Origin: Herpetosiphonaceae bacterium
Lineage (GTDB): Bacteria > Chloroflexota > Chloroflexia > Chloroflexales > Herpetosiphonaceae
Length of the DNA stretch: 47,795 nt
Assembly (NCBI GenBank): GCA_034437415.1
Contig: DAOTUS010000173.1
Coordinates: 1 to 47,795 of the forward strand
Direction: 5' to 3'
Part shown: positions 1 to 47,795 of the stretch, piece after piece
Layout: every line of letters starts with the position of its first letter
Numbering within the stretch: the stretch's first letter is position 1
Program-made: the position numbers and the translations under genes
The notes under the pieces: model-generated
Database searches by the model: none
What the model saw: only the letters and a program-made list of their open reading frames with translations
Told to the model about the DNA's origin: nothing

Positions 1-513
1 TGCTTCCGGAAAAACCTGATCCGGTTTTATTCACGGAACTCATGCGCACCGTGACGAGCCTTGGACGGATTCACCCGCGCCAACCGGCGACCAGTCCGCC
101 CTAATTGGCGAGGGTATTGCCTAACCAGGAATTGATGTGAACCAGTTCATCGGTTTTAGACCATTAGAACGCCAAGAATCTAGTATCTATCACAACCATG
201 TCATGCACTAAGCTATCCAGGTGCTGATTACATTTCGCGTTATATTAAGAAACCAGGATGCCTGCGTAATCCACAAGTTGCGAATGCTTGGCAGAAGGCA
301 ATGGTAGAACTGGGGTTACGCGAACTTTAGGCGTATGGACGACATACTACGTGGTGACATCCACCATCCTCTACCCTGTTTCTCTATCTTTCCATAGCAT
401 AAGCACTAATGTTCGTTGCGGCGAACATTCACATTGCGCACCTTTAATCACACATGGCAGGCATATCGTGTCCGTTTCGGACAAATTATGGTGGCCAGTG
501 ACACGCTCTCGCC

Positions 514-983
514 CTACTCAACGCTGCGGGGCCGATACTGGAGCGCCTCGGCCAGATGGGCTGGCTGGATGGTGGGGGCGCCCGCCAGGTCGGCGATCGT
601 GCGGGCCAGCTTGAGCACCCGGTGGTACGAGCGCGCCGAGAGCTGGAGCTGGCGCATCGCCGCCTTCATCAGGCTTTCGCCAGCGTTATCCAGGGCGCAC
701 CAGCGCCGCAGCACCGCCGGACCCATCTCGCTGTTGGTCAGCAGGCCCGTGGCGCCAAAGCGCTCGCGCTGGAGCTGGCGCGCCGCCGTGACCCGCTCGC
801 GGATCGCCTGCGATGGCTCGCCGACCCGCTCGCCCGCTAGCTTCTCGTAGTGGACGCGGGGCACCTCGACGTGAATATCAATTCGGTCAAGCAGCGGCCC
901 CGACAGCCGCTTCTGGTAGCGGCTGATCGCGGCTGGCGCACACGTGCAGGCCCGGCCTGGGTCGCCGTAGTGGCCGCACGGAC
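514..983 (-). pseudogene. comM: 3-prime (C-terminal) fragment of comM/yifB Mg-chelatase-like AAA+ protein, separated from its 5-prime part by the prophage
   Basis: The minus-strand frame is open from the junction (codon at 981..979) to the stop at 514. It reads PCGHYGDPGRACTCAPAAISRYQKRLSGPLLDRIDIHVEVPRVHYEKL...LQYRPRSVE, the ComM/YifB C-terminal part. It continues exactly where fragment 44785..45829 stops (..AMNPCP). Confidence 0.85.
977..983. repeat. attL core (CACGGAC), identical to 44778..44784
   Basis: This 7-bp sequence is shared by both comM/prophage junctions. Flanks are gccgCACGGACctgt on the left and agtcCACGGACaggg on the right. Confidence 0.75.
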
Positions 984-1088
984 CTGTACGAACTACAACT
1001 AACGGATTTTATCCGCATTGAGCGCGTGAAGCGTAAAAAATACAAGCCCAGAGTGAAGGTCAACGTCTAATTATTTCGCGTCTTCGAA

Positions 1089-1119
1089 CCCTGCCACCTC
1101 GGCGGGGTTTTCTGTTTTT
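1089..1119 (+). terminator. Rho-independent terminator-like hairpin upstream of the Lar-like gene
   Basis: Stem ccctgcc/ggcgggg with loop acctc, followed by ttttctgttttt. In the circular phage form it would lie just after the extended int ORF. Confidence 0.5.
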
Positions 1120-1129
1120 AGGAGGGTAT

Positions 1130-1342
1130 ATGGATGAGCTACTGCCCTGTCCATTTTGTGGATCGCGGGCGACTATAGGCAACAACTATATCCAATTTTG
1201 GATCGACTGCCTCAGCTGCTATGTAGTGAGCCGTGCATGCCTCAAGCGAGCAGACGCTATCGCCGCCTGGAACCGCCGCGCCGCCGCCCCGCCGCCGCCG
1301 ACCGACCTGGTACGCCAGGCGCTTTTGCAGAACGAGGATTAG
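1130..1342 (+). CDS. Lar-family restriction alleviation-like zinc-ribbon protein
   Basis: RBS aggaggg lies 3 nt upstream. The motif LLPCPFCG..x..CLSC....ADAIAAWNRR matches the Lar family pattern (CPFCG ... C..C ... A...WN.R) as I remember it. Confidence 0.7.
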   Translation: MDELLPCPFCGSRATIGNNYIQFWIDCLSCYVVSRACLKRADAIAAWNRRAAAPPPPTDLVRQALLQNED

Positions 1343-1345
1343 GAA

Positions 1346-2110
1346 ATGATGTACGCCCTTCTAACGGCCGTCAATGTTCTGCTGTTCGCCGCCTGGGTGC
1401 TGGCGCTGCGCTCCCTCCGCCTCCCCTGGCGCTCGGTGCTGGCGATGCTACCAACCCCGATGCTGGGTTTCGCCAGCAGCTACGGCGTGTACGCCTTTAA
1501 TCGCCACTTCGCCCCGGCCTGGGTTGCCATCATTATGGCGGCCGCATACGAGGTCACCTATGTTGGCATTGCAGCCTACAGCGCATTGTCAACATCGCAA
1601 GTCCGAAAGGGCGACAAGATCGCGAGAGACGCGGCGGTCATTAGTTTTTGCCAAAACGCGCTTGCTGGGCTGGTCGTGATCCAGCCCACGGTCTTGCTAT
1701 ACAGCACATGGGGAGCCTGGGCCTTGGCTGTCAATGCGCCGCTGTCGATGCTCCACGCGGCCCAGGTCTGGATTGCCTATCGGGCCGCAAACTTCACGCT
1801 CCACAAGTCGGGCGAGGTTGGCGAAATTCCCGCAAATAGTCACAACGTTGCGACTATTGCGACCGAAGTCGCAACCAGCGTGCGGGTTGTCGGCAGGCCG
1901 CCACAGCGCCGCACGCGGCCCCAGGTTGCCACCCTTGCGCCCGCCGCAACAATGCCAATGCTGACCGACAAGCACGCCCCCGAGGTTGTGACGTTGCGGG
2001 ATGCGGGGTTGTCATTTGCGAAAATTGGCGAGCGACTTGGCATGAGCGGTGAGGCGGCTCGTCAGAAATACTACGCCGCAAAGGCGACGATTGACCAGGA
2101 GGCACAATGA
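1346..2110 (+). CDS. Multi-pass membrane protein with C-terminal HTH (sigma-70 region-4/LuxR-like)
   Basis: About five hydrophobic helices, followed by VVTLRDAGLSFAKIGERLGMSGEAARQKY. The gene is tightly packed after the Lar-like gene. Confidence 0.6.
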   Translation: MMYALLTAVNVLLFAAWVLALRSLRLPWRSVLAMLPTPMLGFASSYGVYAFNRHFAPAWVAIIMAAAYEVTYVGIAAYSALSTSQVRKGDKIARDAAVISFCQNALAGLVVIQPTVLLYSTWGAWALAVNAPLSMLHAAQVWIAYRAANFTLHKSGEVGEIPANSHNVATIATEVATSVRVVGRPPQRRTRPQVATLAPAATMPMLTDKHAPEVVTLRDAGLSFAKIGERLGMSGEAARQKYYAAKATIDQEAQ

Positions 2111-2280
2111 TGTTTAAAGAACACGACTGGGAAGATGGCAGCGCTGATGTATGCGCCTACTGCGACGAGGATGCGGAGTTTGAGTGCGACAACTGCGGCG
2201 AAGGCGTCTGTATTGATCACAGCAAGCCGTGGGCGCCACAGACGATCTATTGCCCCAAGTGCTACGACAAGGTGAAATAA
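2107..2280 (+). CDS. 57-aa B-box-like zinc-ribbon mini-protein (below the ORF-track length cutoff)
   Basis: ATGA overlap with the upstream stop. Hand translation gives MMFKEHDWEDGSADVCAYCDEDAEFECDNCGEGVCIDHSKPWAPQTIYCPKCYDKVK. It is a paralogue of the Cys pattern in 2870..3112. Confidence 0.55.
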   Translation: MMFKEHDWEDGSADVCAYCDEDAEFECDNCGEGVCIDHSKPWAPQTIYCPKCYDKVK

Positions 2281-2282
2281 AA

Positions 2283-2543
2283 ATGTGCAATATCACGATT
2301 GACCACGGCTGGTACGCCGAGCGCGAGCGGGCAATGGCGGCGCTGACGGCGCAGTGCATCGCCAGCATCGTCAAGGTTGCCGATGCTGCTCCAGGCTCGA
2401 TTGCACCGGCAACCAAGGCAGCTCTTGACGCCGTGCTCGCCGTCTACGTCCGGGCAGCCGCCGACCACTACCGCGCCACCCCGCGCGACTTTACGCGCTG
2501 CCCCGAGTGTGGGCAGTCGCTACCACAGGAGGATCAACCATGA
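2283..2543 (+). CDS. Hypothetical protein ending in a PRDFTRCPECG zinc-knuckle-like tail
   Basis: The internal ATG (MCNITIDHGWY..) lies directly after the stop of the preceding mini-protein. The longer track ORF start at 2229 overlaps that gene. Confidence 0.45.
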   Translation: MCNITIDHGWYAERERAMAALTAQCIASIVKVADAAPGSIAPATKAALDAVLAVYVRAAADHYRATPRDFTRCPECGQSLPQEDQP

Positions 2544-2800
2544 CTGACCAGACAACACCCGAGCAGCGGGCCGAGCACGTGTACACGGCCACGATCTGGC
2601 AATATCTCGACAATGTGCTCCGTGGCGATTTTGTGGTCAGGCAGGAGATGATCGACCACATCGCCGCCGAGATACGCGCCGCCGCCCCGCGCTGGATACC
2701 AGTGAGCGAGCGGATGCCGGATGATGAACAGTTTGTTTTGGCCCTGCCAGAATGGGGATTCCCTGTTGTTGACTTTAGAAAAAAGCAACCTGGAGCCTGA
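2540..2800 (+). CDS. DUF551-like phage protein; the zero frame stops at 2800 and the conserved C-terminal motif lies in the -1 frame (to 2877)
   Basis: RBS ggagga is followed by ATG at 2540 (MTDQTTPEQ..). WIPVSERMPDDEQFVL resembles the DUF551 start, and the expected THW.P.P.PP end (THWQPMPGPPQ) is encoded in the -1 frame downstream of A_AAA_AAG at 2779..2785. Confidence 0.6.
   Translation: MTDQTTPEQRAEHVYTATIWQYLDNVLRGDFVVRQEMIDHIAAEIRAAAPRWIPVSERMPDDEQFVLALPEWGFPVVDFRKKQPGA
2779..2785 (+). promoter_or_regulatory. Candidate -1 frameshift heptamer A_AAA_AAG (or a homopolymer indel)
   Basis: Codons aga aaa aag place the heptamer in X_XXY_YYZ phase. The -1 frame then reads ATWSLNVPTHTHTITHWQPMPGPPQEATND and stops at 2875..2877. 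Confidence 0.4.
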
Positions 2801-2869
2801 ATGTGCCTACCCATACGCACACCATCACCCACTGGCAGCCGATGCCCGGCCCACCACAGGAGGCCACGA

Positions 2870-3112
2870 ATGATTAATCAATACCCACGCGACTTCACCC
2901 GATGCCCGCATGCGGGCATAAGCAGGAGGGCTAGAACGATGGACGAAGAGTATTGCGCTGTTTGCAAAACGATGACTGGCGGGTCAAACTGCGAGATGTG
3001 CGATGCATCTATTTGCTTCGATCATTCGCGGCTTGATATTAATGGCATAGTGTTTTGTCCTGATTGCTACGAAGATTTATGTGCCACGATGGATGCGTAT
3101 AGCCCTGAGTAA
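2870..3112 (+). CDS. B-box-like zinc-ribbon protein (80 aa; possible alternative start at 2939)
   Basis: caggagg RBS followed by ATG (MINQYPRDFTRCPHAG..). The C-terminal part, YCAVCKTMTGGSNCEMCDASICFDHSRLDINGIVFCPDCY, has the same Cys/His spacing as 2107..2280. Confidence 0.5.
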   Translation: MINQYPRDFTRCPHAGISRRARTMDEEYCAVCKTMTGGSNCEMCDASICFDHSRLDINGIVFCPDCYEDLCATMDAYSPE

Positions 3113-3158
3113 TCATCAGCGCCGCCTGTTGTGGGCGGCGCATAGCAGGAGGCCGCGA

Positions 3159-3833
3159 ATGATTAATCAATATCCACGCGACGTGCTCAATCCGCCAGGC
3201 CCGCGTATGCGCAAAGGCCGGGCCGGGAAATTTCACCACCTGCAGGTACAGGCCCGGCGGACGGCGATGGATCCTGTGGCGACCAACGAGGATGCCGAGG
3301 CCCGGCGCGACATCAAGCAGCGGGCCATTGCCGAGGCGCTGATGCTCCTGATGTTCCGCATGGTCTGGGCGCTCAACCTGGCAGGCACGGTTGCGGCGAC
3401 GGTGCTCATCGGCCGCAGCATCAGCACACTGCTGGTTGGCGCTGGCCTGACGCCGCTCCGCGCTATCGACTATGCCCTAATCGCGGCGGCGTACCAGCTT
3501 TTTATCACGCATATTCAGCAGTATCTCTGGCGCACAGGCAACGCCTACGACGGCACATGGCAGGAGCGTGGCCGAGCGTTCTGGGCAGACCTGGACAAAA
3601 CCAAGCTCTCGCTGGTTGTCTTTTTCGGCGTCACCGACGCGCTGCCCACGGCCTACTTCGTGTTGCGCGGAAGCGCATACGTGTGGGATACTATCCCCTA
3701 TGCGCTACCTTACCTGCTGGCGGTGGCGGTTGCCGTTCCGATGGCGATGCTGGTTGAGCCAGCGATGACAAAGCACCGCCGGGCGATGAAGCGACTGTTT
3801 TCTGAGCTTGGCTATAGCGTGAATTGGATGTGA
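3159..3833 (+). CDS. Polytopic membrane protein (holin-like or unknown)
   Basis: The same 37-nt RBS/start cassette as at 2857 gives the MINQYPRD.. start. Several hydrophobic helices follow. Confidence 0.55.
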   Translation: MINQYPRDVLNPPGPRMRKGRAGKFHHLQVQARRTAMDPVATNEDAEARRDIKQRAIAEALMLLMFRMVWALNLAGTVAATVLIGRSISTLLVGAGLTPLRAIDYALIAAAYQLFITHIQQYLWRTGNAYDGTWQERGRAFWADLDKTKLSLVVFFGVTDALPTAYFVLRGSAYVWDTIPYALPYLLAVAVAVPMAMLVEPAMTKHRRAMKRLFSELGYSVNWM

Positions 3834-3837
3834 TGCG

Positions 3838-4176
3838 ATGAGTATAACGACCGTGTTGGCCCTGCTCGGTATCGTGCTGTTCTTAGTGGCGAGTACTGGT
3901 CATGTACTTCTCAGTCGCAAGCCAATGCCAACCACAGGCCGCACGCTGCCACATCGCAGGCAGCAGCGCACCACCGCCACGCCTCTCGTGCAGCAGCGGC
4001 CCGCAGAGCCAGCCGTGGCCGCCCCGCGCACGATTCGCCGCCTGCCGATGAAGACCTATCGCCTACGCCAGCGCCGCAAGGTGCGCCGACTCACCGCCGC
4101 GATTGTGGCGCAGCGGGCGCGGATCAAAGAGCTGGAGCAACGACTGCTGGAGCAGCTGGTGCTGGCCGAGGTGTAG
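3838..4176 (+). CDS. Single-pass membrane protein with basic linker and coiled-coil tail
   Basis: N-terminal TM segment ITTVLALLGIVLFLVASTG, an Arg-rich middle, and a C-terminal IKELEQRLLEQLVLAEV. Confidence 0.5.
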   Translation: MSITTVLALLGIVLFLVASTGHVLLSRKPMPTTGRTLPHRRQQRTTATPLVQQRPAEPAVAAPRTIRRLPMKTYRLRQRRKVRRLTAAIVAQRARIKELEQRLLEQLVLAEV

Positions 4177-4182
4177 ACAAAG

Positions 4183-4223
4183 AAAAAGCCCGTCGCGATC
4201 TTGATTGATCGCGGCGGGCTTTT
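4183..4223. terminator. Bidirectional rho-independent terminator between convergent units
   Basis: 13-bp stem gcccgtcgcgatc/gatcgcggcgggc with loop ttgatt. An A-run lies upstream and a T-run downstream. Confidence 0.75.
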
Positions 4224-4228
4224 ATGTT

Positions 4229-4609
4229 TTAGCGCAGCATCAGCGGCAGCCACGTGTCATGGACGGCGGTCACCAGCGACTCCGCCGTGGGGCACTCGGC
4301 CCGCCCGCCACCGACCACAACAACCACATTGCCCGGCCAGTGCGGCTGCCAGTCGAGGCGCTCCCCGCTCAGCGCCACGTCGCCGGGGATCGTGCTCAGT
4401 ACCGAGATAACGGGGTAGTTTGCGATGTCTGGGATACGATACGACCGCGCCTGCTCGTCGGTGGCGACCAGCAGATACGAGACGGTGCTCATGCCGTCGT
4501 AGCACGTTTTCTCGACATGCACGGTGGCGCCAGGGACGTGGTAGATGCTCTGGGCCTGGGCGGGCGTGGCCAACGTGAGCGCTAGCAACAGGATAAGCAC
4601 GGTTTTCAT
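4229..4609 (-). CDS. Secreted protein (signal peptide), last gene of the tail/late operon
   Basis: MKTVLILLLALTLATPAQAQ has the shape of a signal peptide. No recognisable catalytic motif. Confidence 0.55.
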   Translation of the reverse strand: MKTVLILLLALTLATPAQAQSIYHVPGATVHVEKTCYDGMSTVSYLLVATDEQARSYRIPDIANYPVISVLSTIPGDVALSGERLDWQPHWPGNVVVVVGGGRAECPTAESLVTAVHDTWLPLMLR

Positions 4610-4610
4610 A

Positions 4611-5135
4611 TTAGTTCACCTTTGCAATAGAGACATAGTTAAACACGGCACCATTGAAGAGGGTAAGCGCCCCTCCGCTAATATGGGAGGCGCGAACATC
4701 GATGGAGTCGCCGACCGCGAGTTGCACGACATCTGACCCTCTCAGGCACTTAAACAGCCCCGCCGCCGATGAGTCCATCCCATCGGCCCGCTCAAAGTTT
4801 GAGTAGTAGACGGCGTTTTTATACAGCGCCAGATTCCCCCACTCCACAAGCGCCCAGGTGGTGGTTGCGGCGAACAAAATCGCCGCGTTGACCTGGTAGT
4901 AGCCTGCCACCTTGGCGGTGAAGCGCCACGCCGCCCCGGTTGTAAGATGGCTGTCCGCGTCGAATGTCACGATGTTATAGTCCACGATCGTGGGCGTCGT
5001 GTTCGGGATTGACTGCGCTGTCGCCGTCGCCGCCCGCGCCACCACCGGGCGCGGGTGGGTGTCGCGCATCAGGTCGTGCACCTGCTTTTCGAGCGCGACA
5101 ATCCGCCGCGCCTGCTCGCTATCCGATGCTGACAT
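4611..5135 (-). CDS. Tail fibre tip / receptor-binding candidate with C1q/TNF-like jelly-roll domain
   Basis: N-terminal coiled coil (RRIVALEKQVHDL). This is followed by IVTFDADSHL..WRFTAKVAGYYQVNAAI ... VVQLAVGDSIDVRA ... VFNYVSIAKV, which follows the gC1q pattern as I remember it. Confidence 0.5.
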   Translation of the reverse strand: MSASDSEQARRIVALEKQVHDLMRDTHPRPVVARAATATAQSIPNTTPTIVDYNIVTFDADSHLTTGAAWRFTAKVAGYYQVNAAILFAATTTWALVEWGNLALYKNAVYYSNFERADGMDSSAAGLFKCLRGSDVVQLAVGDSIDVRASHISGGALTLFNGAVFNYVSIAKVN

Positions 5136-6246
5136 TGGCCTCGCTCCTCAGTCCGAGCTGGAGAATATCAGCCCCGGCGGCCGTCTGGCCCACCGTGATC
5201 GCCGATACCCGGCAGTCGAACACGTAGCCGAACGCCTGCACCGGAACGATGTCGCCATAGGCAATATCGCGCCCGTAGCGCACGTTCGGCGTGTCTACAA
5301 AATCCCCGCTGAACATCGCCAGCACGCGGCCCGCCCGGAGCGCGGCGCTGGCCTCGGCGTTGACCTGGGCCTGGGTTTTGGCGTTGCGGGCGCTGACCAC
5401 CCGCTCACGCCGGGCGCCAGGGCTGACCGTGGCCTGGGTGGTATCGACCGCGCTGCCAACCAGCTCCAGCGCCGCCTCGCCCTGGCCTGTCGCGTAGGCC
5501 GCGTTGACCTCGCTGCGGTAGCTGATATTCAGCGCGGCGTTGCGGATATTGCCGTATGCCGGGCCGATGAGTGGAATATTTTTGCTGTTGCGGCGGTCGA
5601 CGCCCCGCGTGCGGATAAACGTCTGAAAGGTAAACAGGCCGTCCGCGTAGGTCACATCGAACGTCGTGAACGTGCCCAGCCGCGTGGCGTCGTCGGCAAC
5701 CTCCTGGACTGTCTGGAGCAGCCGCGCCCGCGCCGCCGCCTTGGTCGCCAGCGGCCCCAGGGCCAGGTCAGGTGCCACGGCGAAGTATGCGCTATCCATC
5801 CGCCGGGCGGTGTCCGTAGCCAAGCTGCTGGCGTTCTCCCTGACAAACGCCTTGATCATGTTGTCGGCGGCCACTGCGGTCTTCGTGGCCTGAGCGCTGT
5901 CCTCGGCGTAGTCAACCACGCGCCGATCAATCAGGGTCAGGCCGTCGCTGGCGCTCAGCACGAGCGACGTGCTGGCGTCGTCAAAGCGCAGGCCGTCAAG
6001 CAGCCACCCGGTATCCTCGGCCAGCACATACGGCCCGCCGTCAATCGAGCGCCAGATCGTAAGGATTGAGTCCGCACGCATCCACGAGCGCGGGTAGGCG
6101 TCAATCGGCAGTGCAAGCGTGAGCGTGCCAAGCATCTTATCGGCGCGGGTGTACTGCCACGCCCCGCGATCGCGCAGGATCGGCAGCGGGCTGGTCAGAC
6201 TCTGGCCGCCCGGCCCGCTGATGCGAATTTCATAGCGTGTCGTCAT
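5119..6246 (-). CDS. Minor tail / baseplate-associated protein
   Basis: Start trimmed to MTTRYEIRISG.. (ATGA overlap with the upstream stop at 6243). The call rests on its position between the large tail protein and the fibre tip. Confidence 0.45.
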   Translation of the reverse strand: MTTRYEIRISGPGGQSLTSPLPILRDRGAWQYTRADKMLGTLTLALPIDAYPRSWMRADSILTIWRSIDGGPYVLAEDTGWLLDGLRFDDASTSLVLSASDGLTLIDRRVVDYAEDSAQATKTAVAADNMIKAFVRENASSLATDTARRMDSAYFAVAPDLALGPLATKAAARARLLQTVQEVADDATRLGTFTTFDVTYADGLFTFQTFIRTRGVDRRNSKNIPLIGPAYGNIRNAALNISYRSEVNAAYATGQGEAALELVGSAVDTTQATVSPGARRERVVSARNAKTQAQVNAEASAALRAGRVLAMFSGDFVDTPNVRYGRDIAYGDIVPVQAFGYVFDCRVSAITVGQTAAGADILQLGLRSEANVSIG

Positions 6247-8756
6247 CGACGTGCACCCCACGCTGCGTCGTCGAGCGAGCGCAGGCCGTCGCGCCAGGAC
6301 ATCCGCGCCGTGACCGTCGTGGCCCCGGCGAACACGCTGATCGTGTTCTCGCCCGGCTGGAGGTGCCAATTGCTCAGATCGGAGCCAGTGAGAATCGCCC
6401 CCTGGATTGGCCCACGGGTGTCACTGGTCAGCGTGAGCGCGTCGAGGTCAAGCACAATCGTCTCGTTGGCGTAGACGATGAGGTTGAAATAGATCTCATT
6501 GCTGGTGGTAGTGTTGAGAATCTGGTACAGCCGCACGCCTGCGCCACTGGCCGGGCCGGAGATGGTGACAATCGGCCGCCCCGCCTCGGTCCCGGCGTAG
6601 TCAACCGTGGTCAGCCCGCCGACTTTGGCATCGAAGCCTGTGCCGGCCGCTGAGGTGCCAATCACCAGCGAGCCGTCGTTGAGCTGCGCCAGCGCGTAGA
6701 TGGTGATTGAGCCGCCGAAGATGTCAATGTCGGGCGGCGACCAACTGGAGCCATTCCAAAATGCAAATCCTTCAACCAGCGGCACGCCGCCCGCCGTGGA
6801 CATGACCGCCCCGCCGACAAACACCGTGCCATCAGCAAGCGCGGTGACGGTCAGCGGTAGCGCCCCGGCGTTCATGCCTGAGCCGAGCGCCCGCCACTGT
6901 GTGCCATTCCAGGCCGCCACGCCGTTGACGGTGACGCCGCCCGCCGTGGTGAATGGCCCGACGGCGTAGGCCTGTCCGTTGGCGAATGTGAGCGATACCA
7001 CATCGCCATTGATGCCACCCGTACCAACAGCTCTATAGGTAGTGCCCTGGTAGTAGACGATCCGACTGTGTGCCACGCCGCCCGCCGTGGTGAAATTGCC
7101 GCCAATATAGATACCGCCGACGTCGCCCGTCGTCATCGAGAGAACGGTGCCGCCTGCGATGCCCGCGCCCATTGCTGCCCAGACCGTCCCATTCCAGGTC
7201 GCCACATTCGCCGCCGCGATCCCGCCCGCCGTGGTGAAGTTGCCGCCGACGTAGAGCGTGCCATCGAAACCAAGCGCCAGCGCCGCCACGCCGCTGCCGC
7301 CCGTTATCCCCGTGCCAAGCGCAGACCAGACCCCGGTCGATGGCGTGTACTTGGCGATACGGTTGGCCGCCACGCCGCCGATGCTCGTGAACGATCCGCC
7401 CGCGTAGATGGCGCCGTCCGGCCCCTCGATCAGCACATCAACGCCCGCGTTGGGCGCGGTGCCGAGCGTAGACCAGAGATTGAGCGCAGGGTTGAACCGC
7501 GCCAGATACGGCGCGGGCATCGCCGCCCCGCCGCCGCCGACCGCCACCTCGGTAAACGTGCCCGCCACGTAGAGCAGGCCGTCGGAGGCGGCGAGCAGAT
7601 CGACAACGGCGCCGTTGGTGCCATCGCCCACATTGTCCCAGCTTCCATCAAGATAGCGCCGGGCAATGTAGTTGTTGCGGGTCAGAATCTGCTGCGTTGG
7701 CAGCACAGCCCCGCCGCCGTTGGTGGTGATGGCGGGCAAGAAGAGCTGGAACGCGTAGCTCTCGCGGGCCTGGTGGTTGTTGTCGGTCTGCCCGCCGCCG
7801 GGCTGCCAGTGGCACGGAATGTCAATCGTATCGCCCGCCTGCGCATCGCCCACATAGCTTGTATACTGCAAGACCAGCGGCTGCGGCTGCGGGGTCAGGC
7901 CGGGGCTGAGGCAGGCCTGCAGTTCGCCGCGCTGGCGCTCGATGGCGGCGTTGTTCTCGCCCTCGAATGCGCCCACGATACTAAAGCTGCTGTCCTGGAA
8001 GCGGCTATCCTGAAACTGCTGGCCGCCCTGCGCGCGCGGCGTGGCGACGTTGGCGATGAGGGTTGAGCCAAGGCCGATATAGGCCAGCACGCGAAGCCCA
8101 AAGCTGTCGAGCTGCATCTGTCGCCCTCCTGAGCGCGTGGCCGCTGTGCGCACGCTGGTTGACTCGTGCGGTACGCCCGTCCAGTAGTAGTCACGCGAGC
8201 GCGGCAGAAACCCGCGCATATCGCCGTCCGCGTATGTTGTGGCATAGGGCTTGGCCTCCAGCTGGGCCGCGTCGAAGTAGAACGGCACGTCCGACACGCC
8301 CGTTGGGGAGGTAATGGTGATCTCGGCGTTGCCGCTGATGGATGCCGCAAACGTGACGGCCAGGCGCTGCCAGCGGCCCGTGCCTGTGGCCCGTGCCGTC
8401 GATGCTGGCGTGCCGTTGCTGAGCTGTGCGATGTAGATGCGCCCGGCAATGCCACGGAACCACACACTGAACGTGTGGGTTGTGCCCGCTGCGAGCAAAA
8501 CCACCCCGGTGAAATCGAGCTGGAGGTCAGCCGTTGGTGTGACCTTTGCGCTGTAGACCCCGCTGTACTGATAGTCGTCGCTCTGCGTTATCGGCTCAGC
8601 GTTGACCGCCGCGAACGCGATGGCGCCGCCTTCAAACGATGGATTGATTATCAGGTTCTCGGTCGCCTCGGGCACAATCACGGCCCAGCCGCTACGCTGA
8701 ATGTTGAGCGGATAGCCCGTGACAGTTGGTGCGAGTAGTGCATAGTGTGACCGCAT
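6243..8756 (-). CDS. Large distal tail / tail-tip protein with an N-terminal CBM-like region and a beta-propeller repeat array
   Basis: NPSFEGG.. is a CBM4/9-like start. There are at least six repeats of Y(V/A/I)GG.FT..GG(V/I)....(I/V)A.(W/Y)NG, resembling delta-60/DUF5122-type propeller blades. The gene lies directly downstream of the tape measure. Confidence 0.6.
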   Translation of the reverse strand: MRSHYALLAPTVTGYPLNIQRSGWAVIVPEATENLIINPSFEGGAIAFAAVNAEPITQSDDYQYSGVYSAKVTPTADLQLDFTGVVLLAAGTTHTFSVWFRGIAGRIYIAQLSNGTPASTARATGTGRWQRLAVTFAASISGNAEITITSPTGVSDVPFYFDAAQLEAKPYATTYADGDMRGFLPRSRDYYWTGVPHESTSVRTAATRSGGRQMQLDSFGLRVLAYIGLGSTLIANVATPRAQGGQQFQDSRFQDSSFSIVGAFEGENNAAIERQRGELQACLSPGLTPQPQPLVLQYTSYVGDAQAGDTIDIPCHWQPGGGQTDNNHQARESYAFQLFLPAITTNGGGAVLPTQQILTRNNYIARRYLDGSWDNVGDGTNGAVVDLLAASDGLLYVAGTFTEVAVGGGGAAMPAPYLARFNPALNLWSTLGTAPNAGVDVLIEGPDGAIYAGGSFTSIGGVAANRIAKYTPSTGVWSALGTGITGGSGVAALALGFDGTLYVGGNFTTAGGIAAANVATWNGTVWAAMGAGIAGGTVLSMTTGDVGGIYIGGNFTTAGGVAHSRIVYYQGTTYRAVGTGGINGDVVSLTFANGQAYAVGPFTTAGGVTVNGVAAWNGTQWRALGSGMNAGALPLTVTALADGTVFVGGAVMSTAGGVPLVEGFAFWNGSSWSPPDIDIFGGSITIYALAQLNDGSLVIGTSAAGTGFDAKVGGLTTVDYAGTEAGRPIVTISGPASGAGVRLYQILNTTTSNEIYFNLIVYANETIVLDLDALTLTSDTRGPIQGAILTGSDLSNWHLQPGENTISVFAGATTVTARMSWRDGLRSLDDAAWGARR

Positions 8757-11700
8757 CTAGAATCCTCCCATAGCCTGGAGCTGGGCGAATGATTGCTGTA
8801 CAATATCTGGCCCTGCGCTGGTCTGCACCCCGCCCAGGTTAAAGTTGTTCGTCACCGAGCTACTAATGGACTGCAGCGCCTGGCTCATAATCTGCGTCGG
8901 GCTGGCCACGGGCTGATAGCCGCTGGTCGCCCCAGCATCCCGCCCCAGCATTCCGCCCATCACCCCCGGCGGCGGCTGCATCGAGGGCATGCCGTTTTTA
9001 ATCATCTCCAGGGTTTTGTCGTGCGGAAGCACCGTGCCGTTTTGCGGCGCGGTAAACAATCCCCTGCCACCGATGCCGATAAACCCGAGCATCGCGCCCT
9101 GTGGGTTCAGCAGCGCCTCAAAGCCGCGCTCGCCAACCGTGTAGGTGATGCCGGACTGCACCGGCCCACCCTCGGCCCGCGCCTCACCACCATTGCCCGA
9201 CCCGCCGCTCACTGAGACGCTGCCGCTAATTGACACACTCAGTCCATCAAGCGAAGCCACGGCATCCATGCCTGCCTTGATACTTCCGGCAAAACCCTCC
9301 AGGGCCGACTTCCACAGCGCACCCTCGGCCTGGAGCATCCCGGCCTGTCCAGTGAGGCGCTGCATTGTGGCCAGTGCGGCGTTGAAGTCTGTTTCAAAGG
9401 CGGCGAGGCGGTCTTGTGGCACCGACTGATAGTCACGCAGGGCGTCAAGCGCCTCGATCCCGCCGCTCATTGCCCCAAACACCGTTGTCATCGAGGTACT
9501 AAAGGCGGCGGCTGCGGCGACACCCTCAGTATCGGCGTTGTATGAGATAGCGATCATCAGCGCGGTGGCTCGCTGAATATCGGCAAACAGCATCTCCATC
9601 GCGCCGGGCGCCACGCCCTGATAGTCCTTAAGTTTGATAAAGCCATCGACCGCACTGCTGATTGGGGCGATAATCTTCCCCACACTGTCTGCAAAGAGGC
9701 CCGCCGCCTCGACGCCGTCCGTGTCGAATGTTGCCGCCATCGACGCCATAAGCCAGACGGCTCGCTGAATATCGTGACTAAGCATCTCCAAGTTGCCCGC
9801 TGGCACGCCCTTGTAGTCGGCAAGTTTTGTAAATGCGTCAATGCCCTTTGCGAGAATATCCACCGCTCGGCCAGCGCTCTCGGCAAACTTCGGCGCGGCC
9901 TCGTTCTCCAGCGCATAGCCAACCTCGCGGGATCGTGCGTCAAAGTCGGCCACCAGATCACGAATACTGTACGAGAAGGCGGTTAGTCGGTCGCGGGCTG
10001 GCTCCGTATAGCCATCGAGCGCTTTCAGGGCGTTGACGCCCTTCTCGACATTGGCGATGACCGTCCCAGCGATATCTTGAAATGCCGTGCTGGACTGGTC
10101 GCCAATCGGTGCGAGCACCTCCTTCATCGCCATCTCAATATCGCGGCCCTTTTTAGCAATGCCGAGCGCGATGCCCTCGCTGATCGGCTCGCCGATCTCC
10201 TCCATTGGTCGCTTGCCGGGGCTGCGAATTTCCAGATAGCCCTTGGCGGCGGCCATTGCGCCCGCCGCCGTCTTCTGCATGGCGTTGGCGACCATGTAGC
10301 TGTTATTCGTGATTCCTTTTGCCACCCCACTCAGAATATCGTGGCCCAACTTCTCGGCGTTGTAGATGGCTGTGTCAAATCCCGCAAGTTCGATGGTCGT
10401 AGTGACGGCTTCCGGGATCTCGTTGACCGCCCGCAGAAATGCGTCCGCGTCGAGCTTGCCGTCAATAAAGTTTTGAAACAGATCAACCGTGTGCTCGGTC
10501 GGAACCTCGCGCATCAGCGCCAGGAACGCATCGCCGTCGAGCTTGCCTTCCTTGAAGTTCTGCTCCAGCGTCATCTGGTATGTCCCGGTCATCTCATCGA
10601 CCGTGCGATGTGTCTCAAAGGCCGTCTCGCCCGTGGCCCGCATATCCTCAATAAATGAGGCTGTGCCCTCGCCGCCCGCCGCCGCCCATGCGTCGATACT
10701 GGTCTCCATGCCGCCGTATGCAGTCGCGGCCACGCTCTCCTGAACGCCGTACTCCGTGGCGAGCGCCTCGGTCATCAGGGCTAGCTTCTCAGCACTCACG
10801 CCGTTCTCGGTAGCCTTGGCGGTGGCCAGAGCGATGAGCTGACGCCCCAGGCTCTCGCGCTGAACCCGCTCGGCCTCGGCGTAGCCGATGATCTGCTCTT
10901 TGATTTGGTTGGCGATACCCTCGCGCTCTTTGTCAGTTTTGGCGCTGTTGTAGGATACCTGCAGGCCGGCCAGATTTTGATAGTGGCCCCGGTAGCTTCC
11001 CTCCATCGTGCCAAGCGCCTCGGTGCCCTTCGTGGTCGCTGTTGCAATCGCCGCCGTCAGCTCCTCCTGCTGCTCGGTTGAGAGCGCCGCCGCCTCTCCA
11101 TAGCCCCCCACGGCCCCGGCAGCCAGCACCATTGACTCTTTATAGCTCGTCGTGCTGTCGCGCAGGCCGTTGGTGGCCAGTAGTCCCGCACTCAGCTCCT
11201 GGTTGTGCTCGCGCTCGGCGGCCACGCCCTCATTGAGCGCCGCCGTCCCAGCCTTGATCTCATCACGCAGAGCCTGGCCCTTGGCGGTATACTCCTCCTG
11301 GCTCATCTGGCCAAGACTATACTGCTGTGTCAGCTCATACAGCGCCTCGCGGTTAGTGTGCAGTTCATCATACTGCGCTCGCAGCGTCGGCGACATGCCC
11401 GCCGCAACCTCGTTGAAACGTCCCTCGGCGTTGGCGGCCTCGTTCCACCAGGGGATAGTTTCCAGCACCGCCAGGGATCCATCGCGGACGCGATCGCCGA
11501 CCTCTTGGAATTTCTCGCCCGCTTTCCAGACCAGCACCAGCGCCCCGGCCAGCAGGACAAACGGCGCGGCGGCGGCGATGGCACTGACCGCAATCGCTCC
11601 CAACCCAAAGGCCACACCCGAGAACGTCAGGGTTGCAGCGGCCCCGGCGATGGCACTGGCAATCAGCCCGGCGTTGAAGCCGATAAAGGCCACGCCCGCC

Positions 11701-13388
11701 GCGCCCGCGACAATACCGAGCGACACCATGATCGCCTCGCCCTTGGTGTCGATAAAGTCGACCACGGTTTTCAGCGCATCGCCGACCACGCCCGCGCCAC
11801 GCGCCAGCCTATCGAACGCCGGGCCAACGTGGTCGCCTGCCCAGTTGACCAGTGGGATCAGACCTTTCTCGATGACCTTTGTCAGGATCGGGAGGAGCTT
11901 CTGCCCGAGCTTGATCTGGAATGTCTCAACCGAGCCGCTCAGGCTCTCCATCGCAAAGTTGAAGCCCTGATTTTTCTTGGCCGCCTGATCGACCGCGTCC
12001 CCGGTTGCGCCCATCGCCTGGCCAAAGGCATTGTAGCCGTCCACGCCCGCATCGATCAGGCCAAGCGCGGTGCGCTGTGCATCGGCCCCGAAGATCGTTT
12101 TGGTCGCCAGCGCCACCTGCTCGGTGGTCAGTCCGGCGGTCGCATCGGAGAGTAGCTGGGTTGCTTTCTCCATGTCGACAAAATTGCCCTGCGCATCGTA
12201 GAATGCACTCCCGGTGGCATCGCTGTACAGCCCCAGGTCGCGCATCGCGTCCTTGGCGCTATTCGTGGTCGGCGTAAGCAGGTTCAGGAATGTTTTGAAC
12301 GAGGTCCCAGCATCGCTGGCTGAGCTAAAGCCGGGCGAAATCAGGCCGATGGTCTGCACGGTCTCAGCGAATGAGAGGCCTGCGCCCTTGGCCACGCCGC
12401 CCGCGTTCGCCAGGCCCAGCGCCAGATCCTCGACACCAACGGTTGATGCGTTGGCGGTCTGGGCTAGTAGATTGGTCACATTTTCAGCGCCGCCCGCCGC
12501 GTCTTTCCACACGCCGAGCTGCTTGGCAATGATCTCCGCCGCCGGGGCCAGCTCCAGCTCGCCCGCGCTGGCCAGATTGAGCGTTGCCTCGGTTGCCTCG
12601 CCCATAATATCGGCAACCGATACGCCGCCCTTCGCCAGTTCGTTGGCCGCGTCGGCTGCCTGCGCTGCTGAATATTGTGTTTTTGCGCCTAATTCGAGAA
12701 ACTTGTCATTGAACTGGTCAACGGTCAGCCCTGCGCCGCCCATCGCATCGCCCGTGATCGCGGTGAACCGCTTCATCGATGCTTCATAGTCGCCTGCGGT
12801 TTTGACGCTGCCTGATACGAAGTTTTTGAGGCCCTGCCCAAGGTTGCCGATGGCGTTGATGCCCAGCTCGCCGACACGCCGAAGCCCGCCGATGGCGATC
12901 TCGTTAAATGAGCGCATGCCGCCCGTGGCTGTGTCGGTATCTTTGGCGAGCTTGCGGATATCATCGGCCAGGCTCTCGGCGGTGCGCCCCGCGCTGGCCG
13001 CGTCCTTCGCCTGCTCTTCAAGCGCATTGTTGGCGGCGTTGACCTTGCCAACCAGTTCGCCGTAGCGTTTCTGGTTGATGTCAATATCGCCACTGAGCTT
13101 GGCAATGCGGGCGGCGGCGGTCTGCGCCTGGGTGCTGCTCTCGCCGTATTTCGTGGTTGTGGCGTCGAGCTGCTGGTTAAGAATACCGAGGCGCGTCTTT
13201 TGGTCGGCCAGGGTGTTGGCCAGCTTGTCGAGCGAGATGGTGCTGGCGGCGCGGGCGAAGGCGGCGGCATCTCCGGCGCTGCCTTTGGCGGCGGCCCCGA
13301 AGCCTGCTGTAGCCTGGGCGGCTTTATTCAGCGCGGCAAAATACTGATCTGCGCCCTCAGCAATAAGTTTGACCCCGGCTTTTTCCAT
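8757..13388 (-). CDS. Tail tape measure protein (1543 aa)
   Basis: Its size, Ala/Gly-rich coiled segments, TM-like glycine zipper block and TP901-type core (AGLSFAETVQTIGLISPGFSSASDAGTSFKTFLNLL) fit a tape measure. RBS gagg precedes the ATG at 13388. Confidence 0.9.
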   Translation of the reverse strand: MEKAGVKLIAEGADQYFAALNKAAQATAGFGAAAKGSAGDAAAFARAASTISLDKLANTLADQKTRLGILNQQLDATTTKYGESSTQAQTAAARIAKLSGDIDINQKRYGELVGKVNAANNALEEQAKDAASAGRTAESLADDIRKLAKDTDTATGGMRSFNEIAIGGLRRVGELGINAIGNLGQGLKNFVSGSVKTAGDYEASMKRFTAITGDAMGGAGLTVDQFNDKFLELGAKTQYSAAQAADAANELAKGGVSVADIMGEATEATLNLASAGELELAPAAEIIAKQLGVWKDAAGGAENVTNLLAQTANASTVGVEDLALGLANAGGVAKGAGLSFAETVQTIGLISPGFSSASDAGTSFKTFLNLLTPTTNSAKDAMRDLGLYSDATGSAFYDAQGNFVDMEKATQLLSDATAGLTTEQVALATKTIFGADAQRTALGLIDAGVDGYNAFGQAMGATGDAVDQAAKKNQGFNFAMESLSGSVETFQIKLGQKLLPILTKVIEKGLIPLVNWAGDHVGPAFDRLARGAGVVGDALKTVVDFIDTKGEAIMVSLGIVAGAAGVAFIGFNAGLIASAIAGAAATLTFSGVAFGLGAIAVSAIAAAAPFVLLAGALVLVWKAGEKFQEVGDRVRDGSLAVLETIPWWNEAANAEGRFNEVAAGMSPTLRAQYDELHTNREALYELTQQYSLGQMSQEEYTAKGQALRDEIKAGTAALNEGVAAEREHNQELSAGLLATNGLRDSTTSYKESMVLAAGAVGGYGEAAALSTEQQEELTAAIATATTKGTEALGTMEGSYRGHYQNLAGLQVSYNSAKTDKEREGIANQIKEQIIGYAEAERVQRESLGRQLIALATAKATENGVSAEKLALMTEALATEYGVQESVAATAYGGMETSIDAWAAAGGEGTASFIEDMRATGETAFETHRTVDEMTGTYQMTLEQNFKEGKLDGDAFLALMREVPTEHTVDLFQNFIDGKLDADAFLRAVNEIPEAVTTTIELAGFDTAIYNAEKLGHDILSGVAKGITNNSYMVANAMQKTAAGAMAAAKGYLEIRSPGKRPMEEIGEPISEGIALGIAKKGRDIEMAMKEVLAPIGDQSSTAFQDIAGTVIANVEKGVNALKALDGYTEPARDRLTAFSYSIRDLVADFDARSREVGYALENEAAPKFAESAGRAVDILAKGIDAFTKLADYKGVPAGNLEMLSHDIQRAVWLMASMAATFDTDGVEAAGLFADSVGKIIAPISSAVDGFIKLKDYQGVAPGAMEMLFADIQRATALMIAISYNADTEGVAAAAAFSTSMTTVFGAMSGGIEALDALRDYQSVPQDRLAAFETDFNAALATMQRLTGQAGMLQAEGALWKSALEGFAGSIKAGMDAVASLDGLSVSISGSVSVSGGSGNGGEARAEGGPVQSGITYTVGERGFEALLNPQGAMLGFIGIGGRGLFTAPQNGTVLPHDKTLEMIKNGMPSMQPPPGVMGGMLGRDAGATSGYQPVASPTQIMSQALQSISSSVTNNFNLGGVQTSAGPDIVQQSFAQLQAMGGF

Positions 13389-13465
13389 CGCTATACCTCA
13401 TTTTGTGGTGGGGTGCCTACGGCTCTCGCCCTCAGCGCCCCACCGATGCGCTCACCCAGCGCCTG

Positions 13466-13729
13466 CTATCGACCGCCGCGCCCCTGGCGCTGTGCTGCGG
13501 TCTTCTTGGCGGCCTTCGCCTGCTCATGCGCCACGATGGCGTCAATCTGCATCTGTGTGCGCCGTAGCGCGATCACGGTGGCGCGGCCGTCCTGATCAAT
13601 ATCGGCGAATGTGTCGGGCGTGTAGTTAGCCCAGATCCCCGCCAGCACCTCCTCAACCGCCGGATCGCCGAAGCGGAAGCCAGAGCCGGGCGGGTAGTGG
13701 CTCCAGATGGATCTACTCCGGTACGTCAC
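13466..13729 (-). CDS. Small protein between the chaperone-like gene and the tape measure (tail assembly chaperone T-like position)
   Basis: GTG start. It overlaps the upstream ORF by 17 nt in the +1 frame. The call is by position only. Confidence 0.4.
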   Translation of the reverse strand: MTYRSRSIWSHYPPGSGFRFGDPAVEEVLAGIWANYTPDTFADIDQDGRATVIALRRTQMQIDAIVAHEQAKAAKKTAAQRQGRGGR

Positions 13730-14423
13730 CTTGAAAGTTCTCGGCGGCGGACTGTACGGCTGCCTCCATCTCGATCTGCCCGGTCAGGTGCTGGCAAAAC
13801 AGCAGCAGCTCCGCCGCGTCGTACTTGCAGCAGATGATCGCCACGTAGCGGACACCGATCAGATTCCAGGCGGGGACCATCATCAGCACGTCAATGCCGT
13901 CGCTGGTATCCTCGATCCCCGACTCATCAAGCATCGCGGCGTAGGCGGCCTGCTCGGCGGGGTCAAGCGGCGGGGTCGCATCAAGCGCCGCCTGCATGGT
14001 GTCGCGGCGAGTGGTCAGCCCGGTGCTGATGAGCATGCCGAGCTTCTGCATGCTCCAGCGATATTGGGCCTGCTGGAGCGCCGCCTGATAGGCCGGGTCG
14101 TTGACGTTTAGCTCCATTGTGTCGCGCAGCTCGTTTTTATACAGCGGCGGCGCGGGCATGGTCGGGCGGATAATATTGCTGGCCTGGGTGCCGATCTTGG
14201 TCTGCCAGTAGGCCGACGATGGGAGATACTCCACCGTCGTGCCGTTGGCAAATGTGTAGGTTTTCTTGTCGGACTCGGACTGGGGAGCAAGTATTTTTCG
14301 CGGCTCTGCGCCTGGAATATATGAGCCATCGGCGTAAACTTTCTCTGCTGCGTCAAAAACAAGATGAGCCTTGTCTTCAAAGGTAAGTTCCGGCGTTGTT
14401 GTATCTTCTTTTGCGGTACGCAT
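13713..14423 (-). CDS. Tail assembly chaperone-like protein
   Basis: Start trimmed to MRTAKEDTT.. (aaagga RBS 9 nt upstream). It lies between the major tail gene and the tape measure. Confidence 0.45.
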   Translation of the reverse strand: MRTAKEDTTTPELTFEDKAHLVFDAAEKVYADGSYIPGAEPRKILAPQSESDKKTYTFANGTTVEYLPSSAYWQTKIGTQASNIIRPTMPAPPLYKNELRDTMELNVNDPAYQAALQQAQYRWSMQKLGMLISTGLTTRRDTMQAALDATPPLDPAEQAAYAAMLDESGIEDTSDGIDVLMMVPAWNLIGVRYVAIICCKYDAAELLLFCQHLTGQIEMEAAVQSAAENFQGDVPE

Positions 14424-14450
14424 GGGTGAGCGTCCTTTCGGTTTCAAAAG

Positions 14451-15974
14451 TTACTTGACGTTGGCGGCGGCGTAGCCGATGACGCCGAGGGTTGCGACGT
14501 TGGCCCCGGCGATCAGCAGATGGTTGGCCCGCACGCCGTCGCTGCCCCGGAACGGAACGGCGAGAGCGCGGCGGCTGGTCAGCGCGGGTACGTTGTATAA
14601 TCTCGGGTCGGTCGTGGCCCAGCTATAGCCACCGTCCCAGCTTGAGAGCAGCATGCCATCGGCGTAGTCGTTGAGGATATAGATGACATTGCGGTTGACC
14701 ACCGCAATCGCCGACACATACGTCGCCGGAACCGGGAGTGTTACCACGTCCCAGGTGACGCCGCCGTTCGTGGTGACGCTCAGGACGCCGCTGCTATTGG
14801 TTGCGAAGATCGTCAACTTGTCAACCGCGCCAACCAGACCGCCCGACACATCCGGGGCTGCCGTGGTGAATCCCCAGATCGTGCCGTTGTTGACCGTGAT
14901 CATCACATCGCCGCCGTTGGTGCTGGCGACCAGCACGCCCGTGTCATTGCTGGCGGCAGCAATCGAGAGCACGCCATCAAGGCCCACGCCGCCCTGGCGG
15001 GCCACCGTCACGCCAGCGGTCAGGTTGTCGCTTTTGTAGATATAGCCCAGCGCCCCGGCAATGTGCAGGGTGTTGGCTGCGTCGAGCGTGGCGTCGGTGG
15101 CCGTGCCTGTCGCAATAAACCCGGCTGTTACCTCCGTCCAGGTGCTGGATGGCACGCCCGTGCGGCTGTCGATGGCGCTCAGGAAATAGCCGCTGACCAC
15201 GGCGCCGCCCGCCGTGGGGCTGACTACGATTAGATAGTCTGGCGTAGCCAAAATCTTGACAGGCAGCTCGGTCGCGCCAATGCCGGTAATTGCCATGTTC
15301 GCCCACGAGTTGCCGCCGTCCGTGCTGTAGCGCACACTGGCCGCAATGACCCCAGTGCCGCCGACGAGCGCATAGATATCGTTGACCTCGGGGGTGCCGC
15401 TGCACACAATGCAGTCCGTGCTACGCCGACCGTAGGTTACGCTGACCACGGCGCGGGCGGCGAGGCTATCCGCCCCGAAGAACAGGGAGCCGATGGGGAA
15501 CATGGGCGAGAGCGCCTTGCGGGCCTGGCTATCCTCGTTGATGTCGTCACTGGTGAACGAGGTTCCGGCGGCCGTAATGTTTCCGCTAGCCACGGTGTCG
15601 GGGATGACCATCACATAGCTATCCCAGCCGCGCAGAAAGTTGGTCGGATCGGCGCATGTGCCGTTATTTTTGTAGAACGTTTGCGGGCAGGTGGGCCGGG
15701 TCAGTATCTTGGGGATGCTGCCCACATCCTCGCGCAGCATCAGATTGAACGTGTCGAAATCGCCCGGCGGGCTGACCTGGGTTGCCACAGGAACATATGC
15801 CTTGTAGCGGCGCGGGTCAAAGGCGAACACCGGGGCCACGTCGCCCTGAGCGAGCGTGATACCGTCAAGGGCGATCATCTGGCCTTCAACCCCGGCGGAT
15901 TTCGGCTTGATGAAGGGCTGTGCGCCGCCGTCCTGGACGAAAATGGCGCTGTTGCCCGTGGTGAGCTGAGTCAT
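14451..15974 (-). CDS. Major tail (tube) protein fused to a C-terminal BNR/Asp-box beta-propeller
   Basis: aaggag RBS 8 nt before ATG (MTQLTTGNSAIFVQDGG..). Four Asp-box-like motifs are present: YSTDGGNSW, TVNNGTIWG, TTNGGVTWD and SSWDGGYSW. Confidence 0.6.
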   Translation of the reverse strand: MTQLTTGNSAIFVQDGGAQPFIKPKSAGVEGQMIALDGITLAQGDVAPVFAFDPRRYKAYVPVATQVSPPGDFDTFNLMLREDVGSIPKILTRPTCPQTFYKNNGTCADPTNFLRGWDSYVMVIPDTVASGNITAAGTSFTSDDINEDSQARKALSPMFPIGSLFFGADSLAARAVVSVTYGRRSTDCIVCSGTPEVNDIYALVGGTGVIAASVRYSTDGGNSWANMAITGIGATELPVKILATPDYLIVVSPTAGGAVVSGYFLSAIDSRTGVPSSTWTEVTAGFIATGTATDATLDAANTLHIAGALGYIYKSDNLTAGVTVARQGGVGLDGVLSIAAASNDTGVLVASTNGGDVMITVNNGTIWGFTTAAPDVSGGLVGAVDKLTIFATNSSGVLSVTTNGGVTWDVVTLPVPATYVSAIAVVNRNVIYILNDYADGMLLSSWDGGYSWATTDPRLYNVPALTSRRALAVPFRGSDGVRANHLLIAGANVATLGVIGYAAANVK

Positions 15975-15985
15975 GATGGAACTCC

Positions 15986-17077
15986 TTAGAAACGAAAGCC
16001 GCGTTCGTGGCCCTGGAGCCGGATCGCGTTCCATGCGGCGATATGGCCGCGTCGGGTGCCGATGGGATTGTCGAGCGCCTGCTCCTTGAATGAGTAGCTT
16101 TCAGCGGCGGCATCGTTGCGGCTCACGTCCTGCTGCCAGGTGTGCAGGAATGTGTCGGCCTGTTTGCACTCGCAGAGCTGGCCGGGGATGAGCGCCGCCG
16201 CGAGCTGGGCCAGGATCGGACGCCAGCGCCGTTCGATCAGCCCGCCGCCAAGTGGGATACCCGCAATCGCAGCCACACTGGCCGTCTTATGCGGGCATTG
16301 CGCAACACAGTTATCGGTGCAGTAGGATGTACAGGCACGGCTTAAGGTCAGAATGCCGTTGCGGGCATCGCAGATCGTGGCCGTGACCGCCGTACCGTCG
16401 ATGGTGACCGGGGTTGTCGCATCAACCGTGCGGGCGTAGACGGCGACAGTGGTCACATAGTTGCCCACGACATTGCACAGCAGGCCGTTGGCCGATGGTG
16501 TCGGGATAGCCTCGTAGAGTGATGGCTTGACGAGCAGGCGGCTCGGGATTGTGATGGTCGCCACGCCTGCAGCGATGTTGATGCTCGTTGGCGCGAGCCG
16601 CCAGTCCTCGCGCTGCCCCGGCACCTGGTCGCTATCGGCGAAAAATACCACCAGCTCGGCGGCAGGATCGGGCAGGACAATTGTGATCGCCGTCCCGGTG
16701 TCAAGCAGGCCGTCGCCGTCCGCATCGGTGTAGACGACGGCCGGGCTATCCAGCAGGGTATAGACCTCGCGGCCCAGCGCCTGGATATAGCCCTCCGGCA
16801 GCACGATGGTGCTGCGCACAACCGGGACATCGATCCACTCAACAGCCCGAGCGCCGACGCTGTAGCGGAGATGGACGGCCAGAATGTCGGCGGCCTGGTC
16901 CAGATATGTTTCAAGGTCGCGCCGCCCGACGCGCTGCGCCGCCTGCCAGTCATACTGGCGTACCAGATCGTTGCAGCTGCTCAGGATCGGGGCTTTGGTC
17001 TGGTCGAAAATGCCCCAGAAGTGCAGCGGGTGGTAGCCCGTGATCTGCCGCCACGTTTCAAGGCTGAGTAATGGCAT
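15986..17077 (-). CDS. Head-tail joining region protein, function unknown
   Basis: Start trimmed to MPLLSLETWRQ.. (ggagg RBS). Cys-rich C-terminal half. The call rests on its position between the capsid and tail genes. Confidence 0.45.
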   Translation of the reverse strand: MPLLSLETWRQITGYHPLHFWGIFDQTKAPILSSCNDLVRQYDWQAAQRVGRRDLETYLDQAADILAVHLRYSVGARAVEWIDVPVVRSTIVLPEGYIQALGREVYTLLDSPAVVYTDADGDGLLDTGTAITIVLPDPAAELVVFFADSDQVPGQREDWRLAPTSINIAAGVATITIPSRLLVKPSLYEAIPTPSANGLLCNVVGNYVTTVAVYARTVDATTPVTIDGTAVTATICDARNGILTLSRACTSYCTDNCVAQCPHKTASVAAIAGIPLGGGLIERRWRPILAQLAAALIPGQLCECKQADTFLHTWQQDVSRNDAAAESYSFKEQALDNPIGTRRGHIAAWNAIRLQGHERGFRF

Positions 17078-17345
17078 CGGCAGCCTCCAGTAGACGGTGA
17101 AGCACGAGCACCCCGCCAGCCGCGCCCAGGCTGGCTGTAAGCCAGCGCGGCGCGAGGGCGAGAGCGAAGGCCAGCCAGAACGAGATACACAGCGGGCACT
17201 GGACGCCCTCGGCCTGCCACGAGTCGGGGCCGTAGTGGTGTACGACCGTGCTGCGCAGCCGCTCGGCCAGATCGAACGGCCCGCGCTCATTGGAGATCAG
17301 ATAGGCCAGGCGATAGGCGGCCAGCATGCGCAGCACGGTGGTCAT
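17058..17345 (-). CDS. DUF1360-like small membrane protein
   Basis: YRLAYLISNERGPFDLAERLR ... GVQCPLCISFWLA matches the DUF1360 pattern as I remember it. Confidence 0.5.
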   Translation of the reverse strand: MTTVLRMLAAYRLAYLISNERGPFDLAERLRSTVVHHYGPDSWQAEGVQCPLCISFWLAFALALAPRWLTASLGAAGGVLVLHRLLEAADAITQP

Positions 17346-17791
17346 TATTTGCCGCCCTTTTTGATCGTGCTAATGGCCGCATCGCCCACGCCAGGGATAC
17401 TGTCGAGCGACATATCACTCAGGCTCTGCGCCTGCTCCAGTGTGGTGATGTTGGCATCGGCCAGCCCATCGAGCGCGGTCTTTGATAAATCCAGATCGGT
17501 CAGCGGCGTCGGGCCGGCGGCCTCTTTGGCCTTCGCCTGCTTCGGCTCAGGCGCACGTTTCCAGCGGCCCGACACCTCCAGATAGACAACGTCGTCGGGG
17601 TGGGCGTAGACGCCGCCCCGGCTGGCGCTGCCCCGATACACGAGCGCATCGCTGCCCCGCGCCTGGTTGACGAAGGTGATGCTGCCCTGGTTGGTGCCCT
17701 GATAGTCCATCGCGACAAAGCCCTCTTGTTTTGTCGCCTCGGCGTGTGGTGTTCTCATTTGAGTATTTCCTTTCCCGCAACAGCCGCCCAT
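17345..17791 (-). CDS. Hypothetical head-associated protein with C-terminal helix-hairpin-helix (alternative start 17758)
   Basis: It lies downstream of the capsid gene. A gtgagg RBS precedes MGGCCGKG.., and LDSIPGVGDAAISTIKK is HhH-like. Confidence 0.45.
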   Translation of the reverse strand: MGGCCGKGNTQMRTPHAEATKQEGFVAMDYQGTNQGSITFVNQARGSDALVYRGSASRGGVYAHPDDVVYLEVSGRWKRAPEPKQAKAKEAAGPTPLTDLDLSKTALDGLADANITTLEQAQSLSDMSLDSIPGVGDAAISTIKKGGK

Positions 17792-17811
17792 TGGCGACCT
17801 CACTTTCTGAT

Positions 17812-19197
17812 TTACGAGCGAACTTGAACGCCGCCGTTGACGTAGCCATCCTCGCCGATGATCGGGCTGGGCAAGATCATGGTTGGGGTGTAGCGCACGC
17901 CGTCGATGCGGCCGGCTAGGTGGGGCGTGCGCAGGATCATCCGCGACTCCAGCTTGGCCGTCACCTTGCGGCAATAGTTATACTTCTCGGTGGTCCACAG
18001 GAAGCGCCCGCCATCGCTGACATAGTAGTCATTGCCGCCCATGTTCATCTGGGCCAGGGTGGCGGTGTAGTTGAGGGTTTCCCAGTACAGCACGTCGATT
18101 CCACCCGCGACGGTCAGCGGCACGAAGTAGACATCGCTCTCGTAGGTGGTGTTGGCCACAAACTCGGTTTGCAGAATGCTGTCATCAATGATGACCTCGA
18201 CCTGCTTGCCATCGATCAGCAGATATAAACCATTGCGCATGTTGTCGCGCATTGCGATCAGGCCCGCGCTGTCGGTCTGGCGCACATCGCTGGTGGTGAA
18301 AATGCCCGTGCTGCACCGATAGGTGCTGTAGGCGCAGGGCCAGACCTCGGTTAGCTCATAGAACGCCTCGGCACGCATGACGATGGCAAAGGTGGTCGGG
18401 TCAAGGCCGCTCAGCACAGCCCGGCGCTCCAGGTGGCGCATCATGTTGGTGAAGGCCACGAGGGTCGCCGATGGGCTGGCGGTGATGATGGCGTTGAACG
18501 TGGTGACTTTTGAGTCAGCGGCGGGGCAGGCGGTGCTGGTCTCCACATCGACATAGCTGGTATTGATCAGGATGTCGAGGCCACGAAATTCTTTGTAGCC
18601 GCTGTTGGCCGTGTTGTTGGCCGGGTTGCCCACGAACGTGAGGGCGCTCATCTTGCGCAGATACGACACGCCCATCAAAAACATGGCCGCTCTCATATCG
18701 CTTTGCAGCGCCTGCTGGTTGGTCCCCATCGCGGGCAGGAGCTGGCCCGAGCCGCTCACGCCGCCAACGAGCTGCAGGTCGGGCGTCTCGCCGCGATTGA
18801 ACAGGCCCAGGCGGTCTACGTCGTAGACCATCGAGGTGCGGACCACGCGCCCGAGCGGGGCGCTGATGTTACAGCCGTACAAAAACCCGGTCTGCTTGCC
18901 GTCGTCACAGACGCCGTCAGCCTCGGCCCCGCTGTCATCGCCGATCCCGGTGATCAGGCCATACAGCGGGTTAAATAGGTTGGTGGTTTTCACGGGCAGG
19001 CGCGTTGATAGCCCGCCATTCGGCAGGCTCAGGGCGCTGAACACCTGGCGGTCAAGGCCGGGCGAGTTGAACAAACCAGTCGGGCCGCGCAGATATTTGG
19101 CGTTCGGGGCCGTGGGCAGCGCCTTGGTGGTCGTCACCATCTGGCTCATCATCGCGCCCGCGAGCTGCTGGTAGTCGATTGCTTGTGTATCAGGCAT
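17812..19197 (-). CDS. Major capsid protein (HK97-fold expected)
   Basis: About 460 aa, directly downstream of the protease/scaffold gene. aaggaa RBS. The start MPDTQAIDYQQLAGAMMSQM.. is typical for a capsid. Confidence 0.75.
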   Translation of the reverse strand: MPDTQAIDYQQLAGAMMSQMVTTTKALPTAPNAKYLRGPTGLFNSPGLDRQVFSALSLPNGGLSTRLPVKTTNLFNPLYGLITGIGDDSGAEADGVCDDGKQTGFLYGCNISAPLGRVVRTSMVYDVDRLGLFNRGETPDLQLVGGVSGSGQLLPAMGTNQQALQSDMRAAMFLMGVSYLRKMSALTFVGNPANNTANSGYKEFRGLDILINTSYVDVETSTACPAADSKVTTFNAIITASPSATLVAFTNMMRHLERRAVLSGLDPTTFAIVMRAEAFYELTEVWPCAYSTYRCSTGIFTTSDVRQTDSAGLIAMRDNMRNGLYLLIDGKQVEVIIDDSILQTEFVANTTYESDVYFVPLTVAGGIDVLYWETLNYTATLAQMNMGGNDYYVSDGGRFLWTTEKYNYCRKVTAKLESRMILRTPHLAGRIDGVRYTPTMILPSPIIGEDGYVNGGVQVRS

Positions 19198-19240
19198 GTG
19201 CATTTCCTTTGTGCTAGCGCAAACGAGGCGCAATCAAGAG

Positions 19241-21148
19241 CTAGGCAGCCCCGCCGCCAACGAAGGAGAAAAAGTCATCGGCGATCCCGCTGGTGGCGGC
19301 CTTGGCCGTGGTCTGGGTTGTCGTCTCGGCGGACTGGCTGGCCCGATACGGGCGCTGCTGTGGGGCGCTGCCCTCCAGCTCGGCGATACGGTCTTGAAGC
19401 GCCTTGGTGGTCGTGGCCTGTTTGGCCTGAAACGCTTTTAGCTCCTCGGCCTGGGCGGCCTTCAAGCCTTCCAGCGCGTCGGTCAGTGGGGCCAGATCAA
19501 TCGGCGCGGCCTCTTTGGTGGCCGCGCCCTGAAGCATCGGGGCCAGCTTGGCAACAACCCGATCCGCGATTGCGTCCAGCTCCTCATCGCTCAGGAGCAT
19601 GTCGGCCATCTCCTCGGCGTCTTCGGTCATGTCTTCTTCCTCGGCGGCGGCTCCGGCAGCGCCATCGGCCATCTTGAACTGCACGCCCGCGTCGTCGGCA
19701 GCCTTCTCGGATAGCGCGGCCTGGCCCAGCAGGCTCACGAGCAGGCTGTCATCGTCCAGCAGCCCGCGCAGGGCCGCTACCTTCTCTTTAGTCATGGTGG
19801 TCATAGTTATATCCTTTACGGTTAGGCTGGTAAACAGATTGCTTTCGCGGCCAGCCGGGAGGAGTGAGCGCTCGAAGCGCTTGATATAGCCGAACACGCC
19901 GTTTTCGGGCTGTGTCATCGGGTGGCGGAAGCCAATGCTCATCTTGTGGGCCGTCTGCGTGGCGGCCACGGCCCGCGCAATCGCCGGACTACGGAACGTG
20001 CCCGACTCGATGAGCGAGCGGCCCGCAACCATGTTGAAATCGCAGTCGCCCAGAACAATCGGGGTATGCCAATAGTTCAGCGTGCCATAGTCCCCGGTGG
20101 TGTCAGCGCGGGCGCAGTCATCGGATAGCGCCTTGCGGCTCACAATCTGGCCGTCGCGATCCTGAAACGCCGTCGAGCTGATGGCAACCCAGCGGTACCC
20201 ACCGCTGGCATGCTTTAGCACGGTTAGGCCGGGCTGTGCGCCTTTGGTCGTGCGCTGCTTGGCGAGCCGTACCGCCCGATCTGCCTGTGCTGCCGCACGA
20301 TCTGCCTGTGCTGCCGCACGATCCCGCGCCCGACTCATCGCATCTTTGGCCCGGCCCACATCACCGCTGTTCGCCGCGTTGAGATAGGCCCGTCCGGCAA
20401 ACGAGAGGCGATACTGGCCTGCGATATCGCGCTCCACCATGCCCGGCGCGTTCTGCATCAGCACGGCCAGTCGCTCGGGGGTGTCGGTGCCGCCCCGTGC
20501 GATGGTGGCCAGGGTGTCGAAGCTATCGCTCGGCAGGGTCTCGCGCTGCACTGCCGTGCGGTTGGCATTCTGGGCGATGCTCTTGTCGGGTTTGGGCTTT
20601 GCGCCGCCGGGGCCGCTGCCCTTGGGCTTGCTGGCGGCCTGGGCCAGCCGCTCGGCGCGGCGCTTCTCAGCAGCGGCCCGGCGGGCGTCAATGGCGGCGC
20701 GGCGAGCCATCTGCTCAACCTTGCGCTGGTCAGCGGCGGCATCGCGCTCGGCTTTTTTCTTGTCCTGCTCGATTTTCTTGCGGGCCTGATCGGCGGTGCG
20801 CTCCACCTTCTTTTTGAGCTGGTCGGCGGCGCGGGCCTCGGCCTTCTTCGCTCGCTCCTCAACCTTCTTTTTGGCCTCGGCGATCTTTGCGGCGCGGGCT
20901 GCCAGCTTGGCGGGATCGACAGCCTTCGGCTTGGCTTTGGCCTCGCCCTTGCCTTTTGGCGCTTTCTTGGCGGCGATGGCGGCTGCTCGCTTGGCACGTT
21001 TCGTCAGCTGCGGCTTGGTGTAACTCGGCGCGGCGGGTGCCCCGGCGGCGCTGAACTTACCGTCGCCACCACGCGCCAAATTGCCCGCGATGACCTGGCC
21101 AGCGCGGGCGCCGTAGTTGGCTTTCTCGGTTGTGGTGGTGTCGCTCAT
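19241..21148 (-). CDS. Prohead protease-scaffold fusion with a ~200-aa Lys/Ala/Glu-rich basic N-terminal domain
   Basis: The central block YRWVAISSTAFQDRDGQIVS..NYWHTP..SIGF resembles the HK97-type prohead protease. The C-terminal acidic/coiled-coil part resembles a scaffold. Confidence 0.55.
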   Translation of the reverse strand: MSDTTTTEKANYGARAGQVIAGNLARGGDGKFSAAGAPAAPSYTKPQLTKRAKRAAAIAAKKAPKGKGEAKAKPKAVDPAKLAARAAKIAEAKKKVEERAKKAEARAADQLKKKVERTADQARKKIEQDKKKAERDAAADQRKVEQMARRAAIDARRAAAEKRRAERLAQAASKPKGSGPGGAKPKPDKSIAQNANRTAVQRETLPSDSFDTLATIARGGTDTPERLAVLMQNAPGMVERDIAGQYRLSFAGRAYLNAANSGDVGRAKDAMSRARDRAAAQADRAAAQADRAVRLAKQRTTKGAQPGLTVLKHASGGYRWVAISSTAFQDRDGQIVSRKALSDDCARADTTGDYGTLNYWHTPIVLGDCDFNMVAGRSLIESGTFRSPAIARAVAATQTAHKMSIGFRHPMTQPENGVFGYIKRFERSLLPAGRESNLFTSLTVKDITMTTMTKEKVAALRGLLDDDSLLVSLLGQAALSEKAADDAGVQFKMADGAAGAAAEEEDMTEDAEEMADMLLSDEELDAIADRVVAKLAPMLQGAATKEAAPIDLAPLTDALEGLKAAQAEELKAFQAKQATTTKALQDRIAELEGSAPQQRPYRASQSAETTTQTTAKAATSGIADDFFSFVGGGAA

Positions 21149-21331
21149 CTAAGTGGCTTTCTCATGCGCGGCGAGGGCGCGGTCAAGCGCGGTCAGCGCC
21201 TCGTCCATTACAGCCTCGGAGGCACGGATCGGGCGACACACCTGTACCCGTACCCGTACCTCGCGGCCGTCGCGATAAATCACGGTATCCAGATCCACAA
21301 CTGTTTCATCTTTGAGTATTTCGGTCGGCAT
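21149..21331 (-). CDS. Small hypothetical protein (60 aa)
   Basis: Tightly packed between neighbouring late genes. Confidence 0.4.
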   Translation of the reverse strand: MPTEILKDETVVDLDTVIYRDGREVRVRVQVCRPIRASEAVMDEALTALDRALAAHEKAT

Positions 21332-21735
21332 TAGGCGCTCCCATTCATCAGATCAGTAAAATCACGCTCGGCCTGCCGGGCGGCCTTCTTCGTCCAGTTG
21401 GCGGCCTTCGTGCCGGGGTGGTTGACCTCGGGTGTGGTCACAAAGCGCCCGCGCCTGGCCCAAAAGAAATGCAGGTTTCGCCCGCGCTTGGCCCGGATTT
21501 TGTGCGGCTTCGTGCCGCCGTCCTGGAATAGAAAAATCTCATTGTCGGTGCTGATTGTGCGCTCGTATGGCCCGGTCTGGGCAATATCAAACGTGGGCTT
21601 GCGCTTCCACGTTGCGGTCTTCACCTGGAGACGGCCGCGTGTGCGCTTGGCCACGGTATCCAGGTGCTTTTGAACCCGCCGGGCCTCAGCCTGGGTGTCG
21701 ATACCGTTGATTTTCAGCACAGCAACGGCGATCAT
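21331..21735 (-). CDS. HK97 gp10-like virion morphogenesis protein
   Basis: MIAVAVLKINGID..LFQDGGTKPH.I..KRGRNLHFFW..G.FVTTPEVNHPGT follows the gp10-family pattern as I remember it. Confidence 0.45.
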   Translation of the reverse strand: MIAVAVLKINGIDTQAEARRVQKHLDTVAKRTRGRLQVKTATWKRKPTFDIAQTGPYERTISTDNEIFLFQDGGTKPHKIRAKRGRNLHFFWARRGRFVTTPEVNHPGTKAANWTKKAARQAERDFTDLMNGSA

Positions 21736-21751
21736 AGAGAGTCCTAAACAC

Positions 21752-21790
21752 AAAAAAGCGCCGATTATCCACTACGGATAAAGGGCGCTC
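21752..21790 (-). terminator. Strong rho-independent terminator inside the late region
   Basis: Minus-strand gagcgccctttatccgtagtggataatcggcgc followed by tttttt. The stems are nested: agcgcc/ggcgct and ttatcc/ggataa. Confidence 0.65.
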
Positions 21791-21839
21791 TCGGCACTCA
21801 AACAATATAAAGTTGTAACATATTCCGATATTCGCATAC

Positions 21840-21869
21840 ATTATAGCACGAACTGTCAATGACTATCAA
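21840..21869 (-). promoter_or_regulatory. Sigma-70-like promoter TTGATA-18-TATAAT, about 50 nt upstream of the 21752..21790 terminator
   Basis: Minus-strand -35 at 21869..21864 and -10 at 21845..21840, in an AT-rich 130-bp gap. Confidence 0.5.
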
Positions 21870-21883
21870 TCCATAGGTTTTTA

Positions 21884-22105
21884 CTATGGCACGTTGCTAG
21901 GAGCTGCCTCGTTGATAACCGTTTGATAGACAATCGTTATCGGCCCGGACTGGAGCAGCGGTCCCAGGTCAACCTCGCAGAGTGTGCCGTGACGATGCTT
22001 GATCTGCACTACGCGGCGGGTCGGACTGAATCGGAAGAGGAGCTTTCCATCGCTATCGCGCAGATCAACCAAGTCATTCGCTGGCAGTGGCTGTGGTGTC
22101 GGCAT
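21884..22105 (-). CDS. Small hypothetical protein downstream of portal
   Basis: Start trimmed to MPTPQPLPANDLV.. so that it overlaps the portal stop only slightly. Confidence 0.4.
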   Translation of the reverse strand: MPTPQPLPANDLVDLRDSDGKLLFRFSPTRRVVQIKHRHGTLCEVDLGPLLQSGPITIVYQTVINEAAPSNVP

Positions 22106-23438
22106 TATGTACCTCCCCTGTGCCGCGGGCGTCATCGCTGGCCACGCTCAGATCCGGCGTGGTGTCGGGCGCGGTCAGAAACTGCTCAGGCAGGTCGCCA
22201 AGGTCAACCAGCATCTGCCGAGCCTGGTCCACGGTGATAATCGTCGCGGCCAGCTGGGCGGTCACAATCTCGGTGCGGGTTTTCGTGAGCGCGGCCTCGG
22301 CCTGCTTGCGGGCGGCATCGCTCTCGGAGAACGTAAACACCACACTGTTCGGCAGCACCTTCTCGCGCAGCGCAGCCTTGAACTTGGCCTTGAACGCGCC
22401 AATCCCGTAGCCCGTGGCTTTGTTGTGCAGCACCTCGGACTGCTTGCCTGTGCCCAGCGCAACGCCCGTAATCGGCCCGCTCACGTCCTGGGGGTCAAGG
22501 CCCAGGGCTTTGGCGTAGGCGAGCAGCGCCTTGCTCCACTCGCTCTGCTCGTTGAAGCCGTCCGGCAGCCCGGCCAGGTCAATCTTGGCGATCGCCACGT
22601 CGGCATCGCTGATTGTCGGAATGACCAGGGCGCCCATAAACGCCTGGGCTGATGGTATATAGTCGGGGTCGCGCAGGTCGTGAACGTCCGCCGTCGCGGT
22701 TGCCACGCCGCTGGCTAGGGCCGCGTTGGACATGTTCGATACGAGGTAGATCGCCAGCGGGCGCTTGCCGCCGACCTTTTCGATGATGTAGGTCTCAATC
22801 GTGGCGAGCTTGCGGATATAGGTGTAGGCGCGGTGGGCGGCGCAGATGCCCCGGCCCAGCGCGTCACGGCTGGCCAGCGGCTGATCAACCAACTCCAGCA
22901 CCTGGTCATAGCGCAGCAGATGCTCGGCCCCCAGCGTGTCGGTGTAGATGACCGGGTTCTCGGGGTCGCCCGTGCGGGCGCAGTAGGCGCTATCCAGGTG
23001 GTCGAGGCCGAGGATGCGGCTGCCCCGTGCGCTGCTGGCCTTCAATATCTCGGCAAAACACCCGTTGTTCGTGCCCAGATAGTCGGTGGCCAACAGCTCC
23101 ATCATTTTGATGTAGGGCACATACTCCAGAATCTCGCGGGCCTGCTTGTTGCGGAGCGGCACATCACCGGTCAGCTCCCAGTCGAGCGTCGTCACTGAGG
23201 ATACGGCGATGTTGAACGCGCTGGCCCACATCCCCTCGGCCTGCACCGTGGCCCGGAGCGCCTGATCAAGCAGCCGAACATCGCCCGTGCGGGTAATCAG
23301 CGTGCCCAGGTCGGGGAGGAGCGTGGGCTGGAGGCCGTTGGACCCGAAGATATTGAGCAGGCGCGAGCCATCGAGGAGCTGGCGGTCGAATCGCTTCACC
23401 GAGCGGCGCAGGTCGGGCGGGGCGATAGTCGTCATCAT
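22074..23438 (-). CDS. Portal protein
   Basis: About 450 aa, downstream of the large terminase. ggag RBS 8 nt before ATG. The acidic C-terminal tail is typical of portals. Confidence 0.7.
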   Translation of the reverse strand: MMTTIAPPDLRRSVKRFDRQLLDGSRLLNIFGSNGLQPTLLPDLGTLITRTGDVRLLDQALRATVQAEGMWASAFNIAVSSVTTLDWELTGDVPLRNKQAREILEYVPYIKMMELLATDYLGTNNGCFAEILKASSARGSRILGLDHLDSAYCARTGDPENPVIYTDTLGAEHLLRYDQVLELVDQPLASRDALGRGICAAHRAYTYIRKLATIETYIIEKVGGKRPLAIYLVSNMSNAALASGVATATADVHDLRDPDYIPSAQAFMGALVIPTISDADVAIAKIDLAGLPDGFNEQSEWSKALLAYAKALGLDPQDVSGPITGVALGTGKQSEVLHNKATGYGIGAFKAKFKAALREKVLPNSVVFTFSESDAARKQAEAALTKTRTEIVTAQLAATIITVDQARQMLVDLGDLPEQFLTAPDTTPDLSVASDDARGTGEVHNADTTATASE

Positions 23439-23440
23439 AG

Positions 23441-23890
23441 CTACCACTCCAATTCTTTACAGGTATTCTCAATGATAGATGCAAGTTGGTCGGAGATACC
23501 GAACCGCGCTTTATTATGAGCAAGGCTTTGCAGAATACTGCCCTGCTTTGTGCGCTCCGATGCGCCTTTCCAGTCGCAGAACATCTCGACAATATCAATA
23601 AGTGTCATCCCATCAATGCCGTTCGGGTAGTGTTCTGGGTGGTGGCTATTTTCGGCGTAGTGGTGTTGGATTGTTGGCCCAGCCTCAATCAGCGCTGCTC
23701 TGTACTCATCGCTGCCATACACGCAGTCCTTAAGTTTGATTGTAAGCTGATCATAGCCTGATTTCTCAGGCTCTTTGAGTTTGCTTACATCATGGAAGGA
23801 TGCGGCCACCTCTATATGATTCATAACCTCCCGCATACGATCTTGTACTTTTTTGATATGGTCGTTAGTATCTTTGGTTGAGTCATACAT
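23441..23890 (-). CDS. HD-like phosphohydrolase-family protein (DUF5662-like)
   Basis: FHDVSKLKEPE and HHYAENSHHPEHY match the HD.SK ... HH...N.HHPE(Y/H)(W/Y) pattern I associate with DUF5662. The G+C is visibly lower than in the neighbours. Confidence 0.5.
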   Translation of the reverse strand: MYDSTKDTNDHIKKVQDRMREVMNHIEVAASFHDVSKLKEPEKSGYDQLTIKLKDCVYGSDEYRAALIEAGPTIQHHYAENSHHPEHYPNGIDGMTLIDIVEMFCDWKGASERTKQGSILQSLAHNKARFGISDQLASIIENTCKELEW

Positions 23891-23905
23891 GATCGGTCTC
23901 ACTTT

Positions 23906-25231
23906 CTACAGCGGCAGCTTCAAACAGCGGGCCACGCTCATCGAGAGTGCGACGGCGGCATCAATTTTCAAGCCCTCAACGCGTTTCACGATCCGCAGTT
24001 TGTCGGCGTCCTTTTTGCGGTCAGCGTTGGCAATGTGCTGGCGGAGCGTTGCGTTGCCGCTGTGCGTCATCGTGCGCTGGATGATTATATCCAGCAGCTG
24101 CTTGTCGGCGATCAGGCGGTCGGTTCCCTGGTTGAATGGCCGGGTCATCACCACGCCGTCGTTGCGGAGCGTGGTCATCATCTGATGCAGTTGATACGGG
24201 TCGTAGCATATCTCGGCGACGTTGTACATCTTGCACAGATCGCGGATGTCCTGCTCAATCAGCGCGAAGTTGAGCGCTCGGCCGCCGCGTGGCTCGTGCA
24301 CCTTGGTCAGCCGCTCGGCGACGTGCTGGCGTCGGCGCGGGTGGCGGCTGGTCAGCACCAGCGCAAAGCAGTCGCTACTCACGCCCGCATCCGCGCCCAG
24401 CACGCACGGCTCGTTTTTGGTCGGCGGCGGCAGCTCGTCTTTACAGGCGTCCCAGAGGATGATATTTTCCAGGAATGCCTCGGCGTCGGCGATGTCCTCC
24501 CACTCTGCGTCGAGTAGCACCCGCCGCTCCTGGGCGGTCAGCGAGCTGGCGCGATCCTCCACATAGCCCGCCGCAAGGTTGTGGGCGTTGTCTTCGGTGC
24601 GCAGTGTGAGACACCAGGAGCGGCGCTTGAAGTCGGCGAGCGGGTCAGCCTCGCCGGGATTCTCCCAGGGGCCGAAGTACTCGTACATCCAGTTCTTGCG
24701 CGGCGTGCTGCTCAGCCAGAGCTGCGGCGGTTCACCGCCTGGGCCCAGAAGGCGGATACGTCCGGCCAGCACTTTCAGCGCGGCGGGGGTCTTATGGCGG
24801 CGGCCCTCATCAAAAAGTGCGTAGTGAACGTTCGGGCCTTCCCAGGCCCCCGGCTCCTCAATCCCGCCACAGAGCATTGTGGCGCCGTTGGTAAACACCA
24901 GCTGGAAGGTGTGCGGCGGCTCCCAGTCCAGGCGCTGCATTCGTCGATGCGCTGGTGTGACACAGTGCCACGGGATCCAGCGGCGCATCTCAACCCAGAG
25001 TGATTTCTTGAAGTGCTGCAGGTCTGGACTGACTGCGATGCCGTGCATTTCCCGCCGCGCCCGCTCCAGCGCCTTGATGAACCCGGCCACGCTCTTGCCA
25101 CTGCCCTCGCCGCCTTTGACCAGCACGTGCCGGGGGCCATCGCTGTAGACAAACCGCGCCTCATCAGCCGAGTGTGGCATATAAAACGCGCCGGTCTCGG
25201 CGTTGCGGTAGACATCGGGCCACTCACTCAT
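23906..25231 (-). CDS. terL: Terminase large subunit
   Basis: Walker A VKGGEGSGKSVAG and Walker B YALFDE. The nuclease half has conserved acidic residues. It overlaps the small subunit gene. Confidence 0.85.
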   Translation of the reverse strand: MSEWPDVYRNAETGAFYMPHSADEARFVYSDGPRHVLVKGGEGSGKSVAGFIKALERARREMHGIAVSPDLQHFKKSLWVEMRRWIPWHCVTPAHRRMQRLDWEPPHTFQLVFTNGATMLCGGIEEPGAWEGPNVHYALFDEGRRHKTPAALKVLAGRIRLLGPGGEPPQLWLSSTPRKNWMYEYFGPWENPGEADPLADFKRRSWCLTLRTEDNAHNLAAGYVEDRASSLTAQERRVLLDAEWEDIADAEAFLENIILWDACKDELPPPTKNEPCVLGADAGVSSDCFALVLTSRHPRRRQHVAERLTKVHEPRGGRALNFALIEQDIRDLCKMYNVAEICYDPYQLHQMMTTLRNDGVVMTRPFNQGTDRLIADKQLLDIIIQRTMTHSGNATLRQHIANADRKKDADKLRIVKRVEGLKIDAAVALSMSVARCLKLPL

Positions 25232-25859
25232 CGCTCTGCCCTCGGAACTGCTCGATCGCGGCCTGCTGGGCGGCGTAGGCGAGCATTGCCTGCTGTTTCT
25301 CGGCCTCGGTCAAGGTTGGCGGGATCAGCGGGCTGTCGTCCTTGCCGGTCAGCTCCTGCTTGATCTTGCGGCCGCCGGTCTCTTTGGCCAAGTCGTCAAG
25401 GACGCCGCGCAGACTGTCGATGAGCGGCTTGTTGAATACCTCAACGTCGACCGTGGCCCCGGTGGCGCTCATCTTGATGTCGGTGTGCCACACGCCGCGA
25501 TCATCAAGCACCTCACGGAGCTTCTGGTATAGGCTATCCAGCTCCACAATACGGTTATAGTCGGCAGCCAGCCCCTCGGTGCGTAGGCGCTGGATCTCGA
25601 TGGTTTTGGCGCGGTCCTGCTCGGCATCGTAGGCGCTGGCGCGATCCTGCCAAGCGTAAGTAGTTGACCAGCGCTTCAACACCCCGAGGTGTGTCGTAGG
25701 GGCTGGAATTTGGTCACTTTCGGTATACACCTGGATAAGCCTGCTGAGCGACCGCCCAGAGCCTGCACGCAGGTAGTCATTGCACGCAATGACGGCGGCA
25801 TCGCTCTCGCGATCGTGCCGCTGGCCGGTGAGGGGCTGGATTGTTGGCAGGCCGCTCAT
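25224..25859 (-). CDS. Terminase small subunit candidate
   Basis: Start trimmed to MSGLPTIQPL... It lies immediately upstream of terL and overlaps it. It is helical, with a coiled-coil middle. Confidence 0.55.
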   Translation of the reverse strand: MSGLPTIQPLTGQRHDRESDAAVIACNDYLRAGSGRSLSRLIQVYTESDQIPAPTTHLGVLKRWSTTYAWQDRASAYDAEQDRAKTIEIQRLRTEGLAADYNRIVELDSLYQKLREVLDDRGVWHTDIKMSATGATVDVEVFNKPLIDSLRGVLDDLAKETGGRKIKQELTGKDDSPLIPPTLTEAEKQQAMLAYAAQQAAIEQFRGQSDE

Positions 25860-25863
25860 CGAC

Positions 25864-26208
25864 TTACAACCCCGTCGCCGGATTGTCGCTGGCATTGGCC
25901 TTGGCCTGCTGCGCCAGGCTGCCCACGTTGACAAACACGTTCGGGTTGACGCTCGACCGCGCCCACTTGATACCCAGCTCGAACATCCAGATATCCCAGG
26001 TCACCGTGGAATAGTCCGGGTCTTTGGCCCCGCGTGTCGATTTGATGAGGGCATACGGCCAGCCGTTGCCGCAGATAGTCCAGAGCTGCGGCGGCACCTG
26101 GATCTGCACGTCGCAGTGCCAGCTCAGCGCCATCTGGAAATGACGAAACAGGCGGCCCAGGCGCTTCTGAGCAGGGGTCTTCGTGGCGCTTTCGGTGATT
26201 GCGGTCAT
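25864..26208 (-). CDS. Hypothetical protein (Trp-rich, 114 aa)
   Basis: Second gene of the late operon. No recognisable motif. Confidence 0.45.
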   Translation of the reverse strand: MTAITESATKTPAQKRLGRLFRHFQMALSWHCDVQIQVPPQLWTICGNGWPYALIKSTRGAKDPDYSTVTWDIWMFELGIKWARSSVNPNVFVNVGSLAQQAKANASDNPATGL

Positions 26209-26702
26209 ACGGGTTTCTCCCAGTCCAGGCCGCCGAGCGACTGTTTGTACTCGTTGATTTTCCCTTGCAGCCGCTCCTCGCGGGCCTGCTCAATCACGGG
26301 GTAGGTGTCGTGCTCGCCGCGACGTCGGCCAAACCAGGGCGCCGGTGCAACAACCGGGATGTTGTGATCCTCGAGCTGAGCCATCACCACCCGTAGCCAG
26401 TTTTCGAGCGCCATCACGACCGAGGCCGTGCCCTGCGTGCGAAAACGAAAATCAGCGCCGCGCTCCTCAGAGCTCGCCAGCGCCTGGACGGCCAGCTGGT
26501 CCCGAAGCCTGGCCCGTTCCTCCAGCGCCGTGATCTTCTGGGCGCACAGGGCCGAGGCGCGCTCAACATGCTCCAGCGTGCGGTCGTAGGCGGCAAGGCG
26601 GCGGCGGGTGGCTGATGCTGCCCACAGGCCTGCGCCGCCTGCGCTGATAAAAAATAGCGCCCAGAACACCCCTAAAACAAACGGTTGTTCAAAATCAATC
26701 AT
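26205..26702 (-). CDS. N-terminally membrane-anchored coiled-coil protein, first gene of the late operon
   Basis: TM segment FVLGVFWALFFISAGGAGLWAA followed by a heptad-rich region. Confidence 0.5.
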   Translation of the reverse strand: MIDFEQPFVLGVFWALFFISAGGAGLWAASATRRRLAAYDRTLEHVERASALCAQKITALEERARLRDQLAVQALASSEERGADFRFRTQGTASVVMALENWLRVVMAQLEDHNIPVVAPAPWFGRRRGEHDTYPVIEQAREERLQGKINEYKQSLGGLDWEKPV

Positions 26703-26725
26703 TCGCTCTCAACATTCTAAAATGC

Positions 26726-26760
26726 ACAAGGCCGCGCTCCTGGTCGAAGCGCGGCCTTGT
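26726..26760 (-). terminator. Perfect 12-bp hairpin at the predicted 5-prime end of the late transcript, followed by GCAUUUUAG
   Basis: acaaggccgcgc / gcgcggccttgt with an 11-nt loop. It lies between the late promoter and the ATG at 26702. Confidence 0.5.
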
Positions 26761-26764
26761 GGAA

Positions 26765-26793
26765 AGTATAGAGTTTGACTATGGAAATGTCAA
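26765..26793 (-). promoter_or_regulatory. Late operon promoter TTGACA-17-TATACT
   Basis: Minus-strand -35 at 26793..26788 and -10 at 26770..26765. This is a near-consensus sigma-70 geometry. Confidence 0.6.
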
Positions 26794-26815
26794 GCTACGA
26801 TAGGCGATGGCTATA

Positions 26816-27157
26816 CATTAGCGCATTCGCGCTTTTTTTGGATAATATCGGCATTAGCGCATTAGCGCATTCTCTGAATAATGTTCGCCTTCACATTCGC
26901 GCATTAGCGCATTTTCTCAATGATAATCGTTCTCATTGTATTTGTGATATTTGATACACTGTTTGACAAAAAATCATAAAATACGATTTTACCTGAATAG
27001 AGTGCGATAAAGTGCTATCCATCATACTTTGTAACATTAGCGCATTAGCGCATTAGCTCTTAACATATACTACATGATGGAAATATTTTTAGACCCTAAA
27101 TCTATACGTCACATATATTCTTTAAGTCCGTATAGTTAATGCGCTAATGCGCTAATG
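26816..27157. repeat. Five clusters of tandem octamer GCGCATTA (about 12 units); clusters 4 and 5 form a 21-bp perfect inverted pair
   Basis: Clusters are at 26816..26832, 26851..26871, 26894..26913, 27035..27057 and, inverted, 27137..27157. The cattagcgcattagcgcatta at 27035..27055 is the reverse complement of 27137..27157. Confidence 0.85.
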
Positions 27158-27191
27158 TGGCGGTTCCCGACCAGACCCCCCAATGGGCAGC

Positions 27192-27222
27192 AAAAAGACC
27201 ACCTCCATCTGGGGTGGTCTTT
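27192..27222 (-). terminator. Rho-independent terminator after the PH-domain membrane protein gene
   Basis: Minus-strand aaagaccacc-ccagatgga-ggtggtcttttt. Confidence 0.7.
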
Positions 27223-27243
27223 GGTGTGACTAGTAGCTAGTAG

Positions 27244-28092
27244 CTACTCCAGTAGCTTGACCAAATCAACTACATAGTTCTTTTGTGATACGTTGTACTT
27301 GACTGAGCATGTCCATTCCGTACGGATCATTGCCCCAAAGCTATTCTGGGCATCAACATAGCCACGAATAGTATAGGTTGTGCCGCTCAGTTTAGGTTCA
27401 TAGGGTGGCATAAACGGAAAATCTGCCGACGATGGCGACTTGAGCAGGGCAGGGATCTGTTGCTTACACGTTGTATATGCCTTTACTTCATCTCCTACAT
27501 CAACCACATTCGCCGCTGGCGCTGCATTGTTGCCAGAAGAGCCAGGGCTGGAGGTACCTCTCCCGAATAATTGCCCACTCACTACATAATAGCTGAGTAG
27601 GGCCAGAGCCAAGGCGAGTGTGATGACATACAACGGCTTTGGAGATCCTGTTTTATTCTTCGCAGCCACCAGAACCGCAGGCACTGAGCCAGCCTCATCG
27701 GGTGTCTTGCCCTGGGATCGTGCGCGTAGATATTCTGCGAACGCCTCGCCCTTGCCAGTAAGCTTGGTGAATATCTCGGTTCCGTTGGTTGATTGCTGAG
27801 TGACCTGAAGCGTGCCTGTAGATCCTGTGAGGTAGAGTAGATGCTTAATATCATCAACCTGGAGTGTTTGCTGGGTAAGTTTACCATTGAGGGATCGGTG
27901 CAGGAATATCAGTCGTTCGTTGGTTAGGTAAAGAACACCACTGGCGCCGTTGTAGGCTGCCAGCTGGAACCGCTCCAGCCGCTCGGCGTCACCTAAGAGT
28001 TGCGCCAGGAGTGCTACCTCGGGCCGCCCGGCGTCGAGTCGACCACCACCCAGCCGGGTGATGTGCTGTTTGATTTCGTCAGGCGTAGCCAT
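27244..28092 (-). CDS. Bacterial PH-like domain / TM helix / extracytoplasmic domain protein (superinfection-exclusion or abortive-infection candidate)
   Basis: Start trimmed to MATPDEIKQH... LYLTNERLIFLHRS is bPH/GRAM-like, and the TM segment is LYVITLALALALLSYYVV. The C-terminal LKSPSSADFP...YVDAQNSFGAMIR motif is common in small exported phage or immunity proteins. The gene is low in G+C and sits next to the repressor. Confidence 0.55.
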   Translation of the reverse strand: MATPDEIKQHITRLGGGRLDAGRPEVALLAQLLGDAERLERFQLAAYNGASGVLYLTNERLIFLHRSLNGKLTQQTLQVDDIKHLLYLTGSTGTLQVTQQSTNGTEIFTKLTGKGEAFAEYLRARSQGKTPDEAGSVPAVLVAAKNKTGSPKPLYVITLALALALLSYYVVSGQLFGRGTSSPGSSGNNAAPAANVVDVGDEVKAYTTCKQQIPALLKSPSSADFPFMPPYEPKLSGTTYTIRGYVDAQNSFGAMIRTEWTCSVKYNVSQKNYVVDLVKLLE

Positions 28093-28293
28093 CAGCGCGG
28101 CTCCTCTCTCTAAAAGAATAGTGATATTTATTAACTTGTCACGAAATTGCAATCTGTGTCATTGGGGTAATATTGCATAGATCGTGCTGGTATACTAGAT
28201 TCAGGATCGAACATTTTTGCTACACAACGTGAGGGAAGATGATAGATTATAATGAGCATTTACGACTGGTCTGTGCTGGTATCGAGGCGACAA

Positions 28294-28707
28294 TCAAACT
28301 CGCTCGTTCCGGCGCCGGGCCAATAACTCCGCGTAAGTCAACACCGCAATCCGATCATCAGGACTCAACAGCGCCAGCGGCCCCAGGAACGTCTGAAGCT
28401 CAGGAACCGCCCCCAGGAGCGCTGTAACCCGCGTTGCCTCATCCCCGTTCTCTGCGCCGCCCTCAATGGCATAGCCGCATGACTCAATCACCCGACGCAA
28501 TGGAATGTCGAGCGCGATTGATATACCCGCTAAAGTTTGGAGGTCTGGCCGATACTCTGAGTTATTTTTGATCCGTGAAAGCGTCCCCTCGCTAATCGTA
28601 GAGTTGATCGCCAGATCGCGCATTTTCCAGCCGCGTTTATTAAGTTCTGATTCAATTAGCGCGTACAATCCAAGCATTGCTTTCACCTGTGTAACATTCA
28701 TTGTCAT
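28294..28707 (-). CDS. CI-like XRE-family HTH repressor (no S24 peptidase domain seen)
   Basis: WKMRDLAINSTISEGTLSRIKNN is an HTH_XRE motif. The gene is divergent from the RHH gene. Start taken as MTMNVTQ.. (aagga RBS), with an alternative at 28701. Confidence 0.7.
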   Translation of the reverse strand: MTMNVTQVKAMLGLYALIESELNKRGWKMRDLAINSTISEGTLSRIKNNSEYRPDLQTLAGISIALDIPLRRVIESCGYAIEGGAENGDEATRVTALLGAVPELQTFLGPLALLSPDDRIAVLTYAELLARRRNERV

Positions 28708-28744
28708 ACTATCATATCCTTTATATATTCTCAATAATATACTA

Positions 28745-28773
28745 TTGACTTTATATTTCGTCGGTGGTATACT
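28745..28773 (+). promoter_or_regulatory. Early rightward promoter TTGACT-17-TATACT
   Basis: -35 at 28745..28750 and -10 at 28768..28773. These are followed by the aaggagg RBS and the ATG at 28802. Confidence 0.65.
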
Positions 28774-28801
28774 TGCATCAATGAAATAAGGAGGCTAACC
28801 G

Positions 28802-29017
28802 ATGGCACGAAATCGCCCGCTCAAAGTTACCAAAGCCTTCGCCCTGGCTCCGCAAGATGTAGCAACCATTCGATCCATCGCAGACGAGCGGGCCACCAGT
28901 GACAGCGAAGCAGTCCGGTACATCATTGACCAGTTTCGTCTTTTTTTATCGCAGCAGCTTTCATCGGTGAAAGAATTGCACGAAGAGAAATCTACCACCG
29001 ACCTACAAGCCGCCTAG
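28802..29017 (+). CDS. Ribbon-helix-helix (CopG/Arc-like) protein in the Cro position
   Basis: KVTKAFALAPQDVATIRSIADERATSDSEAVRYIIDQF fits the beta-alpha-alpha RHH pattern. It is the first gene of the early operon. Confidence 0.6.
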   Translation: MARNRPLKVTKAFALAPQDVATIRSIADERATSDSEAVRYIIDQFRLFLSQQLSSVKELHEEKSTTDLQAA

Positions 29018-29037
29018 CGCCAGAAGGGAACCGAACA

Positions 29038-29625
29038 ATGACCATCTCAACACCAGCCACCAAAGCCCGCCGCGCCAAAGTCATCGCCCGCTGCACCTGC
29101 CCCACCTGCATGGGCGGCTACTACACCAGCGCCGATGGCGCGTTCTTCTGCACCGTTGACCGCGAGTACACCGTATTCGCCGATGGCCAGTACCTCGGCA
29201 GCTTCGACGGACTGACCCAGGCCACCGAGGCGCTGGGCGTCTATCGCATCGACCAGGCCCTCGCCCAGGCCGTCGAGGCTGCCGCCGTCGAGGCCGACCT
29301 GGCGCACGACGTGGCTCAGGCCGCTGCGGATGCGGATGCTGTGGCCGCTGTCAGCAAGTGGAATCAGCTGGGGCCAGCGCCTCATCTGTTCATCCCCGCC
29401 GCCCTCGGCCAGCAGACCGCCGAGCAGCACGAGGCCGCGCTGGTGACGATTGCCTCCCTCGATGACGCCGATATCTGCCGCCTCATCGCGGCGATGCCGC
29501 CCCTCCCACCGCCACTCTACTACGACCGCCACCATCGCGGCCTCACCTGGGCAGGCACTGCCCAGCACTATCCTCACTACACCGCCGCCGACGCCGCCCG
29601 TACCGAGTGGATGCGGGACGAATAG
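29038..29625 (+). CDS. Hypothetical early protein with an N-terminal CxCxxC zinc knuckle
   Basis: Coding-like composition. RCTCPTCMGGYY at the N-terminus. Confidence 0.5.
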   Translation: MTISTPATKARRAKVIARCTCPTCMGGYYTSADGAFFCTVDREYTVFADGQYLGSFDGLTQATEALGVYRIDQALAQAVEAAAVEADLAHDVAQAAADADAVAAVSKWNQLGPAPHLFIPAALGQQTAEQHEAALVTIASLDDADICRLIAAMPPLPPPLYYDRHHRGLTWAGTAQHYPHYTAADAARTEWMRDE

Positions 29626-30029
29626 CCCACGCACTCCCCACGGCCCGAGCTACCCAGGTAGCGAACGGCAGCGGCGAAACGTAACCCGCAACGGCCCTGA
29701 GCAGCGCCCAACCTGCTCACCACACCACACGCGCCGAGGTTTTCAGTCACACGACTGCGAATGCTACTGACAATTTGATTGATACCTAACCCAAAACTTT
29801 AGGGGCCGTCACGGGTGGAACCATCCTTCCGTCACTCCAAGGATACATCGGGGGAAAGACAACATCACGCGCGGTGAGTAATGGCAGATGGGGGCGGTAT
29901 TGGTCGGAAGCCCGCCTGGAGCTGGAATCCAGGCCCATCGCTCGCTGGAGCGGACTCGGTACCCATATACCTAGTATCAACTTTGAAATGTACGGAGGTA
30001 TCCCGTGATGTAGTTTGCAACAACCAGCG

Positions 30030-30075
30030 GGGCGGTCTGAAGTGCAGCGCCGCCCTGATTTCTATCTCTTTTCAG
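30030..30075 (+). terminator. Weak terminator-like hairpin closing the 470-bp non-coding gap
   Basis: gggcgg/ccgccc stem with an inner ctg/cag pair, followed by tgatttctatctcttttc. Confidence 0.3.
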
Positions 30076-30097
30076 AATACTACAGAGGTACATAGTT

Positions 30098-30454
30098 GTG
30101 GGATTTTTACTTATCAGCAGCCTCCTTGCTGGCATCGCGCTCGGCGCCATCCTGCTGCTGCTGCATCTGTTTTTCTGGTCACCAGAGCGCCGCCTGAGCC
30201 AGCCAGAGTCCTACGCTGTCGGCGTCGGCGCGGGCTGGTTGGTCTACATTCCGCTGACCTACCTGCTGGGCATCCCCGAGGCCTCCCTGGCCTATCTGGT
30301 GATGTTCTGTATCGGCGGGTCTTTCATTATCGCCGCCTGGCGGGCACGCCGCTGGCTCCGCCACATTGATGACACGGCATTCCAGGCCGGGCAGGAAAAC
30401 CCCCGCGAGCCACTCACGCAAGATCGTATCGACCGGGGAGGCCGCGATGGGTAG
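30098..30454 (+). CDS. Small polytopic membrane protein (GTG start)
   Basis: agagg RBS. Three hydrophobic helices, with a charged C-terminal tail. Confidence 0.55.
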   Translation: MGFLLISSLLAGIALGAILLLLHLFFWSPERRLSQPESYAVGVGAGWLVYIPLTYLLGIPEASLAYLVMFCIGGSFIIAAWRARRWLRHIDDTAFQAGQENPREPLTQDRIDRGGRDG

Positions 30455-30662
30455 ACCCCGCAAAGAAGACCTGGAGTGGACTGAGGAGGTTGAGGACGCG
30501 GCGGCGTTGGTCAGTCGCATTGACCACAACCAGCGCCGCATCGCCGCCCGCAGTCGCGACCCCGATATCTTGCACGAGGTCGCCGATACGCGCGATGCTG
30601 CCGCTGGCCTGCGCCGCTGGATCAGCCGGATCTACCCTGGCAATGAAAAGCGTGAGGAGTAG
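30447..30662 (+). CDS. Small hypothetical early protein (71 aa)
   Basis: ggggagg RBS 5 nt before ATG (MGRPRKEDLEW..). Confidence 0.45.
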   Translation: MGRPRKEDLEWTEEVEDAAALVSRIDHNQRRIAARSRDPDILHEVADTRDAAAGLRRWISRIYPGNEKREE

Positions 30663-30665
30663 CCG

Positions 30666-30863
30666 ATGCAATGGGCCGCAGACCAGCAGACCAAATACGC
30701 GGCGCGGCGCCAGCGGCACGAGCGTCTTATCGCCGAGCGCGAGGAACGCATTGCTGAGGCGACGGCGAAAGCGATGGACCACCGTGACGACCTGATAGCC
30801 CAGCTGGGCCCAGAGCGGGCTGCTGAGATTATTCAGGCTGAGGTTGATGAACTATTCAATTAG
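30666..30863 (+). CDS. Small charged helical protein (65 aa)
   Basis: Tightly packed and coiled-coil-like. Confidence 0.4.
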   Translation: MQWAADQQTKYAARRQRHERLIAEREERIAEATAKAMDHRDDLIAQLGPERAAEIIQAEVDELFN

Positions 30864-30873
30864 GGGGGATTTG

Positions 30874-31092
30874 ATGCTGACAATTACCGCTGTTTGCGCC
30901 GACGGGGATGAGCTGAGTGAGGTGCTCGTGATTGATGTACTGCCGGGCCTGAAAGCACTGGCGGCCGTGCGTGACCACAACGAGCGCGAGTATCGCGAGT
31001 GCGCTGGCTACCACGTTGAGACGCTGCAGGACGTGCCCCTGCTGCCCCGCTGGATTGAAATCGAGACGCTAAAAATAGAACCAGGCCAGTAA
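30874..31092 (+). CDS. Small hypothetical early protein (72 aa)
   Basis: A G-rich RBS precedes MLTITAVCADG... Confidence 0.4.
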   Translation: MLTITAVCADGDELSEVLVIDVLPGLKALAAVRDHNEREYRECAGYHVETLQDVPLLPRWIEIETLKIEPGQ

Positions 31093-31151
31093 CTACTGCC
31101 CAGTTACCAGCCCCGATGTACACCACAAGTATAGCACAGGAAGAATAACCT

Positions 31152-32144
31152 ATGAACGATTTATCTGTGATTGAACAGGTGCTGGTCCAGGGAGACCTGG
31201 CCAAACTCAGCACCCAGCATCGGGTTGAATACTACAACCGGGTGTGCGAATCGCTGACCCTCAACCCGCTAACCCGGCCCTTCCAGTATCTACAGCTCAA
31301 CGGCAAGTTGATTCTGTACGCCACGAAGGACTGCACTGAGCAGCTTCGCAAGCGCGACGGCATCAGCATTACGATTGTAAGCCGCGAGCTGGTCGAGGGG
31401 GTCTACGTGGTCACCGCCCGCGCCCAGAGCGCCAGTGGCCGCTGCGACGAAAGCATTGGCGCGGTCGCAATCGACAACCTGAAGGGCGAGGCGAAGGCCA
31501 ATGCACTGATGAAGGCTGAGACCAAAGCGAAGCGCCGCGTCACGCTCTCGTTTGCAGGCCTGGGGATGCTTGATGAGAATGAGGTATCAAGCATCCCCGA
31601 TGCGCAGGTTGTAACAATGCCCGAGCAACCCCAGCGCTCACTGCCAGCCCCAGAGCACACCGTCAACACCGAGACTGGCGAGATTCTGGAGGCCGAGCCA
31701 CCCCGCCAGCCGCGCACCCCTGAGAACCTGAAGACCTGCAAAGACTGCAGCGCGACCATCGCCTGGGCGGGCACGCCCGGTAGCACCAAGAGCTATCCCT
31801 ACGACGTTGGGCCGGATAACATTCGCACCGACGTGCGCCACCAGTGCCCACGCACTGGCCAGCGTGAGCCGCTCTCGTCAGCGCCCCCAACGGATAAGCA
31901 GCGCAAGCTCCTGATCCAGCGGGCCGAGGCGATGCAGCGTAATCCGAAGCTGCCTGATGGTCTACGCGCCGCACCTGTTGAGTTGGCCGCAATGGCCGAT
32001 GATGAGCTGCGGGAGTTCATCGCTGAGATGGCCGAGGCACTGAACAAGCCAGTCGTGGCCGTTGAAGCAACGTATGACGGCGTCTACCCTACGGGCGATG
32101 GGAATACCCCTCCTGCTGGCGATGATGGCGATGTGCCATTCTAG
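31152..32144 (+). CDS. Single-strand annealing recombinase (Red-beta/Bet/RecT superfamily)
   Basis: LNPLTRPFQYLQLNGKLILYATKDCTEQL ... ALMKAETKAKRRVTLSFAGLG matches the SSAP core pattern as I remember it. It lies upstream of the primase. Confidence 0.6.
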   Translation: MNDLSVIEQVLVQGDLAKLSTQHRVEYYNRVCESLTLNPLTRPFQYLQLNGKLILYATKDCTEQLRKRDGISITIVSRELVEGVYVVTARAQSASGRCDESIGAVAIDNLKGEAKANALMKAETKAKRRVTLSFAGLGMLDENEVSSIPDAQVVTMPEQPQRSLPAPEHTVNTETGEILEAEPPRQPRTPENLKTCKDCSATIAWAGTPGSTKSYPYDVGPDNIRTDVRHQCPRTGQREPLSSAPPTDKQRKLLIQRAEAMQRNPKLPDGLRAAPVELAAMADDELREFIAEMAEALNKPVVAVEATYDGVYPTGDGNTPPAGDDGDVPF

Positions 32145-32152
32145 AGGTTTCT

Positions 32153-34801
32153 ATGACAAACATGCTTGACTGGGCACTCAAATACGCGGCCAGAGACTGG
32201 GCGGTCTTGCCACTGCACAGCATCATCCGTGACCGCTGCAGCTGTGGCAATCCCGACTGTGACTCGCCCGGCAAGCACCCGCGTATCGGTGGCGGCCTCA
32301 AAAAAGCCACCACCGATCCCACCGCTATCCGCAGTTGGTGGGGACGCTGGCCGGACGCCAACATCGGCATTCGCACCGATGGGCTGTGCGTCATCGACAT
32401 TGATGGCCCCACGGGCGAACAATCGCTTGATGAACTGGAGCAAACCTACTGCGAGATGCCACCAACCTACACCGTCTCGACGGGGAAGGGTGAGCATTAT
32501 TATTTTGCAGACCCCGAGCGCATCTTCCGCAACCGCGCCGGGCTTGTACCTGGCATCGACATACGCGCCTGTGGCGGCTACGTGGTGGCACCGCCATCAA
32601 ACCATATCAGCGGTCGTACCTATACCGTCCTCTTTGACGGGTGGGGAGATCAGCCCGTCCCGCCATGGCTCGCCGAGCTGATCAAAAAGCCAGAACCGAA
32701 AGCAGATACCGAGTGGACCACAACCACGCTGCCAAGCCCGGCGGCGAACGCCAGCGGCTACGCCCAGGTCGCCCTGGCCAATGAGCTGGCCGCGCTGGCC
32801 AGCAGCAGCAACGGCACCCGCAACGATAATCTGAATAAAGCAGCCTTCAACCTCTTCCAGCTGGTCAAAGCGGGCGAACTTGATACCACTGAGACCACCG
32901 ACCTGCTGGCCCAGACTGCCAGCCAGCTCGGGCTTGCTCCCACTGAGATCGAAAAGACCCTCAAGAGCGCCTGGGCCAGTGCCCCGGAGCGCGATATGGC
33001 CGCCGCAAAACGTCGCCGTACCGAGACGACACCACCACTGGCACCACCAGCACCGACTGACCAGCCACCAGCACCGACGGATAACCCGTCGCTGACTGCT
33101 GGCAGCTCAGGAGCTGCCGCTGCTGTTACTGCTGCTGACACGTTTCCCTACAGCATCAGCGATAACCGGATGTTTATTACCATGATGAAAAAAGACGGTC
33201 CTGAGCATAAAGTCATCGCCGACTTTCAGGCCACGATTACCACCGAGCAGCGCAGCGAAGAGAACGATAAAACCTTTGTCCTAAACGGCCGCACCGCCGC
33301 CAATAAACCATTCAGCCTCACGCTGCCCGCCAAAGACTTCGCCAGCGACGTTATCCTCCGAGGTGCTCTGACCGCCGCCGCCGGGGCCAAAGCGCCCGTT
33401 CGGGCCGGGATGAGCCGCCACCTGGCGCCAGCTATCCAGCGATTGAGCGGCGAGATTGCCTATCAGACCACCTACGGCCGCACGGGCTGGGCCGGGGATC
33501 GTTTCCTCATTCCAGGCCGTGAGCCGGAGGGCGCAACCATCAGCCTGCCGCGCAACCTACCCTACAGCGCGAGCGACACGCCACTGGATCTGACCGCGCT
33601 ACACGCACTGATCCAGGCCAAGCCGCCGGGCCGCTCGACGATCGTGCTGAGCTTTGCCCTGTGCGCCCCGCTGGCCCAGCTGGTCGGCTGGCGCAACGAG
33701 CGGCACGGCCTGTTTATTGCCGGCCGCACCGGCGCCCTGAAAAGCTCCTGGTCACAGGCGCTGATGACTATCTGGGGCCGGGATTTTCTCCGCGACGACC
33801 TGCTCATCAAGTGGGGAATGGGCAACACGCCGAACGCGCTGATGGCGCTGGCCACGCACTGCCACGATATGCCGATGCTCATTGATAACTACAAACCGAA
33901 TACCGGTGGCGGGCATAAGGATTTCACCAACACGGTCCACAACATGATCGAAGGAGGCGAAAAGAACCGCCTCAACCGCGCCGCTGAGCTCCGCGAGGCC
34001 AAGCCTGTCTTTACGTGGCCGCTGATGACGGGCGAGGACGTTCCCGACAGCGACCCGGCCAGTCTCGCCCGCGTGCTGATTGTGCCGTTCGCCGAATCGA
34101 CCGACGAGGAAAAACGCCAGCTCACTATCGCCCAGCAGCGCACGCTCGAATCTATCGGCTGGCGCTGGCTGGAGTGGCTGGAATCCGACCACGGCCGCGA
34201 ATGCGCCGAGAAGGCCGCCGCGCTCTTTGAAACGTGCCGGCGCGAGTGGGCCACCTACCTGCAGTCCTGTCGGGCTGATATGGTGAATACGCTTCGTGTC
34301 GCCACGTCGCTGGCAATCAACGAGCTGACCTGGCTGGTGCTGTGTGAGCACCCCGAGCTTGGCCCGGCGGCGCAGCAGTATAGCGAGGCGCACAGCCAGG
34401 GCCTGGAGGAGGTGGCCGCCCTGATGGCGAGCTACACCGCCGAGAGCCTGGAGGCCACGCGCTATCTGGCGGCGCTGCGTGAGCTGCTGGCCAGCGGGCG
34501 TGCCGAGCTGCGCTTTATCACCGATGAAAGCACCAGTTACGACAAAGAGCGCATGATCGGCTGGCAGGACGGCGAGACCTGCTACCTGCTCCCCCAGGTC
34601 ACGCGGTCCACGATTGACCGCCTGCTGGGGCCGCAGTCGCTCAACGGGATGAGCGCGAAAACGCTCTACACCCAGCTCGCCGGGCTGGGCCACATCGTCG
34701 CCGCAGATGTAGGTAGACAGACCAAAAACAAGTGGATTGCCGGGCGCTCGCAGTGCGTGCTGTGGCTGCGCTTTGAGGATCTTTTTCCTGAGGAGGACTA
34801 A
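32153..34801 (+). CDS. Bifunctional primase-polymerase / PriCT / DUF927-type helicase replication protein
   Basis: N-terminal Prim-Pol motifs are WAVLPLH, CDSPGKHPR, NIGIRTDG and VIDIDG. PriCT-like GTRNDNLNKAAFNLFQL is present. The large C-terminal domain includes an NTPase-like AGRTGALKS. Confidence 0.75.
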   Translation: MTNMLDWALKYAARDWAVLPLHSIIRDRCSCGNPDCDSPGKHPRIGGGLKKATTDPTAIRSWWGRWPDANIGIRTDGLCVIDIDGPTGEQSLDELEQTYCEMPPTYTVSTGKGEHYYFADPERIFRNRAGLVPGIDIRACGGYVVAPPSNHISGRTYTVLFDGWGDQPVPPWLAELIKKPEPKADTEWTTTTLPSPAANASGYAQVALANELAALASSSNGTRNDNLNKAAFNLFQLVKAGELDTTETTDLLAQTASQLGLAPTEIEKTLKSAWASAPERDMAAAKRRRTETTPPLAPPAPTDQPPAPTDNPSLTAGSSGAAAAVTAADTFPYSISDNRMFITMMKKDGPEHKVIADFQATITTEQRSEENDKTFVLNGRTAANKPFSLTLPAKDFASDVILRGALTAAAGAKAPVRAGMSRHLAPAIQRLSGEIAYQTTYGRTGWAGDRFLIPGREPEGATISLPRNLPYSASDTPLDLTALHALIQAKPPGRSTIVLSFALCAPLAQLVGWRNERHGLFIAGRTGALKSSWSQALMTIWGRDFLRDDLLIKWGMGNTPNALMALATHCHDMPMLIDNYKPNTGGGHKDFTNTVHNMIEGGEKNRLNRAAELREAKPVFTWPLMTGEDVPDSDPASLARVLIVPFAESTDEEKRQLTIAQQRTLESIGWRWLEWLESDHGRECAEKAAALFETCRREWATYLQSCRADMVNTLRVATSLAINELTWLVLCEHPELGPAAQQYSEAHSQGLEEVAALMASYTAESLEATRYLAALRELLASGRAELRFITDESTSYDKERMIGWQDGETCYLLPQVTRSTIDRLLGPQSLNGMSAKTLYTQLAGLGHIVAADVGRQTKNKWIAGRSQCVLWLRFEDLFPEED

Positions 34802-35403
34802 TGCGTCAGCGCAAACTCTTTGATGATACGCCGCTGTTCGCCACGGCCGTCGATACACCGCGCCGCCCTCGGCCAGCGAGTACAACGGCGCTGTGCCCCG
34901 TCTGCACAGTGGAGCAGGTCACACTCCCCAGCGGGGCGTTTGCGGTCCCGATCTGCATTCCCTGCCGGGCCGCGCCGCTCGCCACCCTCGACCGCATCGA
35001 GCGCGACCTGATTGCCATCGAAGAGCGGCGGGCGGCAGCCTGGCAGCCGCTCCAGACGCGACTGGCCCAGCTCACCCCCGCCGACTTCGAGCGCTACTGC
35101 GCTATCTGGCTGGCCCGGAGCGCGGCGACAACCGAGGACGGCCGCGCCGCCGTCGAGCGCCGGGTGCTAGCCACGCGGGATAAACGCGACACCCTAAGCC
35201 GCCTGCTTGATCTGGAGGTCGGCCAGCTCGAAGCGATTGAGACCACCTACCGCGAAACAGAGCCGCCGCTGAAAGCGCTCCGGGCCGCACAGTACGACCT
35301 GCTGAGCCTGCGCGAGAGCCGTGGCTGGACTATTCCGCCCGATATCACTGCCCGCCGCGCGGCCCTGGTGGGTATGCGGCCGGCTGTGCTGGAGCGTGTG
35401 TGA
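34801..35403 (+). CDS. Hypothetical protein with an N-terminal CPVC...CIPC zinc ribbon
   Basis: Coupled to the primase stop, in the early operon. Confidence 0.45.
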   Translation: MRQRKLFDDTPLFATAVDTPRRPRPASTTALCPVCTVEQVTLPSGAFAVPICIPCRAAPLATLDRIERDLIAIEERRAAAWQPLQTRLAQLTPADFERYCAIWLARSAATTEDGRAAVERRVLATRDKRDTLSRLLDLEVGQLEAIETTYRETEPPLKALRAAQYDLLSLRESRGWTIPPDITARRAALVGMRPAVLERV

Positions 35404-35843
35404 TGCCAATGGATATGAGCCGCTACCCGCCCGACTGGAAAACCATTAGCCTGGCCATTCGCGAGCGGGCCAACTGGGTCTGTGAATGGTGCGGGGTGAA
35501 GAATAAAGCCATCGGCGCTCGTGACCGCGACGGGCGCTGGCACGATGAGGATGATATCCATTCAATGAACAGTGGCGCTGGCTTTGATGCTTTCGGCGAT
35601 GAGTTCCCGACGATGATTCGCATTGTCCTGACTGTCGCCCACCTCGGCACGGTATACCCGGACGGCACACCGGGCGACAAGCACGACAAGATGGACTGTC
35701 GCCCCGAGAACCTAACCGCCCTCTGCCAGCGCTGCCACCTGAACTACGACCGTGATGAGCACGCCCACAACGCCCGCCAGACGCGACTGCGCAAGAAGGC
35801 GCGGGCCGTCGCCAGAGCTGGGCAGGCCGAGCTACTGGTGTAG
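35403..35843 (+). CDS. HNH endonuclease
   Basis: CEWCG ... VAHL ... ENLTALCQRCHLNYD is an HNH signature. Confidence 0.75.
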   Translation: MPMDMSRYPPDWKTISLAIRERANWVCEWCGVKNKAIGARDRDGRWHDEDDIHSMNSGAGFDAFGDEFPTMIRIVLTVAHLGTVYPDGTPGDKHDKMDCRPENLTALCQRCHLNYDRDEHAHNARQTRLRKKARAVARAGQAELLV

Positions 35844-35874
35844 CTATCCACAAATACATCTGTTCTATCCACAC

Positions 35875-35902
35875 AGACCGAGCTGCCGCTCAGGTCTTTT
35901 TT
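35875..35902 (+). terminator. Rho-independent terminator between the HNH gene and the modification island
   Basis: agaccgagc-tgcc-gctcaggtct followed by tttttt. Confidence 0.6.
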
Positions 35903-35919
35903 ATTGCCACGAGGTTTTT

Positions 35920-38454
35920 ATGACTGCTACCTATACCGAGTTTCTGACCTCAAAAATAACCCTGGTTGCGGCCCACGGGCTGACCGATATCGACCGCTCT
36001 GGCTTTCACCCGTCGCTCAAGCCCCATCAGGTCGATGCAACCGAATGGCTGCTGCAGCAGGGTCAGGCGCTGCTGGGCGCATCGTTTGGCCTAGGCAAGA
36101 CGCGAGTACAGTGCCAGGTCGCTCAGGTTATCCACCAGCGCACACAACAGCCCATCTTGGTCTGTGCGCCGCTGGGCGTGAAACATCAGTTTCAGCACGA
36201 AGACGGGCCTATCTTCGGCCAGGATTGGCAGTACGTGCGCACCGATGCCGAGGTACAGGCCGCCACGTCGCCCTACCTCATCACCAACTATGAGCGCGTC
36301 CGCGACGGCGGCATTGACCCGCGCAACCACACCTTCGCCGCCGTCAGCCTCGACGAGGGCAGCGTGCTGCGCAGCTTGGGCAGCAAGACCTACCAGACGT
36401 TTCAGGAGGTCTTCGCCACGGTCCCCTACCGCTTCGTCTGTACCGCCACACCCGCGCCGAACGCCTACCGCGAGCTGATTTACTACGCCCAGTTCTTAGG
36501 CGTGATGGACTCCGGCCAGGCGCTGACGCGCTGGTTCAAGCGCAACCCGCTCAAAGCAGGCGACCTGACCCTCCACGATCATCACGCTGAGGAGTTCTGG
36601 CTGTGGGTTGCCAGCTGGGCGCTATTTCTGTATTCGCCGGCGGACTTGGGCTATTCGGACGAAGAATACGACCTGCCGCCGATCAACATCCACTGGCACC
36701 GTCTGGAGGTCGACCACCACCGCGCCTGGGATAAAACAGACAACCGGGGCCAGCACAAGCTGCTGCTCGATGCCGCCAACAGCATCAGCGATGCCAGCCG
36801 CGAGAAGCGAGCCACACTCCCCGACCGCATCGCCAAGATGCGCGAGATTATCGACGATCACCCGGGCCAGCACTGGCTGCTGTGGCACCACCTCGAGGAT
36901 GAACGGCGAGCCATCGAGCATGCCATACCAGCCTCCATCAGCGTCTACGGCTCACAGGACCTCGATGAGCGCGAGCGGCGGATTATGGCGTTTGCCCACG
37001 GCGAAATCCCTATTCTAGCCACCAAGCCGGAGATAGCCGGAAGCGGCTGTAACTTTCAGCACCACTGCCATAGCAATATCTTTTTGGGCATTGACTACCG
37101 CTTTGAAGATTTTATTCAGGCCATCCATCGCACCTATCGCTTTCAGCAGCAGCACCCGGTCGATATCCACATCATCTACGCCGAGAGCGAAGACACCGTC
37201 GCCGGGATCCTGAAAGCCAAGTGGGAGCGCCACAACCAGCTGGTGCAGACGATGCGCGACCTGGTTGCCACCTACGGCCTGAGCCACGCGGCAATGCAGC
37301 GCAGCCTGAGCCGCCGGATTGGTATCGAGCGCCACGTTATTCGCGGCGAGCGCTTTACGGCCGTTAACAACGACTGCGTTGCCGAGCTGCCCCATCTCGC
37401 CGCCGACAGCGTTGGAATGGTGCTGACCTCAATTCCGTTCGGCAATCAGTACGAATATTCAACCCAGTATGAAGACTTCGGCTACAACGATGATGACGAG
37501 CGCTTTCTGACCCAGATGGATCACCTCATTCCTGAGCTGCTGCGGGTGCTGCAGCCGGGCCGTATCGCCGCGATCCACGTCAAGGACCGCATTCTCTATG
37601 GCCACCAGACCGACAGCCGTTTCCTTGAGCTCAACCCCTTCAGCGATAAGGTGGTTGAGCGCTTTCGCCGCCACGGCTTTCTGTTTCAATCGCGCCGCAC
37701 GATTATGACCGATGTGGTGCGCGAGAACAACCAAACCTACCGCCTTGGCTGGAGTGAGGTTTGCAAAGACAGTACCAAGATGGGCTGTGGCTCGCCCGAG
37801 TATCTGCTGACCTTTCGGAAGCCGCCGACGGAGACCACGACCGCCTACGCCGACAACCCGGTGGCCAGAGAGAAAGACAGCTACAGCCGGGGCCAGTGGC
37901 AAATCGACGCCGCCGCGCTCTGGCGGTCCAGCGGCAACCGGCTGCTGCAGCCGCACGAGGTCGCCGAGCTGAACCCCGGCGATGCGATGGCGCTGTGGGA
38001 ATCGGAGCAGGCCAACCTGCCCTACGACTACAACCGCCACGTCGCCATCTGCGAGACCGTCGCCGAACGCGGCAAGCTCCCCAGCAGTTTCATGATGTTT
38101 CCCCCGAAAGTGACCCGCCACGACGGCGAGCAGGTCTGGGACGACATCATCTACATCAAAACCCTCAACGCCGAGCAGGCGCGGCGCAATGTTGAGCAGC
38201 ACCTGTGCCCACTCCCGCTGGATATCGTGGAGCGGGCCATTCGCCTGTACTCAATGCCTGACGAGCTGGTGCTGGATCCCTTCGGCGGCCTGATGACCGT
38301 TCCCTACGCCGCGCTGAAGATGGGGCGCCACGCCTATGGCATCGAGCTGCACACACCCTACTTCACCGACGGCGTGCGCTACTGCCGTCAGGCTGAGCAG
38401 CAGGCCAACGCACCGACCTTGTTTGATCTCGTCCTGACTCAGGAGGCCGCCTGA
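35920..38454 (+). CDS. SNF2/DEAD-like helicase fused to a beta-class N4/N6 DNA methyltransferase
   Basis: Helicase motifs are GLGKT, LDEGS, CTATP and QAIHRTYR. The methyltransferase half has motif IV-like TSIPFGNQY followed by motif I LDPFGGLMTV. Confidence 0.75.
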   Translation: MTATYTEFLTSKITLVAAHGLTDIDRSGFHPSLKPHQVDATEWLLQQGQALLGASFGLGKTRVQCQVAQVIHQRTQQPILVCAPLGVKHQFQHEDGPIFGQDWQYVRTDAEVQAATSPYLITNYERVRDGGIDPRNHTFAAVSLDEGSVLRSLGSKTYQTFQEVFATVPYRFVCTATPAPNAYRELIYYAQFLGVMDSGQALTRWFKRNPLKAGDLTLHDHHAEEFWLWVASWALFLYSPADLGYSDEEYDLPPINIHWHRLEVDHHRAWDKTDNRGQHKLLLDAANSISDASREKRATLPDRIAKMREIIDDHPGQHWLLWHHLEDERRAIEHAIPASISVYGSQDLDERERRIMAFAHGEIPILATKPEIAGSGCNFQHHCHSNIFLGIDYRFEDFIQAIHRTYRFQQQHPVDIHIIYAESEDTVAGILKAKWERHNQLVQTMRDLVATYGLSHAAMQRSLSRRIGIERHVIRGERFTAVNNDCVAELPHLAADSVGMVLTSIPFGNQYEYSTQYEDFGYNDDDERFLTQMDHLIPELLRVLQPGRIAAIHVKDRILYGHQTDSRFLELNPFSDKVVERFRRHGFLFQSRRTIMTDVVRENNQTYRLGWSEVCKDSTKMGCGSPEYLLTFRKPPTETTTAYADNPVAREKDSYSRGQWQIDAAALWRSSGNRLLQPHEVAELNPGDAMALWESEQANLPYDYNRHVAICETVAERGKLPSSFMMFPPKVTRHDGEQVWDDIIYIKTLNAEQARRNVEQHLCPLPLDIVERAIRLYSMPDELVLDPFGGLMTVPYAALKMGRHAYGIELHTPYFTDGVRYCRQAEQQANAPTLFDLVLTQEAA

Positions 38455-39554
38455 TGCAACCGCTTCGCGTGATTGAAATCTGTGCCGGGATTGGAGGGAT
38501 CGCGTTGGGTTTTAAGATGGTCGGCGGCTTTGAGCACGTCGCCTTTGTAGAAAGAGACGACTATGCCTGCAAAATCCTCGAAAAACACTGGCCGCAGGTT
38601 CCTCAGTTTCGCGATGTCCGCAGTGTCAGCGCTTGGAATCTACCGCCGTGCGATGTCCTGGCGGGCGGCATACCCTGCCAGCCACACAGCTTGGCAGGAA
38701 AGCGTGGTGCAGGATCCGACGAACGGGATCTTTGGCCTGAGTTCTTCCGGCTCATTCGCGAAATTGGGCCGAGGTACGCAGTGGTGGAAAACGTCCCCGG
38801 ACTTCGTAGCTCCGATCGCGGATTGTTTTTTGGCCGCATTCTCGCAGACCTGGCCTCGGTCGGGTACGATGCGGAATGGATTAGCTTATCAGCTGGTGAA
38901 CTGGGAGCGCCGCATGAGCGCGAAAGGGTCTGGATTGTGGCCTACCCCACGAGCGTACAGTTTCAACGAGAGCCATGCGCCGGGTCTGACTGCGCTCGAC
39001 ATCCGGGTACGCGGGTTATACCCGGAAAAGAAACGCTATTGGCCGACACCGACCGTTCCGAATGGAGGACGATCACCGAAGGGAGGCATGTCAATGACAG
39101 GGATGACGCCGGACGGCAAGAAGCGCCAGGTCGATCTTCAACACGCGGTACGGATGGTCGAGCGGCAAATGTGGCCAACGCCGAGCGACGCGGTGTACGA
39201 CCGCAACAGCCGCCCGCTGAACGAGGTGGTGCTGCGCTTTGCAACGCCCCAGGCGCGGGACTTCCGATCAGGGCAAACGATCCGCTGGGAGGATATGGCA
39301 CGGAGCCGCAATCTGAACGATCAGATCGGCGGGCAGCTCAACCCCGATTGGGTATCTCTGCTGATGGGATTTCCAGCGAGTTGGACGGACTTAACGCCTG
39401 GGGCGATGGATGGGAGGACGGAACCCCGCGAACCGCCCGAGGCGGAGTCAATCGCGTCGCCCGCCTGACCTGCCTGGGAAACGCGGTCGTGCCACAGTGC
39501 GCCGCCGTGATTGGCGCGTACATCTGGCAGCACTATCAGGAAATACAGACATGA
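38454..39554 (+). CDS. DNA (cytosine-5)-methyltransferase; the frame-A ORF carries motifs I-VIII and X but an odd Arg/Gly-rich middle
   Basis: aggagg RBS and a TGATG overlap. Motifs are CAGIGG (I), GIPCQPHS (IV), ENVPG (VI), GAPHERERVWIV (VIII) and LGNAVVPQ (X). Confidence 0.75.
   Translation: MQPLRVIEICAGIGGIALGFKMVGGFEHVAFVERDDYACKILEKHWPQVPQFRDVRSVSAWNLPPCDVLAGGIPCQPHSLAGKRGAGSDERDLWPEFFRLIREIGPRYAVVENVPGLRSSDRGLFFGRILADLASVGYDAEWISLSAGELGAPHERERVWIVAYPTSVQFQREPCAGSDCARHPGTRVIPGKETLLADTDRSEWRTITEGRHVNDRDDAGRQEAPGRSSTRGTDGRAANVANAERRGVRPQQPPAERGGAALCNAPGAGLPIRANDPLGGYGTEPQSERSDRRAAQPRLGISADGISSELDGLNAWGDGWEDGTPRTARGGVNRVARLTCLGNAVVPQCAAVIGAYIWQHYQEIQT
38563..39468 (+). other. Alternate (+1) frame open through the C5-MTase gene, encoding WPTP repeats and LNPDWVSLLMGFPASWTD
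   Basis: Frame B reads TWPRSGTMRNGLAYQL..GSGLWPTPRA..YWPTPTVPNGGRSPKGG..MWPTPSDAV..ATPQARD..LNPDWVSLLMGFPASWTD. These motifs normally sit between motif VIII and motif X of phage C5-MTases. Confidence 0.5.
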
Positions 39555-40435
39555 AACACCTCCACATCCCGCCGATTATCCGCGCCGCCCTCGACAAAGG
39601 AGCGGCGCTTTCTATTTCCATCAGCGGCGGCAAAGATAGCCAGGCGCTGCTACTGGAGCTGGTTGCCGCCTACAAAGCCAACGGCTGGACTGGCCCTATC
39701 TTCGCTGTTCACGCGCACCTGGGCCGCGCCGAGTGGCCGCAGACGATGGCGCACTGCCAGGCGCTGTGTGATGAGGCCGGGGTTGCACTCTTCATCGTTG
39801 GCCGCACGGCCGGGGCTGACCTGGTCGACCGCTGGAAAGAGCGAATGCACACACTGGCCGGCACGGGCAAACCGTTCTGGAGCAGCGCGGCCCAGCGCTA
39901 CTGCACCAGCGATATGAAGCGCGGCCCGATTGACCAGTTGCTGCGTAAGTGCAGTCTGGTCATCAGCGCCGAGGGTGTGCGCGGCGATGAAAGTCCTAAC
40001 CGCGCCAAAAAGCCGACCGTCGCCATTCGTCCGCAGATCACGGCCCAGGGCCTGCGCGGCCTGACGATGGAGGAGGCGCTGAGCTATCGCTCATTCAAGC
40101 AGCGGCTGGCCCTGACGTGGTATCCGCTCCACGACTGGACCGAGCGCGACGTCTGGCAGGCCTGCGGCACCGACCTTGACGACCTACGGGAGCGGCAAGC
40201 GCTGTACCGCCTAGGGCACGAGGCTATCGCGCTCGACGGCTGGTCAGCCCACCCGGCCTACGTCTACGGCAACCAGCGGCTCTCCTGTGCGCTGTGCATC
40301 CTGGGCAGCCGCAACGACCTCCAGAACGGCGCGAAGTACAACCCGGCGCTCTACGCCGAGCTGGTGCAGATGGAGCGAGAAAGCGGCTTCACATTCCGCC
40401 AGGATCTGGCCCTGGCTGATTTGGAGGTGTTATGA
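39551..40435 (+). CDS. PAPS-reductase/DndC/IbrA-like PP-loop ATPase
   Basis: ATGA overlap with the upstream stop. PP-loop SISISGGKDSQAL, and a C-terminal CALCILG Cys pair. Confidence 0.7.
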   Translation: MKHLHIPPIIRAALDKGAALSISISGGKDSQALLLELVAAYKANGWTGPIFAVHAHLGRAEWPQTMAHCQALCDEAGVALFIVGRTAGADLVDRWKERMHTLAGTGKPFWSSAAQRYCTSDMKRGPIDQLLRKCSLVISAEGVRGDESPNRAKKPTVAIRPQITAQGLRGLTMEEALSYRSFKQRLALTWYPLHDWTERDVWQACGTDLDDLRERQALYRLGHEAIALDGWSAHPAYVYGNQRLSCALCILGSRNDLQNGAKYNPALYAELVQMERESGFTFRQDLALADLEVL

Positions 40436-40872
40436 CGTTCGACAACAGCGACGGGTTTTTCAACCTACTGCCCGACACAGCTCCAAAGCGCAAGTCCAAG
40501 CCATCCGATAACCGCTCGCTCGAGCGGGATATTCAAAAGGCTATTATCAAAGCCCTGCGGAAGCGGGATATTTTCGTCTGTCGGGTCAATGCCGGAAAAA
40601 TCAACATCAAAGACGGTGCTGACCCGACCGACAAAGGCCGCTACATCGTCGGGGCCACGGCGGGCCACAGCGACCTCTATGGCGTGCTGGCCCCACACGG
40701 TCGGGCGTGGTTCATCGAGGTGAAACGGCCCGGCGAAAAGCCCACAGTGCTGCAATCGCAATTCCTGAAAGCCCGCGCCGCCGAGGGCGCCCTGGTGGGA
40801 GTTGCAGACAGCGTGGTATCCGCGCTCGCGCTGTTTGGATTTGAGCCGACGCGATGGGAGGTTGGAAAATAA
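40432..40872 (+). CDS. VRR-NUC domain nuclease (PD-(D/E)xK)
   Basis: GHSDLYGVL ... WFIEVKRPGEKPTVLQSQF follows the VRR-NUC D...E.K..Q pattern. Confidence 0.7.
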   Translation: MTFDNSDGFFNLLPDTAPKRKSKPSDNRSLERDIQKAIIKALRKRDIFVCRVNAGKINIKDGADPTDKGRYIVGATAGHSDLYGVLAPHGRAWFIEVKRPGEKPTVLQSQFLKARAAEGALVGVADSVVSALALFGFEPTRWEVGK

Positions 40873-41747
40873 TGCTCTTCTACCCATCCAAAAATAACAA
40901 CGCGCTCAACCGCCGCCCATTCTCACCCGACCAGCTCACAGGCCGGGCGATGCTCAATCCACACTACCGCGTGCTGGTCGACCGCGACACACGAGCCATC
41001 TGTGACAGCGGCGCGTTTCAAGATGATGGCGTAGCGCGGCCGCGACTCCAGCCCTGGGCAGCCCTCCAGCGCCAGCTCACCTTTGAGCAGTGGCTGAGCT
41101 GGCAGGTCACGGGTACGCCAGACGACTGGCATTTCGAGAGCATCATCACCTATGACCAGATGTTCGGCGTCGACGAGGCAATGATCGACGGCAAGAAAGT
41201 CAAGACCCGTGGCACGATTGAGACCGCCCAGCCCGCCGTCGATGAGACCCTCCGGGCGGCCGCCTACTATGCCAGCCAGCGTGACAGGATCCAGGGCCGG
41301 GTCTGCTTTGCCGCCCAGGGGATAAACCCTGACCACTACCTCAATAGCTGTGTTGTGCCGATGCTTGATGTAATGCAGGACGGTGACTGGTTTGCCTTTG
41401 GCGGCTTCTGCATTATCGGCAAGGTGCCGAGCCTGAAGCCCTACTTCTATGAGACGGTCGAGCGCACTCTGCCGCTCCTCAAAAAGCGCGGCGTGACACG
41501 GGCGCATATCCTCGGCGTGTGCGTGGCCGATGCTATCCAGTTCGCCAGCGCCGCTGGCAGGCGCCACGGCATTGAGATGAGCACTGATAGCAGTTCTATC
41601 GAGGTCAACAGCGTGATGGGCCGCGTGTTTGATGGTGGCCGCTGGCAGCAGCGCTGGAGTAAGGCCGAGAAGTATATCGACTATCACCCGCGTGACTTGG
41701 CCCACGCCAATATTGAGACGTATTCACAGTGGAGCAGTGGATTATGA
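40872..41747 (+). CDS. DpdA-like (tRNA-guanine transglycosylase fold) DNA transglycosylase candidate
   Basis: TAATG overlap with the upstream stop. In TGT order and spacing it has CDSGAFQ, ITYDQM, FAAQG, FAFGGFCIIG and ILGV..STDSS. No C-terminal Zn-binding CxCxxC..H is present. Confidence 0.6.
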   Translation: MLFYPSKNNNALNRRPFSPDQLTGRAMLNPHYRVLVDRDTRAICDSGAFQDDGVARPRLQPWAALQRQLTFEQWLSWQVTGTPDDWHFESIITYDQMFGVDEAMIDGKKVKTRGTIETAQPAVDETLRAAAYYASQRDRIQGRVCFAAQGINPDHYLNSCVVPMLDVMQDGDWFAFGGFCIIGKVPSLKPYFYETVERTLPLLKKRGVTRAHILGVCVADAIQFASAAGRRHGIEMSTDSSSIEVNSVMGRVFDGGRWQQRWSKAEKYIDYHPRDLAHANIETYSQWSSGL

Positions 41748-42082
41748 CGCAACAACCAACTATCGGTGACCGCCTCAGGGCTTGGCGCTACACCTACAAT
41801 GTGCCCCCGCATAGCATCTGTGAGCGACTACTCATCTCGCATATGCAGTTGGAGTATATCGAGGATGACACGGCGGATATGGGGCCGGTTCTCATTGCTG
41901 ATATTGAGGAAATGATCTCCGCGCCAGCCAGGCCAACCCCAACTGAGGACGCCCTGCTGACCCTGCTGCGGACAGCGGCGACGGGCGGCTGGGAGATTGT
42001 TATCCGGCGCGGCTGCGTTGACGATGGGCCGCACATCGTGGCCCGGATTGAGGAGGAGCCGCGTGAACATCCTCAGCGCTGA
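41744..42082 (+). CDS. XRE-like HTH protein
   Basis: ATGA overlap with the upstream stop. IGDRLRAWRYTYNVPPHSICERLLISHMQLEYIE. Confidence 0.5.
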   Translation: MTQQPTIGDRLRAWRYTYNVPPHSICERLLISHMQLEYIEDDTADMGPVLIADIEEMISAPARPTPTEDALLTLLRTAATGGWEIVIRRGCVDDGPHIVARIEEEPREHPQR

Positions 42083-42869
42083 GACTCGGCCGCTGCTCAT
42101 CCAGTGGCATACCGAGGGCATCTCAATAGCCCAACAGGCCGAGCGGCTTGAATGCGCTCCTGACAGCGTGGTTTATGCGCGGCGGCTTCTAGCGCGGGAG
42201 GGACTGATTGCTCTGCCGCCGCGACTCCCGCGCCAGCCCTGGACCAAGGCCGATGAGTACGAGCTGGATACACTGATTCAGCAGGGCCTCTCCTACGCGG
42301 CGATAGGTAACCGTATGGGCCGCGCCCCGTCGGCCATCTACGCCCGCTGCCGCCAGCGGGGCACACCTGTCACGAAGACCAGCGGAATGCAGTGGGCCGC
42401 CGAGGTTGCTGCCGACCTGGGTGTCAGCGGCCGGCGCGTCGGCGTCTGGATTGCGCGGGGCTATCTCAAGGCCACGAACGTTCGGGCGACAGGACTTCCA
42501 ATGTGGCGTGTGCAACTCCTCGACCTGATGGCGTTTCTGGATAACAGCGACTACTGGATGTTGTGGGATCCCGCGAACATCTCCGACCACGCCTATCGCG
42601 AGTGGGCACTGGAGGGCAGGCGCAGCGGCCCACAGTGGATCACCACCACCGAGGTTGCCCGTCGCCTCCATATGGCCCACGCCAGCATACACCAGTGGAT
42701 TATCAACGGCTGGCTGCCCGCTCAGCGGCGCGGCCATATCTGGTACATCGACGCTCGCAACCTGGAGGCCATCGCGGCACGGCGGGCGCGAGAGGAGCAT
42801 TCGACCCGCTCGGCGGCCGTGCGTCAGCATCGGGCCCAGCGGCGACAATCACAAGGAGCGGCACCATGA
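42063..42869 (+). CDS. Multi-HTH DNA-binding protein (SANT/GcrA-like plus MerR/excisionase-like); RDF or late-regulator candidate
   Basis: GTG start after the ggagga RBS. WTKADEYELDTLIQQGLSYAAIGNRMGR is SANT-like. WITTTEVARRLHMAHASIHQWIINGWLPAQRRGHIWYID is excisionase-type. Confidence 0.5.
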   Translation: MNILSAETRPLLIQWHTEGISIAQQAERLECAPDSVVYARRLLAREGLIALPPRLPRQPWTKADEYELDTLIQQGLSYAAIGNRMGRAPSAIYARCRQRGTPVTKTSGMQWAAEVAADLGVSGRRVGVWIARGYLKATNVRATGLPMWRVQLLDLMAFLDNSDYWMLWDPANISDHAYREWALEGRRSGPQWITTTEVARRLHMAHASIHQWIINGWLPAQRRGHIWYIDARNLEAIAARRAREEHSTRSAAVRQHRAQRRQSQGAAP

Positions 42870-43099
42870 AACAACACAGCGTTATCATTGCCATTTCCAG
42901 CGCGGACGGACCAGCGCCGCCCAACACCTTCGCAGCGCTGGCCGATGCTCTCGTGCGAATGGCCGTTCCTGAGCTTGACGCTGCGCTCGCGATTGCGCAT
43001 ACTACACGCCATCAACGCAGCCGCACCTATTACCACGAATCAGAGATTGACCGCCTGCGCCGCCAGATTGCCGATGCTGAGCAGCGCCGTCGGGCCTAA
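42866..43099 (+). CDS. Small hypothetical protein upstream of int (77 aa)
   Basis: aaggag RBS, and an ATGA overlap with the upstream stop. Confidence 0.45.
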   Translation: MKQHSVIIAISSADGPAPPNTFAALADALVRMAVPELDAALAIAHTTRHQRSRTYYHESEIDRLRRQIADAEQRRRA

Positions 43100-43113
43100 C
43101 AGGAGACCGCACG

Positions 43114-44802
43114 ATGCGAACAGCGCTCTATATTCGCTTCTCCAGCGAGAAACAAAAACAAGGGTCAAGCCTGCGAGACCAGTTGCAGCGCCTGCAGATG
43201 GATGCCCAGCTGGCCGGAGAGGAGGTGGTGGAAACATTCATCGACCAGGCGCAGTCAGGCACCAGCGTCAAGCACCGCAAAGAGTACCAGCGTCTGATGG
43301 AGTTCGTGCAGGCTGGCCACTGTGATATCGTTCGTCTGGAGAGCGTGGACCGAGGCCACCGCAACGACGGCGAGCGGCGCGACTTTGAGGCAGCCCTGAA
43401 ATCAGCCAAGGTCGAGATCATCTACTCCGGCGAGACCCGTGGCCAGGCGCCGGAGCAGCGGACGTTCAACCGCTCCATCAAGGGGATTGTGGCCGAGCTG
43501 GAGAGCGGGCAGATCAGCCAGCGAACCTATGACCGCCAGCTCTATCGGGCCAAACAGGGCAGACGACGCGGCGGCAGCGCCCCGTATGGCACGCTCATCG
43601 ATGGCCAGTGGTATCGACCAGACCCTGAGACCTATCCAACGCTCATCTGGATTTTAGAGCAGCGTGCTAGCGGGCACGGCTATCAGCGCATCACCAACAT
43701 GCTCAACCACGGCATCAGCCTCAACGGCGAGCCACCCGCTGTGCCAGTGCCGCCGGGGCATCTGGCGTGGCTGCGAAACCCCTGGATTGAACGCCAGGAT
43801 CCGTTGACCGGCGATATTGTCCAGCTCCCGCGCCCGTGCCCTCGCGCAAACTGGAATACCTCTACCGTGCGCAATCTCTGCCGCGATGCCATCAATGGTG
43901 TGTTGGCTGGTATTGTCCACTGGGGCCGTGAAAGTCGCAAATTCACCGAGGACCGCTATGGTCAGCCAAAGCAGGAGGTGGTGGTCGATACCGGCAAGGC
44001 GCTGGTACCGCCAGATCTGACGGCACGGGTCCGCGCCACCGAGCTGGCGCATCAGCACTTTATCGACCGCCCACTGCGGCCGCGCTCCACATTCCTCCTT
44101 CGTCTCCGCTGCGGTCTCTGTGGTGGCGCTATCTGTGGCGCAACCAGCTCAAACCATCGCCACGACAAGGTCTACCGCTATCGGACGTATATCTGCATCG
44201 GTCGCCAGCTCAACGCTGGATCCTGCACTCTGCCTGGTCTGCGAGTGCCGAAAATCGACCGGGCCATCGTCAAGGCGCTGATTGACTACACCGCCAGTAG
44301 TGCCTACCGGGAGATGCAAACCAGCCTCAATCAGTCGATTAGCCGCTACCGTGACGAGCTCACCGCAACCATCGCAACACTCACCGAAACCATCAGCGAC
44401 CTGGAGGCGGACCAGTCGCGGTCCCTTGATATTCTGCTGCGGACGGATCTCACCAGCACCGTGCTGGAGGCGCTCAATCATCGCCTGAACGGGGTTGCTG
44501 GGCGCATCGCGGACGCACGTCAACAGCGCGACACGGTGCAGGCTGGCATTGCTGCCCTGGACCAGCGAGCGCGGACCATTCGCGATATCCTTGGCGACAG
44601 CGCCATTCAGGCAGATGCGCTTGATCGTATTGAAGATGTCGACATTATCAAAGCACTCCAGCCCGCCGTGGCCGCCCTGGTCGCCGAGGCAACACTCCAT
44701 CAGATCGATAAACGAACGATGCAGGTCGCGCTCAAAATTCGGACATTAGACGGCATAATCCGTGGATTTGGTCAGTCCACGGACAGGGGTTCATCGCGCT
44801 GA
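43114..44802 (+). CDS. int: Large serine recombinase (integrase)
   Basis: The N-terminal resolvase domain ([11 protein letters not shown]) holds the catalytic Ser. A recombinase domain, a zinc ribbon (CGLCGG..C..YICIG...C) and a long coiled coil follow. The ORF crosses attR, so its last 5 codons are host DNA. Confidence 0.9.
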
Positions 44803-45829
44803 CCAGCACAAAGTTGGCCGGAAAGGCCAGTGTCCCGGCGGCGCGGCTGATCACCACAGTGTGGTCTTCGAGCGGCTGGCGCATCACCTGGAGTACCTGC
44901 TGGTTGAACTCGGGGATCTCATCGAGAAACAGCACTCCGCGGTGGGCCAGCGAGATCTCGCCAGGCTGCGGGTTGCGGCCGCCGCCAACCAGCCCGGCGT
45001 TGGAGATCGTGTGGTGGGGCGCTCGAAAGGGCCGGTGGCGGATCAGCGGCGTTCCCGGCGGCAGCAGGCCCTTGACCGAGTAGATCTTGGTTACCTCCAG
45101 GGCCTCGTCCAGCGAGAGCGGCGGCAGGATCGAGGGCATGCAGCGCGCCAGCAGGGTTTTGCCCGAGCCAGGCGGCCCGCTCATCAGCACGTTGTGTGCG
45201 CCAGCGGCGGCAACCTCGAGCGCCCGCTTGACATGCTCCTGGCCCTTCACCTCGGCCAGATCGACCGGGTAGCTCAGCTCCTCCAGCGGCGCCAGCACCA
45301 TCTCGTAGGGCGCAATGTAGCGGTCGCCGTTGAGATGGGCGGCCAGCTCCGCCAGCGAGCGAATTGGGATAACCGCGACGCCGTCGAGCAGGGCGGCCTC
45401 GGCGGCGTCGCAGTGGGGCACATAGACGGTCGCCATGCCCTCACGGCGGGCAATGCTGACCATCGGCAGGATCGCCTCGGTGTGGCGCAGGGTGCCATCA
45501 AGCGAGACCTCGCCGACAAACAGCGATTTGCTCACATCGGCGGCGATCTGTCCGGACGAGATCAAAACCCCGACTGCGATCGGCAGATCGTAGGCCGGGC
45601 CGGCCTTGCGCAGGTCCGCTGGAGCCATATTAACTGTCACCCTCTCGCCAGGAAAGATCCCCCCGCTGTTGCGAATCGCCGAGCGCACCCGCTCCTTGGC
45701 CTCCTGGACGGCGGCGTCGGGCAGGCCGACAATCGTAAACGACGGCAGCCCGCGGCTTATATCCACCTCCACCTCGACTAAAGCGCCTTCTAGCCCAATC
45801 ACCGCACAGCTCCACACCTTCGCCAGCAT
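44732..45829 (-). pseudogene. comM: 5-prime (N-terminal) fragment of comM/yifB, fused at 44784 to 17 phage-derived codons
   Basis: ggagga RBS, then [22 protein letters not shown].. with the Lon-like N-domain. AAA+ Walker A is GPPGSGKT and Walker B is LFLDE. The ORF ends ..SAMNPCP at the junction, then reads [15 protein letters not shown] before the stop. Confidence 0.85.
44778..44784. repeat. attR core (CACGGAC)
   Basis: Identical to 977..983, and it lies inside both the int ORF and the comM frame. Confidence 0.75.
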
Positions 45830-45903
45830 CAGCATATCCTCCACAATCGCAGATCATGCTTGCTATGATGCAGCGGGCGGGACGATTTTACGGGCATTTG
45901 AAT

Positions 45904-45932
45904 TTGCAGCGCCATGAATCCTATGCTATACT
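45904..45932 (+). promoter_or_regulatory. Promoter TTGCAG-17-TATACT upstream of tRNA-Val
   Basis: -35 at 45904..45909 and -10 at 45927..45932, 15 nt before the tRNA 5-prime end. Confidence 0.5.
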
Positions 45933-45947
45933 GCGCACACGTTGTTC

Positions 45948-46024
45948 GGGCGGTTAGCTCAGTTGGTTAGAGCGCGTCGTTCACACCGACGAGGTCGATG
46001 GTTCGAGTCCATTACCGCCCACCA
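45948..46024 (+). tRNA. tRNA-Val (anticodon CAC), CCA encoded
   Basis: Hand-folded cloverleaf: acceptor gggcggt/accgccc, D arm gctc/gagc, anticodon stem cgtcg/cgacg with loop ttCACac, and T arm gatgg-ttcgagt-ccatt. Confidence 0.9.
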
Positions 46025-46034
46025 CAATCCCCAA

Positions 46035-46059
46035 AAGCGGCGCCGGGCGCCGCTTTTTT
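46035..46059 (+). terminator. Rho-independent terminator after tRNA-Val
   Basis: gcggcg-ccgg-cgccgc followed by tttttt. Confidence 0.75.
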
Positions 46060-46163
46060 GTGCCTCCGTTTAGCGCTATACGCGGTCAGATGCAGACCGA
46101 GTGTGCCAAAACCCCGTGGTATAATGCAGTGATGAATGAGCGAAGTCGCTCCACGAGGAACTG

Positions 46164-46670
46164 ATGCGTTGCCCCTACTGTGATGGTGAAAGCGCGGTTA
46201 TCGACACCCGCGATCTGGATAATGGCGAGTCGATTCGCCGCCGACGGCGTTGCAAGCAGTGCGACCGCCGTTTTACCACGTATGAGCGGGTTGAGTCGGT
46301 CAATGTGACTGTGGTAAAAAAGAATGGCGACCGCGAACCCTACGATCGGGAGAAGTTGCTGCGCGGGCTGCGGGTGGCTAGCTACAAGCGCCCCATCCCC
46401 GCTGAGGCAATCGAAAACCTCGTCACCGATGTCGAGGCAGCGCTGATGGCGTATGAGGCGGCCGAGGTCCCCAGCTCGGTGATTGGCGAGCTGGTGATGG
46501 CCCGCCTGCGTGAGCTTGATGAGGTCGCCTATATCCGCTTTGCCTCGGTCTATCGCTCGTTCACTGATTTAGGCAAACTCCGCGAGGCGGTGGAGGAGTT
46601 GATGGACTCGGAGCCACCCGCCCCAATGGCAAGGATTCAACACACGAATGACAACACAAACAATGGATGA
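46164..46670 (+). CDS. nrdR: Transcriptional repressor NrdR
   Basis: [17 protein letters not shown]...[20 protein letters not shown] zinc ribbon plus the ATP-cone sequence. Confidence 0.9.
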
Positions 46671-47508
46671 GACGAAAACAGTCGAGGTCGCCACGCCAGC
46701 CGCACGCACGCCGATTGCCTGGAAGCTGACCGCCCTGGTCGGCGTCATAACCGGCATCGCCTGGACGGTTATTCTCCTGTTCGCGCCCGATACGCTGAAG
46801 CTGATGGCCGGGATCGCCCCGGTTATTGGCGGGATCTACCTCGGCCGCAAGGTCAAGGATCGCGCGTTTACCCACGGCTTTTTGATGTCGCTGTTTGCGG
46901 TGATCGCGGCTATGGCAATTGTGGCTCCGATTGTCTTCACCGAGGTGATCAATCTGGCCGTTGACCAGCCGGCCGGAACCACGCCAACGGTCATGGGAAC
47001 GTTCCTCTCGATCTCGCTGATGATGCTGATCACGCTGGTGCCGTTTCCGATCTATGGCGTGATGCTCTCGGTGCGCAACCAGAAGCGCGCCCTGGAGTTT
47101 CGCAAAGAGGCCGATACCCGCGGCGGCCAGCTCCAGCGCCCAGGCCGGATCGTCAACCTTGACGATCTGCAGGCCCTGCCGCTGCCGAAGTTTGGCTCGT
47201 GGGTGGTGCAGCTGTTCAAGAGCAATGGCTTTGTCCTCGACGATTTTCAGTTCAACAAAGATGTTGTCGATCTGAAGGTACACCGCACCGAGCCTGCCGA
47301 GAAATGGCTGATTCGCTGCACGGTCGCCGACGCGATCAAGCCGGGCATGGCCCAGGAGCTGGTTCAGGATCTGCGCGACAGCGATGACTTCGTCAAGGGT
47401 GTGGTGGTTACGTCAACCAAGGTGCTTGACTCGACCCGCAAGTGGAGCAAAACCCGGCCCAATATCGAGGTGCTCGATGGCGAGACCCTGATGGAGATGC
47501 ACGGCTAG
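46648..47508 (+). CDS. Membrane-anchored restriction-endonuclease-like (Mrr_cat-type) protein
   Basis: Four N-terminal TM helices. The C-terminal part [18 protein letters not shown]...EKWLIRC..V..VVVTS resembles the Mrr/PD-(D/E)xK catalytic domain. It overlaps nrdR by 23 nt. Confidence 0.55.
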
Positions 47509-47533
47509 CCGCCGCACAGCCAACCTCGATCCT

Positions 47534-47574
47534 CCCAAGCCCCAGCGTTCAGCGAGCGCTGGGGCTTGGGTTTT
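47534..47574 (+). terminator. Rho-independent terminator
   Basis: 14-bp perfect stem cccaagccccagcg/cgctggggcttggg followed by tttt. Confidence 0.75.
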
Positions 47575-47795
47575 AACCGCGAGAATTGTTGGTGCGATCC
47601 TTGCAATCCAGTGCCCTAACGATCTACTCAGCCAACGAGGAACCCACAATGCAGATCAACATTGATGCGCAGCCGTAGTATCTGCTCAATAAAGCAGGGT
47701 AGGCTGGCGTTGGGCGACCCGCCGCACTCTCGCAGAGTTCGAGTATACTTGGGCTCGACGGTTCTGCGCTAGAGGTGGGTGTTCATGCTGGACGA

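Follow-up and report, generated by a model that had tools for sequence, protein, structure and literature searches.

M.EcoHK31I of E. coli HK31 (YGGCCR) is a C5-methyltransferase that naturally consists of an alpha and a beta chain (Lee, Kam and Shaw 1995; accounts in PMC2836561 and PMC3404938). Its beta chain lies wholly within the alpha gene in another frame, several in-frame methionine codons of beta are usable as starts, and the predicted recognition domain has been assigned to alpha (PMC2836561, PMC3404938). Silent loss of the beta start codons abolishes methylation, which is restored by alpha and beta supplied in trans (PMC2836561, PMC3404938), and beta can do without its first 42 residues in vitro (PMC2836561). 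In M.AquI, alpha comprises motifs I-VIII and beta comprises the distal variable region together with motifs IX-X (Karreman and de Waard 1990, cited in PMC3404938).

The locus described here lies in a prophage-like region of a 47,795-nucleotide stretch of DNA from a Herpetosiphonaceae bacterium, hereafter the window. It resembles M.EcoHK31I in that a beta frame sits inside alpha on the same strand in another frame, a likeness judged from the published description of the layout. A blastn search of E. coli genomes with a related family member (L041) for an M.EcoHK31I-like copy gave no match. The locus differs from M.EcoHK31I in that its conserved recognition-like WPTP region is in beta whereas the middle of alpha is an unconstrained, disordered read-through, and in that beta overlaps alpha from codon 37, including ~60 truly dual-coding codons over motifs VI-VIII. 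With M.AquI it would share the organization of a two-polypeptide C5-methyltransferase divided in the variable region. However, motif X of the window locus is on alpha, alpha continues past motif VIII, and the overlap extends over ~900 nt; the M.AquI type of division, with motif X on the frame B protein, occurs in five of the compared loci (L165, L166, L076, L115 and L146). The catalytic large domain is like that of the monomeric enzymes M.HhaI and M.HaeIII, but in these the recognition domain and motif IX occupy the same frame and chain as motifs I-VIII and X, whereas motif IX of the window locus is in the +1 frame. The nested alpha/beta layout is proven for M.EcoHK31I. We estimate a probability of about 80% that the locus consists of two nested, same-strand genes encoding a two-subunit DNA (cytosine-5) methyltransferase.

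Two open frames and their predicted products

Two overlapping open frames extend across one 1.1-kb stretch. The ORF listing gives an open frame A of 366 amino acids (38454..39554, + strand) and, entirely inside it on the same strand, an open frame B in the +1 register (38563..39468) of 301 amino acids from its first ATG. Motifs I-VIII and X are found in the single open frame A, in agreement with a preliminary description that had placed motifs I, IV, VI, VIII and X there. The same description had assigned to frame B the WPTP repeats that phage C5-methyltransferases usually carry between motifs VIII and X, which the ORF listing and the motif coordinates bear out, and had correctly positioned a C4 run (38945-38948) and a G4 run (39400-39403). 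The features of alpha are:

38440..38445, + strand: alpha Shine-Dalgarno sequence AGGAGG, 8 nt upstream of the alpha ATG, read from the sequence
38454..39554, + strand: alpha gene, C5-methyltransferase large domain; motifs I-VIII in residues 1-172, motif X and C-terminal helices in residues 330-366
38478-38498, + strand: alpha motif I
38664-38690, + strand: alpha motif IV
38781-38801, + strand: alpha motif VI
38904-38945, + strand: alpha motif VIII
38970..39440, + strand: alpha 'shadow' loop, residues 173-329; open, unconserved as protein, on the nucleotides of the beta recognition region and motif IX
39399..39497, + strand: alpha pre-X and motif X (WGDGWEDGTPRTARGGVNRVARLTCLGNAVVPQ); AC model match, AF2 helices at residues 331-342 and 347-365
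39471-39497, + strand: alpha motif X

The alpha ATG overlaps the TGA of the upstream gene (TGATG). Alpha matches PF00145 with 153.6 bits (cut-off 22) over residues 5-167 only, the match ending at profile position 164 of 324, and TIGR00675 with 136.7 bits (cut-off 100.65). The catalytic signatures are present: GGIPCQ with the PCQ cysteine of motif IV, VENV with the ENV of motif VI, and HERER with the RxR of motif VIII. Alpha aligns with M.HhaI residues 11-178, with an rmsd of 1.9 Å for the AF2 model (Foldseek), and the model has pLDDT values above 88 at residues 1-172 and 330-366. The intervening loop (residues 173-329) has pLDDT mostly below 50 and almost no secondary structure. Codon-position entropy shifts from frame A to frame B and back to frame A, and in the loop region it tracks frame B and not frame A; the preliminary description had allowed for homologues conserving the frame A middle as protein instead of the frame B motifs, and this is not what they do. 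The loop is best read as an off-frame reading of the beta coding sequence, ~150 codons that are kept open but appear to encode nothing useful. The features of beta are:

38551..38556, + strand: weak Shine-Dalgarno-like AAAGAG, 6 nt before the beta ATG (38563), read from the sequence
38563..39468, + strand: beta gene, +1 frame, 301 amino acids, wholly nested in alpha
38563..38751, + strand: beta leader, residues 1-63, shadowing alpha motifs II-V; AF2 pLDDT ~45-52 (residues 1-60)
38752..38955, + strand: dual-coded stretch, beta N-domain (SFAKL..WWKTS..TWPRSGTMRNG..GLWPTP), over alpha motifs VI-VIII
38956..39327, + strand: beta WPTP-repeat region, presumed target-recognition domain; frame B third positions most variable here
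39328..39390, + strand: beta motif IX-like block GGQLNPDWVSLLMGFPASWTD; L, N, P, V, L and M invariant in 131 sequences

TWPRSGTMRNG occupies 38848-38880, just upstream of the nucleotides of frame A motif VIII, and the WPTP repeats lie at 38932-38955, 39037-39087 and 39169-39189. For the WPTP-repeat region, homology extends to the corresponding frame of Paenibacillus phages and of alignment A1. Beta matches phrog_1008 (E 1.8e-27) and has 1296 homologues, the best 120 of which nearly all lack a Pfam domain. Beta itself matched no Pfam or NCBIfam family, its profile matched no solved structure among PDB sequences, and tblastn against plasmids returned only 4 weak partial matches.

The AF2 model of beta alone is of low confidence (pLDDT 61, pTM 0.29), so that the assignment of beta as the small domain draws on motif IX, on position and on natural fusions of beta with motif X rather than on a fold match. 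The nested ORF appears to supply motif IX, as judged from the pattern of LNPDWVSLLMGFPASWTD, inside 39328-39390, and from the fact that in natural in-frame fusions it immediately precedes motif X. Such fusions, in which the frame B segment runs in frame into motif X, occur in P0016, P0023, L076, L115, L146, L165 and L166, and they indicate that the segment is part of a methyltransferase. This bears on the proposal that frame B encodes an independent protein, for instance a DNA-binding or anti-defence factor, next to a self-sufficient short methyltransferase in frame A. The absence of a Pfam or NCBIfam family and of a confident small-domain fold would suit such a protein, but alpha alone has neither motif IX nor a conserved recognition region, its middle is disordered and unconstrained as protein, and the LNPxWVxxLMGFPxxWT block follows the motif IX pattern; we consider the proposal unlikely. 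The suggestion of a short methyltransferase overprinted by an unrelated 'WPTP protein' holds as to the genuine nested gene and fails as to the unrelatedness, since the nested product most likely serves the same methyltransferase as its second subunit, as in M.EcoHK31I.

Conservation of the layout and openness of both frames

The locus was compared with ~160 loci, drawn from IMG/VR and from GTDB genomes across many phyla and covering phages, bacteria and archaea. The sampled loci are related to one another, and joint probabilities over them consequently overstate independence. Nearly all of them show the A/B(+1)/A layout, among them L170 (53% identical in alpha) and L171, the two closest relatives, which come from independent assemblies. 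Two nested CDS are annotated in Paenibacillus phage Bloom and related records, and a genomics paper on Paenibacillus phages includes, uncommented, two 'DNA-cytosine methyltransferase' genes. Literature searches retrieved no family-wide description of nested C5-methyltransferase genes.

Two homopolymer assembly errors, at C4 and G4, in an ordinary single-frame gene had been offered as an explanation of the locus. Both proposed junctions do adjoin 4-base runs, and the assembly is fragmented into 690 contigs. Nonetheless, the conservation of the layout in nearly all ~160 independently assembled loci, L170 and L171 among them, and in isolate phage genomes argues against sequencing error, and ~3 frame A stops would be expected in the middle of such a gene where none is present. 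This explanation retains practically no probability and was rejected.

Synonymous shuffling of the frame B codons predicts 3.2 frame A stops in the middle of the window locus, compared with 0 observed, and only 0.5% of shuffles were free of stops, which shows that the double openness is not due to chance. Among the compared loci, 128/129 have no frame A stop in the middle region (2.8 stops per locus expected from synonymous shuffles), and the path from motif I to motif X is free of frame A stops in 135/136 complete loci. Control ORFs from the same loci carry 3.2-3.5 off-frame stops per 130 codons, and no more than 14-15% of control windows are stop-free. GC content and codon usage were considered as causes of the openness and were rejected by the synonymous shuffles and by these same-locus control ORFs. 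In the genome from which the window derives, the +1 frame of the one ordinary C5-methyltransferase examined (L164) is closed by stops. A natural control is provided by the loci with motif X in frame B, namely L076, L115, L146 and the same-family L165 and L166, where frame A is filled with stops right after motif VIII; in these close relatives the constraint on frame A is gone once motif X has moved to the other frame.

Selection on both frames and the start of the nested frame

Frame B is free of stops in the last 70 codons of the motif I-VIII region in 132/132 loci. Over this stretch the synonymous choices of alpha preserve beta residues family-wide: Ala is encoded by GCC in 99%, Gly by GGG in 86%, Arg by CGA in 75%, Tyr by TAC in 97% and Val by GTG in 100%. 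Both observations indicate that translation of frame B begins before the supposed shift point near 38945. The dual-coded stretch amounts to ~60 codons serving two proteins. That the frame B N-terminus is a pure shadow of alpha was rejected for residues ~64-130 on the basis of site-wise codon usage and holds for residues 1-63, over which (38563..38751) alpha shows no synonymous-site constraint. Block-averaged entropies had suggested an alpha shadow for beta residues ~64-130 as well; the site-wise codon usage overrode them.

The window retains the special synonymous choices of the family, for example GCC and GGG at 38848-38880. A pseudogene decaying in a defective prophage would fit a region that is a mobile element and patchy among relatives, yet these choices are kept, both ORFs are intact and all invariant residues of both families are present, which makes decay highly improbable.

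The first ATG codons of beta fall at conserved places, and the Shine-Dalgarno motifs before them are built from alpha codons. Such motifs precede 66% of these first ATGs, and every one (100%) in two subfamilies, compared with 18% for background positions. In the window, the beta ATG at 38563 is made from the alpha codons TAT GCC (Tyr-Ala); frame B starts at the same place (+91) in five other loci, and L170 and L171 also use the Tyr-Ala ATG. Beta most likely starts at ATG 38563 or at a nearby in-frame methionine, a choice suggested by these sequence features, and the leader (residues 1-63) is probably disordered or dispensable.

The preliminary description had also raised a switchable or recoded enzyme needing a +1 and a -1 change, considered here as a double programmed ribosomal frameshift (+1 near 38945, -1 near 39400) yielding one canonical single-chain A-B-A methyltransferase, which would leave junction peptides such as VWIVAYPRAYSF. 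The motif order (I-VIII, recognition region, IX, X) and the flip in the codon-position signature are those expected of a single composite protein, and CCC_A at 38945-38949 is a conceivable +1 site. However, frameshifting does not require an open frame A middle, yet 128 of 129 loci have one, and it is lost precisely in those with motif X in frame B; nor would frameshifting require the openness and constraint that frame B shows for at least 60-70 codons upstream of the shift. The junctions are not fixed: their positions differ between subfamilies, and motif IX and the pre-X block share nucleotides in many loci. Neither a zero-frame stop nor a conserved slippery site is present, and a large review of frameshifting includes no DNA methyltransferase case. 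The preservation of frame B residues upstream of the shift site, together with conserved internal Shine-Dalgarno motifs and ATG starts, argues against double frameshifting, which we regard as very unlikely.

A proposed two-subunit methyltransferase

In the nested two-subunit reading, ribosomes starting at ATG 38454 would read frame A through to produce alpha, comprising the catalytic large domain (motifs I-VIII), a ~157-residue disordered loop and motif X. With motif X of the window locus on alpha, translation of alpha has to continue across the entire beta region. Other ribosomes would initiate within alpha, with ATG 38563 or another in-frame methionine close by as the most likely start, and read frame B. 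Their product, beta, would begin with a dispensable leader, followed by an N-domain, the recognition region with the WPTP repeats, and motif IX. The two chains would then assemble into the equivalent of a monomeric C5-methyltransferase, in which beta, the presumed DNA-recognition half, takes the place of the small domain. The open frames, the Shine-Dalgarno motifs and ATG starts of frame B and the constrained synonymous sites of alpha lend indirect support to the prediction that both polypeptides are made and are required for methylation.

We lean towards placing the gene in a very large class, mostly unannotated, for which the M.EcoHK31I layout is the norm; in this reading the 'variable region' of alpha is a meaningless loop that selection merely keeps open, and all target recognition resides in beta, contrary to the descriptions of M.EcoHK31I. 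If this is true, the pair would rank with the longest overlapping genes on one strand that are conserved in bacteria, archaea and phages alike. The locus is also a clean natural case of long dual coding.

Gene callers retain one of two heavily overlapping same-strand ORFs, and the catalytic or the recognition subunit at such loci would therefore be lost or called 'hypothetical'. With the alpha ORF alone, prediction of specificity, prediction of restriction-modification or anti-restriction function and cloning of the enzyme would fail. One subclass has two fully co-extensive ORFs, whose starts lie 4 nt apart at NTGAATG.

Two overlapping reading frames at one methyltransferase locus

The conserved C5-methyltransferase motifs had been described as split over two overlapping frames. 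This is accurate: both open reading frames and their motifs were located in the window sequence, and the C4 (38945-38948) and G4 (39400-39403) runs are present.

38454..39554, plus strand: frame A (alpha), 366 aa
38563..39468, plus strand: frame B (beta), 301 aa, one base on from frame A and overlapping it
39328-39390, plus strand: GGQLNPDWVSLLMGFPASWTD, frame B
39471-39497, plus strand: motif X (CLGNAVVPQ), again in frame A

The PF00145 match of frame A is confined to residues 5–167 (profile positions 2–164 of 324); frame A also matches residues 11–178 of M.HhaI. Frame B, which contains TWPRSGTMRNG, three WPTP-type repeats and GGQLNPDWVSLLMGFPASWTD, gave no match to Pfam or NCBIfam. The AF2 model of alpha, computed from a 131-sequence alignment, has high confidence at residues 1–172 and 330–366, and superposes on the large domain of M.HhaI with an RMSD of 1.9 Å. 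Residues 173–329 are almost devoid of secondary structure, with pLDDT mostly below 50. The model of beta alone is poor (pLDDT 61); residues 1–60 are disordered, and islands of moderate confidence occur at residues 61–120, 180–200 and around motif IX. A further frame anomaly at 2779-2785 (window 2507-3112) lies where ORF 2507..2800 meets ORF 2801..3112, and is irrelevant to the methyltransferase result.

Conservation of the layout and selection on both frames

When the middle of frame B was used as a tblastn query, 51 phage records matched. For Paenibacillus phage Bloom, the matching stretch falls inside the annotated CDS gp57 (234 aa), itself nested in the +1 frame within gp56 (351 aa), annotated as a DNA cytosine methyltransferase. 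In alignments, frame A is 32% identical to gp56 (E 2e-42) and frame B is 31% identical to gp57 (E 5e-18). A protein search with frame B yielded 1296 matches, and nearly all of the 120 listed lack a Pfam domain. The layout was followed in 160 loci, of which IMG/VR supplied 80 and GTDB genomes of many bacterial and some archaeal phyla the other 80. Three profiles were made from these loci, one each for motifs I–VIII, frame B and the region of motif X. Nearly all loci carry motifs I–VIII in one frame and frame-B homology in the +1 frame, with motif X back in the first. The window's layout recurs in its closest relatives, L170 (alpha 53% identical) and L171, both of which belong to independent assemblies. 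The earlier suggestion that homopolymer errors in the assembly produced the two frames is contradicted by this recurrence and by the annotated phage Bloom pair, and has practically no chance of being correct.

Between motifs I and X, 135 of the 136 complete loci have no stop in frame A. Its middle, where the conserved sequence is in frame B, has none in 128 of 129 loci, against 2.8 expected per locus from synonymous shuffling of the frame-B codons; for the window 3.2 are expected, and only 0.5% of shuffles are stop-free. Other long ORFs in these loci served as controls: their 317 windows have off-frame stops about as often as the shuffles do (3.2–3.5 per 130 codons), and only 14–15% of the windows are stop-free. 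Conversely, frame B is stop-free over the last 70 codons of the I–VIII region in 132 of 132 loci (1.3 stops expected per locus). As a within-genome control, a second, ordinary single-frame C5-methyltransferase, L164 (G000:C613:8987-9394), has a +1 frame that shows a weak match to the "shadow" portion of the beta profile but is closed by stops. Selection keeps frames A and B both open. That the locus is a pseudogene is very improbable.

Codon-position entropy shows the signature of frame A over motifs I–VIII, of frame B throughout the WPTP region and at motif IX, and of frame A again at motif X. Over the last ~60 codons up to the end of motif VIII, synonymous choices in alpha are fixed so as to keep frame-B residues, and the window shares these choices. 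Elsewhere in the same genes, the commonest codon for these amino acids reaches just 35–45%.

Table. Alpha codons preserving frame-B residues
Alpha codon; sequences; frame-B residue kept
Ala GCC; 99%; Pro
Gly GGG; 86%; Gly
Arg CGA; 75%; Asp
Val GTG; 100%; Trp
Tyr TAC; 97%; Thr

It follows that frame B is probably translated, and is under selection for its protein sequence, already upstream of any would-be frameshift point. This speaks against a recoded methyltransferase joined by double programmed frameshifting, an earlier proposal that we regard as highly unlikely. The proposal of a nested gene is supported, since the layout is conserved, both frames are held open and frame B is selected as protein.

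Motif X variants, precedents and beta starts

In five loci (L076, L115, L146, L165 and L166) frame B continues unbroken from the recognition region through motifs IX and X, and frame A has many stops directly past motif VIII. Frame A is thus held open only when read-through is needed to reach motif X. The joining of motif X to frame B also shows that the frame-B segment is a true methyltransferase part. The "WPTP protein" envisaged earlier is most likely the second subunit of the methyltransferase, and an independent frame-B protein is very unlikely. L165 and L166 belong to two genomes in the same taxonomic family as the window (L165:1-3714 and L166:1-3522, minus strand; on the reverse complement, alpha runs from ~nt 1407). 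Both are M.AquI-like, with motif X in frame with beta and alpha ending 9 codons past motif VIII; compared with the window, the subunit bearing motif X thus varies among close relatives.

The best reading of the locus is a nested pair of genes for the alpha and beta chains of a single cytosine methyltransferase (probability about 0.8), likened by gene layout to M.EcoHK31I. In that enzyme, methylation is lost when the beta start codons are removed silently for alpha, and is restored by beta in trans (PMC2836561, PMC3404938). M.AquI is a second two-chain enzyme whose beta chain carries motifs IX–X (PMC3404938). The predicted recognition domain of M.EcoHK31I was assigned to alpha (PMC2836561, PMC3404938), whereas the window's family has its conserved recognition-like region in beta, and the middle of alpha there is unconstrained read-through.

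The first ATG of frame B occurs at a few conserved positions. Of these codons, 66% have an SD sequence of 4 nt or more ahead of them (100% in two subfamilies), against 18% of background positions. The window belongs to a subfamily whose beta ATG is made by alpha Tyr-Ala (TAT GCC), here behind a weak SD-like element:

38551-38556, plus strand: AAAGAG, ahead of the beta ATG

In some subfamilies the beta ATG follows GGAGG or AAGGAG, made from alpha codons. In 52 loci (e.g. L003:220-300, L019:2255-2330) the beta ATG lies 4 nt after the alpha NTG start, within NTGAATG and immediately after a TGA in its own frame, an arrangement that suggests a single ribosome-binding site for both frames. In this subclass alpha and beta cover nearly the same stretch, and their starts lie in the conserved string NTGAATGAGCTGG.

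Insertions, fusions and genomic neighbourhood

At L034:2215-3717 and L005:2311-3699 an HNH-endonuclease-like ORF lies past the beta stop, between motifs IX and X, and frame A stays open for ~1.5 kb through it; this looks like a third gene within the alpha read-through loop. A LAGLIDADG endonuclease domain (PF00961) is inserted in the beta N-domain of two frame-B-type proteins, P0021 and P0067. In the rare P0106 (284 aa) and P0013 (356 aa), alpha motifs are joined in frame to beta sequence, either as I–VIII with the recognition region and motif IX but lacking motif X, or as motif I with frame B; these could be true fusions, deletions or sequencing errors.

The methyltransferase gene is part of an operon in a mobile, phage-like element:

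32153-34801: primase-polymerase
35752-38454: SNF2 helicase fused to N6/N4 methyltransferase, 900 aa, upstream of alpha
from 39551: PAPS-reductase-like PP-loop gene, downstream of alpha
within 39551-41747: nuclease (phrog_93) and a further gene, after the PP-loop gene
43114-44802: serine integrase

Neighbours in 35752-38454 and 39551-41747 are linked by TGATG and ATGA overlaps, and the methyltransferase and its flanking genes form a DNA-modification operon. Of 12 genomes searched in the window's taxonomic family, just 2 have good matches, in keeping with a mobile element.

Follow-up and report, generated by a model that had tools for sequence, protein, structure and literature searches.

A predicted DpdA-type DNA transglycosylase of a divergent sequence subfamily in a Herpetosiphonaceae prophage without preQ0 synthesis genes

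The closest described relatives of the protein considered here, the product of a prophage gene referred to below as gene 3, are the DpdA transglycosylases of phages and bacteria and the tRNA-guanine transglycosylases (TGT; PF01702). The phage DpdA enzyme replaces guanine in DNA by 7-deazaguanine. Phage DpdA1, represented by the DpdA of Enterobacteria phage 9g, is phage-encoded, about 300 aa long, and has a TIM-barrel TGT fold with no zinc subdomain; the 9g enzyme inserts preQ0 into DNA (PMC6884629). The largest class described by Hutinet et al. (2019), with 76 phages, carries a DpdA without preQ0 genes (PMC6884629). These “DpdA-only” phages encode synthesis of neither preQ0 nor G+ and use a base supplied by the host, and their DpdAs fall within the DpdA1-type cluster. 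The bacterial DpdA of Salmonella Montevideo (PDB 7UI4), part of the Dpd restriction-modification island, has three invariant aspartates, D95, D130, and D256, depends on DpdB, a ParB-like ATPase, and acts together with DpdC-K (PMC10164549).

The window, meaning the whole 47,795-nt stretch of Herpetosiphonaceae DNA analysed here, contains an integrated prophage in which gene 3 is the third of three adjacent genes, all on the + strand: gene 1 (39551–40435, 294 aa), a stand-alone PP-loop ATPase of the PAPS-reductase/DndC superfamily; gene 2 (40432–40872, 146 aa), a probable VRR-NUC or PD-(D/E)xK-type nuclease; and gene 3 (40872–41747, 291 aa), predicted from its modelled fold, HHalign, family neighbours, and conserved columns to be a divergent DpdA-type 7-deazaguanine DNA transglycosylase. 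A first-pass annotation made from the sequence had described the three as joined by start/stop overlaps and preceded by two methylases, and both observations were confirmed. Gene calls and junction letters give ATGA at the start of gene 1, ATGA between genes 1 and 2, and TAATG between genes 2 and 3, with another ATGA between gene 3 and the gene starting at 41744. The trio is not distinctive in this respect, since such overlaps extend across the early operon: eight of 11 successive junctions between 32153 and 43099 overlap by 1 or 4 bases, and one more by 20. Upstream, also on the + strand, are a SNF2-helicase/N6-N4 DNA methyltransferase fusion (35920–38454, start approximate; Pfam N6_N4_Mtase 8.5e-18, SNF2-rel_dom 2e-6, Helicase_C 7e-4) and a C5 cytosine DNA methyltransferase (38454–39554; PF00145, 1e-44), the latter an independent DNA-modification gene in the operon that it shares with genes 1–3.

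By direct comparison, gene 3 has no match in Pfam, PHROGs, NCBIfam, PADLOC, or PDB sequences, with nothing significant for the Pfam TGT or DpdA models in particular, and tblastn against 50,697 GenBank phage records also found none, a difference from DpdA1. In the other direction, phmmer queries with 9g DpdA and HVTV-1 DpdA4 found no match in the window. Among 91 relatives, weak matches were seen to TGT in two (best 4.6e-4) and to DUF6610, the curated Pfam model for DpdA4, also in two (best 1.1e-5), while profile searches of the family against PDB sequences found nothing and the HHalign value with HVTV-1 DpdA4 was just 0.3%. Overall there is no BLAST- or HMM-level match to the named subfamilies bDpdA and DpdA1–4; for DpdA2, DpdA3, and bDpdA, fold was the sole basis of comparison. 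Profile searching was nevertheless informative at the family level: no curated TGT or DpdA model matches gene 3, but the profile of its 91-sequence family does reach the experimentally characterised DpdA of phage 9g (HHalign 88.9%, E 2.4e-6), over the C-terminal half only, with GG..G, H.FGV, and S[TC]DSS in register; DSGAF is likewise common to the two. The alignment of the family with E. coli TGT is weak, yet QG, LMGVG, and DMFDC are in register.

The motifs CDSGAFQ, YDQM, AAQG, GGFCIIG, HILGV, and STDSS of gene 3 are conserved columns of its family. They supply the predicted active-site residues D45 (DSGAFQ), D95 (YDQM), Q149-G150, G177-G178, L214 (HILGV), and D239 (STDSS), corresponding in order and with similar spacing to all six catalytic and substrate motifs of TGT, which in the E. 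coli enzyme are D89 (TDSGGFQ), D143 (IFDEC), Q187 (GIIQG), G214 (AVGGLAVGE), M244 (LMGVG), and D264 (DMFDC); the versions given in the first-pass annotation were correct. The three aspartates D45, D95, and D239 are kept in at least 90% of the 91 family members, lie at predicted β-strand ends of the gene 3 model, and line up with motifs of 9g DpdA and E. coli TGT. In order and spacing they fit the three invariant across TGT and DpdA (DSGxF general acid/base, base recognition, and nucleophile), a correspondence at the motif level, in which active-site equivalence is judged from the order of the motifs and from where strands are predicted to end. The same order is seen in the 7UI4 DpdA, and a Phe follows the first Asp by four residues in both (D45/F49 in gene 3, D95/F99 in 7UI4). 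As had been noted earlier, there is no zinc-binding C-terminus: the CxCxxC...H motif (C302, C304, C307, and H333 in E. coli Tgt) is absent from gene 3, which ends at residue 291. It differs from TGT in lacking a Pfam match, the zinc site, and the C-terminal tRNA-binding region, being some 85 residues shorter, as well as in its DNA-modification rather than tRNA context.

The AlphaFold (AF2) model of gene 3 (pLDDT 95.5) is consistent with this assignment. In a Foldseek search of the PDB, its best match is to T. maritima TGT (2ash, E 3e-9, TMq 0.64), followed by bacterial DpdA (7ui4, E 6e-8, TMq 0.59), at an identity of only about 16%. These make up the top three entries (2ash_B, 2ash_A, 7ui4); the next match, at 1e-4, is where generic TIM barrels begin, roughly four orders of magnitude behind. 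The top 16 BFVD matches include TGT/DpdA-like proteins from Vibrio phage nt-1, Cellulophaga phage phiST, a mycobacteriophage, and a Sulfolobales virus, the others in this set being unnamed. Gene 3 is thus predicted to be a TIM barrel of TGT/DpdA fold without the zinc subdomain, and the initial TGT/DpdA-type call holds on this model, the 9g profile alignment, and the ordered motifs.

The strongest evidence for gene 3 as a DpdA is the gene neighbourhoods of its family, surveyed within 6 kb at 55 distinct loci. QueD/QueE/QueC genes (13 loci) or a YhhQ/Vut_1-type preQ0 transporter (nine) were found at 22 of the 55, and in the loci inspected they directly adjoin the gene 3 homologue; the 9g DpdA family is likewise found beside QueC, QueD, and QueE. 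Identities of the neighbours were established by profile (QueD, PTPS 2.6e-34; QueE, radical SAM; QueC, PF06508 9e-60), and at one locus (L034) the order is DpdA-QueE-QueD-QueC. The YhhQ-linked members are those nearest the window protein, at 48–57% identity. Where both flanks extend for at least 1.5 kb (22 family loci), deazaguanine genes are present in just six, and none were seen in the branch at 28–35% identity, so that not every family member need share DpdA function. Two distant members are fused to ParB_N+HTH_ParB domains, recalling the bacterial DpdA-DpdB pair, while a Pfam scan of 29 window proteins found no ParB (DpdB-like) domain. At five of the 55 loci the DpdA-like gene has, within 6 kb, a SNF2-helicase/methylase fusion of the same kind as in the window. 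The family occurs in temperate elements of Chloroflexota and Myxococcota, which sets the group apart from DpdA1.

The window copy differs from DpdA1 also in having no pathway genes. The first-pass annotation recognised no preQ0 synthesis genes in the prophage, and a phmmer search of a six-frame translation of the whole window with 22 reference proteins (E<=1) agrees, finding no QueC, QueD, QueE, QueF, FolE, YhhQ, or TGT. The prophage is therefore “DpdA-only”, a class already described, from whose other members it differs in being integrated in a Herpetosiphonaceae genome and in having a DpdA from a separate sequence family. Because it encodes neither the preQ0 pathway nor the YhhQ transporter, the base would come from the queuosine pathway of the Herpetosiphonaceae host, and host preQ0 is the most likely source. 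Of the two options put forward originally, this scavenging is rated the best reading. By homology with TGT and DpdA, we infer a guanine/7-deazaguanine exchange on DNA in which the gene 3 enzyme would, after replication, flip the target guanine out, with D45 of DSGAFQ as the putative general acid/base and D95 and the Q149-G150 and G177-G178 loops reading the base, and would swap it for a free 7-deazaguanine, most likely preQ0, supplied by the host queuosine pathway. This would give a partial modification of the dPreQ0 type, or one with a host-derived derivative, shielding phage DNA from restriction. On balance, gene 3 probably belongs to a subfamily of DpdA not annotated before, with a host-supplied base and with genes 1 and 2 as independent accessory genes. 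The novelty is accordingly in a new DpdA sequence subfamily rather than a new base-exchange system.

A rather unlikely alternative, though the best of those considered, is that gene 3 has the DpdA fold but is silent in this host, or exchanges CDG, ADG, preQ1, or another base, leaving the prophage DNA unmodified or with a base other than preQ0. There are precedents for both: the DNA of Orion, a DpdA-only phage with a preQ0-less host, carries no modification (PMC6884629), and for DpdA3 the proposed inserted bases are CDG, ADG, or DG (PMC10516641). Three family loci (L037, L049, and L054) have QueD and QueE with no visible QueC, so that synthesis would stop at CDG, but these contigs are short. 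Against another base, QueC is carried at L033, L034, and L047, and the clade nearest the window protein is associated with YhhQ, whose family transports preQ0/preQ1.

Gene 1 was correctly recognised as a PAPS-reductase-type PP-loop enzyme. It matches PF01507 PAPS_reduct at 7e-15 (55.9 bits, cut-off 22.5), PP-loop PF01171 at 9e-6, and PHROG 424 at 2e-30, and across 34 homologues there is no variation in SGGKDS (S25, G27, K28, and D29) or in the C-terminal C246xxC249; C118 is the third invariant cysteine. DndC/BrxP/SspD/IbrA-type enzymes share the SGGxDS PP-loop, PF01507, and a phage or defence-island context, and the conserved cysteines are compatible with an Fe-S site, as in those enzymes. Unlike them, gene 1 encodes a stand-alone protein, whose 294 aa include a C-terminal domain of its own. 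It does not score as DndC (TIGR03183 17.6 bits, cut-off 290.4); it is far under the cut-offs of the NCBIfam DndC, CysH, and TilS models, and no DndA/D/E, SspA/B/C, BREX, or ParB/IbrB partners were found among the window genes scanned. Nor does it match QueC: there is no PF06508 hit, and phmmer with three QueC sequences against the window returned nothing. The folds closest to its AF2 model (pLDDT 94.6) are those of APS/PAPS reductase, CysD, and TtuA, with QueC structures ranked 34th or lower. The gene 1 family is a widespread orphan phage family, often beside DNA methylases, as it is in isolated phages. Gene 1 may itself modify nucleic acid, though not as a DpdA partner. That its family is a self-sufficient enzyme installing an undescribed nucleic-acid modification, such as thiolation or amination via an adenylated intermediate, is a tentative suggestion of low probability; if so, four chemically different DNA marks would be stacked here: N6/N4-methyl, C5-methyl, 7-deazaguanine, and the PP-loop product. 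In a narrower form of the suggestion, the substrate of gene 1 in this prophage could be the base that DpdA inserts.

Gene 2 matches Pfam VRR_NUC (PF08774) weakly (2.8e-4; 21.4 bits, under the cut-off of 23.8) and, among PHROGs, 93 “endonuclease” (3e-16) and 5702 Holliday junction resolvase (5e-10). It is probably a phage nuclease of the recombination or resolvase type, and it lies beside no other member of the gene 1 or gene 3 families.

The first-pass annotation had proposed that the three proteins act jointly as a coupled module, the PP-loop enzyme tailoring the base inserted by the DpdA-like one or supplying an undescribed one. Adjacency and translational coupling suggest this, as does the fact that QueC applies PP-loop chemistry (adenylation, then N or S substitution) to 7-deazaguanines; a DpdA-only phage, Salmonella phage 7-11, also has unexplained dADG (PMC6884629). 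The overlaps are operon-wide, however, and gene 1 is far from QueC in both fold and sequence. Co-occurrence fails as well. A PP-loop gene is present at two of the 55 gene 3 family loci, the window and L006 (where the PAPS-reductase homologue lies 4 kb downstream), and the VRR-NUC in the window only; the closest relatives of gene 3 (70%, 58%, and 57% identity) have neither, and the trio is confined to near-identical copies of this prophage. Conversely, at 79 viral loci that carry the PP-loop family there is no member of the gene 3 DpdA family, no 9g-type DpdA, and no copy of this nuclease. With QueC/D/E and YhhQ as the conserved family partners, an undescribed modification installed by the pair is unlikely, and joint action of the three is quite improbable. 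Genes 1 and 2 appear instead to be independent phage accessory genes of one tightly packed early operon. Two loci in 55 is nevertheless commoner than the overall rarity of the PP-loop gene predicts, and some functional link between it and the DpdA is conceivable.

Least probable of all, at a slightly lower level still, is that gene 3 is a minimal phage TGT reprogramming host or phage tRNA: the top-ranked PDB structure is that of a tRNA TGT (2ash) and RNA and DNA substrates are not separable by fold alone, but gene 3 has neither the zinc subdomain nor the C-terminal region of a tRNA TGT, in sequence it is linked best to the DNA-acting DpdA of phage 9g (PMC6884629), with S[TC]DSS in its family and SCDSSSW in 9g against DMFDC in TGT, and it is found in DNA-modification neighbourhoods with methylases, some family members being fused to ParB DNA-binding domains.

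The gene overlapping the gene 3 stop codon (41744–42082, + strand) encodes a 112-aa protein with no Pfam or PHROG match and a weak HTH signal (PADLOC HTH_VI, 0.014); its tblastn matches are in L001–L005 only, which are near-identical contigs. The NrdR flanking the prophage falls in the same 90%-identity cluster as a protein from a Herpetosiphonaceae MAG.

The early operon of the prophage, on the + strand, includes the three genes that the first-pass annotation had joined into a candidate coupled module. Gene 1 (39551-40435, +) matches PAPS_reduct (PF01507, 7e-15) and a PP-loop family in Pfam, and both its SGGKDS loop and its C-terminal CxxC are invariant in 34 homologues. Gene 2 (40432-40872, +) has a weak Pfam match to VRR-NUC (21.4 bits, with a cut-off of 23.8) and better ones to PHROG 93 "endonuclease" (3e-16) and to a Holliday-junction-resolvase PHROG (5e-10). 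Gene 3 (40872-41747, +), with a DpdA/TGT-type fold, leads by another ATGA into a 112-aa ORF starting at 41744 (+). The overlaps are as described, with junctions ATGA, ATGA and TAATG, and Pfam confirms the two upstream methylases as an SNF2/N6-N4 methylase fusion and a C5 methylase. One- or four-base overlaps are however the rule in this operon, at 8 of 11 consecutive junctions between 32153 and 43099, so those within the trio indicate membership in the same operon and not in the same machine.

The assignment of gene 3 to the tRNA-guanine transglycosylase (TGT)/DpdA type, DpdA being the enzyme that swaps guanine in DNA for a 7-deazaguanine, holds up. An AlphaFold model with 32 homologues as input (pLDDT 95.5, pTM 0.92) has the T. 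maritima tRNA-guanine transglycosylase as its best PDB match (E 3e-9, TMq 0.64) and also finds the Salmonella DNA preQ0 insertase DpdA (7UI4; E 6e-8), while the first generic TIM barrels come at 1e-4. Among predicted viral structures, the top matches are phage TGT/DpdA-like proteins, including those of Vibrio phage nt-1, Cellulophaga phage phiST, a mycobacteriophage and a Sulfolobales virus. The near-invariant columns of the family (D45-S-G-A-F, Y-D95, Q149-G150, G177-G178, H212..G215 and S-x-D239) are predicted by the model to sit at the C-terminal ends of barrel strands, and they follow the order and spacing of E. coli Tgt D89, D143, Q187, G214, M244 and D264; the E. coli motifs given in the first-pass annotation were right, residue for residue. 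The corresponding residues of Salmonella DpdA are D95 (general acid/base), D130 (base recognition) and D256 (nucleophile), and D95A and D256A abolish exchange (PMC10164549). The zinc motif is absent from gene 3. Since the model, the profile link described below, the conserved columns and the missing zinc motif all agree, the fold call is considered right. One family member, P0019 (locus L006, 8001-8873), has CNSTAFQ for DSGAFQ, with Asn replacing the predicted general acid/base Asp.

By sequence the relationship is much less visible. The single protein has no relevant match in Pfam, PHROGs, NCBIfam, PADLOC or PDB sequences (phmmer), hmmsearch with family profiles of 32 and 91 sequences gave nothing relevant, and tblastn against 50,697 GenBank phage records gave no matches. 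A marginal match to RNA 2'-phosphotransferase (E 0.002 over 47 residues) was set aside as a chance hit. There are nonetheless 169 relatives in a set of 5.8 billion proteins, all annotated as "hypothetical", and a set of 1.84 billion representatives contains 242 of its clusters at the 50% identity level, so this is a real, conserved family. In HHalign comparisons the 91-sequence profile reached 88.9% probability (E 2.4e-6) with the DpdA of Enterobacteria phage 9g, for which preQ0 insertion into DNA has been demonstrated (PMC6884629), covering the C-terminal half with GG..G, H.FGV and S[TC]DSS in register; a small alignment of the family gave only 14% with 9g DpdA and 0.4% with E. coli TGT. A specific kinship with DpdA4/DUF6610 was dropped because the larger profile gave 0.3% with HVTV-1 DpdA4. 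P0036, a 325-aa NCBI protein 80% identical to the window protein across 60% of its length, also carries MCE-family domains (PF11887, PF02470) and is probably a mis-assembly or gene-call fusion.

The gene neighborhoods of the family are the best guide to its function. Loci were drawn from genomes, viral contigs and metagenomes, 55 remaining distinct once duplicates were removed; every ORF up to 6 kb from the gene was included in the clustering, and the recurrent clusters alone were annotated with Pfam. QueD (PTPS, 2.6e-34) is found at 10 distinct loci, a YhhQ-type preQ0 transporter (Vut_1) at nine and also at L150, QueE (radical SAM, with tblastn matches to 9g QueE) at seven, and QueC (PF06508, 9e-60) at three. 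Overall, 22 of the 55 loci have deazaguanine synthesis or transport genes, with many of the contigs shorter than 3 kb. The order is DpdA-QueE-QueD-QueC in L033 and L034, QueE-QueD-DpdA in L037 and L049, DpdA-QueE-QueD in L054, and QueC-DpdA in L047. The YhhQ-linked members are the most similar to the window protein (48-57% identity), followed by the Que-linked ones (37-47%); neither YhhQ nor Que genes were seen in a branch at 28-35% identity. This neighborhood is the canonical 7-deazaguanine toolkit, and the new base-exchange chemistry originally proposed is not borne out.

Several individual loci deserve mention. QueE and QueD stand beside the DpdA-like gene in L037 (2183-4310), L049 and L054, with QueC not on the available contigs; if it is truly missing, synthesis would stop at 7-carboxy-7-deazaguanine (CDG), and these DpdAs might insert CDG rather than preQ0. 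Two distant members, P0180 and P0193 (912-944 aa), have the DpdA-like domain fused to ParB_N and HTH_ParB, a Rosetta-stone echo of the bacterial Dpd system, where DpdA is partnered with DpdB, a ParB-like ATPase (PMC10164549). Further fusions of 1000-1270 aa (P0173, P0177, P0196, P0197) have partner domains without annotation. The SNF2-helicase/DNA-methylase fusion (35920-38454 in the window) is found no more than 6 kb away from the DpdA-like gene at five of the 55 loci (the window, L012, L016, L060 and L061). Immediately upstream of the DpdA-like gene in L012 is a DUF4031 gene, which is present again in L021 and L060. A 520-aa ORF downstream of the gene at five loci (cluster c11) was rejected as a new tailoring enzyme because it has no Pfam match and no PP-loop, and its sequence character was judged structural (baseplate-like).

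Co-occurrence surveys in both directions argue against the trio as a functional unit. Near the DpdA family, the window, its near-identical copies from metagenomes (L001-L005) and L006 (at a distance of 4 kb) are the only loci with PP-loop homologues; VRR-NUC was found beside the family only in the window, among 55 loci. Both partner genes are lacking around the closest relatives, P0003 (70% identity to the window protein), P0016 (58%), which is followed by a Dam methylase, and P0017 (57%), which is followed by YhhQ. Conversely, none of 79 viral PP-loop loci had the gene-3 family, a 9g-type DpdA or the gene-2 nuclease within 8-kb flanks, and the sole recurrent annotated neighbor was a C5 methylase (11 loci). 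The appealing annotation as a "new base-exchange module" is thus unsupported and falls away. L006, where the PAPS-reductase gene is downstream, also has an RNA-ligase-like gene.

Gene 1 belongs instead to an orphan phage PP-loop family of at least 975 relatives. A cryptic QueC is dismissed, with no PF06508 match, no phmmer match to QueC, and QueC far down the fold list. The closest folds to its model (pLDDT 94.6) are APS/PAPS reductase, CysD and TtuA. TtuA is an Fe-S tRNA thiolase and APS reductase a [4Fe-4S] enzyme. The family alignment has exactly three invariant Cys residues (RYC118T, SC246ALC249), and a fair guess is an adenylating enzyme that depends on an Fe-S cluster. Carriers include isolated phages of Pseudomonas (Dolphis), Klebsiella (prophage ST11-OXA245phi3.2), Streptomyces (Gilgamesh) and Bacteroides, in which the gene is annotated as PAPS reductase and nothing more, and of Stenotrophomonas; in none does it have an assigned role. 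In two phage neighborhoods inspected it is in early or nin-like regions with no DpdA, flanked in Dolphis by DNA methylases. No function for orphan phage PAPS reductases was found in the literature; that the family makes an undescribed nucleic-acid modification of its own is improbable.

For gene 3, the most likely scheme is one of DpdA alone, and it starts from the observed fold, conserved residues and pathway neighbors of the family, and from the absence of pathway genes around the window copy. A whole-window search (phmmer, six-frame translation) detected no QueC, QueD, QueE, QueF, FolE, YhhQ, TGT or QueA. The early operon would express DpdA during lytic growth, and by analogy with the TGT/DpdA double-displacement mechanism some guanines in replicated phage DNA would be exchanged for preQ0 supplied by the host queuosine pathway; the resulting modification would blunt restriction, alongside the two methylases. 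The prophage thus matches the "DpdA-only" class, of which Hutinet et al. (2019) listed 76 phages (PMC6884629). Among these, Salmonella phage 7-11 has a trace of dADG, and Mycobacterium phage Orion, in a host without preQ0, has no modification (PMC6884629). The level of modification in prophage DNA, and even its presence, hinges on the preQ0 capability of the host.

The system is therefore of a known kind, and the new part is the DpdA sequence family, a useful but incremental extension. It lies outside bDpdA and DpdA1-4, with DpdA2, DpdA3 and bDpdA compared by fold only, and neither a description of it nor any "DpdA5" was found in the literature. Chloroflexota (Herpetosiphonaceae, Ktedonobacteria, Chloroflexia) carry members in prophages and viral contigs, and others come from Nannocystis and from metagenomic contigs. 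With this family included, DNA modification by deazaguanines would reach temperate phages that infect Chloroflexota and Myxococcota, and apparently viromes of soil and freshwater. DpdA is regarded as the signature protein for this modification (PMC10516641), and surveys based on Pfam, PHROGs, NCBIfam or PADLOC miss the family because those models do not see it; it is also missing from every sequenced phage isolate searched. At 290 aa the enzyme is a compact subject for comparative enzymology, and its ParB-fused relatives bear on the reason bacterial DpdA needs DpdB.

The prophage itself is about 44 kb (approximately 865-44730), with terminase, tail and baseplate genes on the - strand, a repressor-like HTH gene at 28294-28734, and a large serine recombinase (integrase) at 43114-44802 (+). 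It splits a comM/Mg-chelatase-family gene into a C-terminal piece at the left end (Mg_chelatase_C, 514-864, -) and an N-terminal one at the right (ChlI and Mg_chelatase, 44732-45844, -) adjoining the recombinase, placing the attachment site inside comM. The flanking NrdR clusters at 90% identity with a protein from a Herpetosiphonaceae MAG. Between 26000 and 29000, GC drops from ~0.62 to 0.49-0.53 around a 302-aa ORF (27244-28152, -) that has no Pfam match and adjoins the repressor-like gene; it may be a moron, or a defence gene carried as cargo, at the lysogeny switch. In the host flank, the product of a gene next to nrdR (46648-47508, +) is a membrane protein with multiple passes that has an Mrr_cat restriction-endonuclease domain (2e-6) at its C-terminus.
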